Below are positions 1 to 64,000 of a stretch of 64,000 nt of DNA, piece after piece. The notes under the pieces were generated by a model. That model was not told the DNA's origin and searched no databases. It saw only the letters and a list, made by a program, of their open reading frames with translations. A program made the translations under genes and the position numbers. The DNA lies in the IMG/VR virus record IMGVR_UViG_3300046819_000361. The stretch is one strand, 5' to 3'. This DNA is from a virus. Its lineage: Duplodnaviria > Caudoviricetes. Position 1 is the stretch's first letter, and the number at the start of each line of letters is the position of its first letter.

Positions 1-244
1 GATTATCACTGGTCACAGTCATCATAGTAGCAGCATATACTAGTGAGTAATTATCATATATTTTAACCAACAATAGATGTGCTACATAATGTTCTTCTGG
101 CGTTAATTTAACCACATTGTCCGGGTCATCTTTCCCGCCCATACATCGTGGAATAATATGATGTTTCTCAAAGTATTCATTATCGAGAAACGTTCTATTT
201 TTTCCACGATGTATTAATTTTTCATATATAATTTTATAGTTCAT
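1..244 (-). CDS. HNH homing endonuclease (truncated by window edge)
   Basis: Manual translation MNYKIIYEKLIHRGKNR...FEKHHIIPRCMGGKDDPDNVVKLTPEEHYVAHLLL; HHIIP..GG..N....H motif; TATAAATA just upstream. Confidence 0.85.
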   Translation of the reverse strand, partial: MNYKIIYEKLIHRGKNRTFLDNEYFEKHHIIPRCMGGKDDPDNVVKLTPEEHYVAHLLLVKIYDNYSLVYAATMMTVTSDN

Positions 245-248
245 ATAG

Positions 249-256
249 TATTTATA
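249..256 (-). promoter_or_regulatory. T4-type late promoter TATAAATA for the HNH gene
   Basis: Exact TATAAATA ending 4 nt before the ATG. Confidence 0.7.
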
Positions 257-260
257 CTTA

Positions 261-310
261 TGAACCTACGTTCCCGGCCTGGAATGCTAATTGTATGCGG
301 TATAGATCCT
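261..310 (-). ncRNA. Bulged-helix tRNA-fragment RNA, copy 1 (apparently interrupted in its T-loop by the HNH gene)
   Basis: AGGAUC-UAUA-CCGCA 5' handle, UUCC/GGAA hairpin, then CGUAGGUUC running into the HNH promoter. Confidence 0.45.
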
Positions 311-319
311 AAAATTGTT

Positions 320-595
320 TTACTTCAATTGTGACTTTCTAAACATTCGGTCCAATTTAGTATTGATATCTTTGCAGAGTTGTTCAGATCGTTCTGCTGC
401 TTTTACTGCATTATCAACTTTTGAACTAACAGTTGATAGAGCGCGATTAGTATCTACTAATCCAGTACTCAATGTTTTTTGATTTGTAGTAATTACATCG
501 ATTTCACCTTGTAATTTGGCGATATCTGTGTTTGTTGCACATCCAGTAACCAATGCTAAAGCACCAATCATGAATAACATATTTAATTTTCTCAT
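320..595 (-). CDS. Lpp/OprI-family alanine-zipper outer-membrane lipoprotein
   Basis: Signal peptide, VTGC lipobox, coiled coil, C-terminal LDRMFRKSQLK. Confidence 0.75.
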   Translation of the reverse strand: MRKLNMLFMIGALALVTGCATNTDIAKLQGEIDVITTNQKTLSTGLVDTNRALSTVSSKVDNAVKAAERSEQLCKDINTKLDRMFRKSQLK

Positions 596-620
596 TTTAC
601 ACCTTTGTTAATTAAAATCA

Positions 621-711
621 CAGGATGATATATTGTTTCGGAGCCGGGAGATTCGAACTCCCAGAAGATACCCGCTTATCGGCTTCGGCATTTTTGTGCT
701 GTAATCACCCT
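621..711 (-). ncRNA. Bulged-helix tRNA-fragment RNA, copy 2 (T arm plus acceptor-like stem)
   Basis: AGGGUGAU-UACAGCA ... AUCAUCCUG enclosing GGGAG-UUCGAAU-CUCCC. Confidence 0.6.
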
Positions 712-721
712 TATTAATCAG

Positions 722-1135
722 TTAAGATAATCGTTCTTTTTCTGATTCCATAAAGCGTGTTCGTTTTACAAGTGATAAAACGAATTCTGACTCAGCGATT
801 GATTTGGAATCAAGATCAACTCGCAAGTTCAAGAAGTAAGAAACATCATTATGAACCAGTTTAATGGAACTATAGTCTGTTACTTCCGCAGTGAATGATT
901 TTGGAATTTGAATTACAACATCCATCAATCGTTCGAAATGTTTATCCGCATCAACAAAGTATTGTTCAACAAATGTTTTTAAGTGATGTGGTGTATTTCT
1001 TAATGTTTCGGATTTATAGTTTCTATAATTTCCGACTGAAACTGTTACCGCTTCAATAAGGTCAGTACCAGTGTATCTAGGATACTCAGGGATTAAGTTG
1101 TAAGGTTTTTTTACTTCTTGTTCAGTTACTAGCAT
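722..1135 (-). CDS. Hypothetical protein
   Basis: ORF; start moved to MLVTEQ because the longer call overlaps tRNA-Gln. Confidence 0.6.
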   Translation of the reverse strand: MLVTEQEVKKPYNLIPEYPRYTGTDLIEAVTVSVGNYRNYKSETLRNTPHHLKTFVEQYFVDADKHFERLMDVVIQIPKSFTAEVTDYSSIKLVHNDVSYFLNLRVDLDSKSIAESEFVLSLVKRTRFMESEKERLS

Positions 1136-1163
1136 TATATCATTCCGATAATAGTTAAAAAAT

Positions 1164-1237
1164 TGGCAGGGATACACGGATTCGAACCATGGATGACTGG
1201 ATCAAAACCAGTTGTGTTACCACTACACCATATCCCA
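1164..1237 (-). tRNA. tRNA-Gln(TTG)
   Basis: Cloverleaf, loop TTTTGAT, CCA encoded. Confidence 0.92.
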
Positions 1238-1247
1238 ATTGTTATTA

Positions 1248-1365
1248 CAGGTTAGCATTTTAAGTTTTCCCAATTAAACTACATTAGTGACCAACCCTAA
1301 CGCTGGGATTCGAACCCAGAACTTTCTTTTACAATAAGATTTAATAAAATTGCTGAAACTAACCT
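1248..1365 (-). ncRNA. Bulged-helix RNA, copy 3: circularly permuted tRNA-Thr(UGU)-like domain (Y RNA/YrlA-like architecture)
   Basis: AGGUUAG-UUUCAGCA handle, then anticodon arm (loop AUUGUAA), T arm, loop-closed acceptor stem, D arm, UGCUAACCUG. Confidence 0.7.
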
Positions 1366-1405
1366 ATTGGTCTTATTCGCTGGTGACTAGCCTCGAATAT
1401 TCTGT

Positions 1406-1468
1406 CAGGATACACATTTTACGGGTTTGATTAGCTGTCAAATGTATGATTGTTGCTGTAGGTATCCT
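1406..1468 (-). ncRNA. Bulged-helix RNA, copy 4 (Ser-GCU-like anticodon stem-loop)
   Basis: AGGAUACC-UACAGCA ... UUUGA-CAGCUAA-UCAAA ... GUAUCCUG. Confidence 0.6.
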
Positions 1469-1487
1469 AGAACTGTTTATGCTATGT

Positions 1488-1515
1488 ATTATACATCATT
1501 TTTATTCATTGTCAA
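1488..1515 (-). promoter_or_regulatory. Sigma70-type promoter
   Basis: TTGACA-16-TATAAT. Confidence 0.75.
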
Positions 1516-1524
1516 TATTTATTT

Positions 1525-1599
1525 TGGAGCGGGTAATGAGATTCGAACTCACGACATTCAGGTTGGCAACTTGAAGCTCTACCACTGAGCTATACCCGC
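1525..1599 (-). tRNA. tRNA-Gly(GCC)
   Basis: Cloverleaf, loop TTGCCAA, CCA. Confidence 0.93.
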
Positions 1600-1606
1600 T
1601 CAAAAT

Positions 1607-1681
1607 TGGCGGACTGTACGGAATTTGAATCCGTGATACCACCGTGACAGGGTGGCGTGATAACCGCTTCACTAACAGTCC
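1607..1681 (-). tRNA. tRNA-Asp(GTC)
   Basis: Cloverleaf, loop CTGTCAC, CCA. Confidence 0.92.
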
Positions 1682-1803
1682 AAAATTGTTGAGTATCTAA
1701 CATCATACAATACTCGGGAGACCTCTACCAGCCTCGTTTTTATTACTGCGCCTATCCGAAGATAGTGTTTCAAATGATATTAAGGTTGCCCAGCTCTAGA
1801 GTT

Positions 1804-1880
<77 letters not shown>

Positions 1881-1886
1881 ATAATT

Positions 1887-2051
1887 CTATTTAAACGGAG
1901 TTTTTTCACAGGCTAATGCATGATGATATGCTATTTTCATAGACTCATATTTTTCCGTTGCTTCGCTTAATTGTTGCTGTAATTTTAGCATATCTTGTTC
2001 TACATAATCAAGATTTCTTTTAACGATATCCGATGTTCTTTTACCTGCCAT
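1887..2051 (-). CDS. Small coiled-coil hypothetical protein (MAGKRTSD...)
   Basis: Downstream part of the track ORF; start overlaps the end of the preceding small ORF. Confidence 0.5.
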   Translation of the reverse strand: MAGKRTSDIVKRNLDYVEQDMLKLQQQLSEATEKYESMKIAYHHALACEKTPFK

Positions 2052-2184
2052 ATATAGACCTTTTAGAAATAAAAGAATCACCCCAGTCGGTAGCATGAAA
2101 TACCGCATATTTTTTAGATTTTTCACCATGTTTTTCATGGAATTTTTTAGTAGCTTCTTCGTTTACTATTGCGGTTCTTTTCAT
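2041..2184 (-). CDS. 47-aa hypothetical protein (MKRTAIVNEEATKKFHEKHG...)
   Basis: Manual translation; fills the gap and abuts genes on both sides. Confidence 0.45.
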   Translation of the reverse strand: MKRTAIVNEEATKKFHEKHGEKSKKYAVFHATDWGDSFISKRSIYGR

Positions 2185-2186
2185 AC

Positions 2187-2561
2187 TTACCTCGCAAATC
2201 CACGATTTCTCAGTAATTGTGATAATTCATATTCGAATGTACCAAAATCAGACCTTTCACGCCCATAAATTGTATCAGGAACAATAATACCAATACTAGT
2301 CAATGCATTGTCAATCGATGGTTCATTAAAAATCGCCCATGGATATTCGTTTGTTTCATTGTTTAACAAATTGGCAATGTTTGCCATCTGTTCACTAGTA
2401 CCACCATTCAATACAATTGCAGTTTTATGGTTTTCAGCCCAATCTACCAATAGTTCGTTAGTTGTACCATATTTGTTGTTGATCTCTTGCAGTGCATGCA
2501 AAGATTGTATACCGTGTTGTATAGAACTCAGGTACATGTTTGTTAAAAAATAAGCTCTCAT
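2187..2561 (-). CDS. Phage peptidyl-tRNA hydrolase II (PTH2)-like protein
   Basis: IQ.GIQ.LHA, W...HKT.IVLNGG, F.EP....LT.IGI pattern recalled for the PTH2 fold. Confidence 0.55.
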   Translation of the reverse strand: MRAYFLTNMYLSSIQHGIQSLHALQEINNKYGTTNELLVDWAENHKTAIVLNGGTSEQMANIANLLNNETNEYPWAIFNEPSIDNALTSIGIIVPDTIYGRERSDFGTFEYELSQLLRNRGFAR

Positions 2562-2634
2562 AGTTTTCCTATATGTTACTGAGTATTTATTATTTGAGGT
2601 TATCAATCATCTGGGTAGTTACCAAAACTAATTA

Positions 2635-2710
2635 GGGGTGACCGATGGGACTTGAACCCATAAAATTCTGAATCACAATCAGGGTCGTCTACCAATTCCG
2701 ACACGGCCAC
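2635..2710 (-). tRNA. tRNA-His(GTG), no encoded CCA
   Basis: Cloverleaf, loop TTGTGAT, C discriminator, 3' end reads CCT; acceptor extended by a flanking inverted repeat. Confidence 0.8.
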
Positions 2711-2728
2711 ACCTAATTAGTCTAATTT

Positions 2729-3214
2729 TATAATAAACCACACTACGGAAGGATTCGAACCTTCGGTTGCCGTCGCACTCAACACACCAGTGTACCTCAA
2801 TACGAATCGAACGTATCTTACCACCATTTATAGTGTAGTTTATTATATAATCATATAGTAAAGTGCATTAAACGAGGGAACACGAATGCTACACATCCTC
2901 CTGTCTCCGGCCCTCAAGCTTAACATCCTCCTGGCCAGTGATGTTAAGGTGACTGATTAATGCACTTTAATATAAAATTATATAGAAACACATGCTGAAG
3001 GACGAACGGCGTATTTCCATCGAAGAACTATATCTTTCTCATCGCCGTATAGCTTCCCGCACGATATAGTCTGAGTTGCGCTTCAGGATGTGTTTTTATA
3101 TAATCATATAATAAAGCATACTACACGGAATTGAACCGTCTTCATTCAAGCCCGGAGCTCAAACTGTGATCCACACAACGCTGATCAGACGCTAATATGC
3201 TTTATTATATGATT
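2729..3214 (-). ncRNA. Four tandem long-stem-closed structured RNAs (2729-2847, 2853-2974, 2979-3102, 3102-3214)
   Basis: Each has a 17-22 bp terminal inverted repeat around a GC-richer structured core; no ORFs. Confidence 0.6.
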
Positions 3215-3290
3215 TGGTAGGACCGCCGAGACTCGAACTCGAATTCCCGGATTAAAAGTCCGGTGTTCTAACCAATTGAACTACGATCCC
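3215..3290 (-). tRNA. tRNA-Lys(TTT)
   Basis: Cloverleaf, loop CTTTTAA, CCA. Confidence 0.93.
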
Positions 3291-3333
3291 AAATTTTCTT
3301 GCCTTCTTTTTCTGTTTTTGTCTTTCGTTTCAT
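3268..3333 (-). CDS. Lys-rich 21-aa mini-ORF reading into tRNA-Lys
   Basis: AGGA SD; MKRKTKTEKEGKKIWDRSSIG-TAG. Confidence 0.4.
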   Translation of the reverse strand: MKRKTKTEKEGKKIWDRSSIG

Positions 3334-3356
3334 AATTATTTCCTATGTTGTTATAG

Positions 3357-3418
3357 CAGGATACGTTTTTACTAGTTGAATTAAAAGTTCAGTGTAAATT
3401 GTTTGCTGAATGTATCCT
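3357..3418 (-). ncRNA. Bulged-helix RNA, copy 5 (Lys-UUU anticodon stem-loop)
   Basis: AGGAUACA-UUCAGCA ... UGAA-CUUUUAA-UUCA ... CGUAUCCUG. Confidence 0.65.
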
Positions 3419-3437
3419 AAAACTGTTTATGCTGTTA

Positions 3438-3465
3438 ATTATACAGCATTTTTATACGTTGTCAA
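3438..3465 (-). promoter_or_regulatory. Sigma70-type promoter
   Basis: TTGACA-16-TATAAT. Confidence 0.7.
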
Positions 3466-3778
3466 TTATTTTATCTGGATATTGTGCATCACGGCGTTCA
3501 ATTTCAGCATATGGACTGTAGCCAGGCTGTAATTCCGTGATATTAGTAAATCCATTGGTTTCTGTAATCAAACTATCATTAGAATCGATAGAACCACGAT
3601 ATTTACTACCATAACTACCTTCTAATTTACCAGTACTCGGATTAAGATCACCCCATTTAGTGTGATTACCACCGATAACTTCAATATAGTAGGTTTTACC
3701 AGTTCGGTATGAATAAACAACATGTCTACCGGTATCTTCAGTTTTTGTAAAAAATTTCTTTCGGGTTTCTTCGTCCAT
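3452..3778 (-). CDS. Conserved phage hypothetical protein
   Basis: Start MDEETRKK with AAGGA SD; longer call overlaps tRNA-Val. Confidence 0.7.
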   Translation of the reverse strand: MDEETRKKFFTKTEDTGRHVVYSYRTGKTYYIEVIGGNHTKWGDLNPSTGKLEGSYGSKYRGSIDSNDSLITETNGFTNITELQPGYSPYAEIERRDAQYPDKIIDNV

Positions 3779-3796
3779 AATAGTTTCCTTTGTGTT

Positions 3797-3870
3797 TGGT
3801 GCTTTAGAAAGGAATCGAACCTCTGTCTGCTCGGTGTAAACGAACGGCCCTACCATTAGACGACTAAAGC
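3797..3870 (-). tRNA. tRNA-Val(TAC)
   Basis: Cloverleaf, loop TTTACAC, CCA. Confidence 0.88.
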
Positions 3871-3879
3871 TATAATTGT

Positions 3880-4047
3880 TGCTTTCTTATTCCCGGCTAT
3901 CACAGAGGTTGCCACTTGTACTTCATGGTTCTCAACTTGCAGGTTCTGGCGGAACAGAATTCTCGTATTGCCAACGTGCTTTTGGTTCAAAGCATACCAC
4001 CCGTGTGTATCACCACACTTCTTATCCTCTGGGTCAGAGTATCCGTT
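3880..4047 (-). ncRNA. Candidate structured ncRNA (~165 nt)
   Basis: Non-coding, GC-elevated; CAGAGG/CCUCUG closing stem and three internal hairpins. Confidence 0.45.
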
Positions 4048-4049
4048 GA

Positions 4050-4328
4050 TTAGACGGTTCGATCTTCAAGAACTTGTTGTTCCCATTTACTTTTTAAATA
4101 GATCTTTTGACCATGCAACCAATATTCTTCTTCTGTAAAATTAGTAATAACAGCAGGGCCATGTTCATTATGATATTTCCCATCTTGGCAATAACAAGTT
4201 CTGCGGCCATCATATCTAATAATTGCTGGTCCATTTGTGTTATGCGATCTTCCATTTTTCATAAAAACTATTGTTGTATCAGATACGCTAATAGTGAGTT
4301 CAGGATTGTCTGGGTTAATATATTCCAT
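4050..4328 (-). CDS. Hypothetical protein with HNxxGPA repeats
   Basis: Two HN.(N/H)GPA(I/V)I repeats. Confidence 0.65.
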   Translation of the reverse strand: MEYINPDNPELTISVSDTTIVFMKNGRSHNTNGPAIIRYDGRRTCYCQDGKYHNEHGPAVITNFTEEEYWLHGQKIYLKSKWEQQVLEDRTV

Positions 4329-4353
4329 AATTACCAAATTGTAAAGTTAAAAT

Positions 4354-4429
4354 TGGTGCTACCGACTGGGATCGAACCAGTATAGCTGGATTTTCAGTCC
4401 AGTGCATGAACCATCACTGCCACAGTAGC
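4354..4429 (-). tRNA. tRNA-Phe(GAA)
   Basis: Cloverleaf, loop CTGAAAA, CCA. Confidence 0.9.
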
Positions 4430-4437
4430 AAAATTAT

Positions 4438-4491
4438 CAGGATACGCTTTTTCATTTTTCAAGAATGTTTTTTAATTGCTGCATGTATCCT
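4438..4491 (-). ncRNA. Bulged-helix RNA, copy 6 (Ser-UGA anticodon stem-loop)
   Basis: AGGAUACA-UGCAGCA ... CAUU-CUUGAAA-AAUG ... GCGUAUCCUG; TTGCAA-17-TATAAT promoter just upstream. Confidence 0.65.
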
Positions 4492-4514
4492 AAAACTGTG
4501 TAAATTATAACGTA

Positions 4515-5045
4515 TTATTTGAACATTTGCAAGATATTTTTCATAGCATCTGTATTACTATCCCATGTTTGTCCGCCAAATCGTCCGTATTCTATACGGT
4601 TATCAGCAGACCATTTATTATAATAATCGGACAATTCACCATTGCATTCCAATAGTGTATCACCGTAATTGATTATCATTACATTAGGATTCATGCAATC
4701 ACGAATTGAATAAACCTTCTCAAACGCTTCTTTAATACCCATGCCATGTTGTATTAGTACTAGAATAGCAGTTGCTGTACTTCTACTAACACCAGCATGA
4801 CAATGAATTAAAACTTTATCAGTATCAGTAAATGTTTTACTGAATTCTAAAATATTTTCAATATTTTGTAAAGTAGGATGTTGATATCCTTCTAATGGTA
4901 CTTCAATATCATGAAATCTTTCTACGTGATGTTCCACATCACAATCAAATACTTTGGTATTTGGATCAACAATGCTAATGACTTTAGTATGGGTTGGTAC
5001 CCATAAACTTGCTTCGTATAATCCTGATATAGTTATATCTAACAT
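4515..5045 (-). CDS. Cys-based protein tyrosine/dual-specificity phosphatase
   Basis: HCHAGVSRS (CX5R) motif. Confidence 0.88.
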   Translation of the reverse strand: MLDITISGLYEASLWVPTHTKVISIVDPNTKVFDCDVEHHVERFHDIEVPLEGYQHPTLQNIENILEFSKTFTDTDKVLIHCHAGVSRSTATAILVLIQHGMGIKEAFEKVYSIRDCMNPNVMIINYGDTLLECNGELSDYYNKWSADNRIEYGRFGGQTWDSNTDAMKNILQMFK

Positions 5046-5061
5046 TTTTTACCTCAAAAAT

Positions 5062-5113
5062 TGGCGGGGCTATAATTGCTGTTAAAATCCTTGACAGGAT
5101 TTATTTTGGCCCC
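5062..5113 (-). ncRNA. Bulged-helix RNA, copy 7 (permuted handle on a CCA-ended acceptor stem)
   Basis: GGGGC...AAUCCU-GUCA-AGGAUU-UUAACAGCA...GCCCC-G-CCA. Confidence 0.6.
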
Positions 5114-5121
5114 ATTATATT

Positions 5122-5197
5122 TGGCGACCCTACCCGGTGACGATCCGGGTTTACTATCGTGAAAGGATAGTGTTCTACCAACGTAAACTATAGGGTC
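5122..5197 (-). tRNA. tRNA-Glu(TTC)
   Basis: Cloverleaf, loop CTTTCAC, atypical T-loop ATCGTCA, CCA. Confidence 0.85.
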
Positions 5198-6024
5198 TTA
5201 TTTTTCGTATATTGGTTTCTACCCGTAATATTCCCAGGTGTTACCCGTTTTCCATTACAAGTTCTTGAACAATATACATTAATTGTTTTTAATTTTTTAT
5301 CACGTGTAAAATTTTTACCACAATGTGAACATGTGTACTCGTATAAAGGTTTATACCCATCGTATAGTGTATAATATTTTTCAGTATTATAAGTTTCTTT
5401 TACATATGTAAAAGCATATTTCAAATCATTAAATCGTAAAACATGTACATTATATCCAAAACTTTCAGCAACCTGTGTTTTTAAATCCACTGATTTTTGA
5501 TTTTCATAACCTTTTGTTTCTATTATAGTTTTATTATCCGATAAAATAAAATCAGGGTAATATTTAATACCATTTCTTTCCAAATAACCGTCAAATCTAG
5601 AAAATTTAATATTATGATCTAAATTGTATATTACCCAGCATAATTCATATGTTGATCCACAATAAATGCCATTATAATATCCTGATTTTGATCTACCAGA
5701 ACCATTTCTATATCCACCTATGTGTTTGGAACTACATTCTTTTGAACAATATTTTTTATTACTCGTTTTTATTATTCTAAAATCTGTTCCACACTCTACA
5801 CATTGTCTAATCTCACGAATAGCAAATTCTTTGCCTTTTGTAGAGGCAGGTTTAATACCTAGCTTCTTAAATGTAAGAGATGTTTTTATCTTTTGTTCTT
5901 CACTTGGTTTCCATCCAGAGTCTTTCCGTTTTCTGTTATTATATTTCGCTGAACACGATCTATTACAAAACTTTTTTGCATCTTTACTGATTAAAGTGTT
6001 TCCACATTCTAAACAATTATTCAT
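5188..6024 (-). CDS. Free-standing homing endonuclease, PD-(D/E)xK type with Zn-finger repeats
   Basis: YYPDF...IIETKG; three CxxC..CSxxC modules; TATAAATA at 6044-6051. Confidence 0.75.
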   Translation of the reverse strand: MNNCLECGNTLISKDAKKFCNRSCSAKYNNRKRKDSGWKPSEEQKIKTSLTFKKLGIKPASTKGKEFAIREIRQCVECGTDFRIIKTSNKKYCSKECSSKHIGGYRNGSGRSKSGYYNGIYCGSTYELCWVIYNLDHNIKFSRFDGYLERNGIKYYPDFILSDNKTIIETKGYENQKSVDLKTQVAESFGYNVHVLRFNDLKYAFTYVKETYNTEKYYTLYDGYKPLYEYTCSHCGKNFTRDKKLKTINVYCSRTCNGKRVTPGNITGRNQYTKNKTL

Positions 6025-6081
6025 CTGTAATCTCCATATAGAGTATTTATATGGAATTGAACTTTATTGCATTTTTTGATT

Positions 6082-6111
6082 ATAGTGTTCTAACCATTAA
6101 ACTACCAGGAT
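6082..6111 (-). pseudogene. Orphan 5' half of a tRNA-Glu-like gene
   Basis: ATCCTGG-TA-GTTTAATGGTTAGAAC-A-CTATA matches the D arm and anticodon 5' strand of the downstream tRNA-Glu; no matching 3' half. Confidence 0.65.
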
Positions 6112-6117
6112 ATAAAC

Positions 6118-6230
6118 TTTTATATAGAAACACACTCGTTTCTGAGCTTTCGGTATGTATGCCTACACTTTAGGATAGCCCCTGCGTCCAGTTGCTCAGT
6201 ATCCCTACCGTGAATGTGTTTTTATATAAA
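6118..6230 (-). ncRNA. Long-stem-closed structured RNA
   Basis: tttatatagaaacaca/tgtgtttttatataaa closing stem, same as at 2979-3102; crossing internal complementarities. Confidence 0.55.
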
Positions 6231-6231
6231 T

Positions 6232-6310
6232 TGGTCTCCGTAGCAGGATTTGAACCTGCGAATCCTCTCGATCCCAAATCGAGCGCTCTACCAAACTGAG
6301 CTATACGGAG
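6232..6310 (-). tRNA. tRNA-Pro(TGG)
   Basis: Cloverleaf, loop TTTGGGA, CCA. Confidence 0.92.
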
Positions 6311-6323
6311 ATAATTAAAATAT

Positions 6324-6416
6324 TGGTGGGTGTCCACGGATTCGAACCGCGAATGTTTACCACGAGGGACTTGATTTACAGTCAAGAGAGGCACACGCCA
6401 TAGCCTCAAGACACCC
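6324..6416 (-). tRNA. tRNA-Tyr(GTA), long D and variable arms
   Basis: Loop CTGTAAA, GAGGC/GCCTC D stem, CCA. Confidence 0.85.
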
Positions 6417-6423
6417 AATAATT

Positions 6424-6630
6424 TATAACACTCTCCCACTATGTGTTTAGACGGTTCGTAGCCGAATGAAGAGTGTATATTAAAACATACTCACTTTAAC
6501 TTGTCAAGAACCGTAATTCTTAATGCTGATCTAGTATGTTTTAATATTAAAACACACTGGTGGGTCGTTCAAATCCACTGTCTACATTCCGTAGAAATCA
6601 AATTCTACTATTCTCAATGTGTTTTAATAT
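6424..6630 (-). ncRNA. Three tandem long-stem-closed hairpin RNAs (6424-6479, 6478-6546, 6544-6630)
   Basis: Terminal inverted repeats such as tattaaaacatact/agtatgttttaata. Confidence 0.5.
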
Positions 6631-6771
6631 TTCTAGGTTTTTCCACACACCACACAAGGTGCTTCTCATCCCCTAGACCGCCCTCATTAATAGCTCATTT
6701 TTATAGTGGTGAGCAGAATCGCGTTTTCTAATAGAGACCAATATTTCATTCTCTATACCACTGTACTTCAT

Positions 6772-6800
6772 ATTATAATCTGTGTTTCTGTGTCTGTCAA
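6772..6800 (-). promoter_or_regulatory. Sigma70-type promoter of the tRNA array
   Basis: TTGACA-17-TATAAT. Confidence 0.8.
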
Positions 6801-6826
6801 CTACTTTTTTTAAGGAGTCTAAAACT

Positions 6827-6906
6827 AAAAAACCCTGAGAGTTTTCACTTTCAGGGTTCTTTGAAAAATTAACTTATAATATTAAATTATGTCTTCAAAG
6901 AACCCT
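6827..6906 (-). terminator. Intrinsic terminator with competing 13-bp antiterminator (attenuator)
   Basis: AACCCUGA/UCAGGGUU-UUUU terminator; 6894-6906 perfectly complements 6853-6865. Confidence 0.7.
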
Positions 6907-7024
6907 CACGATACTCCGGTGTGCGATCATTAATTAAACTAAATGCACACCATACAGACGCAATCGAGCCGCCTTTTAAGGTTGATTGTAGTTTAAATTG
7001 TTGATGTAATGATTGCATTTCCAT
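6887..7024 (-). CDS. Putative attenuator leader peptide (45 aa, all 20 amino acids)
   Basis: AAGGA SD; last codons form the antiterminator strand; TTGACA-17-TATAAT at 7076-7104. Confidence 0.6.
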   Translation of the reverse strand: MEMQSLHQQFKLQSTLKGGSIASVWCAFSLINDRTPEYREGSLKT

Positions 7025-7200
7025 TTGTATCAATTTTCCTTTAATTTCATCGGTTGACCCCAACTGATGAAGCGTATTATACAATTATTTAGTTTCTTTG
7101 TCAAGCACTTTTTAAAAAAGTTTTTATTTTTTTTATAATTGTATTTTTATTTAGTAAAAATTCTTATTTACTAGTCAAAATAGCTGTTTTTCAGCATATT

Positions 7201-7653
7201 TTAGTAGAGTGTTAAGAATTCTACTACATTGGTGTGAAGTTCATTATAAATTTTATCACCCCATGTTACAGCATCTTGTTCAGTAACCCTAAAATTATAG
7301 TTTTCTGGTTGAATGAACAATTTATTTGTATCATTGTATCTGCTTTTTTCAATGGTGTCAACCCATATTGTGATAGTTGGGTTAATAATTTCCCTAAATT
7401 CAGGTAATGGTGCTACCATATCTATTAGTATATAGCCATTTTCAACCTCATCAGCAAAATTTTTCATTCGTTGTGCTTGACGAAGTCTCCCATCATATGA
7501 AAAATCCCAATCATTAAATTTTTCTCTTACTTCATCGGCATTGTACCAATGAACTTGGTAATCTGCAAGTTCTAATTTCTTTTTTAGTTCATTGGCTAGG
7601 GTAGTTTTACCAGAGCCCGGTAATCCCATGATCAAAATTGTTTTTTTACTCAT
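7201..7653 (-). CDS. Adenylylsulfate-kinase-like P-loop kinase
   Basis: GLPGSGKTT, NADEVR, GRLRQA motifs. Confidence 0.8.
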   Translation of the reverse strand: MSKKTILIMGLPGSGKTTLANELKKKLELADYQVHWYNADEVREKFNDWDFSYDGRLRQAQRMKNFADEVENGYILIDMVAPLPEFREIINPTITIWVDTIEKSRYNDTNKLFIQPENYNFRVTEQDAVTWGDKIYNELHTNVVEFLTLY

Positions 7654-7752
7654 ATAATTCATCAGTTTCTGAAAAATGGCTTCAAACAAGCCTTACGAAT
7701 GTATTTAGTACCATTTGGTTGACTGTCTATTAAAAAATCAGATTTTTTTACA

Positions 7753-8331
7753 TTACAAAGATACAGGATCCAACAATACCGGTGTATCACCACGTACCAT
7801 AATGTTAGATTCTCTTAAATCTAAATCATAGACGATATTATCGCACCAATACTTCAAAAATTTGTAAATCCACGGGAATTTATTGATTGATCTCTTTTGA
7901 TGATTACTGAGTTCATGATATGATCGTCGATCAATCAAAGAATAGGCCATATCATCTATAACAACTGAAATCTTATCATATTCACCAGGTAATAACGGGT
8001 GTAGTTTCTCTAATCTCACCAGATATGTATCTGAAGTAATTTGTATTATCCCACCTTTAATTTTAGGTAGATTAGGATTGTCCTGATTGCTTAATACGTA
8101 TCTAATGAAGCACAAATAGGCATCATCACCACGAAATATCTTAAACACCCAAGAATAACCAGGATACATATATGCAGAACCATTTGAACCACTACCAAGA
8201 TGTTCAAAACCATAATGATTCATTACATCTTTCCATTGTTCGAATTGATCATCTAATTTTACATCCCTACAATCTTGCTCAAATATTTCTTTAGCTTTAA
8301 TGTATAAAGAATTTCTTTTATACCCAATCAT
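7753..8331 (-). CDS. Protein-kinase-fold protein
   Basis: LGSGSNGSAY, VFK, DLRESNIM, LLDP motifs. Confidence 0.7.
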   Translation of the reverse strand: MIGYKRNSLYIKAKEIFEQDCRDVKLDDQFEQWKDVMNHYGFEHLGSGSNGSAYMYPGYSWVFKIFRGDDAYLCFIRYVLSNQDNPNLPKIKGGIIQITSDTYLVRLEKLHPLLPGEYDKISVVIDDMAYSLIDRRSYHELSNHQKRSINKFPWIYKFLKYWCDNIVYDLDLRESNIMVRGDTPVLLDPVSL

Positions 8332-8354
8332 ATAATTCTCATGATGTATTTTAT

Positions 8355-8885
8355 AATACTAAAGGAGAACTAACGTTCTCCTGTTCTTCGCTATCGCTCA
8401 TCACATTTTTTATAATTTCTATCTTACCTATTCAACTAGATTACGATTTACTTTTGCCCCCATAAAGGGAGCAAAAAAATAATTTCAACTGAGTTGACTT
8501 CATTAGTAGAGTTACACTGGTTACAGAGGCGGTTGGCCGATACCTCGAAGTGCGTTTTTGTTTCTGTTGTCCAACGGTGGCATTAGGAAAATACTCTACC
8601 ATATTCCTAATACGTCCAGGAATTACCTGGTCATTTAGCCTTTTTATCTTTTGTTTAAACATTCGAAATTGGTTGTACGTAGGCGTATCCAATCATCATT
8701 TGCATCACAATGTGCAAGTAGTCGAATGAGTCGCTGCTTCTACTCAGCTGTTTCCCTCCATGCGAAGAACATTCCATTTCCTGGGGCACCTGTCAAACCA
8801 CCGGTGCGAGTGTATCAGAAGTGTATAGCCTGAAAAAGTGCCTGTGAAATCATATTTATCGTTGCCTAAATTTATTTGCCTAATG
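8355..8885 (-). ncRNA. Candidate large (~500 nt) structured ncRNA
   Basis: No credible ORF, at least 8 hairpins, TAGACA-17-TATAAT promoter at 8891-8919. Confidence 0.45.
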
Positions 8886-8927
8886 CAAGCATTATACACC
8901 AGCTGATCTCAAATGTCTAGTTATTTT

Positions 8928-9470
8928 TTAGAAATCTTCATCGTCATCAAAGTCTGACTCTGGGTCATCATAATACCTGTAATAACTTTCATTTTCTTTC
9001 AAAACTCTAACTTTATCTCCTAATTGAATTTGTAAAACTGTCAAATGCTCAGGTTTTAAAATCTCTGTAATGAACCATAAAGTACCACAACCGCCACCAT
9101 ATGTTCTAATGGGACCATGTTTTATTTTTGTTTGAGCTAATGCTTCGCGTAATGAATTACCATATTCTGTAATAATTCTAGAAATACCCTTTTCACGATT
9201 TTTTAATCTGGATTTATCAAACTCAGTTAGATCATCAATGATAGCGGTATTAGAATCATCAATAACCAGTAAACAATCTTTGATTTTGATGGATCCTTTT
9301 GTGTGACTGGAATCTGGTGTTTCTTTTGTACACCACCCTTTACGACAATCTACGTGATCAATATAAAATGAGTCACCTTTTGCTTTAATAATCCACATTG
9401 GGATATTAGCGTCTTCTAAATGTTTTTTATTGAAGTGGAATACCACATCATCACATGCTAATTCTATCAT
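8928..9470 (-). CDS. Hypothetical protein
   Basis: Start MIELAC with AAGGA SD; frame stays open upstream to the TAG at 9582-9584. Confidence 0.75.
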   Translation of the reverse strand: MIELACDDVVFHFNKKHLEDANIPMWIIKAKGDSFYIDHVDCRKGWCTKETPDSSHTKGSIKIKDCLLVIDDSNTAIIDDLTEFDKSRLKNREKGISRIITEYGNSLREALAQTKIKHGPIRTYGGGCGTLWFITEILKPEHLTVLQIQLGDKVRVLKENESYYRYYDDPESDFDDDEDF

Positions 9471-9497
9471 AATTTTTCCTTGAATAATTTTTGGCAT

Positions 9498-9541
9498 AAA
9501 AAAACCCAAGCCAACTTGATGGATCAAGCCGATACTTGGGT
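9498..9541 (-). terminator. Terminator within a leader (attenuator)
   Basis: ACCCAAG...CUUGGGU followed by U-run. Confidence 0.7.
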
Positions 9542-9581
9542 AAAAAAAGGAGTTTTTTAAATTGTTAAAAAGTCTTGTAAT

Positions 9582-9632
9582 CTATAACTGTTTCATAATT
9601 CTTATTATATCAAATTTTATATTGTATGTCAA
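9582..9632 (-). promoter_or_regulatory. Sigma70 promoter plus leaderless mini-ORF MKQL-amber
   Basis: TTGACA-17-TATAAT; ATG at the predicted +1. Confidence 0.55.
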
Positions 9633-9638
9633 TTACTA

Positions 9639-9850
9639 TTTATAGTAACAGTCTTGGGGTTCTAGATATTTCCTCTCAATAGGTTTCACAGCTTTTCCAT
9701 AGCTCTACCTATATTATGCACTTTTTCCTGACTGTGACAGGGAACACAGTAACTTAAGCATACTATACACAGTCTAACTGTTCTCTATGAAAACTCTCTG
9801 TTTACCCTTTGCTACGGGCGTGTTCCTTACCGTGCTGGTCTATACTATAA
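9639..9850 (-). ncRNA. Candidate ~210-nt stem-closed structured RNA
   Basis: ttatagta/tactataa closing stem, internal hairpins, non-coding. Confidence 0.4.
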
Positions 9851-9859
9851 AAATAAAAT

Positions 9860-10222
9860 TTACATCAATGATTTATATAATGAACCAGACAGTTGAAAGT
9901 TTGACTTCCAATTCCATTCATCTAACACTAATTGATTAAACGTGGTGTCATCTAACTCAATGACATCGTCGATACTTAATTCGAGCATTCTGATTGCACG
10001 AGTGTAGCTTTGTTCATATGAACTAGGAACAGATGGTAAGTTTTTAACTTTTGCAATATTGTTCAAATCGCCTGTATTGACAAGTTTTAAGTTATTTTTA
10101 GTAATGACTACCACTGCTTTTTTGAAATCTTCAACTGATTCGTTGAACTCAACAATATGTTTTTCTTTGTTTTCACGAACTACTGCGAGTAATTCTTCTC
10201 TTTTAATTTTTACTGTTTTCAT
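9860..10222 (-). CDS. Conserved phage hypothetical protein
   Basis: Start MKTVKIK; longer call overlaps the tRNA. Confidence 0.75.
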   Translation of the reverse strand: MKTVKIKREELLAVVRENKEKHIVEFNESVEDFKKAVVVITKNNLKLVNTGDLNNIAKVKNLPSVPSSYEQSYTRAIRMLELSIDDVIELDDTTFNQLVLDEWNWKSNFQLSGSLYKSLM

Positions 10223-10261
10223 AACGTTATTTTCAATGTTTCTCATATAAAATGTATTGGT

Positions 10262-10336
10262 TGGTGCACCCGATGGGATTCGAACCCATTGTCGCAAGTT
10301 TTAGAGGCTTGTGCTATACCTAGTAGCTTCGGGTGC
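10262..10336 (-). tRNA. Amber suppressor tRNA (anticodon CTA)
   Basis: Cloverleaf; CAAGC-CTCTAAA-ACTTG puts CTA at 34-36; CCA. Confidence 0.8.
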
Positions 10337-10343
10337 AAAAAAG

Positions 10344-10712
10344 TTAATCATACGAACTGGATGAGCCTGAATCACTTGAAGAACTGTAGTCATGCGAACT
10401 ATGAGAATGACTAGAGGAACTACTATGTGATGATCCATAATCATGCGAACTATATGAACTATATGAACTATGTGAGTGGTTAGCATTGTGTGAACTTGAG
10501 TCTACACTCTTTGCCGCAGCATATGAATCCCACACGTCAACTGATGCTTTGATTACGTTATCCACTGTTTCTGAATCTATATCAAGATCATGCTTTTGTG
10601 ATTTATTTCGTTTATCACTATTTGAAACATACTTCGAAGACACATTAGATTTAGTATCTACTTTCTGAATTGATTGTTTTTTAGTAAAAAAACTTTTGAT
10701 TTTTTCTAACAT
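10344..10712 (-). CDS. Hypothetical protein with Ser/His-rich tail
   Basis: ORF with AAGGA SD, low-complexity C-terminus. Confidence 0.65.
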   Translation of the reverse strand: MLEKIKSFFTKKQSIQKVDTKSNVSSKYVSNSDKRNKSQKHDLDIDSETVDNVIKASVDVWDSYAAAKSVDSSSHNANHSHSSYSSYSSHDYGSSHSSSSSHSHSSHDYSSSSDSGSSSSYD

Positions 10713-10730
10713 AATTTTCCTTATGAAAAA

Positions 10731-10750
10731 TGTGGGGAATTACCCCCACA
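10731..10750 (-). terminator. Intrinsic terminator of the ter cluster
   Basis: tgtgggg/ccccaca hairpin plus U-run. Confidence 0.6.
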
Positions 10751-10758
10751 AAAATGGA

Positions 10759-11328
10759 TTATTGATAACCGCTGACGATATCGCCTAACTCAAGACCATC
10801 GAACCCGGCTCCAATTGCCTGGAATGAGAATTGTCCATCACGTTTGAAGAATGATCCAACTTGAACGGCTGTTTCATTTTTGTAGTCAGCATCTAGATCA
10901 TAGAATGCAATTTCCTCATTGGTATCAGCATTTAAGATTTTGATACCTGCTTCAGGTACCTGACCAAAAGACTGACCACGAGATACAGCTTCATGGATGG
11001 TTACAACAATTGAAATTTCATCAACTGTTGCTGGTAACGTATTGATATCGATGAAAACCTCTTCGGTACCACCTTGACGCATATCTGGTGTTTTTGAAAC
11101 ACTTTTTTCAGGTGTCGCTTCATTGTTATAGAACACCAAATAGTCATCACCTAACAACTTCGGACCATTATCGGTTGTTTTCAAAACAAACGCTGATACA
11201 TCTAAATCATATTTTGGATTGTTATCTGGAACATTCCACCATAATACTGCCTTTACCTTTCCCATGGCAGGTTGTGATTTGGTTAGGTTGATACCTTTAT
11301 TTTCAGATTTTGCAAGATTAATTGCCAT
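10759..11328 (-). CDS. terD: TerD-family stress protein
   Basis: INLTK, DLDVSAF, VFYNN, VVTIHEA..RGQSFGQV, FQAIGAG. Confidence 0.88.
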   Translation of the reverse strand: MAINLAKSENKGINLTKSQPAMGKVKAVLWWNVPDNNPKYDLDVSAFVLKTTDNGPKLLGDDYLVFYNNEATPEKSVSKTPDMRQGGTEEVFIDINTLPATVDEISIVVTIHEAVSRGQSFGQVPEAGIKILNADTNEEIAFYDLDADYKNETAVQVGSFFKRDGQFSFQAIGAGFDGLELGDIVSGYQ

Positions 11329-11351
11329 GTTATTACCTCTTGGTAGTTTAA

Positions 11352-12359
11352 TTAAATTGATTTGTGTTTGATTGAAGAGATCAATGATGCACCAATGAAT
11401 GCAGCACCAATCAACCCTGTAATGCTTTCTGGAATTTCGTATACAGTATTTACGAACATGATGATAGCCAATCCAAATATTGCATAGAATGCACCATGCT
11501 CTAGGTAAATGAATTCATCAACAGTGCCCTTATCTACCATTAGTAATGTTAAGCTTCTTACGAATAACGCACCGATACCAAGGCCAATCATGATGATGAA
11601 AATATTGTTTGTCAATGCTAATGCACCTAATACTCCGTCGAAACTGAAGCTTGCATCTAATACTTCCAAGTAAAGAAACGATGCTAACCCGGATTTGGCT
11701 ACTGCACCTGTAACCGTGCCATCATCAGTCCCGATTACTGCTTCTAAACCATCGACAAGAATGTACGTTACTAATCCGAATACACTTGCGACCAAGAATG
11801 CTGATGCTTCTGTTTCATTATGTGTGGATCCGATGATTTTGTAAACAATATATACCAATACTAATGTAATTGCAGATTGTATTGCTTCAATTTTGCCTAA
11901 TTTAGTGAATCTTTCTTCAATTGGTTTAAGCCAATGCGTATCTTTGTCTTGATCGATGAAAAACTTTAATGCAACCATCATTAGGAATGTGCCACCGAAA
12001 CCCATGACTGAGGTATGGACTGATTCTAGCGCATGAGAATACTGTTCTGGGTCATTAACTGCTAACATGAATGATGAATATGGGTTAATTCCCAATGCAA
12101 CTGATACAATTGCTAATGGAAACACCATTCTCATACCAAATACAGCAATAGCCATACCCCAGGTAATGAAACGATGACGCCATATATCATCCATTCCTTT
12201 TAGAACTTGTGCATTCACGACGGCATTATCAAAACTCAAACTAACTTCAAGAATTGATAGAACTAACGTGATCCAGGCTGCTTCGAGCCCACCGATCAAA
12301 TATGCTAGTACGATACCGATACCAGCAATCAAAAAAGAACCTTTAAAATATTGTAACAT
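11352..12359 (-). CDS. DUF475/TerC-like integral membrane protein
   Basis: LEVSLSFDNAVVNA, YLEVLDASFSFDGV, YLEHGAFYAI. Confidence 0.88.
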   Translation of the reverse strand: MLQYFKGSFLIAGIGIVLAYLIGGLEAAWITLVLSILEVSLSFDNAVVNAQVLKGMDDIWRHRFITWGMAIAVFGMRMVFPLAIVSVALGINPYSSFMLAVNDPEQYSHALESVHTSVMGFGGTFLMMVALKFFIDQDKDTHWLKPIEERFTKLGKIEAIQSAITLVLVYIVYKIIGSTHNETEASAFLVASVFGLVTYILVDGLEAVIGTDDGTVTGAVAKSGLASFLYLEVLDASFSFDGVLGALALTNNIFIIMIGLGIGALFVRSLTLLMVDKGTVDEFIYLEHGAFYAIFGLAIIMFVNTVYEIPESITGLIGAAFIGASLISSIKHKSI

Positions 12360-12422
12360 TGGATATTACCTGTGTGTTTGTTAAAAGAAGCTTCATTCTA
12401 CCTGTAAATTCAGGTATGTCAA

Positions 12423-13103
12423 TTATTTTTTAAACTTTCCGACCCAATCAGCAAATTCTTGGCTGATAATGTCTTCATATAAGTCTTCATCACTGATACT
12501 TTCGATATCATCTATCTTCAAATAACCGGCATTTGGGTATTTTTCGCCCAAATATTCGATAAATGAGAAGTTCCCACCACCAATACCGATCAAAACCCAA
12601 TATAAATCTTTAGATTGTGATTCTACGATAACCTTTTCAGTTGCTTGTTGATCGAAATTCTCGCCATCGGTGATGAAAATAGCTAATGATGGGTCAGTTG
12701 AATTAGATTTCTTCCCAAACAACTTCCCAAATAGGCCAGTTTGTACTGGTGCGGCACTATTAACGATGTCTTTCATGACTGGTGCATACTCTGTACCACC
12801 TTCACTAATTTTTTTGACGATTTCACGGTCAACAAAGTCTTCGATGTTGCTAATATTGACTGATGGCAGCTCAAATGAATCATTATGAAATGCCCAAATG
12901 TCAATAATTTTATCTTTATCGATGTTCATACCAATTGCTAGCACTCGTTCTACCACATCTTGAACGACTTTGTTGCGATATAGGGTATTCATGGACCCAC
13001 TGCGATCAATTGCCAGTTTTACTTGGCATGGAATGTCACGGATTTGTTTTTTAGTTAGGATGATACCTACTTTTTCTGCTCTTTTAGTTAAATCAATAGC
13101 CAT
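12423..13103 (-). CDS. vWA-domain protein (Ter-associated)
   Basis: DRSGSM MIDAS, GGTEYAPVM, FITDG. Confidence 0.85.
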   Translation of the reverse strand: MAIDLTKRAEKVGIILTKKQIRDIPCQVKLAIDRSGSMNTLYRNKVVQDVVERVLAIGMNIDKDKIIDIWAFHNDSFELPSVNISNIEDFVDREIVKKISEGGTEYAPVMKDIVNSAAPVQTGLFGKLFGKKSNSTDPSLAIFITDGENFDQQATEKVIVESQSKDLYWVLIGIGGGNFSFIEYLGEKYPNAGYLKIDDIESISDEDLYEDIISQEFADWVGKFKK

Positions 13104-13132
13104 TTTTACTTATCTCGGTTGATTGTTAAAAA

Positions 13133-14272
13133 TTAATGGGTTTTTGGTCCTGCAATAGTGGTCCGTCCAGCATTAGATGAAATGGAAGCATACATGCGCT
13201 TCATTTCATCCATTCTCGATGCACTTTTAATTCTAGTTTCTTTACCAGTATTGTTTATTTGCACAATTTCTCCTAATGTACTGATTAGGTTTTGATGTAC
13301 ATGTTCTATTGTAGCATCATCTATCAATGAACGTTGGTTTAATTTTGCTGATTCAATTGAATTAGCACTAATGATGTTTGAATTGGTTTTAATTAGAGTA
13401 TTGTTTGCATCATCTACTGCTGCTGCTAATGCTGCACTTTTTCTTAATTCTTGACCATCTATATACATTCTGATTTGTCTTTTCCATAATGGAATAGTCA
13501 TAGTTTTGATATCATGGAATTTTTGGAGTAATGTTGCAGCACTATCTTCCATTTGACTAATTGAAGGTGCATTTTGAATAGCCATCATTTGAAATTTCTT
13601 CAAATAATCGATTTTCTTCTCCAATCGATCTAAATTTTTTGTACTTCTATTAACTTCTTCGGCGGCAAGGAGATCTGATGCGTTAACCCGCATTTTTTCA
13701 ATTTCTTTTGCCATTATTTGGTATGCTTCTTCTGCATCTTTGATCAAATTTTCTAATCTGTGATATTCATTCAAATTTTCACGGTATTGCACTTGCAGAC
13801 CGTTTAATTTGGCAATAATTCTGTGATTGGCTTGATCAATTTCGTCAATAATTTTGTCCATTTGTGTGGACACATCAGTGAATTCTGCTGAAAGTTGTTC
13901 ACGGACATTAATAAACTTTTCTTTGATCTTTCCAAAGAGTTTTGAAATATTTGAATCTGAATTATTGTTCGTATTCAGGTGAAATGTCTTCGCCATTGTT
14001 AGAATACTAGTTAACTGTTGTTCAACGAAGTCAACGTCAGCATCTTTGACTTCATTTAATAAAGCTTCTGATTTTTTGGCAATATCTGACATAACATCCG
14101 CCCCGTAATCGATAATCCCGGTTGGTGAATCAAATGTTGAAAGTAATTGGAGTACACGAGGATTGGATGCGCCTAAATCTGACAATTGTTTAGGTGAAAC
14201 TGGTGTAAATGACTGTTTAACTGAAACTTCAGTACCAGATGATGACACTTGAACAGGTTTAAAAGACTTCAT
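13133..14272 (-). CDS. TelA-family toxic anion resistance protein
   Basis: Long coiled coil, Q.APSI..M and TIPLWK motifs, ter context. Confidence 0.8.
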   Translation of the reverse strand: MKSFKPVQVSSSGTEVSVKQSFTPVSPKQLSDLGASNPRVLQLLSTFDSPTGIIDYGADVMSDIAKKSEALLNEVKDADVDFVEQQLTSILTMAKTFHLNTNNNSDSNISKLFGKIKEKFINVREQLSAEFTDVSTQMDKIIDEIDQANHRIIAKLNGLQVQYRENLNEYHRLENLIKDAEEAYQIMAKEIEKMRVNASDLLAAEEVNRSTKNLDRLEKKIDYLKKFQMMAIQNAPSISQMEDSAATLLQKFHDIKTMTIPLWKRQIRMYIDGQELRKSAALAAAVDDANNTLIKTNSNIISANSIESAKLNQRSLIDDATIEHVHQNLISTLGEIVQINNTGKETRIKSASRMDEMKRMYASISSNAGRTTIAGPKTH

Positions 14273-14304
14273 AATACCCTTTTGAATGTGAATGTGTAAA
14301 AAGA

Positions 14305-14326
14305 TAGTAGGGATTTCTCCCTACTA
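14305..14326 (-). terminator. Terminator after tmRNA
   Basis: TAGTAGGGA/TCCCTACTA plus U-run. Confidence 0.7.
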
Positions 14327-14846
14327 GGTATTTTTGGTTATAAGGTATTTCCTACCCCAGAATTCGCTGGTTATTAAGCAGCGATAGCATCAAAGATGCC
14401 ATCTACAGTGTAGAATTCAAATTTAGAATCGTTTGCGATTACTATGTTTATGCTGATTAGGTCAGTCATATCTCCTGTTGCCTTCTCCACTATTACACCA
14501 CGTCGAAACCAACTGTCATTCCCATCATAAAAACATAGGTACTCCCCTTTGAAGGGGCAGGGAGTTTATGGCTATGGCCCCACTCTGATACCAACCTATG
14601 TTCTTATGGTGGAAATGCCCGGGGTCGAACCGGGGTCCGCAATGCCTTTATTTTGAAGGAATAACAACAATTCTGTATATCTATACCGCACACCCTTGCG
14701 ACTTCAGCCTGTTAAGGTAGAGCTACTAAATAGAAGTCATAGAGTTCTATATGTTCGCATAGATAAGTTAAATATCTAACTATGGTTCAATAATGGCGTA
14801 CCACTCCTAATCGTTTGTACTATGTACCGGATTTAAGTTAGACTAT
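14327..14846 (-). ncRNA. ssrA: Circularly permuted (two-piece) tmRNA; tag ANDSKFEFYTVDGIFDAIAA at 14374-14436
   Basis: Acceptor piece ends GGUUCGACCCCGGGCAUUUCCACCA (14607), coding piece starts GGGAAUG (14523); G3-U70; promoter at 14853-14880; 5' boundary uncertain. Confidence 0.88.
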
Positions 14847-14883
14847 TTGCTTATTATAGCATTATATTTATATTTGTCAAGAA

Positions 14884-14955
14884 TTATTTGTTACGTTTTA
14901 CACGTGCTTTTGTTCTTGGTTGACCGGTTACTTTGTTATTTCTACTTCTAGCCAT
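14884..14955 (-). CDS. 23-aa highly basic peptide MARSRNNKVTGQPRTKARVKRNK
   Basis: GAGGT SD; own TTGACA-16-TATAAT promoter at 14987-15014. Confidence 0.55.
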   Translation of the reverse strand: MARSRNNKVTGQPRTKARVKRNK

Positions 14956-15040
14956 TTTCGGTACCTCTGTTGTTTAAGATGAGCTTATTATACATCAGCC
15001 AAACGTGATGTCAAGCATTTTTTAATAAATACTACTATTA

Positions 15041-15517
15041 ATGGAGAAGTATGTGGACATAGGTATCCCTAATTTTGATTTTTTTAGTCTGGTACAACAA
15101 GCAGGATTCCCAATAGCCCTTGCAGTAGTGTGTGGTTGGTTTATTATGCAAGCAATTCAGTTAGTTCTGAGTTCTGTAGTTAAATCAATTAAAAAAATCA
15201 TAGGTCTTATAAAATCCATGGACGGGCGAGTGAAACAGATGAATATCGATGTTTTAGACTTGGATAAACTGGTATCTAAATCACTAGAAGTCGATCCACT
15301 GCCATTAAAAGTACATCATGAAGTAGCAGCAGTTATGAATAGCCATGGTGAAAAACCGCCACCTCTACCTTCACCACCACCTCCGCCTGATGCTCCAAAA
15401 AAATCTTCAATACTTAAAAAGATTTCTGATGTGGTAGATGATGCGGTTGGAAAGGCACAAGATATTGTAGATGATGCTACTAAACTAGCAGAAAAAGTGG
15501 AGAAAATTAAAAAATGA
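15041..15517 (+). CDS. Small membrane protein (TM plus coiled coil), paralog 1
   Basis: GFPIA..GWF TM; D.RVKQMN.D..LD motif; Pro-rich linker. Confidence 0.65.
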   Translation: MEKYVDIGIPNFDFFSLVQQAGFPIALAVVCGWFIMQAIQLVLSSVVKSIKKIIGLIKSMDGRVKQMNIDVLDLDKLVSKSLEVDPLPLKVHHEVAAVMNSHGEKPPPLPSPPPPPDAPKKSSILKKISDVVDDAVGKAQDIVDDATKLAEKVEKIKK

Positions 15518-15798
15518 GCCCAGAAACAGTAAAGTTTTTTTCAGATACATTAACTCCGATACTCGGTAGTTGTGTTCTAGGTGCTTTTATCTTTACAGCA
15601 TTAAAGTTTGTATTAGGTGATATTATTACATCGGTAAAGTCATTAGCTGGTATTGTAATGGCATTAGAAAACAGGGTTAAAACCTGTTCACACGAACTTA
15701 TTAAAATCGACGTTACTATATCATCGGTATTGGGATTACGCCCAGATTTAGATAGGATTTCGAGAATGGACGGGAAGGTAGACGCTCGCCGAGACTAA
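15514..15798 (+). CDS. Small membrane protein, paralog 2
   Basis: TM; ENRVKT...IKID; ends DARRD. Confidence 0.7.
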   Translation: MSPETVKFFSDTLTPILGSCVLGAFIFTALKFVLGDIITSVKSLAGIVMALENRVKTCSHELIKIDVTISSVLGLRPDLDRISRMDGKVDARRD

Positions 15799-15834
15799 TT
15801 ATCGTAAAAACGACGCACTTGTATAAATATAGGT

Positions 15835-16452
15835 ATGAAAACAATTAATTATAGAAAAATATACGAACAACATTATGGAAAAATACCAAAAGATGAAAAC
15901 AATCGTTCATTTCAAATTCATCATATTGATGGAAATAGAAATAACAATGATATAACTAATTTATTGTGTGTTTCAATACAAGAACATTACGATATACATT
16001 ATAAACAACAAGATTGGGGTGCGTGTTACCTTATTGGAAGAAAGATGAGAATACCGGTAAGTGAATTATCTGAACTAGTTAGGAATCAACAATATGTTAG
16101 GATAGCAAATGGAACACATAATTTACTCGGAGCAAATAACCCTGTTCATGCAAGAGTAGCTAATGGAACACATAATTTCCTTAAAGAAAATAGGTCACAA
16201 GAAGTTTGGAATAAAGGGAAGACTAAAGAAACTGATTCAAGGGTTCGTAAAAATGCTGAATCCCGATCAAAAGTTAGATATAGTGAAGAAACTAAACAAG
16301 CCTTTAGAAAGCCAAAATCTGAGGCAGGGAAAATTAATATGAGATTAGGACAGTTGGGAAAAAAGTATCCTAAAATACAATGTTCTTGTTGCGGTAAAGA
16401 AATACCATCGAATGCAATGGCTTCTCATATGAGAACACATACTAGGAAATAA
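15835..16452 (+). CDS. HNH homing endonuclease (NUMOD-like tail)
   Basis: IHHIDGNRNNNDITNL...EH; WNKGKT; TATAAATA at 15822-15829. Confidence 0.88.
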   Translation: MKTINYRKIYEQHYGKIPKDENNRSFQIHHIDGNRNNNDITNLLCVSIQEHYDIHYKQQDWGACYLIGRKMRIPVSELSELVRNQQYVRIANGTHNLLGANNPVHARVANGTHNFLKENRSQEVWNKGKTKETDSRVRKNAESRSKVRYSEETKQAFRKPKSEAGKINMRLGQLGKKYPKIQCSCCGKEIPSNAMASHMRTHTRK

Positions 16453-16456
16453 TTAG

Positions 16457-16735
16457 ATGGATATAACACAAATTGCTGATTTGATAAACCGATATGGATT
16501 TCCGATTATTGCGGCTGGGTATATGCTTCGGATGGTGAAATATGTGTGGTCATTCACTATTGATGAAATTAATCCTGTATTGGGGGAAGCAAGTAAAGAA
16601 TTAATTACATTAATTGATCGTATTAGATTACTTGATAATGATTTATTGCGACTTACAGCGAAGTTAAATACAGTATTGCAAATGCGTGAAAATGCACAAA
16701 AGCAACAAACAAGGGGTAGTAATGAGAGTAAGTGA
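16457..16735 (+). CDS. Small membrane protein, paralog 3
   Basis: YGFPIIAA TM; LIDRIRLLDNDLLRL. Confidence 0.7.
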   Translation: MDITQIADLINRYGFPIIAAGYMLRMVKYVWSFTIDEINPVLGEASKELITLIDRIRLLDNDLLRLTAKLNTVLQMRENAQKQQTRGSNESK

Positions 16736-17012
16736 ATTTATAAATGAAGATTGGCAAAAAGTAAATAAAAAAGACAATACGGATGGTATGAGTCAAAAAG
16801 CAGTTAATTCTTATAAACGGGAAAATCCTGGTTCTAAATTAAAAACAGCAGTTACTACTAAACCTAGTGAGATTAAGAAAGGAAGTAAAGATGCCAATCG
16901 AAGAAAAAGTTTTTGTGCAAGATCAAATGGACAAAAAAAGATGCATAACATAGATTGTTCAAGCACACCTGATAAGCCAATATGTAAAGCTCGTAAACGA
17001 TGGAATTGTTAA
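16722..17012 (+). CDS. Basic hypothetical protein, probably head-associated
   Basis: MRVSEFINED start; RRKSFCAR and RKRWNC motifs. Confidence 0.7.
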   Translation: MRVSEFINEDWQKVNKKDNTDGMSQKAVNSYKRENPGSKLKTAVTTKPSEIKKGSKDANRRKSFCARSNGQKKMHNIDCSSTPDKPICKARKRWNC

Positions 17013-17021
17013 GGAAACAAA

Positions 17022-17576
17022 ATGGGAATTGAAGATTTAGGATTAAAAGCAGCGAGGAAAGCTGAAGAAAAGCAAATATCCTCTGCTGGGGATAAAATCA
17101 AAAGTAGAGCTGGACTAGTAATTAATATTTTTGCTGCATTATTAGCTGCTAATACATATATCAGCGGAACATTGAACAGTACTATAATGAATAACACTAT
17201 TAAAGCTAATGATTTATGGAACTTTTATCAAGCAAAAAGTATGAAACAAACCATGTATGAATTAGCAGCATCAGATGCTGACACGCCTGAACTTTCTAAA
17301 AAGTTTTTAGATAAGGCTGCCAGTTATGAAAGTGATCCAACCACACGTGAAGGAAAACAGGAGTTATTAGAAGATGCCAAAGCTTTGGAAGAAGCACGTG
17401 ATGTTGCTAAAACAAAAACACCTTGGATTTCTTATGCGAGTTCAGCATATCAATTAGCCATTGTATTATTGTCAACCAGTATATTATCAGCTAACATCTA
17501 TTTGTTTTTTGGAAGTTTTATTGTGGCCGCCAGTGGTCTTGGACTAATGTTACAAGGAATATTTTTGTGGTGGTAA
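17022..17576 (+). CDS. DUF4337-like membrane protein
   Basis: ANDLWNFYQAKSMK motif, three TM segments. Confidence 0.7.
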   Translation: MGIEDLGLKAARKAEEKQISSAGDKIKSRAGLVINIFAALLAANTYISGTLNSTIMNNTIKANDLWNFYQAKSMKQTMYELAASDADTPELSKKFLDKAASYESDPTTREGKQELLEDAKALEEARDVAKTKTPWISYASSAYQLAIVLLSTSILSANIYLFFGSFIVAASGLGLMLQGIFLWW

Positions 17577-17629
17577 GAATTGCCGTAGGACCGTGACTCT
17601 GTTACGAAGGCGATAGGTATCTACTACCT

Positions 17630-17660
17630 TTGGAACGCTGATTCGCTACCAGCGTTCCAA
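17630..17660. terminator. Hairpin between convergent genes
   Basis: ttggaacgctg/cagcgttccaa 11-bp stem. Confidence 0.55.
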
Positions 17661-17671
17661 GAAGTGTAGTA

Positions 17672-19741
17672 TTACTTACTAGTGGCAACAAATGTGCCAT
17701 CCCAATCTTCTGGTAATGAATTACTGTTTTTGTATTCAGCAATACGATCAATCATCATTTCATAATAATGATCCATGTCACCATCAAACTCACATAATAA
17801 TTGTTTACACATTTCAGAAGCCACATCCCAATGTTTGCTTCGATAGGTATTTAACATTTGGTTGTGGTAAGATAATGCTGGATAATAATAATCATCATGA
17901 TTAAAATCATCCAAATGGCTTAACACAGTAAAAATGTGTACTCCTTCTTTCTTACCTTTTACCGCGATTTTATCAAGTTCGATTATAAAGTATTCGTCTT
18001 TGATATAGTCTGCTGTCTTCGTGCCCAGAACGATTTTGACGCCGTATGGCTTGCTTTGGCCTTCAAGACGTGAAGCGAGGTTAACCCCATCTCCAAGGCA
18101 AGTATAATCAAAGCGCTGATTGCTACCCATATTACCAACAACGACAGTATCAGTGTTAATACCAAGTCCCATACCGAATGCAGGTACCCCCTCTTTCTCG
18201 ATCTCATCATTAAACTCCTTTAAGTTAATTAACATTTGTAATGCTGTTTTTACAGCATGTTTTGCATGATCGGGGTCATCTAGTGGGGCATTCCAAAACG
18301 CCATTTGAGCATCGCCGATATATTTGTCTAATGTTCCATCGTTTTCAATGATTTTTGCGGTCATAGCAGTCATATAACGGTTCATTATTTGTGTCAATCC
18401 TTGTACATTTTTACCATAATGTTCTGAAATAGATGTGAATCCACGTACATCTGTAAACATAATTGAAAGTTCACGTGACTCACCGCCTAATGTTAATAAT
18501 TCAGGATTTTTCTGTAATTTTTCTACTAAAGCAGGGCTTAAATAAGTGCCAAATTGTTTTTTAATTTGTTGCTTTTGAAAGAATTCACTGAGGAATTTAA
18601 CACCGTAAGCATGTAAACCAACCAACACTATACCACTTACGAAAGCAGTTATGTCAAACAGATACAAATATGTTAAAAATACATAGTGACTGGCGAATAC
18701 GGCACCAACTGACAGTGCAATTATTGATGCTAGCCCAATATAAATCCATCTAGTGAGGAATAACAATATAGTACCAGTTATTAATAATACTAATACCTCC
18801 ACGCCATCTGCATAATCAGGGCGTTGGATAACAACCCCATTCATCATTGTTCCTATTACTGCTGCTTGTGCTTCATGTGGAAAGATAGCACCATTGGCAG
18901 TTGGTATTGGGTTACCAATCCCTGCTGCGGTTGGTCCAACAATGACGATCCCACCAATAAAATCGTAATCATCTGTGATAGTATTTAAACCTTTGTTGAT
19001 AGACTTCTGACTCCAATCAATCCAGATACGGCCTAAATTATCAGTAGTGATCGGTCCAAATTTAGGAATTCTCAGTTTTTCAACGCCATTTTCATTTAGT
19101 TTGATTTGGAATGTAGTATCACCAGCCGCAACCCGTAACGTTTCTAAACCTAACGATGGGTATAACTTATCCTTAACTGAAACCACTAATGGCATTCTAC
19201 GATTAACCCCGTCTATTTCTGGTAAGGTATTAACTGTGCCAACGCCTGCTGCTTCATCATTCAATATTTCAATATTTGAAATGATACCTGGGTATTGAAT
19301 TATTCTATCAAGGAAATCTGGGCCTAATACAGCCGCACCTGGTACTCTTGGGGTATTTTTAGTAAAATCAGCTGGTATGCTTGGTAAAATAACCAAGTTA
19401 TTTTTTAATGTATTAGATAATACTTTATCCCCGCCCTGACGGTCAGGTTCTGGCATCAAAACGTTAAAAACGACCAACCCAGCGTTATGCTTATATAGAT
19501 CTTCGATTATTTGAGCATATATATCGCGTTTAAATGGCCATTGTCCATACTTATCTAATGAGTTTTCATCGATATTAATAGTATAAATTGGATTATTTGT
19601 GATAGGTTTTGCTGAAATAAGCGTGTCAAAATATCGTAATCTAACACTTTCCACAAATTCTGGATCAGAAATTCGAACACTTAATATTACAATCAATGTT
19701 AATAATGCCGTCCAAGGGTTTAATAATATTTTTTTAATCAT
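17672..19741 (-). CDS. CHASE2-domain class III adenylate/guanylate cyclase
   Basis: GQWPFKR CHASE2, three TMs, FTDVRGFT, DKYIGDA, GDGVNLASRLEG. Confidence 0.93.
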   Translation of the reverse strand: MIKKILLNPWTALLTLIVILSVRISDPEFVESVRLRYFDTLISAKPITNNPIYTINIDENSLDKYGQWPFKRDIYAQIIEDLYKHNAGLVVFNVLMPEPDRQGGDKVLSNTLKNNLVILPSIPADFTKNTPRVPGAAVLGPDFLDRIIQYPGIISNIEILNDEAAGVGTVNTLPEIDGVNRRMPLVVSVKDKLYPSLGLETLRVAAGDTTFQIKLNENGVEKLRIPKFGPITTDNLGRIWIDWSQKSINKGLNTITDDYDFIGGIVIVGPTAAGIGNPIPTANGAIFPHEAQAAVIGTMMNGVVIQRPDYADGVEVLVLLITGTILLFLTRWIYIGLASIIALSVGAVFASHYVFLTYLYLFDITAFVSGIVLVGLHAYGVKFLSEFFQKQQIKKQFGTYLSPALVEKLQKNPELLTLGGESRELSIMFTDVRGFTSISEHYGKNVQGLTQIMNRYMTAMTAKIIENDGTLDKYIGDAQMAFWNAPLDDPDHAKHAVKTALQMLINLKEFNDEIEKEGVPAFGMGLGINTDTVVVGNMGSNQRFDYTCLGDGVNLASRLEGQSKPYGVKIVLGTKTADYIKDEYFIIELDKIAVKGKKEGVHIFTVLSHLDDFNHDDYYYPALSYHNQMLNTYRSKHWDVASEMCKQLLCEFDGDMDHYYEMMIDRIAEYKNSNSLPEDWDGTFVATSK

Positions 19742-20607
19742 AACATATTTTCTATATAGTTTACAATGTGGTCTGCGACATTAACATTACAATATTGGTT
19801 AAATCCGCTAAATCCTGGGTTTGAATTTGCTTCACACACAACAAATCCTTCTTTTGTAAAAAGCAAATCAATACCGGCTATGTCTAATCCTAGCACATCT
19901 GCTGTGTCAATTGCAATCTCTTCTATTTCTGGGGTAACTTCGTATTTCTCGCCAGTCCCACCATTTGATATATTGGCTCTAAAGTCATTTTTTGGTGCGG
20001 TTCTTTTCATTGCGCCCAGAACTTTGCCACCAACCACAAACACTCTTAAATCCTCACCTGGGCGATCACCAATATACTCTTGTGCAATTAATGTTTTTTC
20101 ATTATGAAGTGCATCTACGAATTCGATAATTCTAGTATATTCGAGCTCGGATTGACATAGGTATACCCCTTCACCAAAACTACCAACTACTACTTTGATT
20201 ACACAAGGAAATCCAATTGTAGTGGCCACTAAATTATTTGTTATTGGAAACTTGACCACCATTGTGGTTGGTACTGGGATATTATTGCGGCTTAATATTT
20301 CACTAGTTTGAAATTTATCCTGGACTATATTAATACTTTCACTTGAATTAATGCATGGAATATTGGCTAATTCGAAGTATCTGATAACCGATAGTTCTGA
20401 ACGGGTAATACCAGCACCCAATCTTACTAACACTATTTTTGGTAGATCGAATTTAATTCCTTGATAATAAATACCGTCATTGATTACAATATCAAATAAA
20501 TTAAAATTACAGACTTTTACAGTTATATTCTTATCCACAAAACTCTCTAATAATTTTAGAGTTTCAAAATCGTGGGTTGCGTGTTTAGTTAGTATTAAAA
20601 CTGACAT
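19738..20607 (-). CDS. rimK: RimK-family ATP-grasp ligase
   Basis: DKFQT, GSFGEGV, QEYI, DLRVFVVGG, FRANISNGG, EANSNPG. Confidence 0.85.
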   Translation of the reverse strand: MSVLILTKHATHDFETLKLLESFVDKNITVKVCNFNLFDIVINDGIYYQGIKFDLPKIVLVRLGAGITRSELSVIRYFELANIPCINSSESINIVQDKFQTSEILSRNNIPVPTTMVVKFPITNNLVATTIGFPCVIKVVVGSFGEGVYLCQSELEYTRIIEFVDALHNEKTLIAQEYIGDRPGEDLRVFVVGGKVLGAMKRTAPKNDFRANISNGGTGEKYEVTPEIEEIAIDTADVLGLDIAGIDLLFTKEGFVVCEANSNPGFSGFNQYCNVNVADHIVNYIENML

Positions 20608-20642
20608 GGGTTTCCTATATATTAAACTGTATTTATTTAGAA

Positions 20643-21752
20643 TTATTGCTGAACTGAAATTTTAGCACATCCTCCTAGTGTCGCACAATTGAAATTTATA
20701 GAATATGACTGATTGGTATTGCCGCTTTGTGAAAGACTGAGATCAGTTGGCTGCCCTGATATTATGATCTTGGCCATATGATTTCCTGATCCTTGTTGTA
20801 ATGTATCTACGTTTTTATTATTGCCATTCAATTCAATTTCAAGGTAATGATTTCCGTTATCTTTTTGTTGAGATAATAATGAGTTATTATCACCATTAAT
20901 TTTAGAAAATATTCCCTTATCTCCGCCCGAACTGAGTTGTAATATAGAAGCGTTGTTATTATTGCCTAAAATAATTAATTCTGTGTAATTCGTACCAGAT
21001 ATTGATGACAAAGTTTCGTCAATATTAACAGTATTATTAGATCCAACACCATAGTAATTAACAAAATTATTTTTAGACCCAGATTGAGTAATTGTTATTG
21101 TATTTAAATCACCAATTTGCTCGATATAAACCTGTGTATCAGATGTTGCTCGGTTTATAAATGATTGGACATTTGCGGCATTTACCGTATTTGTATTGAA
21201 TTGAAATGATGACCCGCCACAGCACAATGGTGGTACAAAATAGCTAGGAGAGGTAGCTAAATTGTTAGTAGGTACAACTACTATTCCGGACCCAACATCC
21301 CAATTTAGTTGAATAACTGCACCCCCTCCATTCTCATACCACCACACATCTATAGTGTACACTTGTCCTGAAGTCAGCGTAATACTCCCAGAACCATTAA
21401 AATTTGCTGGTCCTTGTTCAATCCAATTGTTAATAACAGTGGTGTTATTGATTGACATATAGAATCCATCATCACTTCTGTTATAGAAAGTTATTGTTTT
21501 ATTGCCTGACGGACCTGGCCATAAAATGTTTCCTGTAAAATGAACTAGTACACCATCTGTGCGTCCTGAATCCATGACTACACCACTGCCCCAATTATAA
21601 TTTAATGATGGGACTATACCGGATGATAGAATGGTTCTATTGGTTGTTCTGGTAGGTGTTGCGCCTCCTGCGGCATACGCAACATATTCGAGGCCGAGTA
21701 CTCCATCTGCTAATACACGAAATGATATCAAAAACAATAATATATATTTCAT
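20643..21752 (-). CDS. Secreted PA14-domain protein with curlin-like repeats
   Basis: SDDG and YENGGGA PA14 motifs; Q.G..N repeats. Confidence 0.8.
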   Translation of the reverse strand: MKYILLFLISFRVLADGVLGLEYVAYAAGGATPTRTTNRTILSSGIVPSLNYNWGSGVVMDSGRTDGVLVHFTGNILWPGPSGNKTITFYNRSDDGFYMSINNTTVINNWIEQGPANFNGSGSITLTSGQVYTIDVWWYENGGGAVIQLNWDVGSGIVVVPTNNLATSPSYFVPPLCCGGSSFQFNTNTVNAANVQSFINRATSDTQVYIEQIGDLNTITITQSGSKNNFVNYYGVGSNNTVNIDETLSSISGTNYTELIILGNNNNASILQLSSGGDKGIFSKINGDNNSLLSQQKDNGNHYLEIELNGNNKNVDTLQQGSGNHMAKIIISGQPTDLSLSQSGNTNQSYSINFNCATLGGCAKISVQQ

Positions 21753-22846
21753 TTTATTTGTATTACTCCAGTATTTTGTGTAATAGTCACTATATTTCCA
21801 CCTGGGCTACCATCACCTATAATGGTTGATGCTGATACACTATTTTGAATAATATTAATTGTAGTATTAGAATTAAATCCTTGTGTTTTTATTTCAGAAT
21901 AATGTTCAAACGGTGCAATTCGAAAAGCTGTCCCTTTGCCACGATCTCTGATATCATCATTATTTTTATCCCACGCAACGCATATACTTGTAACCGCATT
22001 ACACCCTAATTTACCAGCAGCTGCCATCATTGCTAGAATCCTTGCTTGTTCAATTTCCTCGCCGCTTTTTGAAACTTGAATTGCAACCCTACGTGCGGCT
22101 TCGGCTTCTATTTCTTCTAATTCCTTATCTCTTGGGGATTTCATTACTTCTTTCATAACTCTCTGTACTTCTAATGGTTTTACGATAATCAGATTATTGG
22201 TTATTTTCGACTCAATTATATTAATTGATGTAGCCGGGGTTGGTGAGATGGTTGCACTTTGTACAAATGTAGCTTGAAATGCTTCGTCAAGAATTACTTT
22301 TCCAGCCAATGTTTCTACTTCAATTTTCCCTACTTTGCAGGTATTTTCAGCTAATTCGTATTTTTTGATATCTTTTTCATCCTTGCAGCTCGGGACTAAA
22401 ACGATTAAACTTTGTCCAGATTCATCAACTGTCATAGTGAAATCAGTTCCCCTAACCGCAATTGTGGCAGCTGGCGTTTTAATATTTACTTGTTGTGGGT
22501 TATTTTTTGCAATTTGACCTGATGCATATCTTACTGTACCCATACCAACTTTTAATGCTAGTTTACTTGCATCGCTAGCTTTTGGATCGAAAACAAAATC
22601 ATCAATTAAAAGCCGACTATTTTCTGTAACTTTTACTTTAGTATCGTCTTTGAATGTTATATTACTGGTACAACTGCCAGTAATATAAACATCCATACTT
22701 TCTATAATAACACCTTTATCCCCAGGAATATTCTTTTTATTTCTTTCAATTTTACACCCATTGCTCGTGGCATCGGTTACTGTCCCTATACCAGCATAAG
22801 CAACTTGTGATGATAATAACAAAATTATTACCGGAATTATATGCAT
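21749..22846 (-). CDS. FecR-domain protein
   Basis: TPAATIAVRGTDF motif, signal peptide. Confidence 0.8.
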   Translation of the reverse strand: MHIIPVIILLLSSQVAYAGIGTVTDATSNGCKIERNKKNIPGDKGVIIESMDVYITGSCTSNITFKDDTKVKVTENSRLLIDDFVFDPKASDASKLALKVGMGTVRYASGQIAKNNPQQVNIKTPAATIAVRGTDFTMTVDESGQSLIVLVPSCKDEKDIKKYELAENTCKVGKIEVETLAGKVILDEAFQATFVQSATISPTPATSINIIESKITNNLIIVKPLEVQRVMKEVMKSPRDKELEEIEAEAARRVAIQVSKSGEEIEQARILAMMAAAGKLGCNAVTSICVAWDKNNDDIRDRGKGTAFRIAPFEHYSEIKTQGFNSNTTINIIQNSVSASTIIGDGSPGGNIVTITQNTGVIQIK

Positions 22847-22848
22847 AA

Positions 22849-23646
22849 CTATCTTGCTATAGCGGCTTGTGCATTTACTATTGTACTTGAGCTAGATCTA
22901 ACCGTGATTGTATTATTATCACCTGATGTCTTGATATCAATAGTAGTGTCATTCGTTCCTTGTTGTTGAGTGGTGATAGCATTAAAATTACCAACAATTA
23001 CTTCTTTTAAATTGTGACCAATAGCCCCAGCGACATCACTTTGCTCGACGTTTAACAAATTACTATTTCCCGTGATGCTTATATCAGACACACCATTAGT
23101 ACTTAAAAGATTTTCTGTGACCTGATTACTATTGCCCGTAATTCCTAAAGTACTAGAAATATAATTGCCTATGATATTTTGGATAACTGAGTTTGAATTG
23201 CCAGTAATAGTTTCGGTGATAACAACATGATGATTATCTGTATGATTGGTATCACCGATCACTAATCTATTATTGTTATCATTCCCAGTAACAGTATTTG
23301 AATAGCGATTGTTACTTCCTCTGATGATATATTGTGCCCAGTTGTTATTCCCGTGTTGTGTCATTGACAGTGTATTGCTGCCACCATTGATAGTGGCATA
23401 ATTAGATGCACTTGGTGCATCTGGTACATTTGTAACCACATTTGTATTGGCATCAGTTGTGATAGTTCCAGATATACCTCCTATATTATTGGTGCCGCCT
23501 ACCTGTTCGATTGTAATAACATTAGTATTGCCTAATTGTTCCATGAACACATTATTGGGACCAGTTGCAGTGCCGGTTGCTAATAATAATGATGAAAAAG
23601 ATACCATTAATGATGCTATTAAATAATTAATTATTTTTCGTTTCAT
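22849..23646 (-). CDS. Curlin-repeat (CsgA/CsgB-like) protein
   Basis: Signal peptide; many Q/I.G..N repeats. Confidence 0.75.
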   Translation of the reverse strand: MKRKIINYLIASLMVSFSSLLLATGTATGPNNVFMEQLGNTNVITIEQVGGTNNIGGISGTITTDANTNVVTNVPDAPSASNYATINGGSNTLSMTQHGNNNWAQYIIRGSNNRYSNTVTGNDNNNRLVIGDTNHTDNHHVVITETITGNSNSVIQNIIGNYISSTLGITGNSNQVTENLLSTNGVSDISITGNSNLLNVEQSDVAGAIGHNLKEVIVGNFNAITTQQQGTNDTTIDIKTSGDNNTITVRSSSSTIVNAQAAIAR

Positions 23647-24461
23647 TTCCTTTGCTCCATTGTTGATTTAAACGCCCAGTGACCTTTACGAGCGCCTTCA
23701 CGAACTGTATCTACAACTGCGGCTTGGATAGCTTTATTAGTTGCTCTATTAATACTTTCGTTTATGCTACCACCTATTTCTGCTTCTAATGCTTTGGTGT
23801 CGGCGGCAATGAATCTCAATACACCAAATTTATCCATATAACTTAACACTGTTTTTGTTACGGTGACCGATGTTAAAATCTCGCCTGATGTAACTGATAC
23901 AGTCCGCAGACTCACAGTAACTGTGTCACTTTGATATTGTGTTTCGCCTCCGATTCCAAAAATCCGAACCCCAGCACCCCCTGTCAACGTATTGGAATCA
24001 TAACCGACAATTGCCCCTTCTGCTATAACCCCTGCGAATAACATAGCTGGTAATGCTTGTGCATCTTTACCTTGGAATTGCTCACGAGCTTGCCTAATCA
24101 TCTGTCGTTCTTTGATCAAGTTATCCAACCCAACTCGTTCAACCACTGTGAACCATCTAGCATCACCCACATCTTGTAATGCTTTAATCAAGTAGTTCTC
24201 AGCACCTTGCGTGACCGCAGAACTTAAACTGGCAATATTTGGCATTGATTTTCTTTGACCAGTTTTATCAGTAAACCCGTAAACTGCGATGGGGATAGAT
24301 CCAGATGATGGTGGATCTAATTTGTTTTCATCTTTTAATAAAAAAATACTTTGCTCGATAATCGGATTGTCAAATTGTTCACCTGTGATAAATTTGTTTA
24401 TAGCACTGCTGGTAGCACACCCTTGTAATAATATCATTGATAAAATAATAATTTTGTTCAT
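23643..24461 (-). CDS. csgG: Curli secretion channel CsgG
   Basis: LQGC lipobox; F.DKTGQRK, SSAVTQGA, WF.VVER.GLDNLIKERQ. Confidence 0.9.
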   Translation of the reverse strand: MNKIIILSMILLQGCATSSAINKFITGEQFDNPIIEQSIFLLKDENKLDPPSSGSIPIAVYGFTDKTGQRKSMPNIASLSSAVTQGAENYLIKALQDVGDARWFTVVERVGLDNLIKERQMIRQAREQFQGKDAQALPAMLFAGVIAEGAIVGYDSNTLTGGAGVRIFGIGGETQYQSDTVTVSLRTVSVTSGEILTSVTVTKTVLSYMDKFGVLRFIAADTKALEAEIGGSINESINRATNKAIQAAVVDTVREGARKGHWAFKSTMEQRK

Positions 24462-24463
24462 AA

Positions 24464-24943
24464 TTAGAAATAAAATGACCCAGATGGTACTTTCATTGAT
24501 GTGGATTGAGATGGGTTTGAGTTATTAGTGATATTAATAATAATCAATCCTTGATCCAATCCAGCGCCTAAACTCCAAGTGACACTATTGCCGCCTAAAT
24601 CTGGCATTGTTCCGCATACTGCTCCTGGTGTGGTGCATGTTGATCCTTCACTAAACATAGAGTCAGTTAATTGTTTAGCTAATTGTGAGTAAATTCTAGA
24701 TTCTAAATTTGCTAAAAATTTAGCTTGTGGAGTATTTTGAGCATCAGATAATATCTTTGTACGTAATGCATCCGCAGCAGCTTTATTTTTATCAGATGCT
24801 TGCGTTTCTAATTGATTTAGTGTTAACGCATGTGAGCTAAATCCAATGCCACTAAATGCTGGACTATTAAACGTGTGCTGTAATTCGGATGAATTTACAG
24901 ATAATGCTACAATTAATAATGAAAAACCTAGTACTTTGGTCAT
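24464..24943 (-). CDS. csgF: CsgF-like curli assembly protein
   Basis: F.SPAFSG N-terminus; LESRIYSQLAKQL; adjacent to csgG. Confidence 0.75.
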   Translation of the reverse strand: MTKVLGFSLLIVALSVNSSELQHTFNSPAFSGIGFSSHALTLNQLETQASDKNKAAADALRTKILSDAQNTPQAKFLANLESRIYSQLAKQLTDSMFSEGSTCTTPGAVCGTMPDLGGNSVTWSLGAGLDQGLIIINITNNSNPSQSTSMKVPSGSFYF

Positions 24944-24997
24944 GAATGTACCCCCTTATCGTATTTAAATAAAGGAATGCCAAAATAATACTAGAAG

Positions 24998-25669
24998 TTA
25001 ATCTATTGGAAACAAACACTGTGTTACATAGATAGATGCTTGATCTTCTGTCAGACCTAAATTCATTAGAACTTTGGGATTGTGTGGGTTAAGCCGTTGA
25101 TTTTCAATATAAAACCTATGTTTATCTGAAATATCAAGAACTGTGTGATTGGTATCTTTTAATGATATAAGATATGTTAGCAGGGTGGATGAAATGGTAG
25201 ACACTATTTGAGATATCTCAGAATCTAGTTGAATATTACCAGCGGCAATTATCGATTCTGAGAAAATACGTTTACCCCAATCTGGTAATTCTCTTTTTTT
25301 ATTCCATGATAATTTATTTGATTCTTCGTCAAACCAAGATGATAATGGGTGATTACTAATGACGGGGCTAAAATCATGAAAACACCCAGTTATTTTATTT
25401 CTACCGGCAAACACATCAAACCCAAAAATTGGTGCAGGGTTATGATAATGTGGATAAATGCAGCAATGCATCATCCATAACCCACGAGTATCCATTGTAT
25501 CAATAACATTGATATGTGCTTTTCTATATAAATCAGAAACCCAGGTGGTATTACACCAACCTGGGTTATTGAATTGCTCAATTGATGAAGCAGAAATTTT
25601 TCCTGATTCATCGAGCTGGTGTGTGAATAACTGCTGAATGCTATTTAACGAATCCAGCAGTTTATTCAT
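24998..25669 (-). CDS. Ferredoxin-dependent bilin reductase (PcyA/PcyX-like)
   Basis: LWMMHCCIYP, PIFGFD, FHDFSP, RELPDWG..IFS, Q.LNPH. Confidence 0.8.
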   Translation of the reverse strand: MNKLLDSLNSIQQLFTHQLDESGKISASSIEQFNNPGWCNTTWVSDLYRKAHINVIDTMDTRGLWMMHCCIYPHYHNPAPIFGFDVFAGRNKITGCFHDFSPVISNHPLSSWFDEESNKLSWNKKRELPDWGKRIFSESIIAAGNIQLDSEISQIVSTISSTLLTYLISLKDTNHTVLDISDKHRFYIENQRLNPHNPKVLMNLGLTEDQASIYVTQCLFPID

Positions 25670-26198
25670 GTAACGCCTTCATGATTTTTATTGCCCATTC
25701 AAACGCAACTCTAGCCTCATCACCTAAATCATCTGTCATTTCTGCTCTAATTGCATTTCTTAATCCGTCTACGTCATCAAACTGGTAGAATTTTCCAGAA
25801 CCAGGTGTTGTTTTTGCGATGTATTGCCCACCGTATAAATCCCCCGTGTGACGAACATATAAATGTGCTTTTATTAAATGTCTACGTGTCGGATCATTCA
25901 ATAAATCTACTACATATTGATTATAAGCCATCGTTTCTGGTAAAAACGCATAATGTGTATTGACATCACGCAATTCAATAAAATCTTGGTAAATTCCAGG
26001 TAAACGTTCAATACCTGGTAAGTTATCAAAAAACCCTAATATTTTACACCCAAATTCTACAGGTCCGTATGCAGCCATCATCTGATATAGATAATTTGTA
26101 TACAATTCTTGTGAAATTTTACCGGTTAATAGTAATTTTGCAAAAGATGTTTTTTCAGCTTCCGTGTGCAAATCTTTGGTGATCTCTTTTAAACTCAT
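25662..26198 (-). CDS. Heme oxygenase
   Basis: LKE.T..LH..AE, HLYVRHTGDLYGGQ. Confidence 0.88.
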   Translation of the reverse strand: MSLKEITKDLHTEAEKTSFAKLLLTGKISQELYTNYLYQMMAAYGPVEFGCKILGFFDNLPGIERLPGIYQDFIELRDVNTHYAFLPETMAYNQYVVDLLNDPTRRHLIKAHLYVRHTGDLYGGQYIAKTTPGSGKFYQFDDVDGLRNAIRAEMTDDLGDEARVAFEWAIKIMKALHE

Positions 26199-26498
26199 TT
26201 ATTCCTCTGCGATAGTTATTTGTAATGGGAACCCATTTTCACGGGCCATTTTAGTTGCTTCTACCGATTTAGTTTCTGCAATTTCGAAATCATAAAAACC
26301 AGCAATACCAGAACCACTTTCGTGTACTTGCATAGTAACAGTGGTTGCTGAATGGATTGTGTGATTAAAGATTTCAATCAACATTGCAATTACAAAATCA
26401 ATAGGTGTGTGATCGTCATTAAGCACAACGACTTTCCATCGTTTTGGTTCGGTAACTTTGACTGCAACATTTTCTTTGATTTTAATATCAGTAGACAT
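26199..26498 (-). CDS. clpS: ClpS N-end-rule adaptor
   Basis: VVLNDDHTPIDFV, VHESG, AETK, FPL. Confidence 0.9.
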   Translation of the reverse strand: MSTDIKIKENVAVKVTEPKRWKVVVLNDDHTPIDFVIAMLIEIFNHTIHSATTVTMQVHESGSGIAGFYDFEIAETKSVEATKMARENGFPLQITIAEE

Positions 26499-26542
26499 AT
26501 TTTAATTCCAGATAAGGTGGGGGAGGAAACTCCCCCTGGTTA

Positions 26543-26980
26543 TTATTTAATTTCGATTTTTCTTGGTTGTAACGTTTCAGGGATTATACGCTCAATTTTA
26601 ATTTTAAGCAACCCATCTTTTACCTCTGCTTCTCGAACTTCCATGAATTCTGCTAACGCATAAGTCTGTTCAAAATCACGTGATGCTAACCCACGGTGTA
26701 AATATTCCCAATCAGCTGATTCTACTTTATCACTGTGTGTTCCAGTAATTTTAAGAATATTTGATCCAGCTGAATGTGAACTATCAATCATAACAGAGAT
26801 ATCGTCTTTTGTAAAGCCTGATACTGCTAATTCGATACCATAGTTCAAATCATCATATTTTATAATATTATGTGGAGGATAACTTCCAGTATTGAAATTT
26901 ACACGTGAATTAAACAGGCTATCAAAGCCAATTAAAGTTTTAGCTAACACTGATGCGTCTATTGGTCTTAATGTTGTCAT
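26543..26980 (-). CDS. Small heat-shock protein (IbpA/Hsp20)
   Basis: YPPHNI, YLHRGLASRDF, DGLLKI. Confidence 0.92.
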   Translation of the reverse strand: MTTLRPIDASVLAKTLIGFDSLFNSRVNFNTGSYPPHNIIKYDDLNYGIELAVSGFTKDDISVMIDSSHSAGSNILKITGTHSDKVESADWEYLHRGLASRDFEQTYALAEFMEVREAEVKDGLLKIKIERIIPETLQPRKIEIK

Positions 26981-27040
26981 GCTTGTCTCCTTATTTAAGC
27001 AAGAAGCTCATAACACCCAATTTGGCATGTTATGAGCATA
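26981..27040 (-). promoter_or_regulatory. ROSE-like RNA thermometer
   Basis: Hairpin then UUCUUGCU..AAGGAGA anti-SD pairing. Confidence 0.6.
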
Positions 27041-27054
27041 TATCACACTTGTGA

Positions 27055-28947
27055 TTAAACCTCTTTGAATTCCGCATTCATGGAATCATCACCGCCTTCG
27101 GTTGTTGACGGATTATTTGCTTGTTCAGCTTCTTGTTTTTTTGCAAAAACCGGAGTGGCTGCTTCAAACAATTTTTGTATCGATTGTTGAATTTCTTCGA
27201 CATTATCGCCGCTATTGGCTTTTTCAAGATTTTCGACAGCTGATTGAAATGCTGATTTTTCTTCATCAGTTAATTGATCTTTTACTTCATCAAAGTCTTT
27301 TTGCAAAGAGTGACGTTGTGATTCTGCTTGATTACGTGCTTCAATCAACTCTTTTTGTTTTTTATCTGCATCGGCATTTTCTTCAGCATCTTTCACCATA
27401 CGTTGAATTTCTTCCTCGGTTAATCCTGAATCCGATTTAATGGTGATGTTATTCTTCTTACCAGTGCCCTTATCCGCTGCTGAAATGTGCATAATACCAT
27501 TTGCATCAATATCAAAAGTTACTTCGATTTGTGGAATACCGCGTGGTGCAGGTGGAATCCCATCTAAATTAAATTCACCCAACTGTTTGTTATATCTATA
27601 TAAATCACGTTCACCTTGCCCAACTTTAATAGTTACGGCTGGCTGGTTATCATCCGCTGTTGAGAATGTTTGACTCGCTTTAGTTGGGATTGTAGTATTC
27701 TTTTGAATCAATTTGGTAAAAACCCCACCCATTGTTTCAATACCAAGTGACAACGGTGTTACATCTAGTAACAATACATCGGTTTTATCACCTGCTAATA
27801 CTGCGCCTTGAATTGCTGCACCGGCTGCCACTGCTTCGTCTGGATTGATATCTTTACGTGGTGTTTTGCCGAACAATTTTTCAACTGCTTCCTGTACTTT
27901 TGGCATTCTAGTTTGACCGCCAACGAGAATTACTTCATCGATATCACTATTACTAACGCCTGCATCTTTTAATGCGATTAAACATGGTTGTAATGATCGT
28001 TGAATCAAATCATCAACAATTGATTCAAATTTTGCACGAGTTAATTTAACGTTTAAGTGTTTTGGACCAGATGCGTCTGCAGTGATATATGGTAGATTTA
28101 CATCGGTTTGTTCTGATGATGACAGCTCAATTTTAGCTTTTTCAGCACTTTCTTTCAATCGTTGTAAAGCTAATGTATCATTTTTCAAGTTGATACCGGA
28201 ATCTTTTTCAAACTCAGTGACTAAAAATTCCATTAAGCGTTGATCAAAATCTTCACCACCTAAAAATGTATCACCATTGGTTGATAATACTTCAATTTGT
28301 TTCTCACCATCGATATTTGCAATCTCGATAATTGAAATATCAAATGTACCACCGCCAAGATCATAAACAGCTACTTTGCGATCTTTATTATCGGCTTTAT
28401 CAACACCGTATGCTAAAGCAGCGGCTGTTGGCTCGTTGATAATACGTAACACTTCAAGACCAGCAATTCTGCCAGCGTCTTTGGTAGCTTGTCGTTGCGA
28501 ATCGTTAAAGTACGCTGGGACTGTAATTACCGCTTGTGATACTTCATGTCCGAGGTAATCTTCTGCAGTTTTCTTCATTTTACGAAGAACCTCTGCTGAA
28601 ATTTGTGGAGGAGCTAATCGCTCACCATTTGCTTCAACCCAAGCGTCGCCATTTTCGGCTTTGATGATTGAATACGGCATTAAGTCGATGTCTTTTTGTA
28701 CTGCTTCTTCTTCGAATTTTCTTCCGATCAATCGTTTTGCAGCATAAATTGTATTTTTTGGATTTGTGACAGATTGGCGTTTTGCTGCAGCACCGACTAA
28801 TACTTCATTATCAGTATATGCAATAATTGACGGGGTTGTGCGAGTGCCTTCTGAATTTTCGATAACTTTGGCAGATCCATTTTCAAGAATTGCCACACAA
28901 GAATTTGTGGTACCCAAATCGATACCGATGATTGATGTTTTACTCAT
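27055..28947 (-). CDS. dnaK: Chaperone DnaK (Hsp70)
   Basis: [35 protein letters not shown]. Confidence 0.97.
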
Positions 28948-29006
28948 TGTTAAGTTCTCCTATTGTTAAGCAAGAATAAGGGTAGACCCATATGGCATCT
29001 ACTCAT
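28948..29006 (-). promoter_or_regulatory. ROSE-like RNA thermometer
   Basis: GUAGA/UCUAC hairpin then UUCUUGCU..AGGAGA. Confidence 0.55.
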
Positions 29007-29042
29007 TTATTTATCATATTATACATATGAATTACTTTTTTG

Positions 29043-32000
29043 TCAAGCAATTTTTAATACCGGCATTGGAATATACTGCAGATACTTTTTACTATTGCTT
29101 GCATTCACTGTTTTTACATTCGCCACTAGTTTAATGATTTCATCTGATTCGAGATAATTTTTCATTACTAGCGCATTCTCCTCAGAATCTAACTTAAGGC
29201 AATTAACACTGCCACTTAAATGAGTGCCTGGTTCTGCGATTATTAGTTTACCGAGTTTTCCTGTGGATTCAGTTGAATTGAATACAACCCGCCAGAAATT
29301 GGATGTGTCATCATTAATTCTGTTTATCAGGTCTTCATCGTTAGTGTATCTTATTTTCCCGGTAGTAACAACCATTTTGTACTTCCCATTATCTAATAGT
29401 TCAGATTCAAATTGATTTCTATCAAGTGACCCTGGTTGGACTCTCATAATCGAACCAATATTATTGGCTGGTACTTCATATGAATGATTATAAAATTTAT
29501 CATTAACGTCTGAAACGGTAGTTGATCTATCAAAATAAAATGCACATGGATTAGAGGATATATTTGTGAAGTATTCTTTACATGAATCTATTTCATATAA
29601 TCCTTTTTCAATATACTCTTTTTTGGATTTACTAGAATAGGTTTTCCCACCATATGGCATAATAGATACAACAAAGGTATCTGCGATAGTTAATGCCAAT
29701 TGTGTGCATTTTTTTGCAAGATTATCACCTTGGCCTCGGTGTTTATAGCCATCTCTGCTTGTATCATCTGCGTTGAATGGTGGGTTAGTTAGAATTACAT
29801 TGACCTGTTCTATAGTTGGGGCATTGATAAAATCATAGTTAGTGATATTTTTTTCTGGAATATTTAAACTCAACTTTTGATTCATAACACAGAAAAATTC
29901 ATGCCACTCACCATCGATATCATTGTAAAACACTTTGGTTGGATCGATATCTTGCCCAAATTCCTTTGCAATTTTGAATAATTCTAGTAAAAACCCGCCT
30001 CTTCCAGCACATGGGTCATAAAATGATAGCTCATTTAATGACAGCCCATTAGCAATCAATTTGGAAAGTGTATTAGTTATAACTTCTCTGATTAAATCGT
30101 TTGATTCGGCTATAAAACTAATTTCTGATCTATGTATTGGATCTTCAAATAATTCTAGAAGTTTTTCACTATCATGTTTGCTATCATTTAATTTCTGAAT
30201 CCATCTATTGGTATATGCAATATCAATTTCTGAATTATCTGACATCACAATTGGGAAATACTCAACGCCTTTCCCAACAAATTTCAAGATTTGATGATTA
30301 TTAGACTGTAATGCTTCTTCAACTAAATCTACACATTCTTTTACTGTTTGGGTATTATGGATAAATGCAAAAAGACGACATTTTGCAACAAATTTTAACT
30401 TCATATTGTTCCAATTAAGTTTTCGATCATTAGGTGAATCAAATGGAATTCCTTGTTGAATACATGCAGTTTCTCGTTGCTTATTCTTTGCATCTGGGTT
30501 TCCATTATCCACTAACTGCTCAACTTGACCCTCCGCTGATACTGCATTATGAAATTTATATTCAAAATCTACAGGTGCATCGGTAATTTTAATACATTGA
30601 TTAACACCATACGCACCTTTTGCACTACACTGTTCAATTATTTCAGCAAAATTTGGAATATCAATAGCCGTCCATTCGCCATTTCTGGCAGTGAAATAAT
30701 TATAATTCGCGATGATTTCATCAATAATATGACGAGTACTTGCATCTTTATCCCGATCAATAGCTAATTTTTCTTCAATATTAACCATGATTGCCATTGA
30801 TGCTTCCAAATCGCCGATGAATACGCCGCAATTGGTCTTGCCATCACTAACTCTGCCAATCCTACCAGTAGCTTGTTCAAAAAATTTGATACTATCACCG
30901 AGATTGCGAAGAAATACGAATGTTCCTAATTCTGGGATATTAGCACCAGTGCAATCTCTGATACATGTCAAGGTTAATGTACTACCTACTGACTCTGCAA
31001 TATCATTTTTACGTTGTCCCAAGTTATCTTCATACGCATCAAAAATGGTACCTTGAAAAACCCCATGGTATATTAAAAGAGATTTTAATGCACTGATATA
31101 TACTTTAGCACTGGCTGATTTACTACCAGTTGGTAATGCTACCATGATATGTTGTTTGGCTTTTTCACATAATTCTGGTGCATTGAAGATACTCAAGCGA
31201 TCACCATTTTCATCAAACGCATTACTCCCAAACATTCTGGTAAATAGCCATAAAATTGTTTTTTCATATTTGAACTTGTTTGATTTCGCACTAAACGTGA
31301 ATAGTTTTTGCCAGGTAAAACCTTCATTATCAGATTGCCAATTATCATCAGTTTTAAGACGTGCTGTAATTTCTTTTACATCAATGCCATAAAAATTGAA
31401 ATCTGGGTAGTTTATGAAATCACTATTGGGATTTATTCGTTTGTCTTTATACAAATCGTTGCGTGTGAATAAAGAGTATTCGGCACTAGTGAAATGTTCA
31501 GCAGCTGTTTTTCCATAGATAAAATCATAAGGAGTACCAGTAACAAATAATTTGAAACATTCTGGAAATGCACTATTTAATTGTTTCCACATTATATTAT
31601 TGGAGTTACTTAACATTTGATGTGCTTCGCCTATACTAAACGTGCCAATGCGTTCAGACAATCCTGAGTACCTAGAATGTAACAAACTACCCGATTTTTT
31701 TGCAATATCATGATAACTTCCAAATAATACTGGTACTATACCATCGTCATGATAATTCGGAATATCTGATATATTATCAATAATGGTGGCTTTTGCTCGA
31801 ACCATTTGTCGGGTTGCATAATTACAGTTATTGATGTAAGAATCATACCATTGTCGTGTTAAATAAATTTTTATTAATGAAAAGTCGATAAATCCGTAAT
31901 TACCTACATTGATGCCTGATACCGATGATAATTCATTGAGTAATTCACTTATAGTGCTAGGAATTGTAGCTACAGCCACATTCACTTTATCATTTGCAAA

Positions 32001-32666
32001 ATTTTTAATCTTGTGGATTTGGATTAATAATGCTAACGTTGACGTTTCCTTTCCAGCACCGGTTGCTGCTGCTAACAGATGTTTATCAGTATTAATTATT
32101 TTGTCAAAACTATCCACTAGATAATCACGTGCAGTGTATGTTTTTAATGTGGGTGTATATAATCCATTTTTGATCATTTCATGCGCTATATCCCACTCAA
32201 TGACTATATCAGTTCTCCAATTTGGATTTGAAGTAATATATGATTCTGGTACTGGGTGTAATTCTAAACTACGGCCTGCCATGTCATTGATGTAATACTT
32301 TTTCTTAATTGGCATTAAGTCTCGAATTTCATTATCATAACCTTTTCTGCAATTAATGTCGTCGTCTTGGATATTTGGATCGTAGTTTGGATCAACTGAA
32401 ATTGCATGTTCAGTCATATCCCACACACCTAATAAGTTCTTTTCTACAGTTAAACTACCTCTACACTTACCAACCGATTCGTCGAGTGCGTATTTGATAA
32501 CCTCATCGCGTGTAAATCCACGGTGATCTCCGTATTTAACGAAGACTTCATCATCTATTTTGATAATTAGTGCATAAGTCCATAATTTTTTTAGACCTGT
32601 AGATAATACGTATTGTTTAATTTTTGCTTGTTTCATTGCCTCTTCCGTGTGCCTTAATCTTTCCAT
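29043..32666 (-). CDS. SF2 helicase-like plus N6-adenine methyltransferase fusion (type ISP/IIG R-M-like)
   Basis: AATGAGKET, IGEAH, VTGTP, QATGRIGR; DPCAGRGGF, NPPF. Confidence 0.78.
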   Translation of the reverse strand: MERLRHTEEAMKQAKIKQYVLSTGLKKLWTYALIIKIDDEVFVKYGDHRGFTRDEVIKYALDESVGKCRGSLTVEKNLLGVWDMTEHAISVDPNYDPNIQDDDINCRKGYDNEIRDLMPIKKKYYINDMAGRSLELHPVPESYITSNPNWRTDIVIEWDIAHEMIKNGLYTPTLKTYTARDYLVDSFDKIINTDKHLLAAATGAGKETSTLALLIQIHKIKNFANDKVNVAVATIPSTISELLNELSSVSGINVGNYGFIDFSLIKIYLTRQWYDSYINNCNYATRQMVRAKATIIDNISDIPNYHDDGIVPVLFGSYHDIAKKSGSLLHSRYSGLSERIGTFSIGEAHQMLSNSNNIMWKQLNSAFPECFKLFVTGTPYDFIYGKTAAEHFTSAEYSLFTRNDLYKDKRINPNSDFINYPDFNFYGIDVKEITARLKTDDNWQSDNEGFTWQKLFTFSAKSNKFKYEKTILWLFTRMFGSNAFDENGDRLSIFNAPELCEKAKQHIMVALPTGSKSASAKVYISALKSLLIYHGVFQGTIFDAYEDNLGQRKNDIAESVGSTLTLTCIRDCTGANIPELGTFVFLRNLGDSIKFFEQATGRIGRVSDGKTNCGVFIGDLEASMAIMVNIEEKLAIDRDKDASTRHIIDEIIANYNYFTARNGEWTAIDIPNFAEIIEQCSAKGAYGVNQCIKITDAPVDFEYKFHNAVSAEGQVEQLVDNGNPDAKNKQRETACIQQGIPFDSPNDRKLNWNNMKLKFVAKCRLFAFIHNTQTVKECVDLVEEALQSNNHQILKFVGKGVEYFPIVMSDNSEIDIAYTNRWIQKLNDSKHDSEKLLELFEDPIHRSEISFIAESNDLIREVITNTLSKLIANGLSLNELSFYDPCAGRGGFLLELFKIAKEFGQDIDPTKVFYNDIDGEWHEFFCVMNQKLSLNIPEKNITNYDFINAPTIEQVNVILTNPPFNADDTSRDGYKHRGQGDNLAKKCTQLALTIADTFVVSIMPYGGKTYSSKSKKEYIEKGLYEIDSCKEYFTNISSNPCAFYFDRSTTVSDVNDKFYNHSYEVPANNIGSIMRVQPGSLDRNQFESELLDNGKYKMVVTTGKIRYTNDEDLINRINDDTSNFWRVVFNSTESTGKLGKLIIAEPGTHLSGSVNCLKLDSEENALVMKNYLESDEIIKLVANVKTVNASNSKKYLQYIPMPVLKIA

Positions 32667-32724
32667 AAATCGGAATCCATTTCCGATGAGCCTATTTTAT
32701 AACATGAAATTTATTTTGTCAACT

Positions 32725-32750
32725 AAAAGGGGGAATTAAATTCCCCCTTT
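32725..32750. terminator. Bidirectional intrinsic terminator
   Basis: aaaagggggaatt/aattccccctttt. Confidence 0.7.
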
Positions 32751-32752
32751 TG

Positions 32753-32983
32753 TTATCTTTTTTTAGGTAATGCTTCTTTTTGAAGTTTTTTCTTTAATCG
32801 TGCCTTTGCTGCGCCTTTAGCCCGTTTGCGTTCAGTAGTTGGTTTCTCGTAATATTCTTTGGCACGTAGGTCTTCTAATTTGCCTGATTCTTCTACTTTC
32901 TTTTTAAATTTGCGAAGAGCCTGGTTGATATTATCGGTTTCCTTTATAATAACGCCTGTTCTAGTCTTCCTGTTGATCATCAT
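32753..32983 (-). CDS. rpsU: Ribosomal protein bS21
   Basis: ALRKFKKKVE..G, YYEKPTTERKR. Confidence 0.88.
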   Translation of the reverse strand: MMINRKTRTGVIIKETDNINQALRKFKKKVEESGKLEDLRAKEYYEKPTTERKRAKGAAKARLKKKLQKEALPKKR

Positions 32984-33389
32984 AATCGTCATCTTCTCCT
33001 TCATTGATGTCATTGTTTAATTCTTCTGCTACCCAATCCAAGTTATAAATCCTATTTTTTGAAATTAAGTTATATGGTGTTAGTTCATCCGATGTAATAT
33101 AAAAAACATTTGGTTGTGCTAACAAATACGAAACAAAGGATTTTGTCAATTGATTACAGGTATCAACGTCGATAATTATTACATCAACGATATGTGCTAC
33201 ACTTAATAACCAATCAATATCTGATTCATCTTGTTCATAAATAAACACATTTAAATCATCAATACTGTTGCTCAGGATAGATTGGAATTGCTGTTTAACG
33301 TGCATCGATGGACTTACCAACAAGTAGCTTACGTTAATATTGAAAATTTTATCTGGTGGGGTAACTATTGTAATTCTACCTAAATTCAT
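32961..33389 (-). CDS. Hypothetical protein
   Basis: ORF with SD, acidic tail. Confidence 0.7.
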   Translation of the reverse strand: MNLGRITIVTPPDKIFNINVSYLLVSPSMHVKQQFQSILSNSIDDLNVFIYEQDESDIDWLLSVAHIVDVIIIDVDTCNQLTKSFVSYLLAQPNVFYITSDELTPYNLISKNRIYNLDWVAEELNNDINEGEDDDYDDQQED

Positions 33390-33461
33390 TTTACCTTCTA
33401 TAGAAAATTATCACTAGAAGTTAATTCTAGTGATGTATTAATTGTATTTATATCGCCAACA

Positions 33462-33920
33462 CTATTTCATTAAACTTAATGAAACTTTTTCGACACCGCC
33501 TATATTTAATGCCACTGCTGCGCCTTTTGAAAGATCCATGATTCTATTTTTAAACCACGGACCCCTATCTGTTATTCTAACAACTACTGATTTATTATTT
33601 TTCAGATTGGTCACCTTTACTTTACTTTGTAATGGATAGGTACGGTGTGCTGCTGTCATTGCATATTGGTTATAAATTTCACCGGATGCCGTAGGTCTGC
33701 CATGGAATTTACTTCCATAGAAAGATGCTAATCCAATGTTTTTAGAAGGTTTTTTAACCTGAACTTTCTTATTCTTGACTGCTGTCTTTTTCACAGCTTT
33801 TTTCACAGAGGTGTGATTAACTTTTTTAGCAGTAGATTGGTGAGCAATGTGCCCTTTTGCTTCTACTGCAGACGAACATAAACTAATCATTAAGATTAGT
33901 GATAAAAGTGAATATTTCAT
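33462..33920 (-). CDS. rlpA: RlpA-family lytic transglycosylase (DPBB)
   Basis: GLASFYG, TASGE, TAAHRT, DRGP, DLS; start MKYSLL with GGAGA SD. Confidence 0.88.
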   Translation of the reverse strand: MKYSLLSLILMISLCSSAVEAKGHIAHQSTAKKVNHTSVKKAVKKTAVKNKKVQVKKPSKNIGLASFYGSKFHGRPTASGEIYNQYAMTAAHRTYPLQSKVKVTNLKNNKSVVVRITDRGPWFKNRIMDLSKGAAVALNIGGVEKVSLSLMK

Positions 33921-33929
33921 TTTTTCTCC

Positions 33930-34150
33930 TTTCACTTGGTGTATCCTACAATAGCGATACATTACATTAAGGGAGATAACTGCCAAGGATTTAAACCCTG
34001 TGTCACTGGCGTTTTCTCCATCAGTCATAATATCTGTCACATATTATGCCTTTGGCGAGTATGGCTTCCCGACGTTCGGGTTTCTTATTGGCCAAGACTC
34101 GCGGGATTGATACAACTTAAATTCAACCCAACTATCTTATTTCGTTAGAA
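33930..34150 (-). promoter_or_regulatory. Structured 5' leader of rlpA
   Basis: Multiple stems (GCGAGU/ACUCGC, CCCGA/UCGGG, CAUAAUAU/AUAUUAUG, GGAGA/UCUCC). Confidence 0.45.
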
Positions 34151-34217
34151 ACTTAATTTTGATACTATGTATTTAGCTTTAACTTGCTAGTCATTTTACT
34201 ATTATTGCATACAAATG

Positions 34218-34436
34218 TCAACCCCATGCAATAGTGAACTCATCGATTTTTGTGAGTTGATCTGGTTCAAATTTATCAGAACTGAATTTTAACATGGCAA
34301 TAAGGGTAGACATTTCCGAATCAGATGTTTCAACGGATTGGATAGATACCCAATTACTATTAAATTTTAAGTATTTGGGCATCTGATCAACCAATTCCAC
34401 ATCAAGTTCGAATGGAGTGTTTATTAAGAGTTTCAT
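34218..34436 (-). CDS. Hypothetical protein
   Basis: ORF only. Confidence 0.5.
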   Translation of the reverse strand: MKLLINTPFELDVELVDQMPKYLKFNSNWVSIQSVETSDSEMSTLIAMLKFSSDKFEPDQLTKIDEFTIAWG

Positions 34437-34484
34437 ATGAATTCCATCTATGATAAAGTATTTACCTTATTCATAGATTGAATT

Positions 34485-34856
34485 TTATACTACTTTATGC
34501 ACGATAAATGCGGTTTTCACACCGTTAAACTGTAATGTTCTTGGGTCAAACGTTAACTTAAGGACATGGTAGTTTGCTCTTAATCGTTGTTTGATAGAAT
34601 CAAAGATTTCTTTGGATGATTTTGATCTGCCAGACAATTGGTCGGCCAGTCGCTTCACATCTTCTTTGTATAACAAGATTGATGAATTGTCATTTACATT
34701 TGCATCAAGTTGTGCAAACAGCTCATTGATTTTTTCAGATCTCTTATCGCTTTCTAACCGGAATTCGTTATCAGTGTATTGAATGCCAGCTGTTTTTCCT
34801 TTGTTGAGGTTGATTGGAGTTACTAATACTACTGGTAATGACGCTATTTTAGCCAT
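34485..34856 (-). CDS. Hypothetical protein
   Basis: Start MAKIAS with AGGA SD; longer call overlaps the PAAR gene. Confidence 0.6.
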   Translation of the reverse strand: MAKIASLPVVLVTPINLNKGKTAGIQYTDNEFRLESDKRSEKINELFAQLDANVNDNSSILLYKEDVKRLADQLSGRSKSSKEIFDSIKQRLRANYHVLKLTFDPRTLQFNGVKTAFIVHKVV

Positions 34857-34911
34857 GGTTTTTCCTGTAAAATAAAAAGAAAGGCTACTATAACCTAAAA
34901 TTGAATAAATG

Positions 34912-35202
34912 TCAATTAGCGAATACAGTTGGACTACCGGTTTCTGCGTAAGTTGGTTCCCACGTACCATGACCTGTTGTTGCATCTCCTTTTCTATGGA
35001 CTGGTTTATTATTGATGAACACTGATGATGACCCATCTTTTGCAACATCACCGCATGTTAATGTATCACCTACTCTGACTGCTGATTCGTTATTTACAAA
35101 TACATTAGGGCTACCAATTGCGTAAAACGTTTTGTGATATGGCGCACCTGGTCCAGAATGACCATGATGATTGTCAACATTTTTTCTTACAATTTCTGGC
35201 AT
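34912..35202 (-). CDS. PAAR-repeat spike-tip protein (gp5.4-like)
   Basis: GSPNVFVNN..AVRVGD, CGD, GSSSVFINNKPVHRKGD. Confidence 0.88.
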   Translation of the reverse strand: MPEIVRKNVDNHHGHSGPGAPYHKTFYAIGSPNVFVNNESAVRVGDTLTCGDVAKDGSSSVFINNKPVHRKGDATTGHGTWEPTYAETGSPTVFAN

Positions 35203-35705
35203 AATTTATCCAATTCTGTTTTGTAGTTATCGAAAGAAGTGTTTATCGCTTCTTCTGTTTCGGCGTTTTGAATTTCTAAAGTATATTGATTAGACAAATC
35301 TCTAACTGCGTTGATAAATGTTCGCATTGTTTGGTACTCTGTTGAGTCTTTACCGTAATCTGCTTCGATGTTTAGTTGTCGATAGATTGGGTAAGTTGTG
35401 TCAATGTTATGATATGCATATTCGTTGATTGATTGTTTTTTTTCAAGTTTAAAATTATTGAATAGATACTCAGAAAAAACCCAAGATTCGTCTTCTAATG
35501 AGAAAATAAAAAACCGATTTGTTTTAAGAGGTAGTTTATAAATATTATCATTTTTATAATAGGAATTGATTAACTTATCAGTATTATCCACTTCTACATC
35601 TACAAAAAACCCAAAATAAGAGTTTTTAGATGTTGTGGGGTAATTTGTTTGATTATAGGAAATTATTATTCCGGTATTTTTGTCTATTTCTATTTGATAT
35701 TTCAT
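35187..35705 (-). CDS. Tail fibre assembly-like protein
   Basis: Position after fibre genes; YP.YRQLN motif. Confidence 0.5.
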   Translation of the reverse strand: MKYQIEIDKNTGIIISYNQTNYPTTSKNSYFGFFVDVEVDNTDKLINSYYKNDNIYKLPLKTNRFFIFSLEDESWVFSEYLFNNFKLEKKQSINEYAYHNIDTTYPIYRQLNIEADYGKDSTEYQTMRTFINAVRDLSNQYTLEIQNAETEEAINTSFDNYKTELDKLCQKL

Positions 35706-36613
35706 ATTACTTTTATAAATTGATATGTTCCAGTATTAACAGGTGGTACGTCGCTATCAGATGTATACCCAGATTCATAATACTGTATATAAGGACCTGA
35801 GTATGCTGAATTTGGTATTCCATTTATATCCAATAAATCGATATATCCAGTGGTCAATGAAGTCCAAACGACTGCATTAGTAAAATGGTGATGTATTGTA
35901 GAATTCGTTCTTTTTTTCCGGCCAAAATACTTTAAATTAGAAGCATCGATAAACATCGATGTGCCAACCGATGAAAAACTAGATAAGTCAAAACTAGCCG
36001 CTGCATAATTGGTGTAAGTGCTTGATATAATTGATACTGTTGTAGGAATTCTCAACGAAGATGTATAACACATTTGTCCATCATTATTATATACATTTAA
36101 ACCATGACCAGATGTTACATCTGGTAAATGATCGACCACTGAGCATATAATAAACTCTATTTGTATGTTTAAATTTTCATAGTACATTGTAGTTGTCAGG
36201 TTCGCCCAATCACTGTTTATTGTCCTCCTTCCAAGAAGAGCTGAGGGTTTAGGAGTATGTAGTTTTGCTATTAGTAAATAACATTTGTATCCATTAACAT
36301 ACTGGGGAGAGCTGAGAACATCTAGTGCACCATTCCAACGGACTGGCCAATCTTGTGGGCAATATGCAGTAATAGCAACAGATGGATCTGGTGTTACAGG
36401 TCTAATAAATAACTGATGTCCAAGTGGGACATTAAGAACAGCAACACCTGATTCTGTCTTGGATGTACCATAAAATCCACCACTAGCACCATATATATAG
36501 TTAAATTGGGAGTTGGTGTTCACTACCCCTCTAGAAACAATTTGATATGTTTTGTAGTTACTGGAAATCTGAATATTATTGAAATCGTTTACTATATTTA
36601 ATCCATATTCCAT
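35702..36613 (-). CDS. Tail-tip accessory protein
   Basis: YGL.I.N and HGLNVYN..G repeats typical of genes after J-like tail tips. Confidence 0.55.
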   Translation of the reverse strand: MEYGLNIVNDFNNIQISSNYKTYQIVSRGVVNTNSQFNYIYGASGGFYGTSKTESGVAVLNVPLGHQLFIRPVTPDPSVAITAYCPQDWPVRWNGALDVLSSPQYVNGYKCYLLIAKLHTPKPSALLGRRTINSDWANLTTTMYYENLNIQIEFIICSVVDHLPDVTSGHGLNVYNNDGQMCYTSSLRIPTTVSIISSTYTNYAAASFDLSSFSSVGTSMFIDASNLKYFGRKKRTNSTIHHHFTNAVVWTSLTTGYIDLLDINGIPNSAYSGPYIQYYESGYTSDSDVPPVNTGTYQFIKVI

Positions 36614-36614
36614 A

Positions 36615-36977
36615 TCAATACCTACAGATGTAGAATGTTGGGTCTGCCCCGATGTTATATATATACTCTATATATGTATATAGCGAATAATCATATGTAT
36701 ATGGTATTGTCCATAATACTGCGGTTATATAACCATTATAAATTTTATATTTAATATTTCCATTTGTATTACATATATGGAAGGTTCCATCTGCTAATAT
36801 ATAATCAATTGGGATAGTCAGTGTAAGAGGTGGTGGGTATGTATAAGGAGCAACTGAAAATGGTTGTGTACTTACATACGAACTTATACTATACACACCA
36901 TAAAGATTTGCGTGCCTGCTACTAAAATCAATCTCCACATTCCCACTACTATCAAAAACCTGTAATCCGTATGCCAC
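36615..36977 (-). CDS. Tail-tip accessory protein
   Basis: MAYGLQVFDSSG N-terminus. Confidence 0.55.
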   Translation of the reverse strand: MAYGLQVFDSSGNVEIDFSSRHANLYGVYSISSYVSTQPFSVAPYTYPPPLTLTIPIDYILADGTFHICNTNGNIKYKIYNGYITAVLWTIPYTYDYSLYTYIEYIYNIGADPTFYICRY

Positions 36978-36978
36978 A

Positions 36979-39552
36979 TCAAGCTCCTAAATTACCAAGT
37001 TTTACACGAAGTACGCCATTGCTATCAAATACTTTAATAACCTCAGCGTCCATTTCCATTCTGGCTCCAGAAGCAGCACTTTTAGCACTAAAATTAGCTT
37101 TACCAACTAAAGCAATACTACCAATCTGTGCAGAACCTATGGCTGCATTATCAATAAATGTAGTTGCATTGCCTGAGGTTATTTTATTCAACGTTGCAAA
37201 AGCACCTTGATTCTTAATACTAGCGGCATCAATTAAAGCATCTGCATAATCCTGTGTTACATTCTGAGGGGCAGAAGTAACAATATCAATTGCCCAACCT
37301 GTTTCCCACAGATTTCGTGCAAAGTTTGAATATCCAGCAACAAAATCCTTAACCATTACTTTTGGATAACTCCAGGAGCTGGTAGGTTCGCCGATATAGA
37401 TACAACATTTGTCAAGTGCGGAGTCATAACCAAATCTGACTCTGTTGTCTGCAGCTGTTGAACCAATTAAATTAGCTTCTGTGTTGTACCAAGCTCCTGC
37501 GCCATAATTATAACCAGCCAAGTTCAGACTAAAAGATTTATCAGAACTGTAGGTATAAACGTTCACCGCGAATTTCATCATGGTATTAGTGAAACCTAGG
37601 GGTAGTATAATTCTGATCATACCTGTGACAGCGTTTTGATTATTGTTAAAACTAGCCCCGACAGGACGAGCAACAAATAAAGTATTGTTCTCTTCTATGA
37701 CGTTTGACACTCTTGCGTCATTGTAGTTAGTTACATCCGCATAATCAGCAGGTCTTTTACCATCATTATTTTGTACATCAGACCATTTTTGCTGTGCATT
37801 TAGTAACGCAGAATAGCCAAGATTATCAAACAATTTACTTTCTGTGCCATCCACAACTTCAACAACAGGATAGCCAAATACTTGTGTCTCACCTGCTGTT
37901 GTGCAATAATATTGATAAGCACGAGTGCCTGTGTATTCAACATCACTTGCCCAACAATAATTCCATCTTTCAGCGATCAGTTCACCTGTGGTCAAATCGA
38001 ATATACCTGAACCAACATTGGTGTTCCCCGTACTTCCAGCCGGAAACACATAACCAACCAACAAATACCAACGGTTTGCCACTAAACCAGGTCTCTCTCC
38101 GTAAACAAAATAAGGGTTACTATTTTTATTACCTGTGTTTAAATCACAAACTGTATCTCCAAGAATACCCCAATAATACCTGCCAGTATTCCCTCCGGTT
38201 ATTTTGACGGGAACCGCAAATCTATATGATTTATTTTTATCGACTTTAAACCAATTTTTACCGGCATTTGCATCAGGATACCAACCACCGTCGGCAGCAT
38301 TGTCACCGTTAGATGTACATTTCCACACAGGGACACGAGTACCTGTTTGATTTGTGTCATACACTATGGAATTTTCTGAAGCAGCTCCATTCAAAGTCCA
38401 AGGAGGGGTTTGTCCCACAACCCACGTATCTATTTGTAAATTATTGAACATCAAGTCATTACTGGGCTGTCCTGAGATATTAGTGCCCCAAGTGGCACCA
38501 ACGGTAGCACCAGCCGCCGCAGATGATTTTTCTAATCTAACTATTGTATAATCATCCGTGTAGGTTTGACTATTATTAGTTACTGTAACTGTGACTTTTG
38601 CTGATTTTGAAGTTCCAAAATGTGTAGCAGATATCGTTTGTGATGATGTGCCACTATTAGAAGGTGCAGTTTGAAATCCAGAAAATGTCCAAGAATAAAT
38701 TGGGCTAGTCATATTGATAATATTTGCTGTGAAAATAATATCAGCCTGTCCAGCATCTATTGTGCCATCGGTTGCAGTAAATGAAACTTCACGGTTAGAT
38801 GTGATAGAAACAGTAGAGCCTAATCCAGATTGGCCATCCGTGCCTGCTTTAGATTTACTAAATGTTTGTGATTTGACAATTGTAAAGGCAGTATTACTAG
38901 CAGATTTGCCAGTTATGGTATATGTAATACTAGAGGTATCAATATTATTAGCCACGCCTGAATGATCACCTACTGTTAAATAAGTACCAGAATCAGTTAA
39001 AGATCCTCTTGTTATATTAGTAGCAGTGGATGTAACAGTCCATGTTCCAGCAGAGGTGCCAACCCCGTCATATGATAATTGGGTTGCGCCTTCGTACACA
39101 TAAACATTAGTACCAGACCCAGTGTACGAACCTACTACTCCGGTAGAGGTTGCTGGAAATGTAAATGATTCGTTTGATAATATCGCTGAAATCCCATTAG
39201 TGCCATTCGTTCCATTAGTGCCATTAACAACAAACAGTACCGGAGTCCCCCATGTTCCACCAGTACTAGATGTATTGGGTGGTATTATACTAAATGTATA
39301 AGTTGCAGCCCATGTTGGCGTAGTGGTAGATGTTGGAATTGACGCTGACCAGATTGTAGCACCGGTGGATGGGTTAGTTGCTGGATTTGGATCAGTTGGT
39401 ACGGTTAACACTTGTGTGCTAAAATTATAAGAACCCCCTGATGGTGTGTCTGGTTGACCAACTTGTTGAGCATAAACTGTGGCAGTATAAAAACTGCCAC
39501 CATCATTGACATCAACTATTGTAATTTCGCCACTTGAAACTTTTGTTGCCAT
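36979..39552 (-). CDS. Tail fibre/host-specificity protein
   Basis: Thr/Gly-rich Ig-like regions; ends FDSNGVLRVKLGNL. Confidence 0.75.
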   Translation of the reverse strand: MATKVSSGEITIVDVNDGGSFYTATVYAQQVGQPDTPSGGSYNFSTQVLTVPTDPNPATNPSTGATIWSASIPTSTTTPTWAATYTFSIIPPNTSSTGGTWGTPVLFVVNGTNGTNGTNGISAILSNESFTFPATSTGVVGSYTGSGTNVYVYEGATQLSYDGVGTSAGTWTVTSTATNITRGSLTDSGTYLTVGDHSGVANNIDTSSITYTITGKSASNTAFTIVKSQTFSKSKAGTDGQSGLGSTVSITSNREVSFTATDGTIDAGQADIIFTANIINMTSPIYSWTFSGFQTAPSNSGTSSQTISATHFGTSKSAKVTVTVTNNSQTYTDDYTIVRLEKSSAAAGATVGATWGTNISGQPSNDLMFNNLQIDTWVVGQTPPWTLNGAASENSIVYDTNQTGTRVPVWKCTSNGDNAADGGWYPDANAGKNWFKVDKNKSYRFAVPVKITGGNTGRYYWGILGDTVCDLNTGNKNSNPYFVYGERPGLVANRWYLLVGYVFPAGSTGNTNVGSGIFDLTTGELIAERWNYCWASDVEYTGTRAYQYYCTTAGETQVFGYPVVEVVDGTESKLFDNLGYSALLNAQQKWSDVQNNDGKRPADYADVTNYNDARVSNVIEENNTLFVARPVGASFNNNQNAVTGMIRIILPLGFTNTMMKFAVNVYTYSSDKSFSLNLAGYNYGAGAWYNTEANLIGSTAADNRVRFGYDSALDKCCIYIGEPTSSWSYPKVMVKDFVAGYSNFARNLWETGWAIDIVTSAPQNVTQDYADALIDAASIKNQGAFATLNKITSGNATTFIDNAAIGSAQIGSIALVGKANFSAKSAASGARMEMDAEVIKVFDSNGVLRVKLGNLGA

Positions 39553-39560
39553 GTATATCC

Positions 39561-41033
39561 TTATGGTCTGTTTGCATCCACGGTGATTCTGGATTTGAAA
39601 TCTACTTCGTCACCTGACAAAGTTATCGAAGCACCTGCGGAAGTTGTTCTAGTACCACCTGTGACACAGCCGTATAATTTACCACCACTAAATGTTGTAG
39701 TAGATGACGGCGCTGGGAAATTAGTGAAACTTAACCATGATGAATTTGTAGATGGGGTTCTGATAGTGACGGCATTAGTGGTACTAGATGCAACTTCATA
39801 AAAATAAGCACTACCATCTGCTGCTACACATTTAATAATATCACCAGCTGCAAAAGCATAAGATGTACCAGAATAGCTAATTACAGCAGAGTTGCCTGGT
39901 GTTGCAACACCGGTGATTGGTGCGCCACCTGCGGTTGATATTTTGCTAGTATCAATAAAAGCGCCACGTTTACCATTTTTATCCCAAAAATACCAAGTAA
40001 AAGACCATCCAGTTAATGTTACAGCAGAATCGCCATACCAAACTGATGGTGTTAAATTGGTGCTGCCTTTACCATTCTGTAATTTGTCACCTGAATCAGA
40101 ATTGATAGTACAGGTATACGGATCAGATACATCATAAATTGTAAAATAAGTTGAATAAGTTTTAGAATCAGAGTCAGTGACATCAACTCGATATATACCA
40201 ATTTTAGTAACTGCATTTTCATTAATTACTAACGTATTATAGGTTGTAGATGCACCAGCAGCTGGGATATTTACGTTTAACTCCGCTAAAGATCCAGTAG
40301 GAATGGTAGGTGATGCAACTGTTTTAAAGCCATATTCTGTGCCAACGTTAGCTAGTGTAGCATCAATCAAGGTACTACCGTTATTTTCGTACCACTTATA
40401 AGTAATCCCAGATGTATCAACCACCCCACCTGCGCGAATAAGGTCAACCGAAATGGCAGTATTTGATTTAGATGCGGTTGTTGATTTTTCAATACTATTG
40501 GATCCACGTGTCATAATATAAACAGCATTAGTACCAGTTTTCACTGTATTCAATGTGATACTGCATGTGATATGTGTAGTTAATGTGGTACGTGCATCAT
40601 AGTAATCTGCATCGAAAAACACAGTAAATGTGCCAACGGTATCTAGTAAATTAGCACCGAGTACAAAAGTGGATGAAGTGGTAGCACCGGCTGCACCGTG
40701 TGTGATTGTAAATGGGGCATTAACGACAACATATGAATTATTAACAAAACTGGTTGAGGTCGAAGCAGTAGTTAATGCGGCACCACCTTGAGTAAGTGCA
40801 AATTGTTTATTGGTTAATGCAGCCCATACTTCTGCTGTAGTTAATCCAGAAATACTAATTACTGGAGTAATCGTAAGTGCAGAAGAAGAATAGTTTGGAG
40901 TAAATGAAAGTGTACTTTCATCTTTTGTAAAAATTTGTTGAGTCCCACCACTTGAAGATAAGTATGCAGCAATAGAACGTGCATCGTTATTATCTACAAT
41001 GGTAATTTGACCAGTTGAAACTAATGTTGCCAT
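39561..41033 (-). CDS. Tail fibre-associated protein
   Basis: STGQITIVD.ND N-terminus shared with neighbour; Ig-like YKWY/WYFW. Confidence 0.7.
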   Translation of the reverse strand: MATLVSTGQITIVDNNDARSIAAYLSSSGGTQQIFTKDESTLSFTPNYSSSALTITPVISISGLTTAEVWAALTNKQFALTQGGAALTTASTSTSFVNNSYVVVNAPFTITHGAAGATTSSTFVLGANLLDTVGTFTVFFDADYYDARTTLTTHITCSITLNTVKTGTNAVYIMTRGSNSIEKSTTASKSNTAISVDLIRAGGVVDTSGITYKWYENNGSTLIDATLANVGTEYGFKTVASPTIPTGSLAELNVNIPAAGASTTYNTLVINENAVTKIGIYRVDVTDSDSKTYSTYFTIYDVSDPYTCTINSDSGDKLQNGKGSTNLTPSVWYGDSAVTLTGWSFTWYFWDKNGKRGAFIDTSKISTAGGAPITGVATPGNSAVISYSGTSYAFAAGDIIKCVAADGSAYFYEVASSTTNAVTIRTPSTNSSWLSFTNFPAPSSTTTFSGGKLYGCVTGGTRTTSAGASITLSGDEVDFKSRITVDANRP

Positions 41034-41056
41034 GTATATATGTCCTCTATTTTTAT

Positions 41057-44000
41057 TTAGGTTGGATTCACAATGTCACAGAAAAAACTTGCTTGTGAAT
41101 TTACGTCATCTATATTTATGAAAATTTGCTTGTATCCGCTACTATATGCGGCATTCCAAGTTTCATCATCATTTGGAATTTCTTTTGGAATAACTGAAAC
41201 ACGCCGCCATCTAAACCAACTAGCAGGAGTAATTTCTGTTACATCAACGCCATTTAAAAATAAATGTGCTTTTAACGTTGATGTTTTTGATTGGCCAACC
41301 CGAAATTCTGTGCCATTTGTTGATTCAATAATCAACAAATAAGCCTCGCCATTTTTGCCATTAAATACTACATTAATAGTCTGTGAATCTAATAAAACCG
41401 CCCCGGATATAACACTTTGATTGTACAATTTTACAGTAACACTGGATGCATTCGAATTACTTGGTAACGTTAAGACATAGGGCGATGTTGATACATCAAT
41501 TGCAGTGGTTGCTTCAACCCCATTATTTGGAGTAACTGTAATCCATCCGTAATATGATGTTGTATATGCAGCATTATCCGTCATTTTTCCGTAAATGGTA
41601 ATTGGCGTGTAGTTACCTTCACTAACTGCATCTGCTGCACTTTTGACAATAACGGCGGCATCGGTTTCTATGGAATATGATGGAGGAATAACTGCAGTTG
41701 TGCCAGCCTTTGATTTACTAAATGATTGATTGGTGATGATTGAAAAATCGTCCCCATTCATTCGTTTACCAATAATAGTATATGTTATTGATGCACTATT
41801 AATATTAGCAGCCATGCCAGAATGATACCCAACCGTGACATAATCACCAGAATCAATTAAACTACCAACTGTTATGTTTGTTGATATTGTTTCAACCCGC
41901 CATGTGCCAGCGGTGGTACCAGTTCCGTCGTATTCTAACTTAATGGTCCCTTCAAAAACTGTTAGTGATGTTCCAGAATCAATATAAGATTCAGTTGGTA
42001 CTGTACCATCTGAATAAGCTGATAGTGTGTGAGATTGATTAGGATTTATTACACTAATAGCATCCAGTGATTTAGAGCCAGATGTAGTCCAAAATGAATT
42101 AGATTGCGCCGGTAATATAGGTAAAATATGATTGGATAGGTTTGAATTATGATTAGCCGTACATATCCAACTATAACCAGCATTGTCGGTGACAATATCC
42201 CCAACTGAATAATTATGTGATGGTTCCCAGAAGCCAACATATACATTTCTGGTGGCATTACTTTGTGGTTTACCAGTGCCATATATATAATCCCATGCGG
42301 CACCACCGCTTGCCATTGTTACATTACCATCACTATCTTTAATAATAATAGAATTAAAGATAGCAGTACCGCTTTTATCAATACGCCAACCTGAAAATGT
42401 TCCACTATCAGAATAGTTTTCAGATTGGATATATTCGCCAATATGAGCATTAGTTATTGAAGCATTCTGGATATACGCACTATCCATGTAAATACCAGGA
42501 TCAATTAACACACCATTAATGGTAGTTGGTGTGGTTTGTACAACGAATGGTACGATTGGGTTGAATAAATCCCACGAAATGCCATTATATAAATAGGTAT
42601 GTTTGGTAGTCGAATTGAACCAAGTATCGCCGTTGTTAGGTGATACTGGAGTGGTTGGTGATGAAAATGTAGTCGGTGCCGAAATCCAAAATGTGTCGGC
42701 ATTAACACCAAACGCCGATTCTGTTGCAGATGATGCCAATCCAAACCCAGAAATCCTACCATTAACATCAACTTTTAATGTATATTGTGCATATAAACTA
42801 CTAATGTCTTCGGAAACGGTAGTGAACTTTTGCTCAATAGTTGCATCGGTGTTATCAACACCATTCAATCTGGAACTAATCTGTGTGACTAAATCTGCCA
42901 TATCTGCATTAGTTAACGCAAGAGTAGTAATCTGTGAACTATTGGATTCTGATGTTGTTACTAGTTGATTGAGTGTGCTAGAATAATTTGCAGTAGTGGT
43001 ATTAATGGACGTAATAGCTGATTGCATGTTATCAACTTTGGTCAGCATTTGTCCAAGGGATTCAGCTTGGGTTGCAGAAGCAGTATTAAGACTTGATATA
43101 CTAGATTCAGCGTTAGCAGTTCTTGATAACAGACTTGTAAATGTCTGTGCTTGTCCGGCTACTGTAGTATTAAGACTTGATATACTAGATTCAGCGTTAG
43201 TTGTTCTTGTTAATAAATTATTTAATGTTTGCGCTTGTTCTGCAGTGGTAGTACTAACATCAGTAATTGCAGATTCATTTGTACCAACCCTGGTCAACAG
43301 TTGAGACAATTCTGTGGCTTGTGCTTGGGTTACTTGTGAAAGATTAACTATTGATGATGACATATTCCCAACATTCACCCCCAATGTTGATAAATCACTC
43401 GCAATTGCGGTATCTCCTGCTATTCGGGCAGTACTTTCATTAGATACAAATGCTTCGGCGGTAAACCCAGAATTATTGAAATTGTTTAATCTTGTTGCGA
43501 CTGTTGTAATATCAGAAGCTAATGCAGTAGTCGCGGTAGTTCTTGATATTGATTCTTGTTCAATAGCACTAGCATTGCCAGCAAGGGATGAATGTATGGT
43601 TGTTATATCAGACGCTAATGATTCATAGCTGTTTTGTCTAATTAATTTTTCTGCATCAATCGCTGCTCTTCTATTAGTTGCTTCATTTAATATTTCAGTT
43701 GCGCGAGTTTGTGATTCTTCAAGTAATGAATCAGATAATGTGGCATATGTATTAACCAGTGAGGTGACATTATCTGCTACTATTTTTATGCGAGATGCAA
43801 CACTATTTGCTAATGTATAATCGCCATCAATTAAATTAATTCGATCATGTAAATCTTTATACAAATGTGTTTCGGTTATCTTGCCCGATAATAGTGCTAG
43901 AATATTTTCAGGTGTTAGCTCATTAGACCCAGTTGACCCAGATGCACCACTAGCACCGCTAGCACCGCTAGCTCCCCCAGATCCAGATCCACCACCTGAT

Positions 44001-44167
44001 CCACTACCAGAGCCAACTGGTAACCCACCATAAGTAGCGCCATCGCCAACGAATATTTGTTTTAATGTGGTATCATAGATTATTTCGCCTGCCAATGGGC
44101 AAAATGCTAGTCTATCAGTAGTTGGACCACGTCTGAGTAAAATGCTTCCTTTAGAATTAGTTGTCAT
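41057..44167 (-). CDS. Tail fibre with coiled-coil shaft and DUF1983/J-like domain
   Basis: ILLRRG..GEIIYDT..FVGDG anchor; heptad repeats; YTLKVDVNGRISGFGL. Confidence 0.78.
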   Translation of the reverse strand: MTTNSKGSILLRRGPTTDRLAFCPLAGEIIYDTTLKQIFVGDGATYGGLPVGSGSGSGGGSGSGGASGASGASGASGSTGSNELTPENILALLSGKITETHLYKDLHDRINLIDGDYTLANSVASRIKIVADNVTSLVNTYATLSDSLLEESQTRATEILNEATNRRAAIDAEKLIRQNSYESLASDITTIHSSLAGNASAIEQESISRTTATTALASDITTVATRLNNFNNSGFTAEAFVSNESTARIAGDTAIASDLSTLGVNVGNMSSSIVNLSQVTQAQATELSQLLTRVGTNESAITDVSTTTAEQAQTLNNLLTRTTNAESSISSLNTTVAGQAQTFTSLLSRTANAESSISSLNTASATQAESLGQMLTKVDNMQSAITSINTTTANYSSTLNQLVTTSESNSSQITTLALTNADMADLVTQISSRLNGVDNTDATIEQKFTTVSEDISSLYAQYTLKVDVNGRISGFGLASSATESAFGVNADTFWISAPTTFSSPTTPVSPNNGDTWFNSTTKHTYLYNGISWDLFNPIVPFVVQTTPTTINGVLIDPGIYMDSAYIQNASITNAHIGEYIQSENYSDSGTFSGWRIDKSGTAIFNSIIIKDSDGNVTMASGGAAWDYIYGTGKPQSNATRNVYVGFWEPSHNYSVGDIVTDNAGYSWICTANHNSNLSNHILPILPAQSNSFWTTSGSKSLDAISVINPNQSHTLSAYSDGTVPTESYIDSGTSLTVFEGTIKLEYDGTGTTAGTWRVETISTNITVGSLIDSGDYVTVGYHSGMAANINSASITYTIIGKRMNGDDFSIITNQSFSKSKAGTTAVIPPSYSIETDAAVIVKSAADAVSEGNYTPITIYGKMTDNAAYTTSYYGWITVTPNNGVEATTAIDVSTSPYVLTLPSNSNASSVTVKLYNQSVISGAVLLDSQTINVVFNGKNGEAYLLIIESTNGTEFRVGQSKTSTLKAHLFLNGVDVTEITPASWFRWRRVSVIPKEIPNDDETWNAAYSSGYKQIFINIDDVNSQASFFCDIVNPT
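43083..43200. repeat. 35-bp exact direct repeat (84-bp period) in the coiled-coil shaft
   Basis: agtattaagacttgatatactagattcagcgttag twice (NAESSISSLNT). Confidence 0.75.
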
Positions 44168-44414
44168 AGAATACCGTCACTATATCTTCAGGGCCATAAA
44201 TTTTAGATGGATAGTAGGATGCAGTTCCGGCGAGCGGGATTTCACCCCCATCATGTAAAATTTCTGTTGGTAGTCCTTGAGTAAAATCGCCTCCATCCAT
44301 ACTTTGAACTATGGCAGATTCATATAGTACTTTTATTGGACCAGCATCCAATCCAGATGTGGTGAAAAGATTGTTTTTGTCGAAAGGTGCACCTGCTAAT
44401 ATTTTATAACCCAT
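44157..44414 (-). CDS. Hypothetical protein
   Basis: ORF with ATAAATA just upstream. Confidence 0.55.
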   Translation of the reverse strand: MGYKILAGAPFDKNNLFTTSGLDAGPIKVLYESAIVQSMDGGDFTQGLPTEILHDGGEIPLAGTASYYPSKIYGPEDIVTVFYDN

Positions 44415-44477
44415 GACTTATTTATCAGAAATATTGAGTACATTATTTCTGAATTAGGTATTAGCAGGTGCTTGTGA

Positions 44478-44765
44478 TTAAACGATGATACCAGTTGTTG
44501 ATTTGGTATATTGAGAAGCTGATTCTTTATCTGAAGGTTCAAGAACAACGATAGTTGATCTAGCCAACTTGATATCCCTATCGGGATCTACTGTGAATAA
44601 ATATGGGACCATGCCAATTCCATTATGACCACTTGCTAATACTTTTGGTTTTGAAACTTTGATGAAATCATTACGTTCTTCAACTAATGATGCAATCAAT
44701 TCCTCGCCGGAGGTTAATTTTACGGTGACTACTTCACCAGGTGAAACGCCTTTATCTATAATCAT
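44478..44765 (-). CDS. Conserved phage Sm-like hypothetical protein
   Basis: VKLTSGEELIA motif. Confidence 0.65.
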   Translation of the reverse strand: MIIDKGVSPGEVVTVKLTSGEELIASLVEERNDFIKVSKPKVLASGHNGIGMVPYLFTVDPDRDIKLARSTIVVLEPSDKESASQYTKSTTGIIV

Positions 44766-45064
44766 ACTGCTTCCTGTAAATATTGTCTTAATTCTGTGAA
44801 CCCGCCGATATAATTGCCATCGACGAAAATTTGTGGAACGGCTCGTGCGGTGGGGACGGCTTCGAGCAAATCTTCACGAGTCCATCTATCACCTGAAATG
44901 TTACGTTCTTCATATTCATAACCTTTCATTCGTAATAATGCTTTTGCTTGATCACAGAATGTGCATTGATCCTTTGACCAAACAATTGCTACATTTTTTG
45001 AATATGGCTTTGTTAAAAATCCTTCAGCATTGACCACATAATCTGCTGGAACTTGATCTGACAT
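44762..45064 (-). CDS. Glutaredoxin
   Basis: CTFC, VPQIF, IGGFTEL. Confidence 0.9.
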   Translation of the reverse strand: MSDQVPADYVVNAEGFLTKPYSKNVAIVWSKDQCTFCDQAKALLRMKGYEYEERNISGDRWTREDLLEAVPTARAVPQIFVDGNYIGGFTELRQYLQEAV

Positions 45065-45065
45065 T

Positions 45066-45233
45066 TTATGCTCTCTCTACTTCTACAATAACATTACTAC
45101 CGACTAATTCTTGAACAATTGATTCAACAGTTGATTCAAACTCTTCTCCAATTAGCGATTCTTTTAACGCATCATCATTTTTTACCAATTTGCTTAATTT
45201 AATTACTACTACTTCTTCTTGAACTTGTGCCAT
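45066..45233 (-). CDS. 55-aa hypothetical protein (MAQVQEEVVVIKLSKLVK...)
   Basis: Manual translation; AAGGA SD; upstream TTGACA/TATAAT promoter. Confidence 0.65.
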   Translation of the reverse strand: MAQVQEEVVVIKLSKLVKNDDALKESLIGEEFESTVESIVQELVGSNVIVEVERA

Positions 45234-45302
45234 TTTTATTTCCTTATATTTGTGTTGTGTGAAGTACTATTATACATCATACTTCACACGTTGTCAAATC
45301 TA

Positions 45303-45854
45303 TTATGCGTTTTTGAACGCATTTACTTTTGCTTTAATTCGGTCTAATTTGGATGGTTTAGCCTCCAAATAATTAACAGAAATATCCCTGAACTTCACCA
45401 TTTCTTCACGATCTATACGTTGTCGTTCTAGATTACGTTCTTCAACAGAGCCGTGGTGATGTGGCATAGGCCGTAGCTCAGGTTTTGGACTACCTGCTAT
45501 ACTACAAACCGGTGCATTAATTTTGGTGATTGTATATTCACGTATGTTTTTCGCTAATGATTTTGAAATCGATCTAGGTTTATCAAAAAAATCAGCTACT
45601 GCAAACATAAATTTTACAGTTCTACAATTATATTTGTCTTCAACTGCATTGATATGCCCAGTAATAGCTTTCATTTCAACGGCCCATTTATCAAGGTCTC
45701 GATCCTTCATTGCTTCGTATTTTTTAACTTCCGCTTGTTCTTTTAAAAGTTGTGCTTCTAGCAACGGTTTATGATGTTCTTTAAGATCGGGATCTTTTAA
45801 TTTTTCTTCTAACTTTTTAACTTTGTCTTTTGCTTTTTCTAACAAATAACTCAT
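45303..45854 (-). CDS. Hypothetical protein
   Basis: ORF with GAGG SD. Confidence 0.6.
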   Translation of the reverse strand: MSYLLEKAKDKVKKLEEKLKDPDLKEHHKPLLEAQLLKEQAEVKKYEAMKDRDLDKWAVEMKAITGHINAVEDKYNCRTVKFMFAVADFFDKPRSISKSLAKNIREYTITKINAPVCSIAGSPKPELRPMPHHHGSVEERNLERQRIDREEMVKFRDISVNYLEAKPSKLDRIKAKVNAFKNA

Positions 45855-45862
45855 AATATACC

Positions 45863-46975
45863 TCAAATGTTTGGTAGTTCATCATAATTTAATTCGCTGC
45901 TCATCACACCAATTACATAACTAATCGATTCGCTTTCTTGTAAAGCGGTTTGTTTTTTACTAGGATCAGTATGACGTGTAAACCATGGTATTGGAGTGGT
46001 TTTTGGTGCAGTTCCTTGGTACTTAATACCAATTTCTTTTAATGAACCAACTGCTGTGTAATCGACAAAATCTTTTAAGATATTGGCATTTAACCCGATC
46101 ACTGGTCCTTTCATAAACAAGTAATCTGCCCAAGATTTTTCTTCTCTGATCACTGATTCGTAGATACCATATACTTCACGTTCTAACCGTACTTTAGCTG
46201 CTGCAAATCTTGGATCATCTTTAACTAATTGATTAATAATATAAGCAGTCCAGTCTTTGTGTAATAATTCATCTTGTAAAATTAATGAAATTATATTACC
46301 ATTTCCGATGAATAGTTTATTCTCTACCATGGCTAAACTAGTAGCAAATGATACCATAAATCGGAAAGCTTCTAATGCATAACTAGCATGTAAAGCCAAC
46401 CAAATGTGATCTATATGTGCTTCTTCGTTGTAGAGGAAGTTAACAGTATCTTTTACTTCTGCTAGGCAGTTATATTTGTGAAGTTTGTCATAATATTTAC
46501 CAACACTAGATGCCATGTCGATAATTTCTTTTGTGTCATGAATGGTATTGAATACTTCTTTTGGCACATTGTAAATATTTCTAATAATATGGCTATAACT
46601 GCGGCTATGAATGTTTGTTTCAAAAAACCCCCAATTATACATTAATGCTTCGACTTCTGGAACCGAGCATACTGGTGTGAACACTTGGGTTGGCCCACGT
46701 CCCTGTAAACTGTCTAATGCAGTTTGTCTTAATACATTGCTAGTGAAAATATGTTTAACAGCATCACTTGCATCTTTGAAATCATTGGCATCTTTACTCA
46801 ATGAAATTTCTTCTGGTACCCAAAAGAAACCACGAGCAGTTTGTTCAAATTTTTGAATTTTGGGATATCGGACTTCTTCAAACCGTTGAATAGTTACTGG
46901 CCCTGATGGGTCAAGGAACATTTTACGATTTAAATAATCTGTTTGTGTTTTTAAGTTATATTGTTGTTCTGACAT
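45863..46975 (-). CDS. nrdB: Ribonucleotide reductase class Ia beta subunit
   Basis: FFWVPEE, QTALDSLQGR, ETNIHSRSY, EAFRF, DELLH. Confidence 0.95.
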   Translation of the reverse strand: MSEQQYNLKTQTDYLNRKMFLDPSGPVTIQRFEEVRYPKIQKFEQTARGFFWVPEEISLSKDANDFKDASDAVKHIFTSNVLRQTALDSLQGRGPTQVFTPVCSVPEVEALMYNWGFFETNIHSRSYSHIIRNIYNVPKEVFNTIHDTKEIIDMASSVGKYYDKLHKYNCLAEVKDTVNFLYNEEAHIDHIWLALHASYALEAFRFMVSFATSLAMVENKLFIGNGNIISLILQDELLHKDWTAYIINQLVKDDPRFAAAKVRLEREVYGIYESVIREEKSWADYLFMKGPVIGLNANILKDFVDYTAVGSLKEIGIKYQGTAPKTTPIPWFTRHTDPSKKQTALQESESISYVIGVMSSELNYDELPNI

Positions 46976-46984
46976 TCCTTGTCC

Positions 46985-47131
46985 TTATTCGTCTGGTAAT
47001 CTTCTTTCGTGATAAATTACTAATGCATCTTCTAGTAATTCGATTTGTTTTTCAATCCTCCATTTTACTAGAGGATCGGTTTCTGTTTCTAATTTTTGTT
47101 TTAGATGTTCTATATCAGGTATTTTGTTCAT
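46985..47131 (-). CDS. Small hypothetical protein
   Basis: ORF from MNKIPD. Confidence 0.45.
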   Translation of the reverse strand: MNKIPDIEHLKQKLETETDPLVKWRIEKQIELLEDALVIYHERRLPDE

Positions 47132-47405
47132 CGATATAAGCTTGCAACCCTTCATTAAAAATATTTCCACCATTTGTAGCCATATACCCGGTTACTGAAC
47201 TATGGTCTTCAAATTTAATAATCCATTTTTTATTTAATTTACTAAATCTAAAAACAAATAATTTAGAACCTAATTCGGTCATTGGGATCTTCTTTCCATA
47301 TCTAACTTTAAATCCAAAACTTCTTGTATCAGACAACGGATAAAAATTAAATCCATTATGTAGTTTATTTCCTTCTTTTAAAATGTGAATCATATTATTC
47401 TCCAT
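47115..47405 (-). CDS. Hypothetical protein
   Basis: ORF coupled to the nrdA stop. Confidence 0.5.
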   Translation of the reverse strand: MENNMIHILKEGNKLHNGFNFYPLSDTRSFGFKVRYGKKIPMTELGSKLFVFRFSKLNKKWIIKFEDHSSVTGYMATNGGNIFNEGLQAYIDEQNT

Positions 47406-48364
47406 TATAATTTGCAAGATTCGCAATCTGCTTCACCTTCATCAATACCGCTTGGTAAATCAACTTCATCTTCTGCTTTTGAACCAGCTTTATCTATAAG
47501 TGAGTAATAAAAGGTTTTTAGTCCCCATTTATGTCCTAACATCAAATTTTTCGCAATTAATGTTCCTGGTACTTTTCTATCTGGAAAGTGTTTAGGCGAA
47601 TAAAAAGTATTCACTGAGATTGCTTGATCGACATATGCTGCTAAAACAGATGCAGTTTTTAAGTAACCTATGCAATCAGTCTGGTCCCATAGTAACTGAT
47701 ATTTATTTTTCAGTTTATGGTATTCTGGAACTACTTGCGTTAATGATGCAGCTTTTGATTCTTTGGTTTGAATTAACTGCATTGGCATTTCAATTCCATT
47801 TGTGCTATTGATAACAACAGAACTGGATTCAACTGGTGCGATAGCCATTTGTGTGGCATTTCTAACTCCATATTGTTTCATACTAGCTCGTAAGGTTTCC
47901 CAGTCTAATTCTGGTGTGAAATCAGTTAACTCATTAACACCCTCTGCACGTAATTCCCATGGGAATATACCTTGGCCGTATCTCGTTAAATGACTATGCT
48001 CACACGCACCGCGTTCTTTTGCTAATTCAACACTGGATTCGGTGGTATAATATGCTAGATGTTCAATCCAACTTTTTACTTCTGATAGCATATCTGGATC
48101 ACCGTATTTGAATCCACGTTTAGCAGCCCAGTATGCAAGATTTGTAATACCAATTCCTAGCGGTCTAATTTCATCATTAGATAATTTAGATTGGATTGAT
48201 AAGAAGTCTTGGTAATCCAAAATATTGTTAAGACTGCGGTGTAGAATACGACACGCCCTACGCATATCTTCTGGGTTTCTGAAAGCCCCCCAGTTGATAC
48301 TTCCAAGTGTGCATAAACTGATTTTTGGCACAGCACGGGTGCATTCTTTTTTAATTATTTTCAT
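47405..48364 (-). CDS. nrdA: NrdA C-terminal fragment (split nrdA, part b)
   Basis: ISLCTLGSIN, RPLGIG, APVESSS, KTFYY, CESCKL; own AAGGA SD. Confidence 0.9.
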   Translation of the reverse strand: MKIIKKECTRAVPKISLCTLGSINWGAFRNPEDMRRACRILHRSLNNILDYQDFLSIQSKLSNDEIRPLGIGITNLAYWAAKRGFKYGDPDMLSEVKSWIEHLAYYTTESSVELAKERGACEHSHLTRYGQGIFPWELRAEGVNELTDFTPELDWETLRASMKQYGVRNATQMAIAPVESSSVVINSTNGIEMPMQLIQTKESKAASLTQVVPEYHKLKNKYQLLWDQTDCIGYLKTASVLAAYVDQAISVNTFYSPKHFPDRKVPGTLIAKNLMLGHKWGLKTFYYSLIDKAGSKAEDEVDLPSGIDEGEADCESCKL

Positions 48365-48374
48365 TAATTATTCC

Positions 48375-49151
48375 TTAATTATTCCTTAATAATTTTCCGT
48401 ATTTTATTAAAATATATCTACTTTTTCCAGTACTAATAGATGCATCGACTAGTGAATTATAAATAATGCCATCAAATTCTATTTTTGGCAACGCTTTCAA
48501 TCTCTTTGCAGTTTTAACAGATTCACTATTAATTTTATTTTTTTCTTCTGATGTCAGATATCGATATGTGGCATATTCGTAAGGTACATTTCTAATATTT
48601 GTAAGTTTTTTACATTTATAGCCATGGTGATGACCACGCTTTCCTCTAGCAACAGCACTCATAGTTGATGGATTTAATGAATGTGTTTTACAAAAATCTA
48701 ACATATTCCTTACTATAAGTGTGTCCCCGTCTGGTGTTATAATCTCCCAGGTATCTATTGATAAATTGGCTTTTTGGTTGCAGGTTAGGGTGCTTCCTTT
48801 GTTCCAAGCTTTGCGAGTTCCAGTTTCAAATGCAATTTTATGTGCTTTGCTAATTTTATGACCAGACCCAGTATTCCCACCACCCGCTGATGGTGAAATG
48901 TTATAGTAAGTTTTACTATTAGCACAATCACGGGCGGTTAGATAAAATTGTTCTCGAATAAACAATTGTTCTTCGGATTGTACATATTCAACTATAACCC
49001 GGGTGAATATATCCATTCCATATTTTCTAACCGCATTTAAAAATCTATAACCACTGCCGGTATATCCATCGTCTATAGTTCCTTTATGTGACCCCAAATA
49101 TTTCATACCATTTACATTATTAGTCCATTCGTAAATAAACCCAATATACAT
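48375..49151 (-). CDS. GIY-YIG homing endonuclease inserted in nrdA
   Basis: GFIY..YLGSH, Y.GSG, RE, YYN; AAGGAG SD; CATAAATA upstream. Confidence 0.88.
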   Translation of the reverse strand: MYIGFIYEWTNNVNGMKYLGSHKGTIDDGYTGSGYRFLNAVRKYGMDIFTRVIVEYVQSEEQLFIREQFYLTARDCANSKTYYNISPSAGGGNTGSGHKISKAHKIAFETGTRKAWNKGSTLTCNQKANLSIDTWEIITPDGDTLIVRNMLDFCKTHSLNPSTMSAVARGKRGHHHGYKCKKLTNIRNVPYEYATYRYLTSEEKNKINSESVKTAKRLKALPKIEFDGIIYNSLVDASISTGKSRYILIKYGKLLRNN

Positions 49152-49202
49152 TATACATTCTCCTTTTATAATATATTTATGTACATTAGGTTATGTTAAC
49201 TA

Positions 49203-50732
49203 TTACATTAGTAAATCTTTAATATCATCATCTTCGGTTAGTTCTCTAACTTTTTTCTTATCACCGTTAGCTAACAGAACTTTATGCTGTCCTGGTAATA
49301 CCACATCAACGCCATTATCCAATGTTAATTTAAACTCACCTTCATCGTTTAATGACTTAAATGGAACTGAAGGCAACACTATCTCTGCACATAAATTTGA
49401 TTGATATACTGGGTGAATGTTAGTATCAAACGGCCCTTGATTTTGGACATTATCAACATACATTAGGTAAATACGCCCGGTATCAGTGCGTTCTTTAAGT
49501 AATCCACCTTTGAATACTTCTTCTGCTGAAATAACTTTTTTTCTTAAATCTTTGCGTTTTTCGTATTTTACGTATAATTCTTCAAATTGTGCATTATTTC
49601 TATAGAATGCTTCGTACAATTCTGGAACTTCATTTGGATCAAAGAATGTGATATTTTCTTTAGCTTTGAATCGTCTCCAAAATAGCGCCGATAATACAAC
49701 CCCATAGTCCATATGTCTAACACGGGTTTCTTCTGTGCCTTGGTTATTTTTTAATACAATCAAATCATCAAATTGATAGTGCCAGATTGGGAAATATACT
49801 GTACAAGACGCATTTCTGATACCACCTTGGCTACAGCTTTTCAGATCACCAAACCATTTTTTTAAGAATGGAATCATGCCGGTATGCATGATTTCTCCAC
49901 CTCTGATAGGAGAACCTAACGGACGTAATCTACCAACTTCTAATCCGATGCCAGCACGTTTGCTAGCATATTTGGCCATCATTTCTCCAGAGGCGAATAT
50001 ACTATCAAGATCGTCGTCGCTGCGTATAAGAACGCAACTGCTAAATTGTTTTGTGGGGGTTCCGAGGCCAGCGAGAACAGGAGTAGCCAAAGTAAAAAGG
50101 CCATCAGATGCGGCATTGTAATATTCCTTTATGTATTTCATTCTAGCAGAATTTGGTTCTTCTTTATGGAAGACAGTAGCTGCCGCAACCATGTATCGTA
50201 TTTGAGGTGTTTCAAATACTTCTTTTGTTGAACGATTTCTGATCAGATATTTTTCAATCAACTGCTCAATTGCAGCATATGAATATTGCTCATCTTTGTC
50301 ATGATCAATAAACGAGTCCATTTTATTCCAATCATCTTCACTGTACCATGATAATAATTCAGGTGTATAAAGACCAATTGCTATATTGTTTTGCACAATT
50401 GAATAGAGGCTCGGTGGGTTGTATTGTCCGTATACATCTTTGCGAAGCATAGATAACCGTTGTTTACCGGCTACAAATTGATAGTTAGTGTGACCAATAT
50501 CAGGATTAGCTTCAACATCAATAAGATCAACGATTGCACGTAATGTTATTTCATCGATTTCTTTGGTTGTGATACCATCATAATAGTGTGGCTGACTCTT
50601 GATTTCAATCATTGATTGACTGACATCTGCTATTCCCGCGCATACTTTAGCGATTTGGGACTGCCATTTTTCAATGGTCAATGGCTCTCTTTGGCCATTT
50701 CTTTTTATTACTGTAATTTTGTTCATATCCAT
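49203..50732 (-). CDS. nrdA: NrdA N-terminal fragment (split nrdA, part a) with intein-like tail
   Basis: ATP cone VIKRNG, QFSSCVL, SQGGIR, QSNLCAEI, then a 43-aa non-NrdA tail. Confidence 0.92.
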   Translation of the reverse strand: MDMNKITVIKRNGQREPLTIEKWQSQIAKVCAGIADVSQSMIEIKSQPHYYDGITTKEIDEITLRAIVDLIDVEANPDIGHTNYQFVAGKQRLSMLRKDVYGQYNPPSLYSIVQNNIAIGLYTPELLSWYSEDDWNKMDSFIDHDKDEQYSYAAIEQLIEKYLIRNRSTKEVFETPQIRYMVAAATVFHKEEPNSARMKYIKEYYNAASDGLFTLATPVLAGLGTPTKQFSSCVLIRSDDDLDSIFASGEMMAKYASKRAGIGLEVGRLRPLGSPIRGGEIMHTGMIPFLKKWFGDLKSCSQGGIRNASCTVYFPIWHYQFDDLIVLKNNQGTEETRVRHMDYGVVLSALFWRRFKAKENITFFDPNEVPELYEAFYRNNAQFEELYVKYEKRKDLRKKVISAEEVFKGGLLKERTDTGRIYLMYVDNVQNQGPFDTNIHPVYQSNLCAEIVLPSVPFKSLNDEGEFKLTLDNGVDVVLPGQHKVLLANGDKKKVRELTEDDDIKDLLM

Positions 50733-50904
50733 ATGTTGTTACTCTCGCTTATCTGTCTACTTAAATCCGTTTAGGTAGTATTTATTGATGATAAGCAAGA
50801 TGTTAAAAAATTGATAAGTTATTGAAAATTAAGGATTATTAATTAACTTATCACCTAATACAGAGTATTATACACTACAATTGGTGATAAGTCTAGTAAA
50901 ATTT

Positions 50905-53448
50905 TTACTGAATCGATGATTTATACGTAAACGAGAAGATACCAATATCGTCTAGTAGACTGTTTGTATAATAGATACCGATGGCGGATTGACCACCTGA
51001 AAATGCTGCTGTAAAATCAAGCCAACCAAGAAAATCCTCATTTCCTACGTAATCATATTCATCTGACGAATGGATTTGTGAATTGGCTATATCAGCAATT
51101 ACTGTGATAATGCCTTTTCTTGTAAACTCTCCTACTGTACTGGAGTATACATATTCTATTTCGTGAATAATTGATCGTTGTTGAACACCCTCGATTGACA
51201 CGGATGATGGTAGATTAAACAATTTTCTACTAGTCAATGTATATATCAATGGTAGAGCTATAGTTTCATCTACCTCGTACAGACCCTTGCCACTAAATTC
51301 AGGTACATAAGTTGATCTGATTGGTAATGAATAATAATCCCAGCGGTCAGATTTGATATTTCTAATTATATTGCCAAAATTATCAGAATAAATTTGAGGA
51401 ATAAGGACCCCATCATTATCACCAACATTCGCTAGGATGATATTATCGATTATGTTTTTTACACCAGTCTTAATCCAAATTGCTTGTTTTATAATATTAG
51501 AAAATTTTAAATTGCTAATTAATGTATTTCTAGCGCCATATTCTTTTCCTACAATTGATGGATTGGAAAATTCACCAAAGACCATGCCATAAGTACCAGA
51601 TGAAATAGTACCATCAACAAATTTATTATTATCGATATCGTAATCGGAGTAAACACCATAACCAAAATTATTAATAATTATATTTTTGAATAAGTTATTA
51701 GTAGTGGTAACACTCTCACTTACAGCCGCCATTGAAATACCATAATTGGTGGTTCTTGTGCCAGAACTCCATGTACTAGACAATGCGATATTTTCAAATA
51801 TACTATCTTTTACTGCATCTAATTGTAACCCATCTGACACATTATCTAACACGCTAATAGATAAATTTTTGAATATAATATTTTTCGGTTGATTTAATGA
51901 TGTGGTATTCTCAATAGAATTAGGTGATCCAGGACGTGATAATTCATTTACAAATTTAACAACAGCGGTGTCTTGAACCATTGTTAAAACAAATTCGCCA
52001 TTAGTTACATCATCTGTAGCAACGTTATTTAATATTAAACTTTCAGAATCAATGACGTCTACGACAATAGTGCCGGGTGAGATTGATGGCCCTGATACTA
52101 TTGCACCAATCATATATTCTGCTGCACTAATAGTAGATATTGTAAAACTATTATAGTTTGCATTTCCTGTAATGTGTCTATCTCTGTTAAATTTTAAAAT
52201 GGTTTTATCAATACCAGCACCTACTATTGTTGCATAACTGGGAACATATAATGTATTGGAGATATTATATGTTCCAGGTGGTATTTCAAGGATAGATCTA
52301 AATTCTGGATTAGCTGATGCCAAACTCCCGGCTGCTGGTAATATGATATCAAAAATTTGCGGATCGGTTTCTGTGCTAGAAGATGGATTATCCATTGTAA
52401 TACTAATACCTGGTATTACTGATAAAATAACGGTATCAACTGGAATTCCTGGGCCACCTATTTCTGCTCCAACATACGAATAACTAGCACTAGCAGTATT
52501 GATTGTATAACTTCCTGGCGCTGATACAGCATTGATTGTAATAACGGGTGGAACATTCAGAAATAATTGATTAATAGCATTTTGTAAGCTAACAGTGTCG
52601 TCAACTATGCCATTCCCATATGTGCCAAAATCGGCAGTATTCACTCTATCATCCAAGCGAGACTGTATGGTTCGTAAAGCAGTATACTTGACCGGCACTG
52701 ATGGACCAGTTACCGATATTGCCCGTAACAAAAAGTCAACACTTCTAGTGTTCAAATTTACTGTTTGATCAGATATAATGTTGGAATTATTTGAAATAGT
52801 TACAGAAGAACTCCCGATTTCAGTTACCACTGAATTATTCAGGATACCGGTGCCATATATCTCCATTCCAACCACAAATTTATCTATATTTTGTGTGATA
52901 TTTGTTATTATATTTGATCCTGGATGAACAGTTCCTGTAAATGTAAAACCTGTTCTGATATTATCCAATCCTAATGCGTTAGTTGGTACCGTAAATTGTG
53001 ATCCATACGATATCCCATAACCAATCGATGTAATGTTTACAGTTACGACCGCGCCATTAAATACCGTGATAGTTGCGGTTGGTAATGATATTGGCCGATC
53101 ACCATATGTAACCCACTCTAATTCAACATTATTGTAAGTACCATCTGTATAATCAGTGCCAGGTGCTACGATTTCGACTCTTTGTATTGATCCACTTGCT
53201 TTATAGATATAATCTAAATTGCCAAGTAAATTAGCTGATTCGCCTTTTAAATTTGGTACATCAAGTTCAGTTAACAATCGAGTGTTGCCAACATGTGGTG
53301 CACCTTCGGCAACAGAGCCATTGCCAATATATAATTCTTGGGAATCAATCGCCCACCCTAATTCACCACTTGCTAATTGTGGTAATCCAGTGCCACTGAA
53401 TTTTCTTCCGCGACGCTGTTGTATTCTTGAAATGGAAACTATTGCCAT
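50905..53448 (-). CDS. Virion structural protein with pectate-lyase-like beta-helix
   Basis: ISRIQQRRG..LPQLASGELGW N-terminus; DFG..GNG..DDT, IPPGTY. Confidence 0.7.
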   Translation of the reverse strand: MAIVSISRIQQRRGRKFSGTGLPQLASGELGWAIDSQELYIGNGSVAEGAPHVGNTRLLTELDVPNLKGESANLLGNLDYIYKASGSIQRVEIVAPGTDYTDGTYNNVELEWVTYGDRPISLPTATITVFNGAVVTVNITSIGYGISYGSQFTVPTNALGLDNIRTGFTFTGTVHPGSNIITNITQNIDKFVVGMEIYGTGILNNSVVTEIGSSSVTISNNSNIISDQTVNLNTRSVDFLLRAISVTGPSVPVKYTALRTIQSRLDDRVNTADFGTYGNGIVDDTVSLQNAINQLFLNVPPVITINAVSAPGSYTINTASASYSYVGAEIGGPGIPVDTVILSVIPGISITMDNPSSSTETDPQIFDIILPAAGSLASANPEFRSILEIPPGTYNISNTLYVPSYATIVGAGIDKTILKFNRDRHITGNANYNSFTISTISAAEYMIGAIVSGPSISPGTIVVDVIDSESLILNNVATDDVTNGEFVLTMVQDTAVVKFVNELSRPGSPNSIENTTSLNQPKNIIFKNLSISVLDNVSDGLQLDAVKDSIFENIALSSTWSSGTRTTNYGISMAAVSESVTTTNNLFKNIIINNFGYGVYSDYDIDNNKFVDGTISSGTYGMVFGEFSNPSIVGKEYGARNTLISNLKFSNIIKQAIWIKTGVKNIIDNIILANVGDNDGVLIPQIYSDNFGNIIRNIKSDRWDYYSLPIRSTYVPEFSGKGLYEVDETIALPLIYTLTSRKLFNLPSSVSIEGVQQRSIIHEIEYVYSSTVGEFTRKGIITVIADIANSQIHSSDEYDYVGNEDFLGWLDFTAAFSGGQSAIGIYYTNSLLDDIGIFSFTYKSSIQ

Positions 53449-53505
53449 AAATAAATCCTCTTTAGTATTATTTATGCAATACTTGGTGTCTAAAAGGTAT
53501 TGAGT

Positions 53506-54222
53506 TTAAATATTAGAAAAATATTGATCAACCCGATCCCACCATTTATTCTCCCAATAAGGAAAATCTTCGCTTGATAAAATGAATTCTTGATATTGTG
53601 GTTCACCCCAACTGCCTGGTTTTATTTCATCAGGTTTTACACACATCAGAATTACACCTTTTTTAATATTAGTTCCATGAATTTTATTATGTGCGATACT
53701 ATACGCAGTTAATTGCAAAAAGTAATCTTCTATATATTCTAGTTTTTTTGGTTTGTTGGTTTGTTTGTAATCAAAAATTGATTCAGAATTTTTATGTATG
53801 CCTACTGCATCTGCAGTCCCTGCATACAGACCTGGGTAATATAATCCTACTTCTGAACCCCAAATTTCATTGATATTGATTAATCCCTGATTTATGATAG
53901 TTGACGCCATTAAATGACTTTGTTTACTATACGGATTAGTACCGGGGGTTGATAATTGACCGGTCATGACAAAATCTTCAAGGTACTTGTGCATTCGTGT
54001 ACCCCTTCCAGCAGATTCGAGTGTTATTTCTTGTGCTTTCTTATCACCAACAGACTTTCGCCATGCTTGCAATGCAGCTACTTTTTCTACTGGTTTAGTT
54101 GAATCTAGGATAGTAGTTACTGATGGGACTTTTGATCCGTCTGGGCAAACATAAAGACGTTTGCCTTCGACGGATTCTCTATCGATTTGTGTATAATTGA
54201 ATCTTTCTTGTAATAATTTCAT
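53506..54222 (-). CDS. PD-(D/E)xK exonuclease (Cas4/MGME1-like)
   Basis: PSVTTIL, RGTRMH, YAGTAD, DYKQ, QLTAY. Confidence 0.85.
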   Translation of the reverse strand: MKLLQERFNYTQIDRESVEGKRLYVCPDGSKVPSVTTILDSTKPVEKVAALQAWRKSVGDKKAQEITLESAGRGTRMHKYLEDFVMTGQLSTPGTNPYSKQSHLMASTIINQGLININEIWGSEVGLYYPGLYAGTADAVGIHKNSESIFDYKQTNKPKKLEYIEDYFLQLTAYSIAHNKIHGTNIKKGVILMCVKPDEIKPGSWGEPQYQEFILSSEDFPYWENKWWDRVDQYFSNI

Positions 54223-54259
54223 ACTGTATTATATGATAATAATTAAAGAATGTCAACTT

Positions 54260-54628
54260 TTATTTTGATTTTAACGCATGCATTGCAGTTTGTTTGACGG
54301 TAGCATGACTTGGATCAATTGGTTGTTGTCCGGTATTACCACTGCTATTAGGCATAGTTGTTGCATTTCTTGGATCAAAAATTACACCAGAATCATCAAC
54401 TCTGCCAGCTTTATTGTCAATCATGTTTTGCAGGGTTGGTGTACTATCTAGTAATTTAGTAAACGCATCATAATCAGGTATCATGGGTGCGCCTGAATTT
54501 GCATCAGTTAATGTTCTATTGATGGCATCCCATGTTAATGTAACTGGTTTACCGGTTCTATCAGCATTTGCACGAGCCGCCCAAAATAACTCTGCTAGCG
54601 GCTCAATTGATTCACATAACTGATTTAC
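54260..54628 (-). CDS. -1 frame extension of the upstream gene (or separate gene from ATG 54484)
   Basis: Frame is open from the A9G slippery run for 48 codons before the first ATG. Confidence 0.55.
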   Translation of the reverse strand, partial: VNQLCESIEPLAELFWAARANADRTGKPVTLTWDAINRTLTDANSGAPMIPDYDAFTKLLDSTPTLQNMIDNKAGRVDDSGVIFDPRNATTMPNSSGNTGQQPIDPSHATVKQTAMHALKSK

Positions 54629-55566
54629 TTTTTTTTTGAGCTTAACAATAACCCTAGTTTACGGCTATACTCAACACTTTCTCTTTTCAGTCTACCTGCT
54701 TCTGCAGCTGGTTGTGGTAATTCCTCGCCTTCTGGTGCAGGGGGTAATCCGCCTTCTTCACCTGGGATTTGTGGTGGTTCTTCACCTAACCCTGAAGCCA
54801 CCGCTGACCCCGGTGTGCCACCGCCCATGGTTTCTGCTTGTTCACCTGAAACGATAGCCAATCCATTTGATAATCCTTCACGAGCTGACACCAATGCACT
54901 ATATAAGCCTTCTAATGCACCACCTACCACTTCACTGAATTGTTGTGATACATCACTGCCTTGTTCTCTACGAATGGCATCTAACAATTCTAATAATTGG
55001 TCTGCTTTCATGGCAGCTGTATCTTCAATCCAGTTAGTAATTTTACTAACCATATCTTTGGTTGATAAGATGTTTTCAGCTTTTTGTTCTTCGCCTTCTA
55101 ATAAAACCCAACTAGCTTGTGCTTCATTAAGATCATAGCGTAATGATAATTCAGCCGATAATTCTTCTCTATCTGATTCACCCAATTTCATACGTTTGAT
55201 AGCATTGTTGATCCAACTTTCTGGAACTGACATGTTTTGTGCTCTATGGCGGATTGCTGTATACATAGCTTGTTCACTCACTTGTCTTGTTTCAACTGGT
55301 TCTTCAACCGATTCTGATCTTTCAAAGATTTCTTGGTTGATAACATCCAATAACGCTTTTGTTTTTTGATATGATTCATTTTCTAAAATAGAATCATAGC
55401 TTTCTGATAATTCAAATTGACTGATATCAGTTCTTAATTTATTACGTGCGTCTTCTAATTGCACGTCACTAAACTGCTCTAATTTTAATTTATAACCAAA
55501 TGTTTTACTTAAACTTTCGTTAAGTTTTTTGCTGGTTACCGGTTGTGATAAATCTTTAATTTGCAT
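54625..55566 (-). CDS. Acidic helical protein, probable prohead core/scaffold
   Basis: Glu-rich, repeated L.ES motifs, Pro/Glu tail; ends in A AAA AAA AAG TAA. Confidence 0.6.
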   Translation of the reverse strand: MQIKDLSQPVTSKKLNESLSKTFGYKLKLEQFSDVQLEDARNKLRTDISQFELSESYDSILENESYQKTKALLDVINQEIFERSESVEEPVETRQVSEQAMYTAIRHRAQNMSVPESWINNAIKRMKLGESDREELSAELSLRYDLNEAQASWVLLEGEEQKAENILSTKDMVSKITNWIEDTAAMKADQLLELLDAIRREQGSDVSQQFSEVVGGALEGLYSALVSAREGLSNGLAIVSGEQAETMGGGTPGSAVASGLGEEPPQIPGEEGGLPPAPEGEELPQPAAEAGRLKRESVEYSRKLGLLLSSKKK

Positions 55567-55598
55567 GTTAGGTTCCTTAAACATATTTTATAATGTAT

Positions 55599-56036
55599 TT
55601 ATACAAAAGTATTCTTAAATAGTTTAGAAATTCTGTTTTTGTAAAGCGATGCTCTATAATCACATTCTTCTAGTTTGGTTAGTAGTATTGGGTATTGTTC
55701 ATTATTTGATGATTTTATGTAATTCTTTGAGATCATAAAATCAGTATAGTTAGACCAATAACTATTATCTAACTCTTTAATTTCAGAACATTTGCTGAAA
55801 AATCTATGATGATATGCATTAGCAGCCATCAATGCACAGCTTTTCAAATGATATTGATTAATCAAATCTTTATTGCTGGTATTGTAAACTCCCCAATTTT
55901 GATTGGGTAATTGTCTAACCAAAAAGTTTTTATATAACAATGACCCATTTGGGAGTATATTTATTGGCAATTTTTGTTGTAATTCTGCATCAAAATAGGA
56001 TGCTAAATCTTTAATTGTATTTGTTGATTTCTTCAT
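55599..56036 (-). CDS. Hypothetical protein
   Basis: ORF in operon. Confidence 0.65.
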   Translation of the reverse strand: MKKSTNTIKDLASYFDAELQQKLPINILPNGSLLYKNFLVRQLPNQNWGVYNTSNKDLINQYHLKSCALMAANAYHHRFFSKCSEIKELDNSYWSNYTDFMISKNYIKSSNNEQYPILLTKLEECDYRASLYKNRISKLFKNTFV

Positions 56037-56226
56037 TGGCTATAACAACTGGATTTTCAAATCCTCTTTTTATTACTAGATTTTTTCTTATCATATATTC
56101 CAATTTTACTCTATCGTGACTATTGAATGAAGATAATAATCTGGGTGATTTAATTTTTTTTAAAATATCAGCTTCTTCATTTGTTATCCAAATATCAATT
56201 GGATTAATTAAATCACAAATTCGCAT
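56011..56226 (-). CDS. Hypothetical protein
   Basis: ORF from MRICDL. Confidence 0.6.
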   Translation of the reverse strand: MRICDLINPIDIWITNEEADILKKIKSPRLLSSFNSHDRVKLEYMIRKNLVIKRGFENPVVIANEEINKYN

Positions 56227-56227
56227 A

Positions 56228-57334
56228 TTATTTAATTCCGGCAATAGTTAACATTTTATATAATAGATCAGATTCAGCCAGTTTTTTATTATTACTCATT
56301 GCTGATCTAGCACTTCTTTCAAACTCTTTATCAGTGATATCTGTAATAAAATCATCACCTTTATCACCACCAACTTTACGATTGTGTCTGCCTTTTTTAA
56401 TTAAATCTTTGTTAAGTTCATCCTCCATCGATTCCGATGTAGTTTGATCTCCCATAGTTACAACAGAGCCTGGCTTAATTGATGCTGGGTCCATTGATGG
56501 TGCTTTAAGCTGTCCGGGATGTTCTTGGTCGGGTGTTAAGGTTTTAGCATCTATTTGTTGGCCGTTTGATAATTCAGCTTTATCGCCACTGATTCCTTTG
56601 ACTGTGATGGCGTTATCTTCGCCTAGAATATCTTTGATTTTCATTTGTTCTCCAAGGCTGAGTTCAGCACTTTGTAATTTGTCTATATGTTTGAATAATT
56701 TATCTAATTGCCCACGCGAACGAAGCAATTTATATGCTAAATTTTCAACTGATTGTTCACCGCCTTGCTCAAGCCCAGCTTTACGTAATCTACGTATGTC
56801 ATCTAATGTATCTTGTGCAGATGCGATATCATTCGATTTTAATACTTTGATAATTCTGGAAGAATAGTTACGTGCTTTGTTTTTAATTTCTTGTGGACTT
56901 GCATTTGGTTCTTCTCTGGAAGGTTTAACTAACCATTTATTATCCAAAATGCTATAAATGCCAGCAGAATAGTGATGTTGTTTACTATCCTGTACATATA
57001 CTTCAACTGGGATACTTTTAATTTTTAAATCATACTTGAAATTATAATTGTTTTTCTTTGAATTGAAGTAATCTTCTAATTCTGGATTATCAATATCAAC
57101 TATTAAGTGAAGATCAATATCTGACACATTTGAATAATTAAAACTGGCATTTGACCCACTGATGGTTATATCTCGTAATTTTAAATTTTTGACTTTTAAC
57201 GTTTCTAAAAAATTTCTCGCAATCATCAGTAATTTATGACGTACTTCTGGTCGTAAATCTGTATCTTTCCATAGTACTGGATTTAATATGTCATTGATTG
57301 TGAATGATGGAGTTGATTTTTCTGAGATGTGCAT
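56228..57334 (-). CDS. Pol-beta-superfamily nucleotidyltransferase-like protein with C-terminal extension
   Basis: ISGSNASFNY...SDIDLHLIVD, VEVYVQD. Confidence 0.65.
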   Translation of the reverse strand: MHISEKSTPSFTINDILNPVLWKDTDLRPEVRHKLLMIARNFLETLKVKNLKLRDITISGSNASFNYSNVSDIDLHLIVDIDNPELEDYFNSKKNNYNFKYDLKIKSIPVEVYVQDSKQHHYSAGIYSILDNKWLVKPSREEPNASPQEIKNKARNYSSRIIKVLKSNDIASAQDTLDDIRRLRKAGLEQGGEQSVENLAYKLLRSRGQLDKLFKHIDKLQSAELSLGEQMKIKDILGEDNAITVKGISGDKAELSNGQQIDAKTLTPDQEHPGQLKAPSMDPASIKPGSVVTMGDQTTSESMEDELNKDLIKKGRHNRKVGGDKGDDFITDITDKEFERSARSAMSNNKKLAESDLLYKMLTIAGIK

Positions 57335-57335
57335 A

Positions 57336-57575
57336 TTAAAATTTCATTATAATGGTGACAACAGTTGATAATAAACCAGCGATAATTGTTGCAGTAGCCC
57401 CAATGATTACTTTGCTCATACTTGATTTGCTTTCTTCAATTTTTTCAAATAAGGTTTCAACTTTTGTTTCAATTACTTGCAAACGTGATTCTAAATTTTG
57501 GTATCTTAATGCACATAATTCTACGTGGCTTTCTAAATTTTCTTTCTCAATATCAGTTGGTTTTAATGTTGTCAT
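57336..57575 (-). CDS. Coiled-coil protein with C-terminal TM
   Basis: LESHVELCALRY; hydrophobic tail. Confidence 0.7.
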   Translation of the reverse strand: MTTLKPTDIEKENLESHVELCALRYQNLESRLQVIETKVETLFEKIEESKSSMSKVIIGATATIIAGLLSTVVTIIMKF

Positions 57576-57614
57576 CGAATTCTCCGTTGACCCTGCTCAA
57601 GGGTATAGGTGTAT

Positions 57615-58019
57615 TTATAGAATTTTACTGAAAACAATATTCTTACCTGGTCCATCAGTAACAAATACTGCATATTTTTGCTCTAGTAATTCGTCCAACC
57701 CATTGATATATGGGACCAATTCAAAATCATCTTTTAAAAACCCAATTGGATCACCATCTTTTTCGTATACGCCATCACGTTCGGATTCAAAATCAAAACG
57801 CCATACTCTGATGATTTCATCAGTATCAAACCCCACTAATCTTCCTTTAGTTTCTGTAATTATTGGACTATTCAAAAACATAATATTGGATCGTATACCT
57901 AATGTTTGAATAATTGTGTTAAAATTCTGTTCCTTCCATCGGGCTGATTCCTTTCCAATTTCTGCTCGATATTGACCGGTATGTGTAATGTCTACAAGAG
58001 TATATAATTTATAATTCAT
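57615..58019 (-). CDS. Conserved phage hypothetical protein
   Basis: YTLVDITHTG, QNFNT..QTLGIRSN. Confidence 0.7.
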   Translation of the reverse strand: MNYKLYTLVDITHTGQYRAEIGKESARWKEQNFNTIIQTLGIRSNIMFLNSPIITETKGRLVGFDTDEIIRVWRFDFESERDGVYEKDGDPIGFLKDDFELVPYINGLDELLEQKYAVFVTDGPGKNIVFSKIL

Positions 58020-58036
58020 GTTGTATTTACCATGCA

Positions 58037-58066
58037 TAAAAAAAGCCCACAAATTTGTGGGCTTTA
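58037..58066 (-). terminator. Intrinsic terminator
   Basis: AAAGCCCACA/UGUGGGCUUUUUUU. Confidence 0.75.
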
Positions 58067-58091
58067 TATGTACTAAAGTGAAAGTTATTGC

Positions 58092-58541
58092 TTAAGAGAA
58101 AGCAATAGAAGCACCAGTCCAAACACCTTCGGTGATAGCAACAGCGCCGTCGTATTTGTCTGCACTGTCAACACCTTTGATAGCTGCCAAGATTGCAGCT
58201 TCTGCATCACCCCATGTTGGAGGAACAGTTACTTCATTTGTATTGACATCTGAATCATTTGCAGTATTATCAGCAATCAATGCAACGAATGCAGTTGAGC
58301 TAGGCGCATAAATTGCATAGATTTCGGCATTTAATTGTAATGCACGTACTGCAGCTGAATAATAACTATTAGAATCGGTATAAGCACCAGTTGCACCAGA
58401 TTGTTTTGTCAAATCTTTGTCATTGCTGCCACTGTTGGTAATAGTTACAGAAATAGTACGTAATTTACGTGTACCGAATTGTGTGCTTGGGCTAGTTTTT
58501 ACGTAGTTAGCAGCTACGATTGTATTTAATAATGAAGGCAT
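58092..58541 (-). CDS. Probable virion structural protein
   Basis: AGGAGA SD, Ala/Thr-rich, own terminator. Confidence 0.6.
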   Translation of the reverse strand: MPSLLNTIVAANYVKTSPSTQFGTRKLRTISVTITNSGSNDKDLTKQSGATGAYTDSNSYYSAAVRALQLNAEIYAIYAPSSTAFVALIADNTANDSDVNTNEVTVPPTWGDAEAAILAAIKGVDSADKYDGAVAITEGVWTGASIAFS

Positions 58542-58628
58542 AATCTTTCTCCTTGTATGCTTTTCACCCACCACTCCGTGGGTTTGTAATATTATTTATC
58601 TTTTTGCTAAAAAATGTGGTTTAAATGG

Positions 58629-58880
58629 TTACTTGTTAGAGTTACTTAATTTTTTAATTCCACGTTTAAATTTGCTATTATCACCAGATTTTATACTATT
58701 AATAAAACGCCTCTCTAAATCGATGGCAGTTTCTGGATCATAATTTTCTCTAATTAATTCAAGTATATTGATAGCACTTTGAATAATGTTTGAGCCACGA
58801 CTTTCTATAACTAAATTTGTATCTCTACTAATGCCAATTTGACTTAATTCTTCAAGAATTGAACGTGTTGATTTTTTCAT
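58629..58880 (-). CDS. Conserved phage hypothetical protein
   Basis: MKKSTRSILEEL; ERRFINSIK. Confidence 0.7.
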   Translation of the reverse strand: MKKSTRSILEELSQIGISRDTNLVIESRGSNIIQSAINILELIRENYDPETAIDLERRFINSIKSGDNSKFKRGIKKLSNSNK

Positions 58881-58989
58881 AACCTGTTTCCATATATTGT
58901 ATTTATGGACATTGTGTTAAATTGGTTGACTTTTTTCAAAAGTGTGGTATAATTCATTTCTCATATAACAGACATACACTGGAGAACTT

Positions 58990-59214
58990 ATGTCAACAAT
59001 CACAAACAAACTTCCACAAGCTGGTAAAACTGGCTACGATATTAGATCTGATATTTTAATGATGGCCAAAGAATTGGCTATTAAGGAATTTGATGCTGAA
59101 TTTAAGTATTGGGAAATTCAGCAACAAGGAATGGAACACAAGCCAGAATTCCCATCTATAGATAAAATTCTTGAAATTGCCAATCGAATGAATGAGTTTG
59201 TGGGCAAGAAATGA
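58990..59214 (+). CDS. Hypothetical protein (solitary plus-strand early gene)
   Basis: TTGACT-16-TATAAT promoter, GGAGA SD. Confidence 0.7.
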   Translation: MSTITNKLPQAGKTGYDIRSDILMMAKELAIKEFDAEFKYWEIQQQGMEHKPEFPSIDKILEIANRMNEFVGKK

Positions 59215-59219
59215 TGTTG

Positions 59220-59243
59220 AAAAGGGCTCTCGAGAGCCCTTTT
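59220..59243. terminator. Bidirectional terminator
   Basis: aaaagggctctc/gagagccctttt. Confidence 0.75.
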
Positions 59244-59651
59244 CTATTCTATTGATTCAAAGCCAAAAAATTCTGGATGTAATTTGCCCCATCTACGCAT
59301 GGATACAGCTGCCCGAGAATTTGCTTCATTTTCCTGTGGGCTACCGTCTTTGCCACTGTCATTAGTTAGCTCACCTTTAAGGTCTTGTATATAGTGGATT
59401 AGTTCATGTGTGAGAGTTCTCATGACATCTTGTATGTGACGATTGGATATCATAACGTTGATACTTTTGTCTGCTGGTCTATATCCACCGAATGAACTAT
59501 TTTTTACACTATAATCACTATTTTTTATTAAATGAATAGTTGGTAGTTCGTCTAATTCTAAATCAGTTTTTAAAAAACTTAAAAATTCTTTAAGTAGTTT
59601 TTCTGCTTGATTGTGTGATAGACTTTCGGTTAGTATTTCTCGTATTTTCAT
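59244..59651 (-). CDS. Zincin-like metallopeptidase-domain protein
   Basis: RTLTHELIH..Q, ENEAN. Confidence 0.7.
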   Translation of the reverse strand: MKIREILTESLSHNQAEKLLKEFLSFLKTDLELDELPTIHLIKNSDYSVKNSSFGGYRPADKSINVMISNRHIQDVMRTLTHELIHYIQDLKGELTNDSGKDGSPQENEANSRAAVSMRRWGKLHPEFFGFESIE

Positions 59652-59669
59652 TTGATATCCTGATAACTA

Positions 59670-59990
59670 TTATTTAGCAATCTGAGCCCGTGCTTGTTCT
59701 GCTAATAATTCTGAAACCTTTGCATTTAATGCAACGTTATCCCAGGTATTTTTAATAGCGTCATATGAAGAACCCTCCCAAACTACTAACATGCGTTGTG
59801 AAATACCACGGTTAGTTGTAGTTCCATCTGGCATTTCTTCTATTTGGAATGGTCCCATTTCTACTTCAACTTTGATTGTTTTTTCTTTGATATCTTCATG
59901 AATTGCAGTAATCAAAAATTCACTAGATGAGATATTTTCTGATAAAATGATTTCACCTGTGAAAGATTGAATATTAGTTAGATCTGTCAT
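59670..59990 (-). CDS. Hypothetical protein
   Basis: ORF with AGGA SD. Confidence 0.65.
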   Translation of the reverse strand: MTDLTNIQSFTGEIILSENISSSEFLITAIHEDIKEKTIKVEVEMGPFQIEEMPDGTTTNRGISQRMLVVWEGSSYDAIKNTWDNVALNAKVSELLAEQARAQIAK

Positions 59991-60077
59991 AATAATTCCT
60001 ATAATTGTTTGTTATGGTATTTATCCAATAAGCTAACAGCCTAATTCCAAAGTAACTAGGCTGTTGGGTATTAGGTT

Positions 60078-63000
60078 TTAATTATTTTCCAATTTTTCAA
60101 CTCTTTCAATTAATTCTTTCAATGCTTGAATTACCAATGCGACAAGTTTATCATAATATACAGTCAAATATTTTTCATCAATTGGTGCTGGGACTACAAT
60201 TTCTGGAAGTACTGCTTGTACTTCTTGTGCAGAAACACCTACTTCTCGTTTAACACTATAACCTAATTGTTGGGCGATTTCATTTGCTTCATAATAAAAC
60301 CCATTTAAATTCTTTATTTTTTCAATAGCATCTTCAATGTTTCCTAATTTAGTTTTCAAGCGTTCATCGGAATAATATGCTGTGATATTATTAGTAGCCC
60401 TAATTTCACCGGTGGTAGCTGATGCAGCAGTTCCAATACCAAGTGAATTTAATTGTACGTTGGACGCAGTTGTATAAGATGTTCCAGCAGGTCCAGTGGC
60501 ACCATTAGTTCCATTAGTTCCAGCAGGTCCAGTGGCACCATTAGTTCCATTAGTTCCAGCAGGTCCAGTGGCACCATTAGTTCCATTAGTTCCATTAGTT
60601 CCATTAGTTCCAGCAGGTCCAGTGGCACCATTAGTTCCATTAGTTCCATTAGTTCCAGCAGGTCCAGTGGCACCATTAGTTCCATTAGTTCCAGCAGGTC
60701 CAGTAGCACCACCAACACCAGCCGCCCAAGATACGGTAGATCCATTTGTCGATAAATATTTTCCATTTTGGCCAGAAACCGATGGTATACCAACTGCTTG
60801 TGTCACCCCATCTGGGAATCTTACACCGGTAGTAGTTTCAATAGTCCCATTTACTAATAATTTTGAACTGTTGACATTGGTGGTAGAGCCAATTAATACA
60901 TTACCAGAAGCATCAATTCTTAATTTTTCAGTGGGTGCCGCACCATTACTAGTTAAAAATGCTAGATAATTCGATGTATTACCACCTGAAACTATTTGTG
61001 CATATCTATTATCACTATAATCAACCGATCCGGTAATAAAAGTTAATGCAGATAATGGTGTGCCAGTTCCATTTCTATTTTGGATTATTGTGTTAGTCAC
61101 TCCATCAACATCACGTCTGATATGAACTGCACCAGCTATAGTTGAACCTATTGTTCCAATTCCTAATGTGCCTGTATAGATAGATAAAGTACCATTGCCA
61201 GCAGTCCCATTACCGGAAGTGGCCATAATTCTTGTATCATAATCTACTGTTGTAGCACCACTATTGAAATCAAGATAAGGAGATGAAGCAGTATTATCTA
61301 ATCTACCTAATGTAATACTACCACCACTATCAGTGCCGATACCAACTCTACTTGTAGCACCCCAAATTGCAGTTGAGCCAAATATATTAGTTGTAGTAGT
61401 ACCAGTACTACTGCCAATATTAATACCAGTTGTTGAACCACTTACGCCACCTGTGCCAATAGCAATATTTTTAGTTGCACCGCTAATAGTAGCACCAGTA
61501 TCAATATTAAGTGTATGGGTAGCAGTTGATTGACCAATTTGAATTAATCCAGTTTGACCTGTACCACCTAAAGTTAATGTACCTGTACTAGCTGCTGTTC
61601 CCAAAGAAGTTGTAGTTGTAGTTGCACCAACTAACGATATTGTATTAGATGCAGTTAATGTACTAATAAATGATGCACCAGCTGCAACTGACAATGAAGA
61701 TTGTAATGCAACAGGGTTATAAAAATAAGCATTGCCTCTACCAATTAATTCATTATTAAATATAGTTTTAGGATCAACTATAACATGATTACCGATAACT
61801 TTTAATGCATTAGTATTTGTTGTAAATTGATATACTCTATCAGCACTATTATCAATTAATAAGGCAATATTATTACTAATATCAATATAGATATCACTGA
61901 TATTACCAATATTAACACCACCTGCTGCAGCAATTAATCTACTATCATAGACCGCAGTTGTTATATTCCATGGTGTAGATAAATTATATTGTAATATTGC
62001 ATCTGCAACTAAACCAACAATATACATTTTAGTGCCATCGCTATTAAATTCAATACCGTTTGGTGCAGTTTCTTGAGTAGCAACTGAGAATGTATAAGTA
62101 GGAGTTGTAGCAGTAGTTGTTAAATCCCATGGTGTAGATAATGCGAATTGATAAACAGTATTATTAGTATCTCCAATAAGATGCATTTTAGTGCCATCTG
62201 GACTAAATTCTAACCCAGCTGGAACTGTATCTTGAGTAAATGTATATGAAGTTACATAACTAGCAGTAGAAATATTCCATGCAGTTGATAAATTAAACTG
62301 TTGAACTGTATCAGTAGTTGAATCATTAACAATATAAAAAGCTGTGCCATCTGGTTTAAAGAATAACGAATGTGGTGTTCCAGCAGTTGTAGTTACACTA
62401 AATGATAATCCTGAATAAACAGCAGTAGAAACATCGAATGCAGTAGATAAAGTATATTGATAGACTGTATCATTGGTTGATCCAATAATATACATTTTAG
62501 TGCCATCTGTTGACATACTTAATCCTAATGCATTGGTTTCTTGTCCAGTAATAGAAATACTATTAACATATCCCCATCCTTCAACACCACTAGTTTTAGT
62601 TAAGATTTCTTGCGTGTTAGATATTTTAAAATTACCATCTACTTCTAATTTAACACTTGGACTTGTTGTTCCTATACCAACATTACCAGTTCCTTTTGGT
62701 GTCAATAATATATTGATATTAGTATCAGACCCTTGAGCGGATAAAACCGGACTATTTCCTGTTGCAGATCCAGTTATTTGAACATAATTAACAGCAGATG
62801 TGGTATGCGATATTCTAAATTGCTCGTCTGATACATTAGATGACGTATAAAATCTAACGCTACCTCCACCCGTTGCATATAGACCAAAATTTGCCGAACC
62901 CATTGCTCCTAATTTTTGAATATTATTCGAATTGTCGCGAGAAAATAAGGTATATTGGCCCGTTGTTGTTGCATCGTCAAATTGTACCTGAGTATTAGAA

Positions 63001-64000
63001 CTTGACCCAGTTTTTATCTTAACTGAACCCGTGCCTTTAGCTGCAATATTAAAATCAATATTCGAATCACTACCCTGTGCAGATATAGTAGGACCAGAAC
63101 CAGTCGCTGCTCCAGTAACGTTAACATAATTAACAGCAGATGTGGTATGCGATACCCTTAATTGACTATTACTGCCAGCACCCCCCGTTCCAAAATTATG
63201 AACTCCCGTACCTTTAGTAACGAAGTTAAAAGTTACATTTGTATCAGAACCAGTCGCTAATAAAGTTGGCCAATTAGTAGTTGATGCGCCATTCGCTTGA
63301 ATATAGTTAACAGCAGAATCAACATTAGCCACCGAAAATTGAGTGTTAGAATTTGCCCCAGTTTTAAAATTAACAGAACCAGTGCCTTTGGTAATCAAAT
63401 CCAACCCAATATTAGTGTCCGAACCAGCAACAGAATAACTAGGAGAAGATCCTGCAACTGCACCAGTCATTTGAACCCAGTTAACTGATGATGTAGTATT
63501 AGTAAATTTAGCTTGTCTAACTGCTCCACCGTTAGTAAGTATATCTACCGATTCACTACCCTTTGAGAATATATTCATTCTAATATTCGAATCACTACCC
63601 TGTGCCGAAAAAGCAACTGGGTTATTAGTTGCAGATCCTGTTGTTTGAATGTAATTTACAGCAGAGGCTGTATGAGATACTTTAAATTGCGTATATCCAC
63701 CAAGCGTACCGATATTTACACTACCAGTACCACCAGTATGAATTTGTGCATCACTTGTTGCGTGAGAAGAACGTAAAATGGCGGTATTATTATTGGTTCC
63801 CATTGCTTGCCAGTAAGCTGTAGGAACATTTCCAGTATCAACTATGCGGAACGCTTCTCCTCCAGAAACATTGAAAGATAATGAATTACCAAGAGATTGT
63901 ATTTTTGTCGCGCTACCAATAGTTGCGTATGCAGCAGCACCAGAACCCCCACCACCAGAAAACGTTACGGTTGGTTGTTCGATATAACCGGAACCAGCAT
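60078..64000 (-). CDS. Long tail fibre with propeller-like repeats, collagen segment and S74 intramolecular chaperone (5' end beyond window)
   Basis: Frame open to window end; ~60-aa SAVNY..G repeats; DGTKMY repeats; YYSDERLK...GVSAQEV. Confidence 0.85.
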   Translation of the reverse strand, partial: AGSGYIEQPTVTFSGGGGSGAAAYATIGSATKIQSLGNSLSFNVSGGEAFRIVDTGNVPTAYWQAMGTNNNTAILRSSHATSDAQIHTGGTGSVNIGTLGGYTQFKVSHTASAVNYIQTTGSATNNPVAFSAQGSDSNIRMNIFSKGSESVDILTNGGAVRQAKFTNTTSSVNWVQMTGAVAGSSPSYSVAGSDTNIGLDLITKGTGSVNFKTGANSNTQFSVANVDSAVNYIQANGASTTNWPTLLATGSDTNVTFNFVTKGTGVHNFGTGGAGSNSQLRVSHTTSAVNYVNVTGAATGSGPTISAQGSDSNIDFNIAAKGTGSVKIKTGSSSNTQVQFDDATTTGQYTLFSRDNSNNIQKLGAMGSANFGLYATGGGSVRFYTSSNVSDEQFRISHTTSAVNYVQITGSATGNSPVLSAQGSDTNINILLTPKGTGNVGIGTTSPSVKLEVDGNFKISNTQEILTKTSGVEGWGYVNSISITGQETNALGLSMSTDGTKMYIIGSTNDTVYQYTLSTAFDVSTAVYSGLSFSVTTTAGTPHSLFFKPDGTAFYIVNDSTTDTVQQFNLSTAWNISTASYVTSYTFTQDTVPAGLEFSPDGTKMHLIGDTNNTVYQFALSTPWDLTTTATTPTYTFSVATQETAPNGIEFNSDGTKMYIVGLVADAILQYNLSTPWNITTAVYDSRLIAAAGGVNIGNISDIYIDISNNIALLIDNSADRVYQFTTNTNALKVIGNHVIVDPKTIFNNELIGRGNAYFYNPVALQSSLSVAAGASFISTLTASNTISLVGATTTTTSLGTAASTGTLTLGGTGQTGLIQIGQSTATHTLNIDTGATISGATKNIAIGTGGVSGSTTGINIGSSTGTTTTNIFGSTAIWGATSRVGIGTDSGGSITLGRLDNTASSPYLDFNSGATTVDYDTRIMATSGNGTAGNGTLSIYTGTLGIGTIGSTIAGAVHIRRDVDGVTNTIIQNRNGTGTPLSALTFITGSVDYSDNRYAQIVSGGNTSNYLAFLTSNGAAPTEKLRIDASGNVLIGSTTNVNSSKLLVNGTIETTTGVRFPDGVTQAVGIPSVSGQNGKYLSTNGSTVSWAAGVGGATGPAGTNGTNGATGPAGTNGTNGTNGATGPAGTNGTNGTNGTNGATGPAGTNGTNGATGPAGTNGTNGATGPAGTSYTTASNVQLNSLGIGTAASATTGEIRATNNITAYYSDERLKTKLGNIEDAIEKIKNLNGFYYEANEIAQQLGYSVKREVGVSAQEVQAVLPEIVVPAPIDEKYLTVYYDKLVALVIQALKELIERVEKLENN
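60481..60710. repeat. Collagen-like tandem repeat GATGPA(GTN)n
   Basis: Repeated gttccagcaggtccagtggcaccatta with variable gttccatta units. Confidence 0.9.

Follow-up and report, generated by a model that had tools for sequence, protein, structure and literature searches.

A leader peptide unit with a candidate transcription attenuator at the head of a tRNA array in large freshwater phages

Results

A leader unit lies between two promoters upstream of a phage tRNA array

The window, by which we mean the whole stretch of 64,000 nucleotides that was analysed, is part of a large uncultured phage genome and carries tail genes, ribonucleotide reductase and DnaK, together with 12 tRNAs. Its DNA was found in lake and freshwater metagenomes, contigs carrying relatives reach 306 kb, and the leader region is missing from the nearest virus record (G001), which is a fragment. 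A permuted tmRNA at 14338-14720 (minus strand) also fits the betaproteobacterial tmRNA model, and this match is the one hint of a host among the Betaproteobacteria. A Polynucleobacter-1 RNA lies near it at 8657-8812 (minus strand), and the relative L026 has a peptidyl-tRNA hydrolase (PTH2) gene within its tRNA array; together the three could form a translation-rescue neighbourhood. Upstream of the array, a tRNA with a CUA anticodon (10262-10336, minus strand), kept there in many relatives, is a candidate amber suppressor, although TAG still ends 5 of 48 long ORFs. The leader unit consists of the following parts.

7148..7154, minus strand: T4-late-like promoter motif (C/A)TAAATA, upstream; about -66 from the ATG in 9/12 relatives, matching offset in the window
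7076..7104, minus strand: P1, sigma-70 consensus promoter (12/12 consensus, 17-nt spacer), kept in all variants with upstream DNA
7092-7086, minus strand: late-like motif inside the P1 spacer, present in 10/12 P1 spacers
7046..7071, minus strand: 5' hairpin of the leader RNA (MFE fold), 3/8 pairs changed on both sides
7037..7041, minus strand: Shine-Dalgarno (SD) core; purine core retained in relatives, weaker in L019 and L023
6887..7024, minus strand: leader ORF, 45 codons and UAA, ATG start, all 20 amino acids and an internal Met
6918..6951, minus strand: helix A within the ORF (6951-6945 with 6924-6918), alifold prediction, 2 pairs changed on both sides
6907..6917, minus strand: candidate pause site directly behind helix A (G-10 6917, U-1 6908, G+1 6907), full consensus in the window
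6853..6906, minus strand: antiterminator hairpin, -24.8 kcal/mol, its 5' arm being the last ORF codons
6825..6858, minus strand: intrinsic terminator (stem 6858-6831, U tract), -15.4 kcal/mol
6772..6800, minus strand: P2, sigma-70 promoter (12/12 consensus) downstream of the terminator, late-like motif absent
1164..6416, minus strand: downstream tRNA array, 11 tRNAs in the window, extending past the window start

An earlier note on this DNA had described P1, the SD and an ORF of 45 codons in which every amino acid occurs, and the sequence check found each in its place, all on the minus strand. The note had also paired 6894-6906 with 6853-6865 over 13 bp. This repeat is indeed perfect; it is part of a longer hairpin of 24 nt and shares bases with the 5' arm of the terminator. 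It is the sole perfect inverted repeat of 13 bp with a gap of at most 40 nt in the 64 kb, while ten shuffles gave one in total. The leader is likewise the only free-standing ORF with all 20 residues among 98 ATG-to-stop frames of 38-50 codons, so that the window's only close perfect repeat of 13 bp and its only such short ORF coincide. A 65-residue ORF from TTG 7084 was rejected since it starts within the promoter and its extension is not kept. A-tract-centred dyads lie directly upstream of both -35 boxes (6800-6820 and 7104-7120) and could be UP elements or operators; the dyad at P2 is kept in some relatives despite sequence change. In one sample, contigs assembled from an RNA library span 6893-7076, 6904-7073 and 6573-6811, but as DNA carry-over is possible and they give no transcript ends, we do not count them as evidence.

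The leader ORF is conserved as a frame among related phages

Seven viral and three metagenome contigs were found by DNA patterns that did not require the ORF, and more via protein searches, giving a family of 14 variants (13 as DNA and one as protein only) whose ORFs have 42-46 codons and whose peptides are as little as about 50% identical. Most homologues came from the protein search, which favours intact ORFs; the ORF was kept in every match found by DNA pattern alone. L008 and L009 were discarded as chance matches, and four matches in bacterial genomes as unrelated GC-rich palindromes. DNA and peptide searches of cultured phages found no relative, and no Pfam family matches. The Rfam search gave no family match for the leader, His_leader reaching 23.4 bits against a cut-off of 49 and on the terminator part only, and the T-box riboswitch gave no match at the gathering score nor at E<=10.

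The block from P1 to P2 is conserved although the flanking genes differ among relatives, and the first tRNA lies about 0.4-1 kb downstream of the unit wherever the contig is long enough, three short contigs stopping before any tRNA. ATG, UAA (the stop of every leader ORF) and an SD-like purine core are retained, with SD duplex energies of -3.7 to -6.7 kcal/mol. All five indel events within the ORF preserve the frame, their lengths being multiples of 3, whereas indels in the flanks are mostly of 1-2 nt, and the other same-strand frames are closed in all eight variants checked. The dN/dS ratio is 0.67 and the three codon positions are equally variable (23, 24 and 24 of 39), a pattern indicating that the ORF is kept as a frame and not as a protein. 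We judge the leader unit to be a real, conserved regulatory element heading the tRNA array of large freshwater phages.

The leader peptide is unusually complete in amino acids

All 20 residues occur in 0.6% of the 45-residue windows of the phage's own proteins and in 1.5-2.3% of random ORFs. The earlier note had counted 16 different residues in 21 consecutive codons; the diversity holds and the figure does not, the richest 21-codon window having 17. Six of nine representatives contain all 20 residues (initiator Met excluded, internal Met counted) and the others 19, 19 and 17, lacking Phe twice and Ala, Asp and Trp once each. Permuting residues within columns predicts 1.8 complete leaders of 9 (P=0.0004); once the window is left out, the prediction is 1.5 of 8 (P=0.001). 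We also simulated drift along the tree, starting from the window ORF itself, allowing no stops and, as an option, freezing the invariant columns. Of the 7 diverged relatives, 0.25-0.77 were expected to be complete and 5 are (P<=0.005). When one member per lineage is taken (4-5 independent lineages), P ranges from <0.001 to 0.58 depending on the pick.

Asp, Met, Phe, Ala and Gln occupy different columns in different lineages. In one clade the usual Asp is gone and a new one sits inside a 6-nt insertion, and the internal Met is found in several different columns. Completeness is thus retained in homologous leaders while the sequence drifts, a comparison that the earlier note had proposed as a check. 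The codon (isoacceptor) diversity of the leaders shows no excess over expectation, which places any selection at the amino-acid level, and the leader peptide appears to be selected for its composition and not for its sequence. There is no conserved run of control codons; many amino acids are singletons, Pro having one codon in most variants. The diverse half of the ORF is the one that stretches from helix A up to the antiterminator, where the window's 19 codons specify 15 residue types (P~0.01 against the phage's proteins); this would be where the ribosome races the polymerase after release from a pause.

Folding models predict a switch governed by ribosome position

Pairs changed on both sides were found in the 5' hairpin (3), for which we suggest a role in 5' protection, in helix A (2) and in the terminator (2). 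Overall 96.5% of cells are paired against 31-46% in slid controls, counts that related sequences inflate. The earlier note had proposed compensatory pairing as a check, and the terminator passes it (2 of 8 pairs compensated, 100% paired). In the antiterminator, 11 of the 12 pairs of the core are invariant and show no covariation, one upper-stem pair being compensated, so that the core is conserved and not proven by covariation. The window's MFE fold also contains a long rod that spans the ORF; relatives do not keep this rod, and we discarded it as the functional structure.

The antiterminator is more stable than the terminator by 7-11 kcal/mol. We folded eight variants under ribosome-footprint constraints, which yields equilibrium and not kinetic folds. 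With a ribosome over the last seven codons or the stop, 100% terminator was obtained; without a ribosome, 53-100% antiterminator. For a footprint of 9 nt, stalls at least 9 codons before the stop gave mostly 50-100% antiterminator, a few outliers being low, and larger footprints moved the boundary 1-2 codons upstream. The switch lies at a constant distance from the stop in all eight modelled variants, with 33-34 nt between stop and terminator. The earlier note's view that a ribosome reaching the stop masks the antiterminator and brings about termination was thus reproduced in silico. Its view that stalling at any codon allows read-through agrees with the model for most upstream stalls and fails for the last 7-8 codons, which in these folds are not sensed. 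At the edge of the switch, eight codons ahead of the stop, stands the single Tyr of the window, and in the insertion clade Asp.

Of the trp/his-type geometry that had been claimed, the mutually exclusive hairpins stand. The default differs from that of his, for the untranslated leader is predicted to read through. A strong anti-antiterminator was sought and none was found, the antiterminator arm pairing weakly and transiently with the SD; this pairing may block a second ribosome. Helix A, a candidate pause hairpin for RNA polymerase, forms in most variants once a ribosome covers the first codons. In the window, as in 7 of 13 variants, its end lies at -11 of a G-10 U-1 G+1 site; the other 6 of the 13 have an incomplete pause consensus.

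The array has further promoters

Two close relatives have near-complete arrays of 25 and 24-25 tRNAs, each covering 19 amino acids and 20 when combined. P2 is present in every variant and several further sigma-70 promoters lie inside the array, so that an attenuator cannot be the sole input, and the additive control that the earlier note had allowed for is borne out. As a loose scan of the array strand found no U-tract terminator besides that of the leader, read-through could run far. Matches to the T4-late-like motif (T4 late promoter consensus: PMC5259590) are non-coding in 22 of 29 minus-strand cases in the window, mostly just before genes, and also occur within the tRNA array. Since the motif is seen in P1 spacers and in none of the P2 spacers, the leader may matter most late in infection, and its control is perhaps mainly late.

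The array region holds other features. A repeated element with a conserved 7-bp closing stem and a CAGCAA motif (4491-4439, 3418-3358 and 1468-1407, minus strand; also in L038, L039 and L026) has at least two inner hairpins resembling anticodon stem-loops, with UGA and UUU at the loop centre. Two copies follow sigma-70 promoters, and the elements are possible tRNA decoys. A Lys-rich ORF of 21 codons that has an SD (3332-3267, minus strand), seen in the window and in L038, directly follows the Lys-anticodon-like element and runs into tRNA-Lys(UUU). A 278-residue Cys-rich endonuclease-like ORF (5188-6024, minus strand), with its own late-like motif and no Pfam match, sits between tRNA-Pro and tRNA-Glu; as these are adjacent in L038, it is probably mobile. 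Structured cassettes with long AT-rich closing stems (6424-6631 and 6118-6230, minus strand) lie between P2 and the first tRNAs and are kept in L017 and L023.

Discussion

A probable ribosome-coupled attenuator

We propose that the leader unit is a transcription attenuator, coupled to the ribosome, that gauges the cell's general capacity for decoding and regulates additional transcription of the tRNA array. Resting on comparative and folding analyses, this reading has in our estimate a probability of roughly 70%. Host RNA polymerase would start at P1, a promoter evident in the DNA and presumably used both early and late, and would pause behind helix A, a covarying hairpin, while a ribosome loads. 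The ribosome would melt helix A at about codon 22, after which ribosome and polymerase would race. When amino acids are delivered quickly, the model has the ribosome cover the last seven codons and the stop, so that no antiterminator forms and the RNA ends at about 6827. When a charged tRNA is cut or lacking, or some other block halts translation, the ribosome lags in the model and the antiterminator forms first; read-through transcripts would then supplement the output of P2 and the internal promoters, as presumably also in vivo. The peptide would be a by-product, its composition selected and its sequence not. Since the untranslated default is read-through, initiation blocks, ribosome damage and missing tRNAs are expected to elicit the same response.

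The analysis is evenly poised on a more specific proposal, that a leader complete for 20 amino acids and for initiator and elongator Met is a pan-amino-acid sensor of any depletion of charged tRNA, for instance by anti-phage tRNA nucleases, which would raise a near-complete tRNA set on demand and, late in infection, dominate the control of the array. Single codons in place of runs make weak sensors and would sense only severe shortage.

An attenuator could instead sense bulk ribosome speed or coupling (antibiotics, an initiation block, shut-off) or few amino acids, with completeness a by-product of ancestry and of the constraints of RNA structure. The conserved Trp, Cys, Pro and C-terminal residues do fall in helix A or the antiterminator, codon diversity is ordinary, and in one lineage the leader holds no more than 17 amino acids. 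With the blind last codons set aside, moreover, all His and Lys codons, and usually those for Gln, precede the point at which the pause is presumed to be released; a shortage of these amino acids would register only with a pause that times out. Against this, drift with all invariant columns frozen still predicts 0.5 complete leaders of 7 where 5 are seen, and lost residues are regained at new positions, as with the inserted Asp; we hold this explanation to be unlikely.

It is highly unlikely, in our view, that the unit is a stand-alone small gene, in which transcripts from P1 would always end at the terminator and be either a structured small RNA or an mRNA of 245 nt encoding a functional protein of 45 residues, with P2 driving the array. 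The unit has a promoter, 5' hairpin and terminator of its own, the window leader RNA folds with z = -5.7, and P2 follows in every variant. However, the dN/dS ratio, the absence of a third-position bias, the lack of Pfam and Rfam matches and the unconserved rod speak against a selected protein or RNA, and an invariant antiterminator that outcompetes the terminator in stability would be purposeless at a constitutive 3' end. Hardly credible is an arrest peptide sensing a ligand or factor (TnaC/SpeFL-like) and holding the ribosome at the stop to force termination: PEYR and the C-terminal residues are invariant and Trp-Cys is conserved upstream, but a two-codon insertion between PEYR and the stop shifts the register in one clade, the antiterminator fixes the C-terminal codons at the nucleotide level, and completeness is left unexplained.

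It has long been asked why phages carry tRNA sets, and current studies favour the replacement of tRNAs cut by defence systems (PMC10264068, PMC11555353). If the attenuator reading is true, tRNA output would be tied to decoding speed, so that the phage monitors and answers the state of the host tRNA pool, and the leader makes the replacement idea testable with a 340-bp reporter. Attenuation would then reach beyond single amino acids and biosynthetic genes, acting on tRNA genes and as a general gauge of translation, with an unusual selection on peptide composition rather than sequence. The leader is also a possible one-piece sensor of translation stress.

Comparison with known systems

Phage-encoded tRNAs take the place of host tRNAs that have been cut, with a rescue that depends on how strongly they are expressed (PMC11555353; also PMC11464382, PMC10264068). 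The proposed function has tRNA replacement in common with this counter-defence (retron-Eco7/PtuAB, PrrC, PARIS), where PMC11555353 reports a strong promoter and does not mention a leader or attenuation. Our literature search, outside which most subscription papers lie, found no published attenuator or feedback control on phage tRNA genes.

Like the classical leader-peptide attenuators (hisL, trpL, pheL, leuL, thrL and the multivalent ilv leaders), the phage leader has a short, presumably translated ORF with an SD between a promoter and the first gene that would be controlled. They also share a mutually exclusive terminator and antiterminator and read-through upon slow translation (PMC4046918), properties that on the phage side are predicted by the model. 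Helix A ends at the same position as the hisL pause hairpin, which ends at -11 of a pause site G-10 Y-1 G+1 (PMC9291695). However, classical leaders use runs of control codons, where the phage leader has roughly a single codon per amino acid for all 20; termination is the default of the untranslated his leader (PMC4046918), whereas the phage leader reads through in the equilibrium model; and the classical targets are genes of amino-acid synthesis or synthetases, whereas a tRNA array lies downstream here. The phage leaders are also longer, with 42-46 codons against 16 in hisL. Because it departs from the amino-acid operons in these three defining features (codon runs, default termination and target genes), we do not file the phage leader as a member of that family. 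The mgtL leader of Salmonella mgtA is proline-biased and acts through Rho (PMC8346122), whereas most variants of the phage leader have a single Pro, and the unit combines an intrinsic terminator with a complete amino-acid set. In mgtL any uncoupling of translation from transcription raises downstream transcription (PMC6460261), and it is this sign of the response that the phage leader, as modelled, resembles.

Follow-up and report, generated by a model that had tools for sequence, protein, structure and literature searches.

A candidate UAG-gated transcription attenuator downstream of an amber suppressor tRNA in a standard-code giant phage, and its in-gene counterpart in related viruses

What does an amber suppressor tRNA act upon when the phage that encodes it does not recode its genome? 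To our knowledge, the suppressor tRNAs of non-recoding phages have so far had no known target. The question arises at one locus of a giant lake-water phage with the gene content expected for a large freshwater phage, of which we analysed a stretch of 64,000 nucleotides (the window). Here, the gene of a tRNA with the anticodon CUA is followed on the same strand by a mini-ORF that ends in TAG, by an intrinsic terminator and by the gene of a protein that we call P0001 (Table 1). A sequence-only reading of this DNA had proposed that read-through of the UAG lets the ribosome melt the terminator, so that expression of the gene depends on suppressor activity or on a shortage of RF1.

With a G+C content of 35%, the window is densely coding in the standard code (code 11). 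TAG terminates 6 of its 79 ORFs, and read-through of TAG lengthened the ORFs no more than read-through of TGA. Within the window, no other ATG..TAG gate precedes a long frame, and read-through is needed at one site only. Because neither TAG recoding nor a second gate is found in the window, the suppressor tRNA does not serve a recoded genome. The tRNA(CUA) itself, placed about 0.7 kb upstream by the sequence-only reading, is recovered by both searches named in Table 1, 666-740 nt upstream of the mini-ORF. Wherever the flanking sequence of a relative is long enough, a homologue of this tRNA is present upstream on the same strand, and the homologues carry compensatory changes in the acceptor stem.

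The surroundings of the locus include a tRNA array, a permuted tmRNA, a Polynucleobacter-1 RNA and Ter-type stress genes. The permuted tmRNA (14338-14720, minus strand; RF04321, 124.6 bits; beta_tmRNA, 97.8 bits) is a second translation-rescue element close to the suppressor tRNA. The Ter-type cluster (10759-14272, minus strand), which encodes TelA, a vWA TerF-like protein, a TerC-like membrane protein and TerD, is located upstream of the tRNA(CUA). Just upstream of this tRNA there is also a 122-aa ORF (10344-10712, minus strand) that matches no family and whose C-terminal half is of low complexity, made up of Ser, His, Tyr and Asp. On the other side, the Polynucleobacter-1 RNA (Rfam RF01718, 64.6 bits; 8657-8812, minus strand) lies directly 3' of the gated gene and is preceded by a promoter-like sequence at 8919-8891 (TAGACA, 17 nt, TATAAT). 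In relatives, an Amidoligase_2 gene comes after the gated gene.

Table 1. Parts of the tRNA(CUA)-P0001 locus in the window
Feature	Position	Strand	Remark
tRNA, anticodon CUA, CCA encoded	10262..10336	-	ARAGORN; Rfam tRNA, 54.4 bits
P0002, 128-aa gene (phrog_34511) between tRNA(CUA) and leader	9860..10246	-	
Conserved non-coding insert	9633..9859	-	found only in the window, L003 and L100
Consensus sigma-70 promoter: TTGACA, 17 nt, TGnTATAAT	9604..9632	-	
Sense codons of the mini-ORF, ATG AAA CAG TTA	9585..9596	-	ATG at 9596-9594
Candidate gating amber codon, TAG	9582..9584	-	TAG kept in 10/10 leaders
Invariant block T-R-TAG-ATTAC-W-AGA	9573..9586	-	invariant columns of the leader alignment
40-nt spacer	9542..9581	-	TAG frame open, other two frames closed early
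Intrinsic terminator	9498..9541	-	hairpin 9541-9504, U-run to 9498
Shine-Dalgarno sequence of P0001, AAGGA	9477..9481	-	no conserved pairing sequesters AAGGA
P0001, 180-aa gene, putatively gated	8928..9470	-	N-terminus MIELAC aligns with the family start

The anatomy that the sequence-only reading had described for the leader (promoter, ATG AAA CAG TTA TAG, 37 stop-free codons, hairpin, and frame with the gene) was confirmed base for base. The promoter has its -35 hexamer at 9632-9627, the TG at 9612-9611 and the -10 hexamer TATAAT at 9609-9604, and it is the sole 12/12 match with an extended -10 in a scan of 7000-13000. The ATG of the mini-ORF begins 7 nt past the -10 hexamer, at or adjoining the predicted +1, so that its mRNA is predicted to be leaderless. 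The 37 codons after the TAG (9581-9471) run in frame into the ATG at 9470, across a hairpin of 16 pairs with a 2-nt bulge and a calculated energy of -19.0 kcal/mol. Only 27 nt separate the terminator from the ATG of P0001. A further ATG (9495-9497, minus strand) stands directly after the U-run and is found at the same place in L005, L006, L007, L011, L013 and L102. Of the eight leaders that have it, all but L100 keep it in the frame of the gene, 27 or 30 nt from the gene start, and gene callers choose it as the start. One possibility is an alternative start, by which the protein would gain 9-10 residues; another is a constraint on spacing.

Relatives of the locus were gathered through exact-protein look-ups and a scan with a DNA pattern. 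Two independent assemblies (L003 and L004) carry a leader identical to that of the window, and nine diverged versions were found besides it, which gives ten distinct leaders (the window, L100, L005, L006, L007, L011, L013, L102, L101 and L103). With this recurrence, the arrangement exceeds what chance would give. The ten are mutually related, so that counts over them are not independent. All ten have the terminator, the tRNA(CUA), the TAG and an ATG in frame with it. The mini-ORFs comprise 2, 4 or 12 sense codons, that of L100 reading ATG AAA AAG TTA. The spacer between the TAG and the hairpin measures 26-43 nt, and every leader has an AAGGA-type Shine-Dalgarno sequence and a separate ATG for the downstream gene. 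A candidate further leader type, at P0100, was rejected as ungated.

The hairpin covaries among the leaders. Its calculated energy ranges from -16 to -21 kcal/mol, and six to nine U follow it, the run being broken by one C in L101. In the outer stem, substitutions are paired (ACCCAAG/CTTGGGT, ACCCGAG/CTCGGGT, ACCCGAA/TTCGGGT). Over the leader alignment, six pairs have changed on both sides, and 95.6% of the alignment cells pair, compared with 22-52% when the partner is slid. L100 has a rewritten inner stem, and L103 carries a hairpin unrelated in sequence with the layout unchanged.

The leaders differ in how the mini-ORF could be reached by ribosomes. The promoter is absent from most relatives, where the ATG of the mini-ORF lies 1-8 nt past the stop codon of the P0002 homologue, a distance that suits re-initiation. 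L005 has a Shine-Dalgarno sequence of its own, AAGG, 8 nt before its 12-codon mini-ORF. Common to the window and L100 are an insert (about 230 nt) and, adjoining it, the promoter, whose perfect consensus is placed directly on the ATG of the mini-ORF; in L100 the hexamers are kept and the spacer between them differs. The insert of the window aligns with positions 128-370 of L100 at 85% identity, with long invariant blocks and some changes that look paired, and folding of 9640-9850 as a single sequence gave nothing distinctive (z = -0.63). The insert could be a mobile promoter cassette or the gene of a small RNA. Another kind of insertion is seen in L008 (2235-3008), L009 and L010, where a GIY-YIG/NUMOD3 homing-endonuclease gene lies between the terminator and the gated gene. 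These three loci keep the UAG leader upstream, and the N-terminus of their gated gene is rewritten to M-N-K-I-E-Y, without TAG.

The reading frame behind the TAG is selectively poor in stops. From the TAG to the end of the stem, the stops of all ten leaders add up to 3 in the TAG frame, against 19 and 22 in the other two frames. All three of these stops are inside the hairpin and belong to the L006 group and L102. Eight of the ten leaders have their next in-frame stop only past the U-run, and the other two (the L006 group and L102) have it, as a TGA, within the 5' arm of the hairpin; it never falls in the spacer. Shuffled spacers remain open in the TAG frame with P values of 0.23-0.59 each. 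The product of these values over seven diverged leaders is 3e-4, a figure that overstates the significance because the leaders are related. By contrast, the TAG is in frame with the next gene in 4 of the 10 leaders, which is the chance level, and the link is lost in the other 6; therefore, the frame link to the gene is incidental. An N-terminal extension of the protein as the purpose of the arrangement was rejected on the same count, together with the TGA before the U-run in two leaders. Against the comparative check that the sequence-only reading had set, conservation of the TAG and of the frame in relatives, the proposal of read-through over the terminator is thus partly supported: the conserved TAG, the frame that is open to or through the hairpin and the in-gene gates described below (50 of 54 loci) are in its favor, and the continuity with the gene frame, seen in the window, is not conserved among the leaders.

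The significance of the TAG is further illustrated by the rest of the P0001 family, in which a similar gate lies within the gene itself. We tested for it at 80 viral loci fetched through the family alignment, 54 of which are distinct. In 50 of these 54, an SD-like sequence of the AAGGAG type is followed by ATG, one to three codons, TAG and then the conserved N-terminus I-E-[YLF]-A-C, so that the TAG is codon 3-5 of the gene. The stop at the gate is TAG in all 50 and never TAA or TGA. The codon behind it is ATT in 43 of the 50 and the base behind it A in 49, and a tRNA(CUA) on the same strand lies within 2.5 kb upstream in 33 of the gated loci. Many database proteins of the family read M-[AS]-Q-I-E at the gate. 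Since CAG occupies the gate position in none of the 54 DNA loci, these entries are probably code-15 translations. A cultured phage, Rhizobium phage RHph_I1_18 (L105, MN988519), has a short member of the family that reads M-S-E-F-M-TAG, with the TAG as codon 6. It extends over about 1480-1704, directly before a tRNA(CUA) at 1737-1814, and has no CDS in GenBank. Being cultured, this phage offers a handle for experiments.

The window shares much with these loci. Its TAG is codon 5, ATT is the next codon and the tRNA(CUA) lies 0.7 kb upstream, and TAG-ATT is retained though the mini-ORF no longer encodes a protein of the P0001 family. The TTA-TAG-ATT of the window is thus homologous to the family gate. 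In one respect the window departs from the in-gene form: its TAG is not at the start of the frame of P0001, as 37 non-homologous codons and the terminator intervene. In the leader form, which is a derived one, about 105 nt comprising the terminator, a Shine-Dalgarno sequence and a new ATG lie between the gate and the gene. The new ATG of the leader-type genes occupies the exact place of the TAG in other members, and each locus has one gate, never both.

The two arrangements are interspersed in the family tree. Maximum-likelihood analysis of 62 family proteins gave a tree in which the clade of the window, comprising seven leader rows and L008, is well supported (100/99). L101 pairs with an in-gene locus, and L103 falls in a different major branch, so that three changes of the leader state are needed on the tree. 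A single leader clade was rejected by the AU test (p = 0.014), a value to be read with the caveat that the grouping was named after the tree had been seen and that L101 is a long branch. The three changes and this rejection indicate that the two designs have replaced each other more than once, or have moved by recombination. Repeated replacement is to be expected if both designs do the same job.

We propose that the leader of the window is a UAG-gated transcription attenuator that would work by ribosome-mediated antitermination similar to that of pyrBI, and we give this reading a probability of about one half. The mini-ORF would be translated without a leader from the promoter in the window and L100, from its own Shine-Dalgarno sequence in L005, and in most relatives probably by re-initiation. 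Where RF1 terminates at the UAG, the ribosome would leave the mRNA 26-43 nt before the hairpin. With at least 26 nt free after release, the hairpin can fold, and RNA polymerase would stop short of the 180-aa gene, for which there is no separate promoter. If instead a charged tRNA(CUA) competes with RF1 and decodes the UAG, the ribosome would trail the polymerase into or through the hairpin and block its folding. The gene of P0001 would then be transcribed, and it could be translated from its own free Shine-Dalgarno sequence and ATG. The logic would be that of most of the family, in which the protein is expected only when UAG is suppressed.

Several properties of the leaders bear on this proposal. 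In all ten, an intrinsic terminator precedes the gene and no promoter follows the terminator. The 27-30 nt behind the terminator are too short for a promoter; thus, the gene must be reached by read-through of the terminator. As no conserved pairing masks the Shine-Dalgarno sequence, the step most plausibly controlled is transcription through the terminator. The frame of the leader enters or passes the hairpin only if UAG is read. The spacing can be compared with that at tR2, where a stop codon 28 nt before the terminator leaves about 90% termination and one at 5 nt leaves less than 10%, in a translation-dependent manner (PMC4824070). In the two cases with a TGA in the 5' arm of the hairpin (the L006 group and L102), an effect requires that the terminating ribosome masks the stem. 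Efficient termination is, however, also reported for terminators in the first 100 bp of a coding region, where the first ribosome has not kept up with the polymerase (PMC4824070). Coupling may thus be poor in the window, whose U-run ends at about 100 nt from the 5' end and whose mini-ORF would be initiated without a leader. This concern is smaller for relatives in which the upstream gene already has a ribosome trailing the polymerase. In the leader, no pause site was identified.

The most serious alternative is a terminator that is constitutively leaky behind a fossil start, with no sensing of suppression. The hairpin would only end or damp the tRNA(CUA)-P0002 unit and set a low level of P0001, and ATG..TAG would be an old gene start, abandoned when about 105 nt with a new Shine-Dalgarno sequence and ATG were inserted. 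Partial terminators are common between phage genes, and in most relatives the hairpin comes directly after the upstream gene. P0001 also has an unmasked Shine-Dalgarno sequence and ATG of its own, and the in-frame link to the gene is at chance. However, decay would be expected of a fossil, whereas no change is seen in the ATG, the TAG or the ATT among leaders with rewritten hairpins and with proteins only 59-60% identical. The shortage of stops is also specific to the TAG frame (3 versus 19 and 22), and in the window and L100 a perfect promoter is set directly on the ATG of the mini-ORF. We regard this explanation as unlikely.

We consider even less likely a gate on translation, in which read-through ribosomes would unfold the hairpin on a full-length mRNA and then, in the in-frame lineages, continue into the gene, or else stop beside its start and re-initiate, so that its translation rises, with the hairpin as a stabiliser of the RNA or a roadblock. 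In favor of such a gate, the out-of-frame leaders end the read-through frame near the gene start: L013 with a TGA that overlaps the ATG, L007 with a TAA 17 nt upstream of the ATG, and L100 and L103 with a stop 17 nt downstream of it. The four in-frame leaders would give an extended protein. Nevertheless, in two leaders the frame closes within the hairpin, about 55-60 nt short of the gene start, and the Shine-Dalgarno sequence and ATG are not sequestered in a conserved structure, so that translation should need no help. The U-run behind every hairpin is, moreover, a mark of termination that a translational device does not need.

It is improbable that TAGATTACWAGA is a recognition site for a protein or RNA (a processing nuclease or a regulator, for example, or as the target of a homing endonuclease) in which TAG is not a codon. 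The block does exceed a codon context, is invariant in nine leaders and has a GIY-YIG endonuclease gene inserted just downstream in L008-L010. However, L103 keeps only TAGATTA and retains the architecture, and the window contains no second copy of the block. The block always stands behind an ATG in frame and ahead of an open frame, and in 43 of the 50 in-gene gates TAG-ATT is clearly a pair of codons.

Other known classes of leader were also considered. No Rfam match, to a T-box or to another catalogued cis-regulatory RNA, was obtained in 9440-9660 at E values up to 1, in a search that covers catalogued classes. TAGATTACWAGA is not a repeated promoter or operator, as it has 20 matches with up to 2 mismatches versus 18.5 expected and a single exact one, in the window. 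Masking of the P0001 ribosome site by an anti-SD sequence was rejected because the CUCCU/AAGGA pairing is predicted in only 3 of the 10 leaders. An attenuator of the trp/his type was rejected as well: there is no conserved antiterminator helix, and the mini-ORFs consist of 2-12 unrelated codons. Where the stem changes, the invariant block shows no accompanying covariation. Bypassing of the T4 gene 60 type does not apply, as the take-off codon would be TTA and the codons before the gene start are ATT and ATG, and the only TTA near the gene start is followed by TGA. Megablast and tblastn against phage records gave no match, and nothing was found in the nearest virus record (G001). One metagenome scan was without a match; its peptide patterns were too specific.

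Among known systems, the closest in layout is the pyrBI leader (pyrL) of E. coli, in which, in the account of Roland, Liu and Turnbough (1988) as cited in PMC5021804, a leader ORF likewise runs through an intrinsic terminator without an antiterminator helix. A ribosome that advances through the pyrL leader prevents the terminator from forming (PMC5021804). The signal of pyrL is given in the same account as UTP-dependent pausing of the polymerase; in contrast, the signal here would be a UAG at codon 3-13 that is either decoded or terminated, with as few as two codons before the gate. The in-gene amber gate shares with the leader the protein family, TAG-ATT, the linked suppressor tRNA and the logic. 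It would act on translation alone, whereas the leader gate is located in a separate mini-ORF before a terminator, and the gene has its own start. In phages that use code 15 (TAG as Gln; crAss-like and jumbo phages; PMC7886860, PMC13037316), a phage tRNA(CUA) overrides UAG as proposed here. These phages have in-frame TAG codons in many, mostly late genes, whereas the window has a single read-through site.

An early stop codon that senses the capacity for termination is known from the autoregulation of prfB (RF2), and at leader stop codons the kinetics of termination change attenuation, as would be the case in our leader (PMC5373646). Release-factor defects alter attenuation at trpL and ivbL (PMC5373646). 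The prfB system senses RF2 through a +1 frameshift at UGA and, unlike the leader described here, involves no suppressor tRNA. The effects at trpL and ivbL are by-products rather than the work of dedicated sensors, and again no suppressor tRNA takes part. Synthetic amber-suppressor circuits (PMC7969014, PMC13276491) place a UAG early in a gene so that the output needs a co-expressed suppressor tRNA, in a coherent feed-forward arrangement. Such circuits are engineered and act on translation only, whereas the leader is natural and coupled to a terminator. In the literature, we found no description of a natural amber-gated gene or attenuator in standard-code phages, and what has been written on UAG override so far concerns recoded phages and engineered circuits. 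The terminator-coupled amber gate is a new form both of leader-ORF attenuation and of the in-gene gate.

The protein behind the gate belongs to a family of 874 homologues. P0001 has no sequence match in Pfam, PHROG or the PDB. Its predicted structure (pLDDT 87) comprises an N-terminal beta domain and a C-terminal ferredoxin-like domain, and a Foldseek search with this model gave no match at an E value of 0.001 or better. With VIA-align, the C-terminal ferredoxin-like (ACT/RRM-like) domain reached Z values of up to 6.2, with an rmsd of 3.1 over 74 residues, and the N-terminal beta domain reached up to 3.6, both of which are below the level that the tool treats as meaningful. A gene for a Pth2-like protein (peptidyl-tRNA hydrolase) stands directly before ungated or short members of the family, in L001/L002 (upstream of 746/3001) and in L085 (upstream of 2501). 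In L002 and L085, a tRNA(CUA) is found further upstream of the Pth2-like gene. This neighbor links the P0001 family to other functions in translation termination.

The findings carry a warning for annotation, as family members are entered with a wrong start, are left uncalled, as in RHph_I1_18, or appear, judged from their N-termini, to be translated with Q at the gate in public databases. If the mechanism is confirmed, the leader would provide a compact natural part (about 100 nt) whose transcription reports the activity of a suppressor tRNA or of RF1, which would be useful in genetic-code engineering. The stop codon would then join the regulatory codons of leader-peptide attenuators.

For the phages themselves, the locus and its relatives give the suppressor tRNAs of non-recoding phages a target. 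Together, they suggest that selection keeps the rule of making the protein only when UAG is read, through two different mechanisms. We tentatively suggest, at somewhat short of even odds, that large standard-code phages possess a dedicated sensor of UAG suppression, in which one conserved protein is tied to the activity of the tRNA(CUA) by two interchangeable devices, an in-gene UAG or a mini-ORF with a terminator, that have been swapped more than once. If this is true, the window would hold the first natural attenuator with a stop codon as its regulatory codon, and P0001 would be part of a programme of stop-codon override, for example as a feedback controller or as an effector of suppression.
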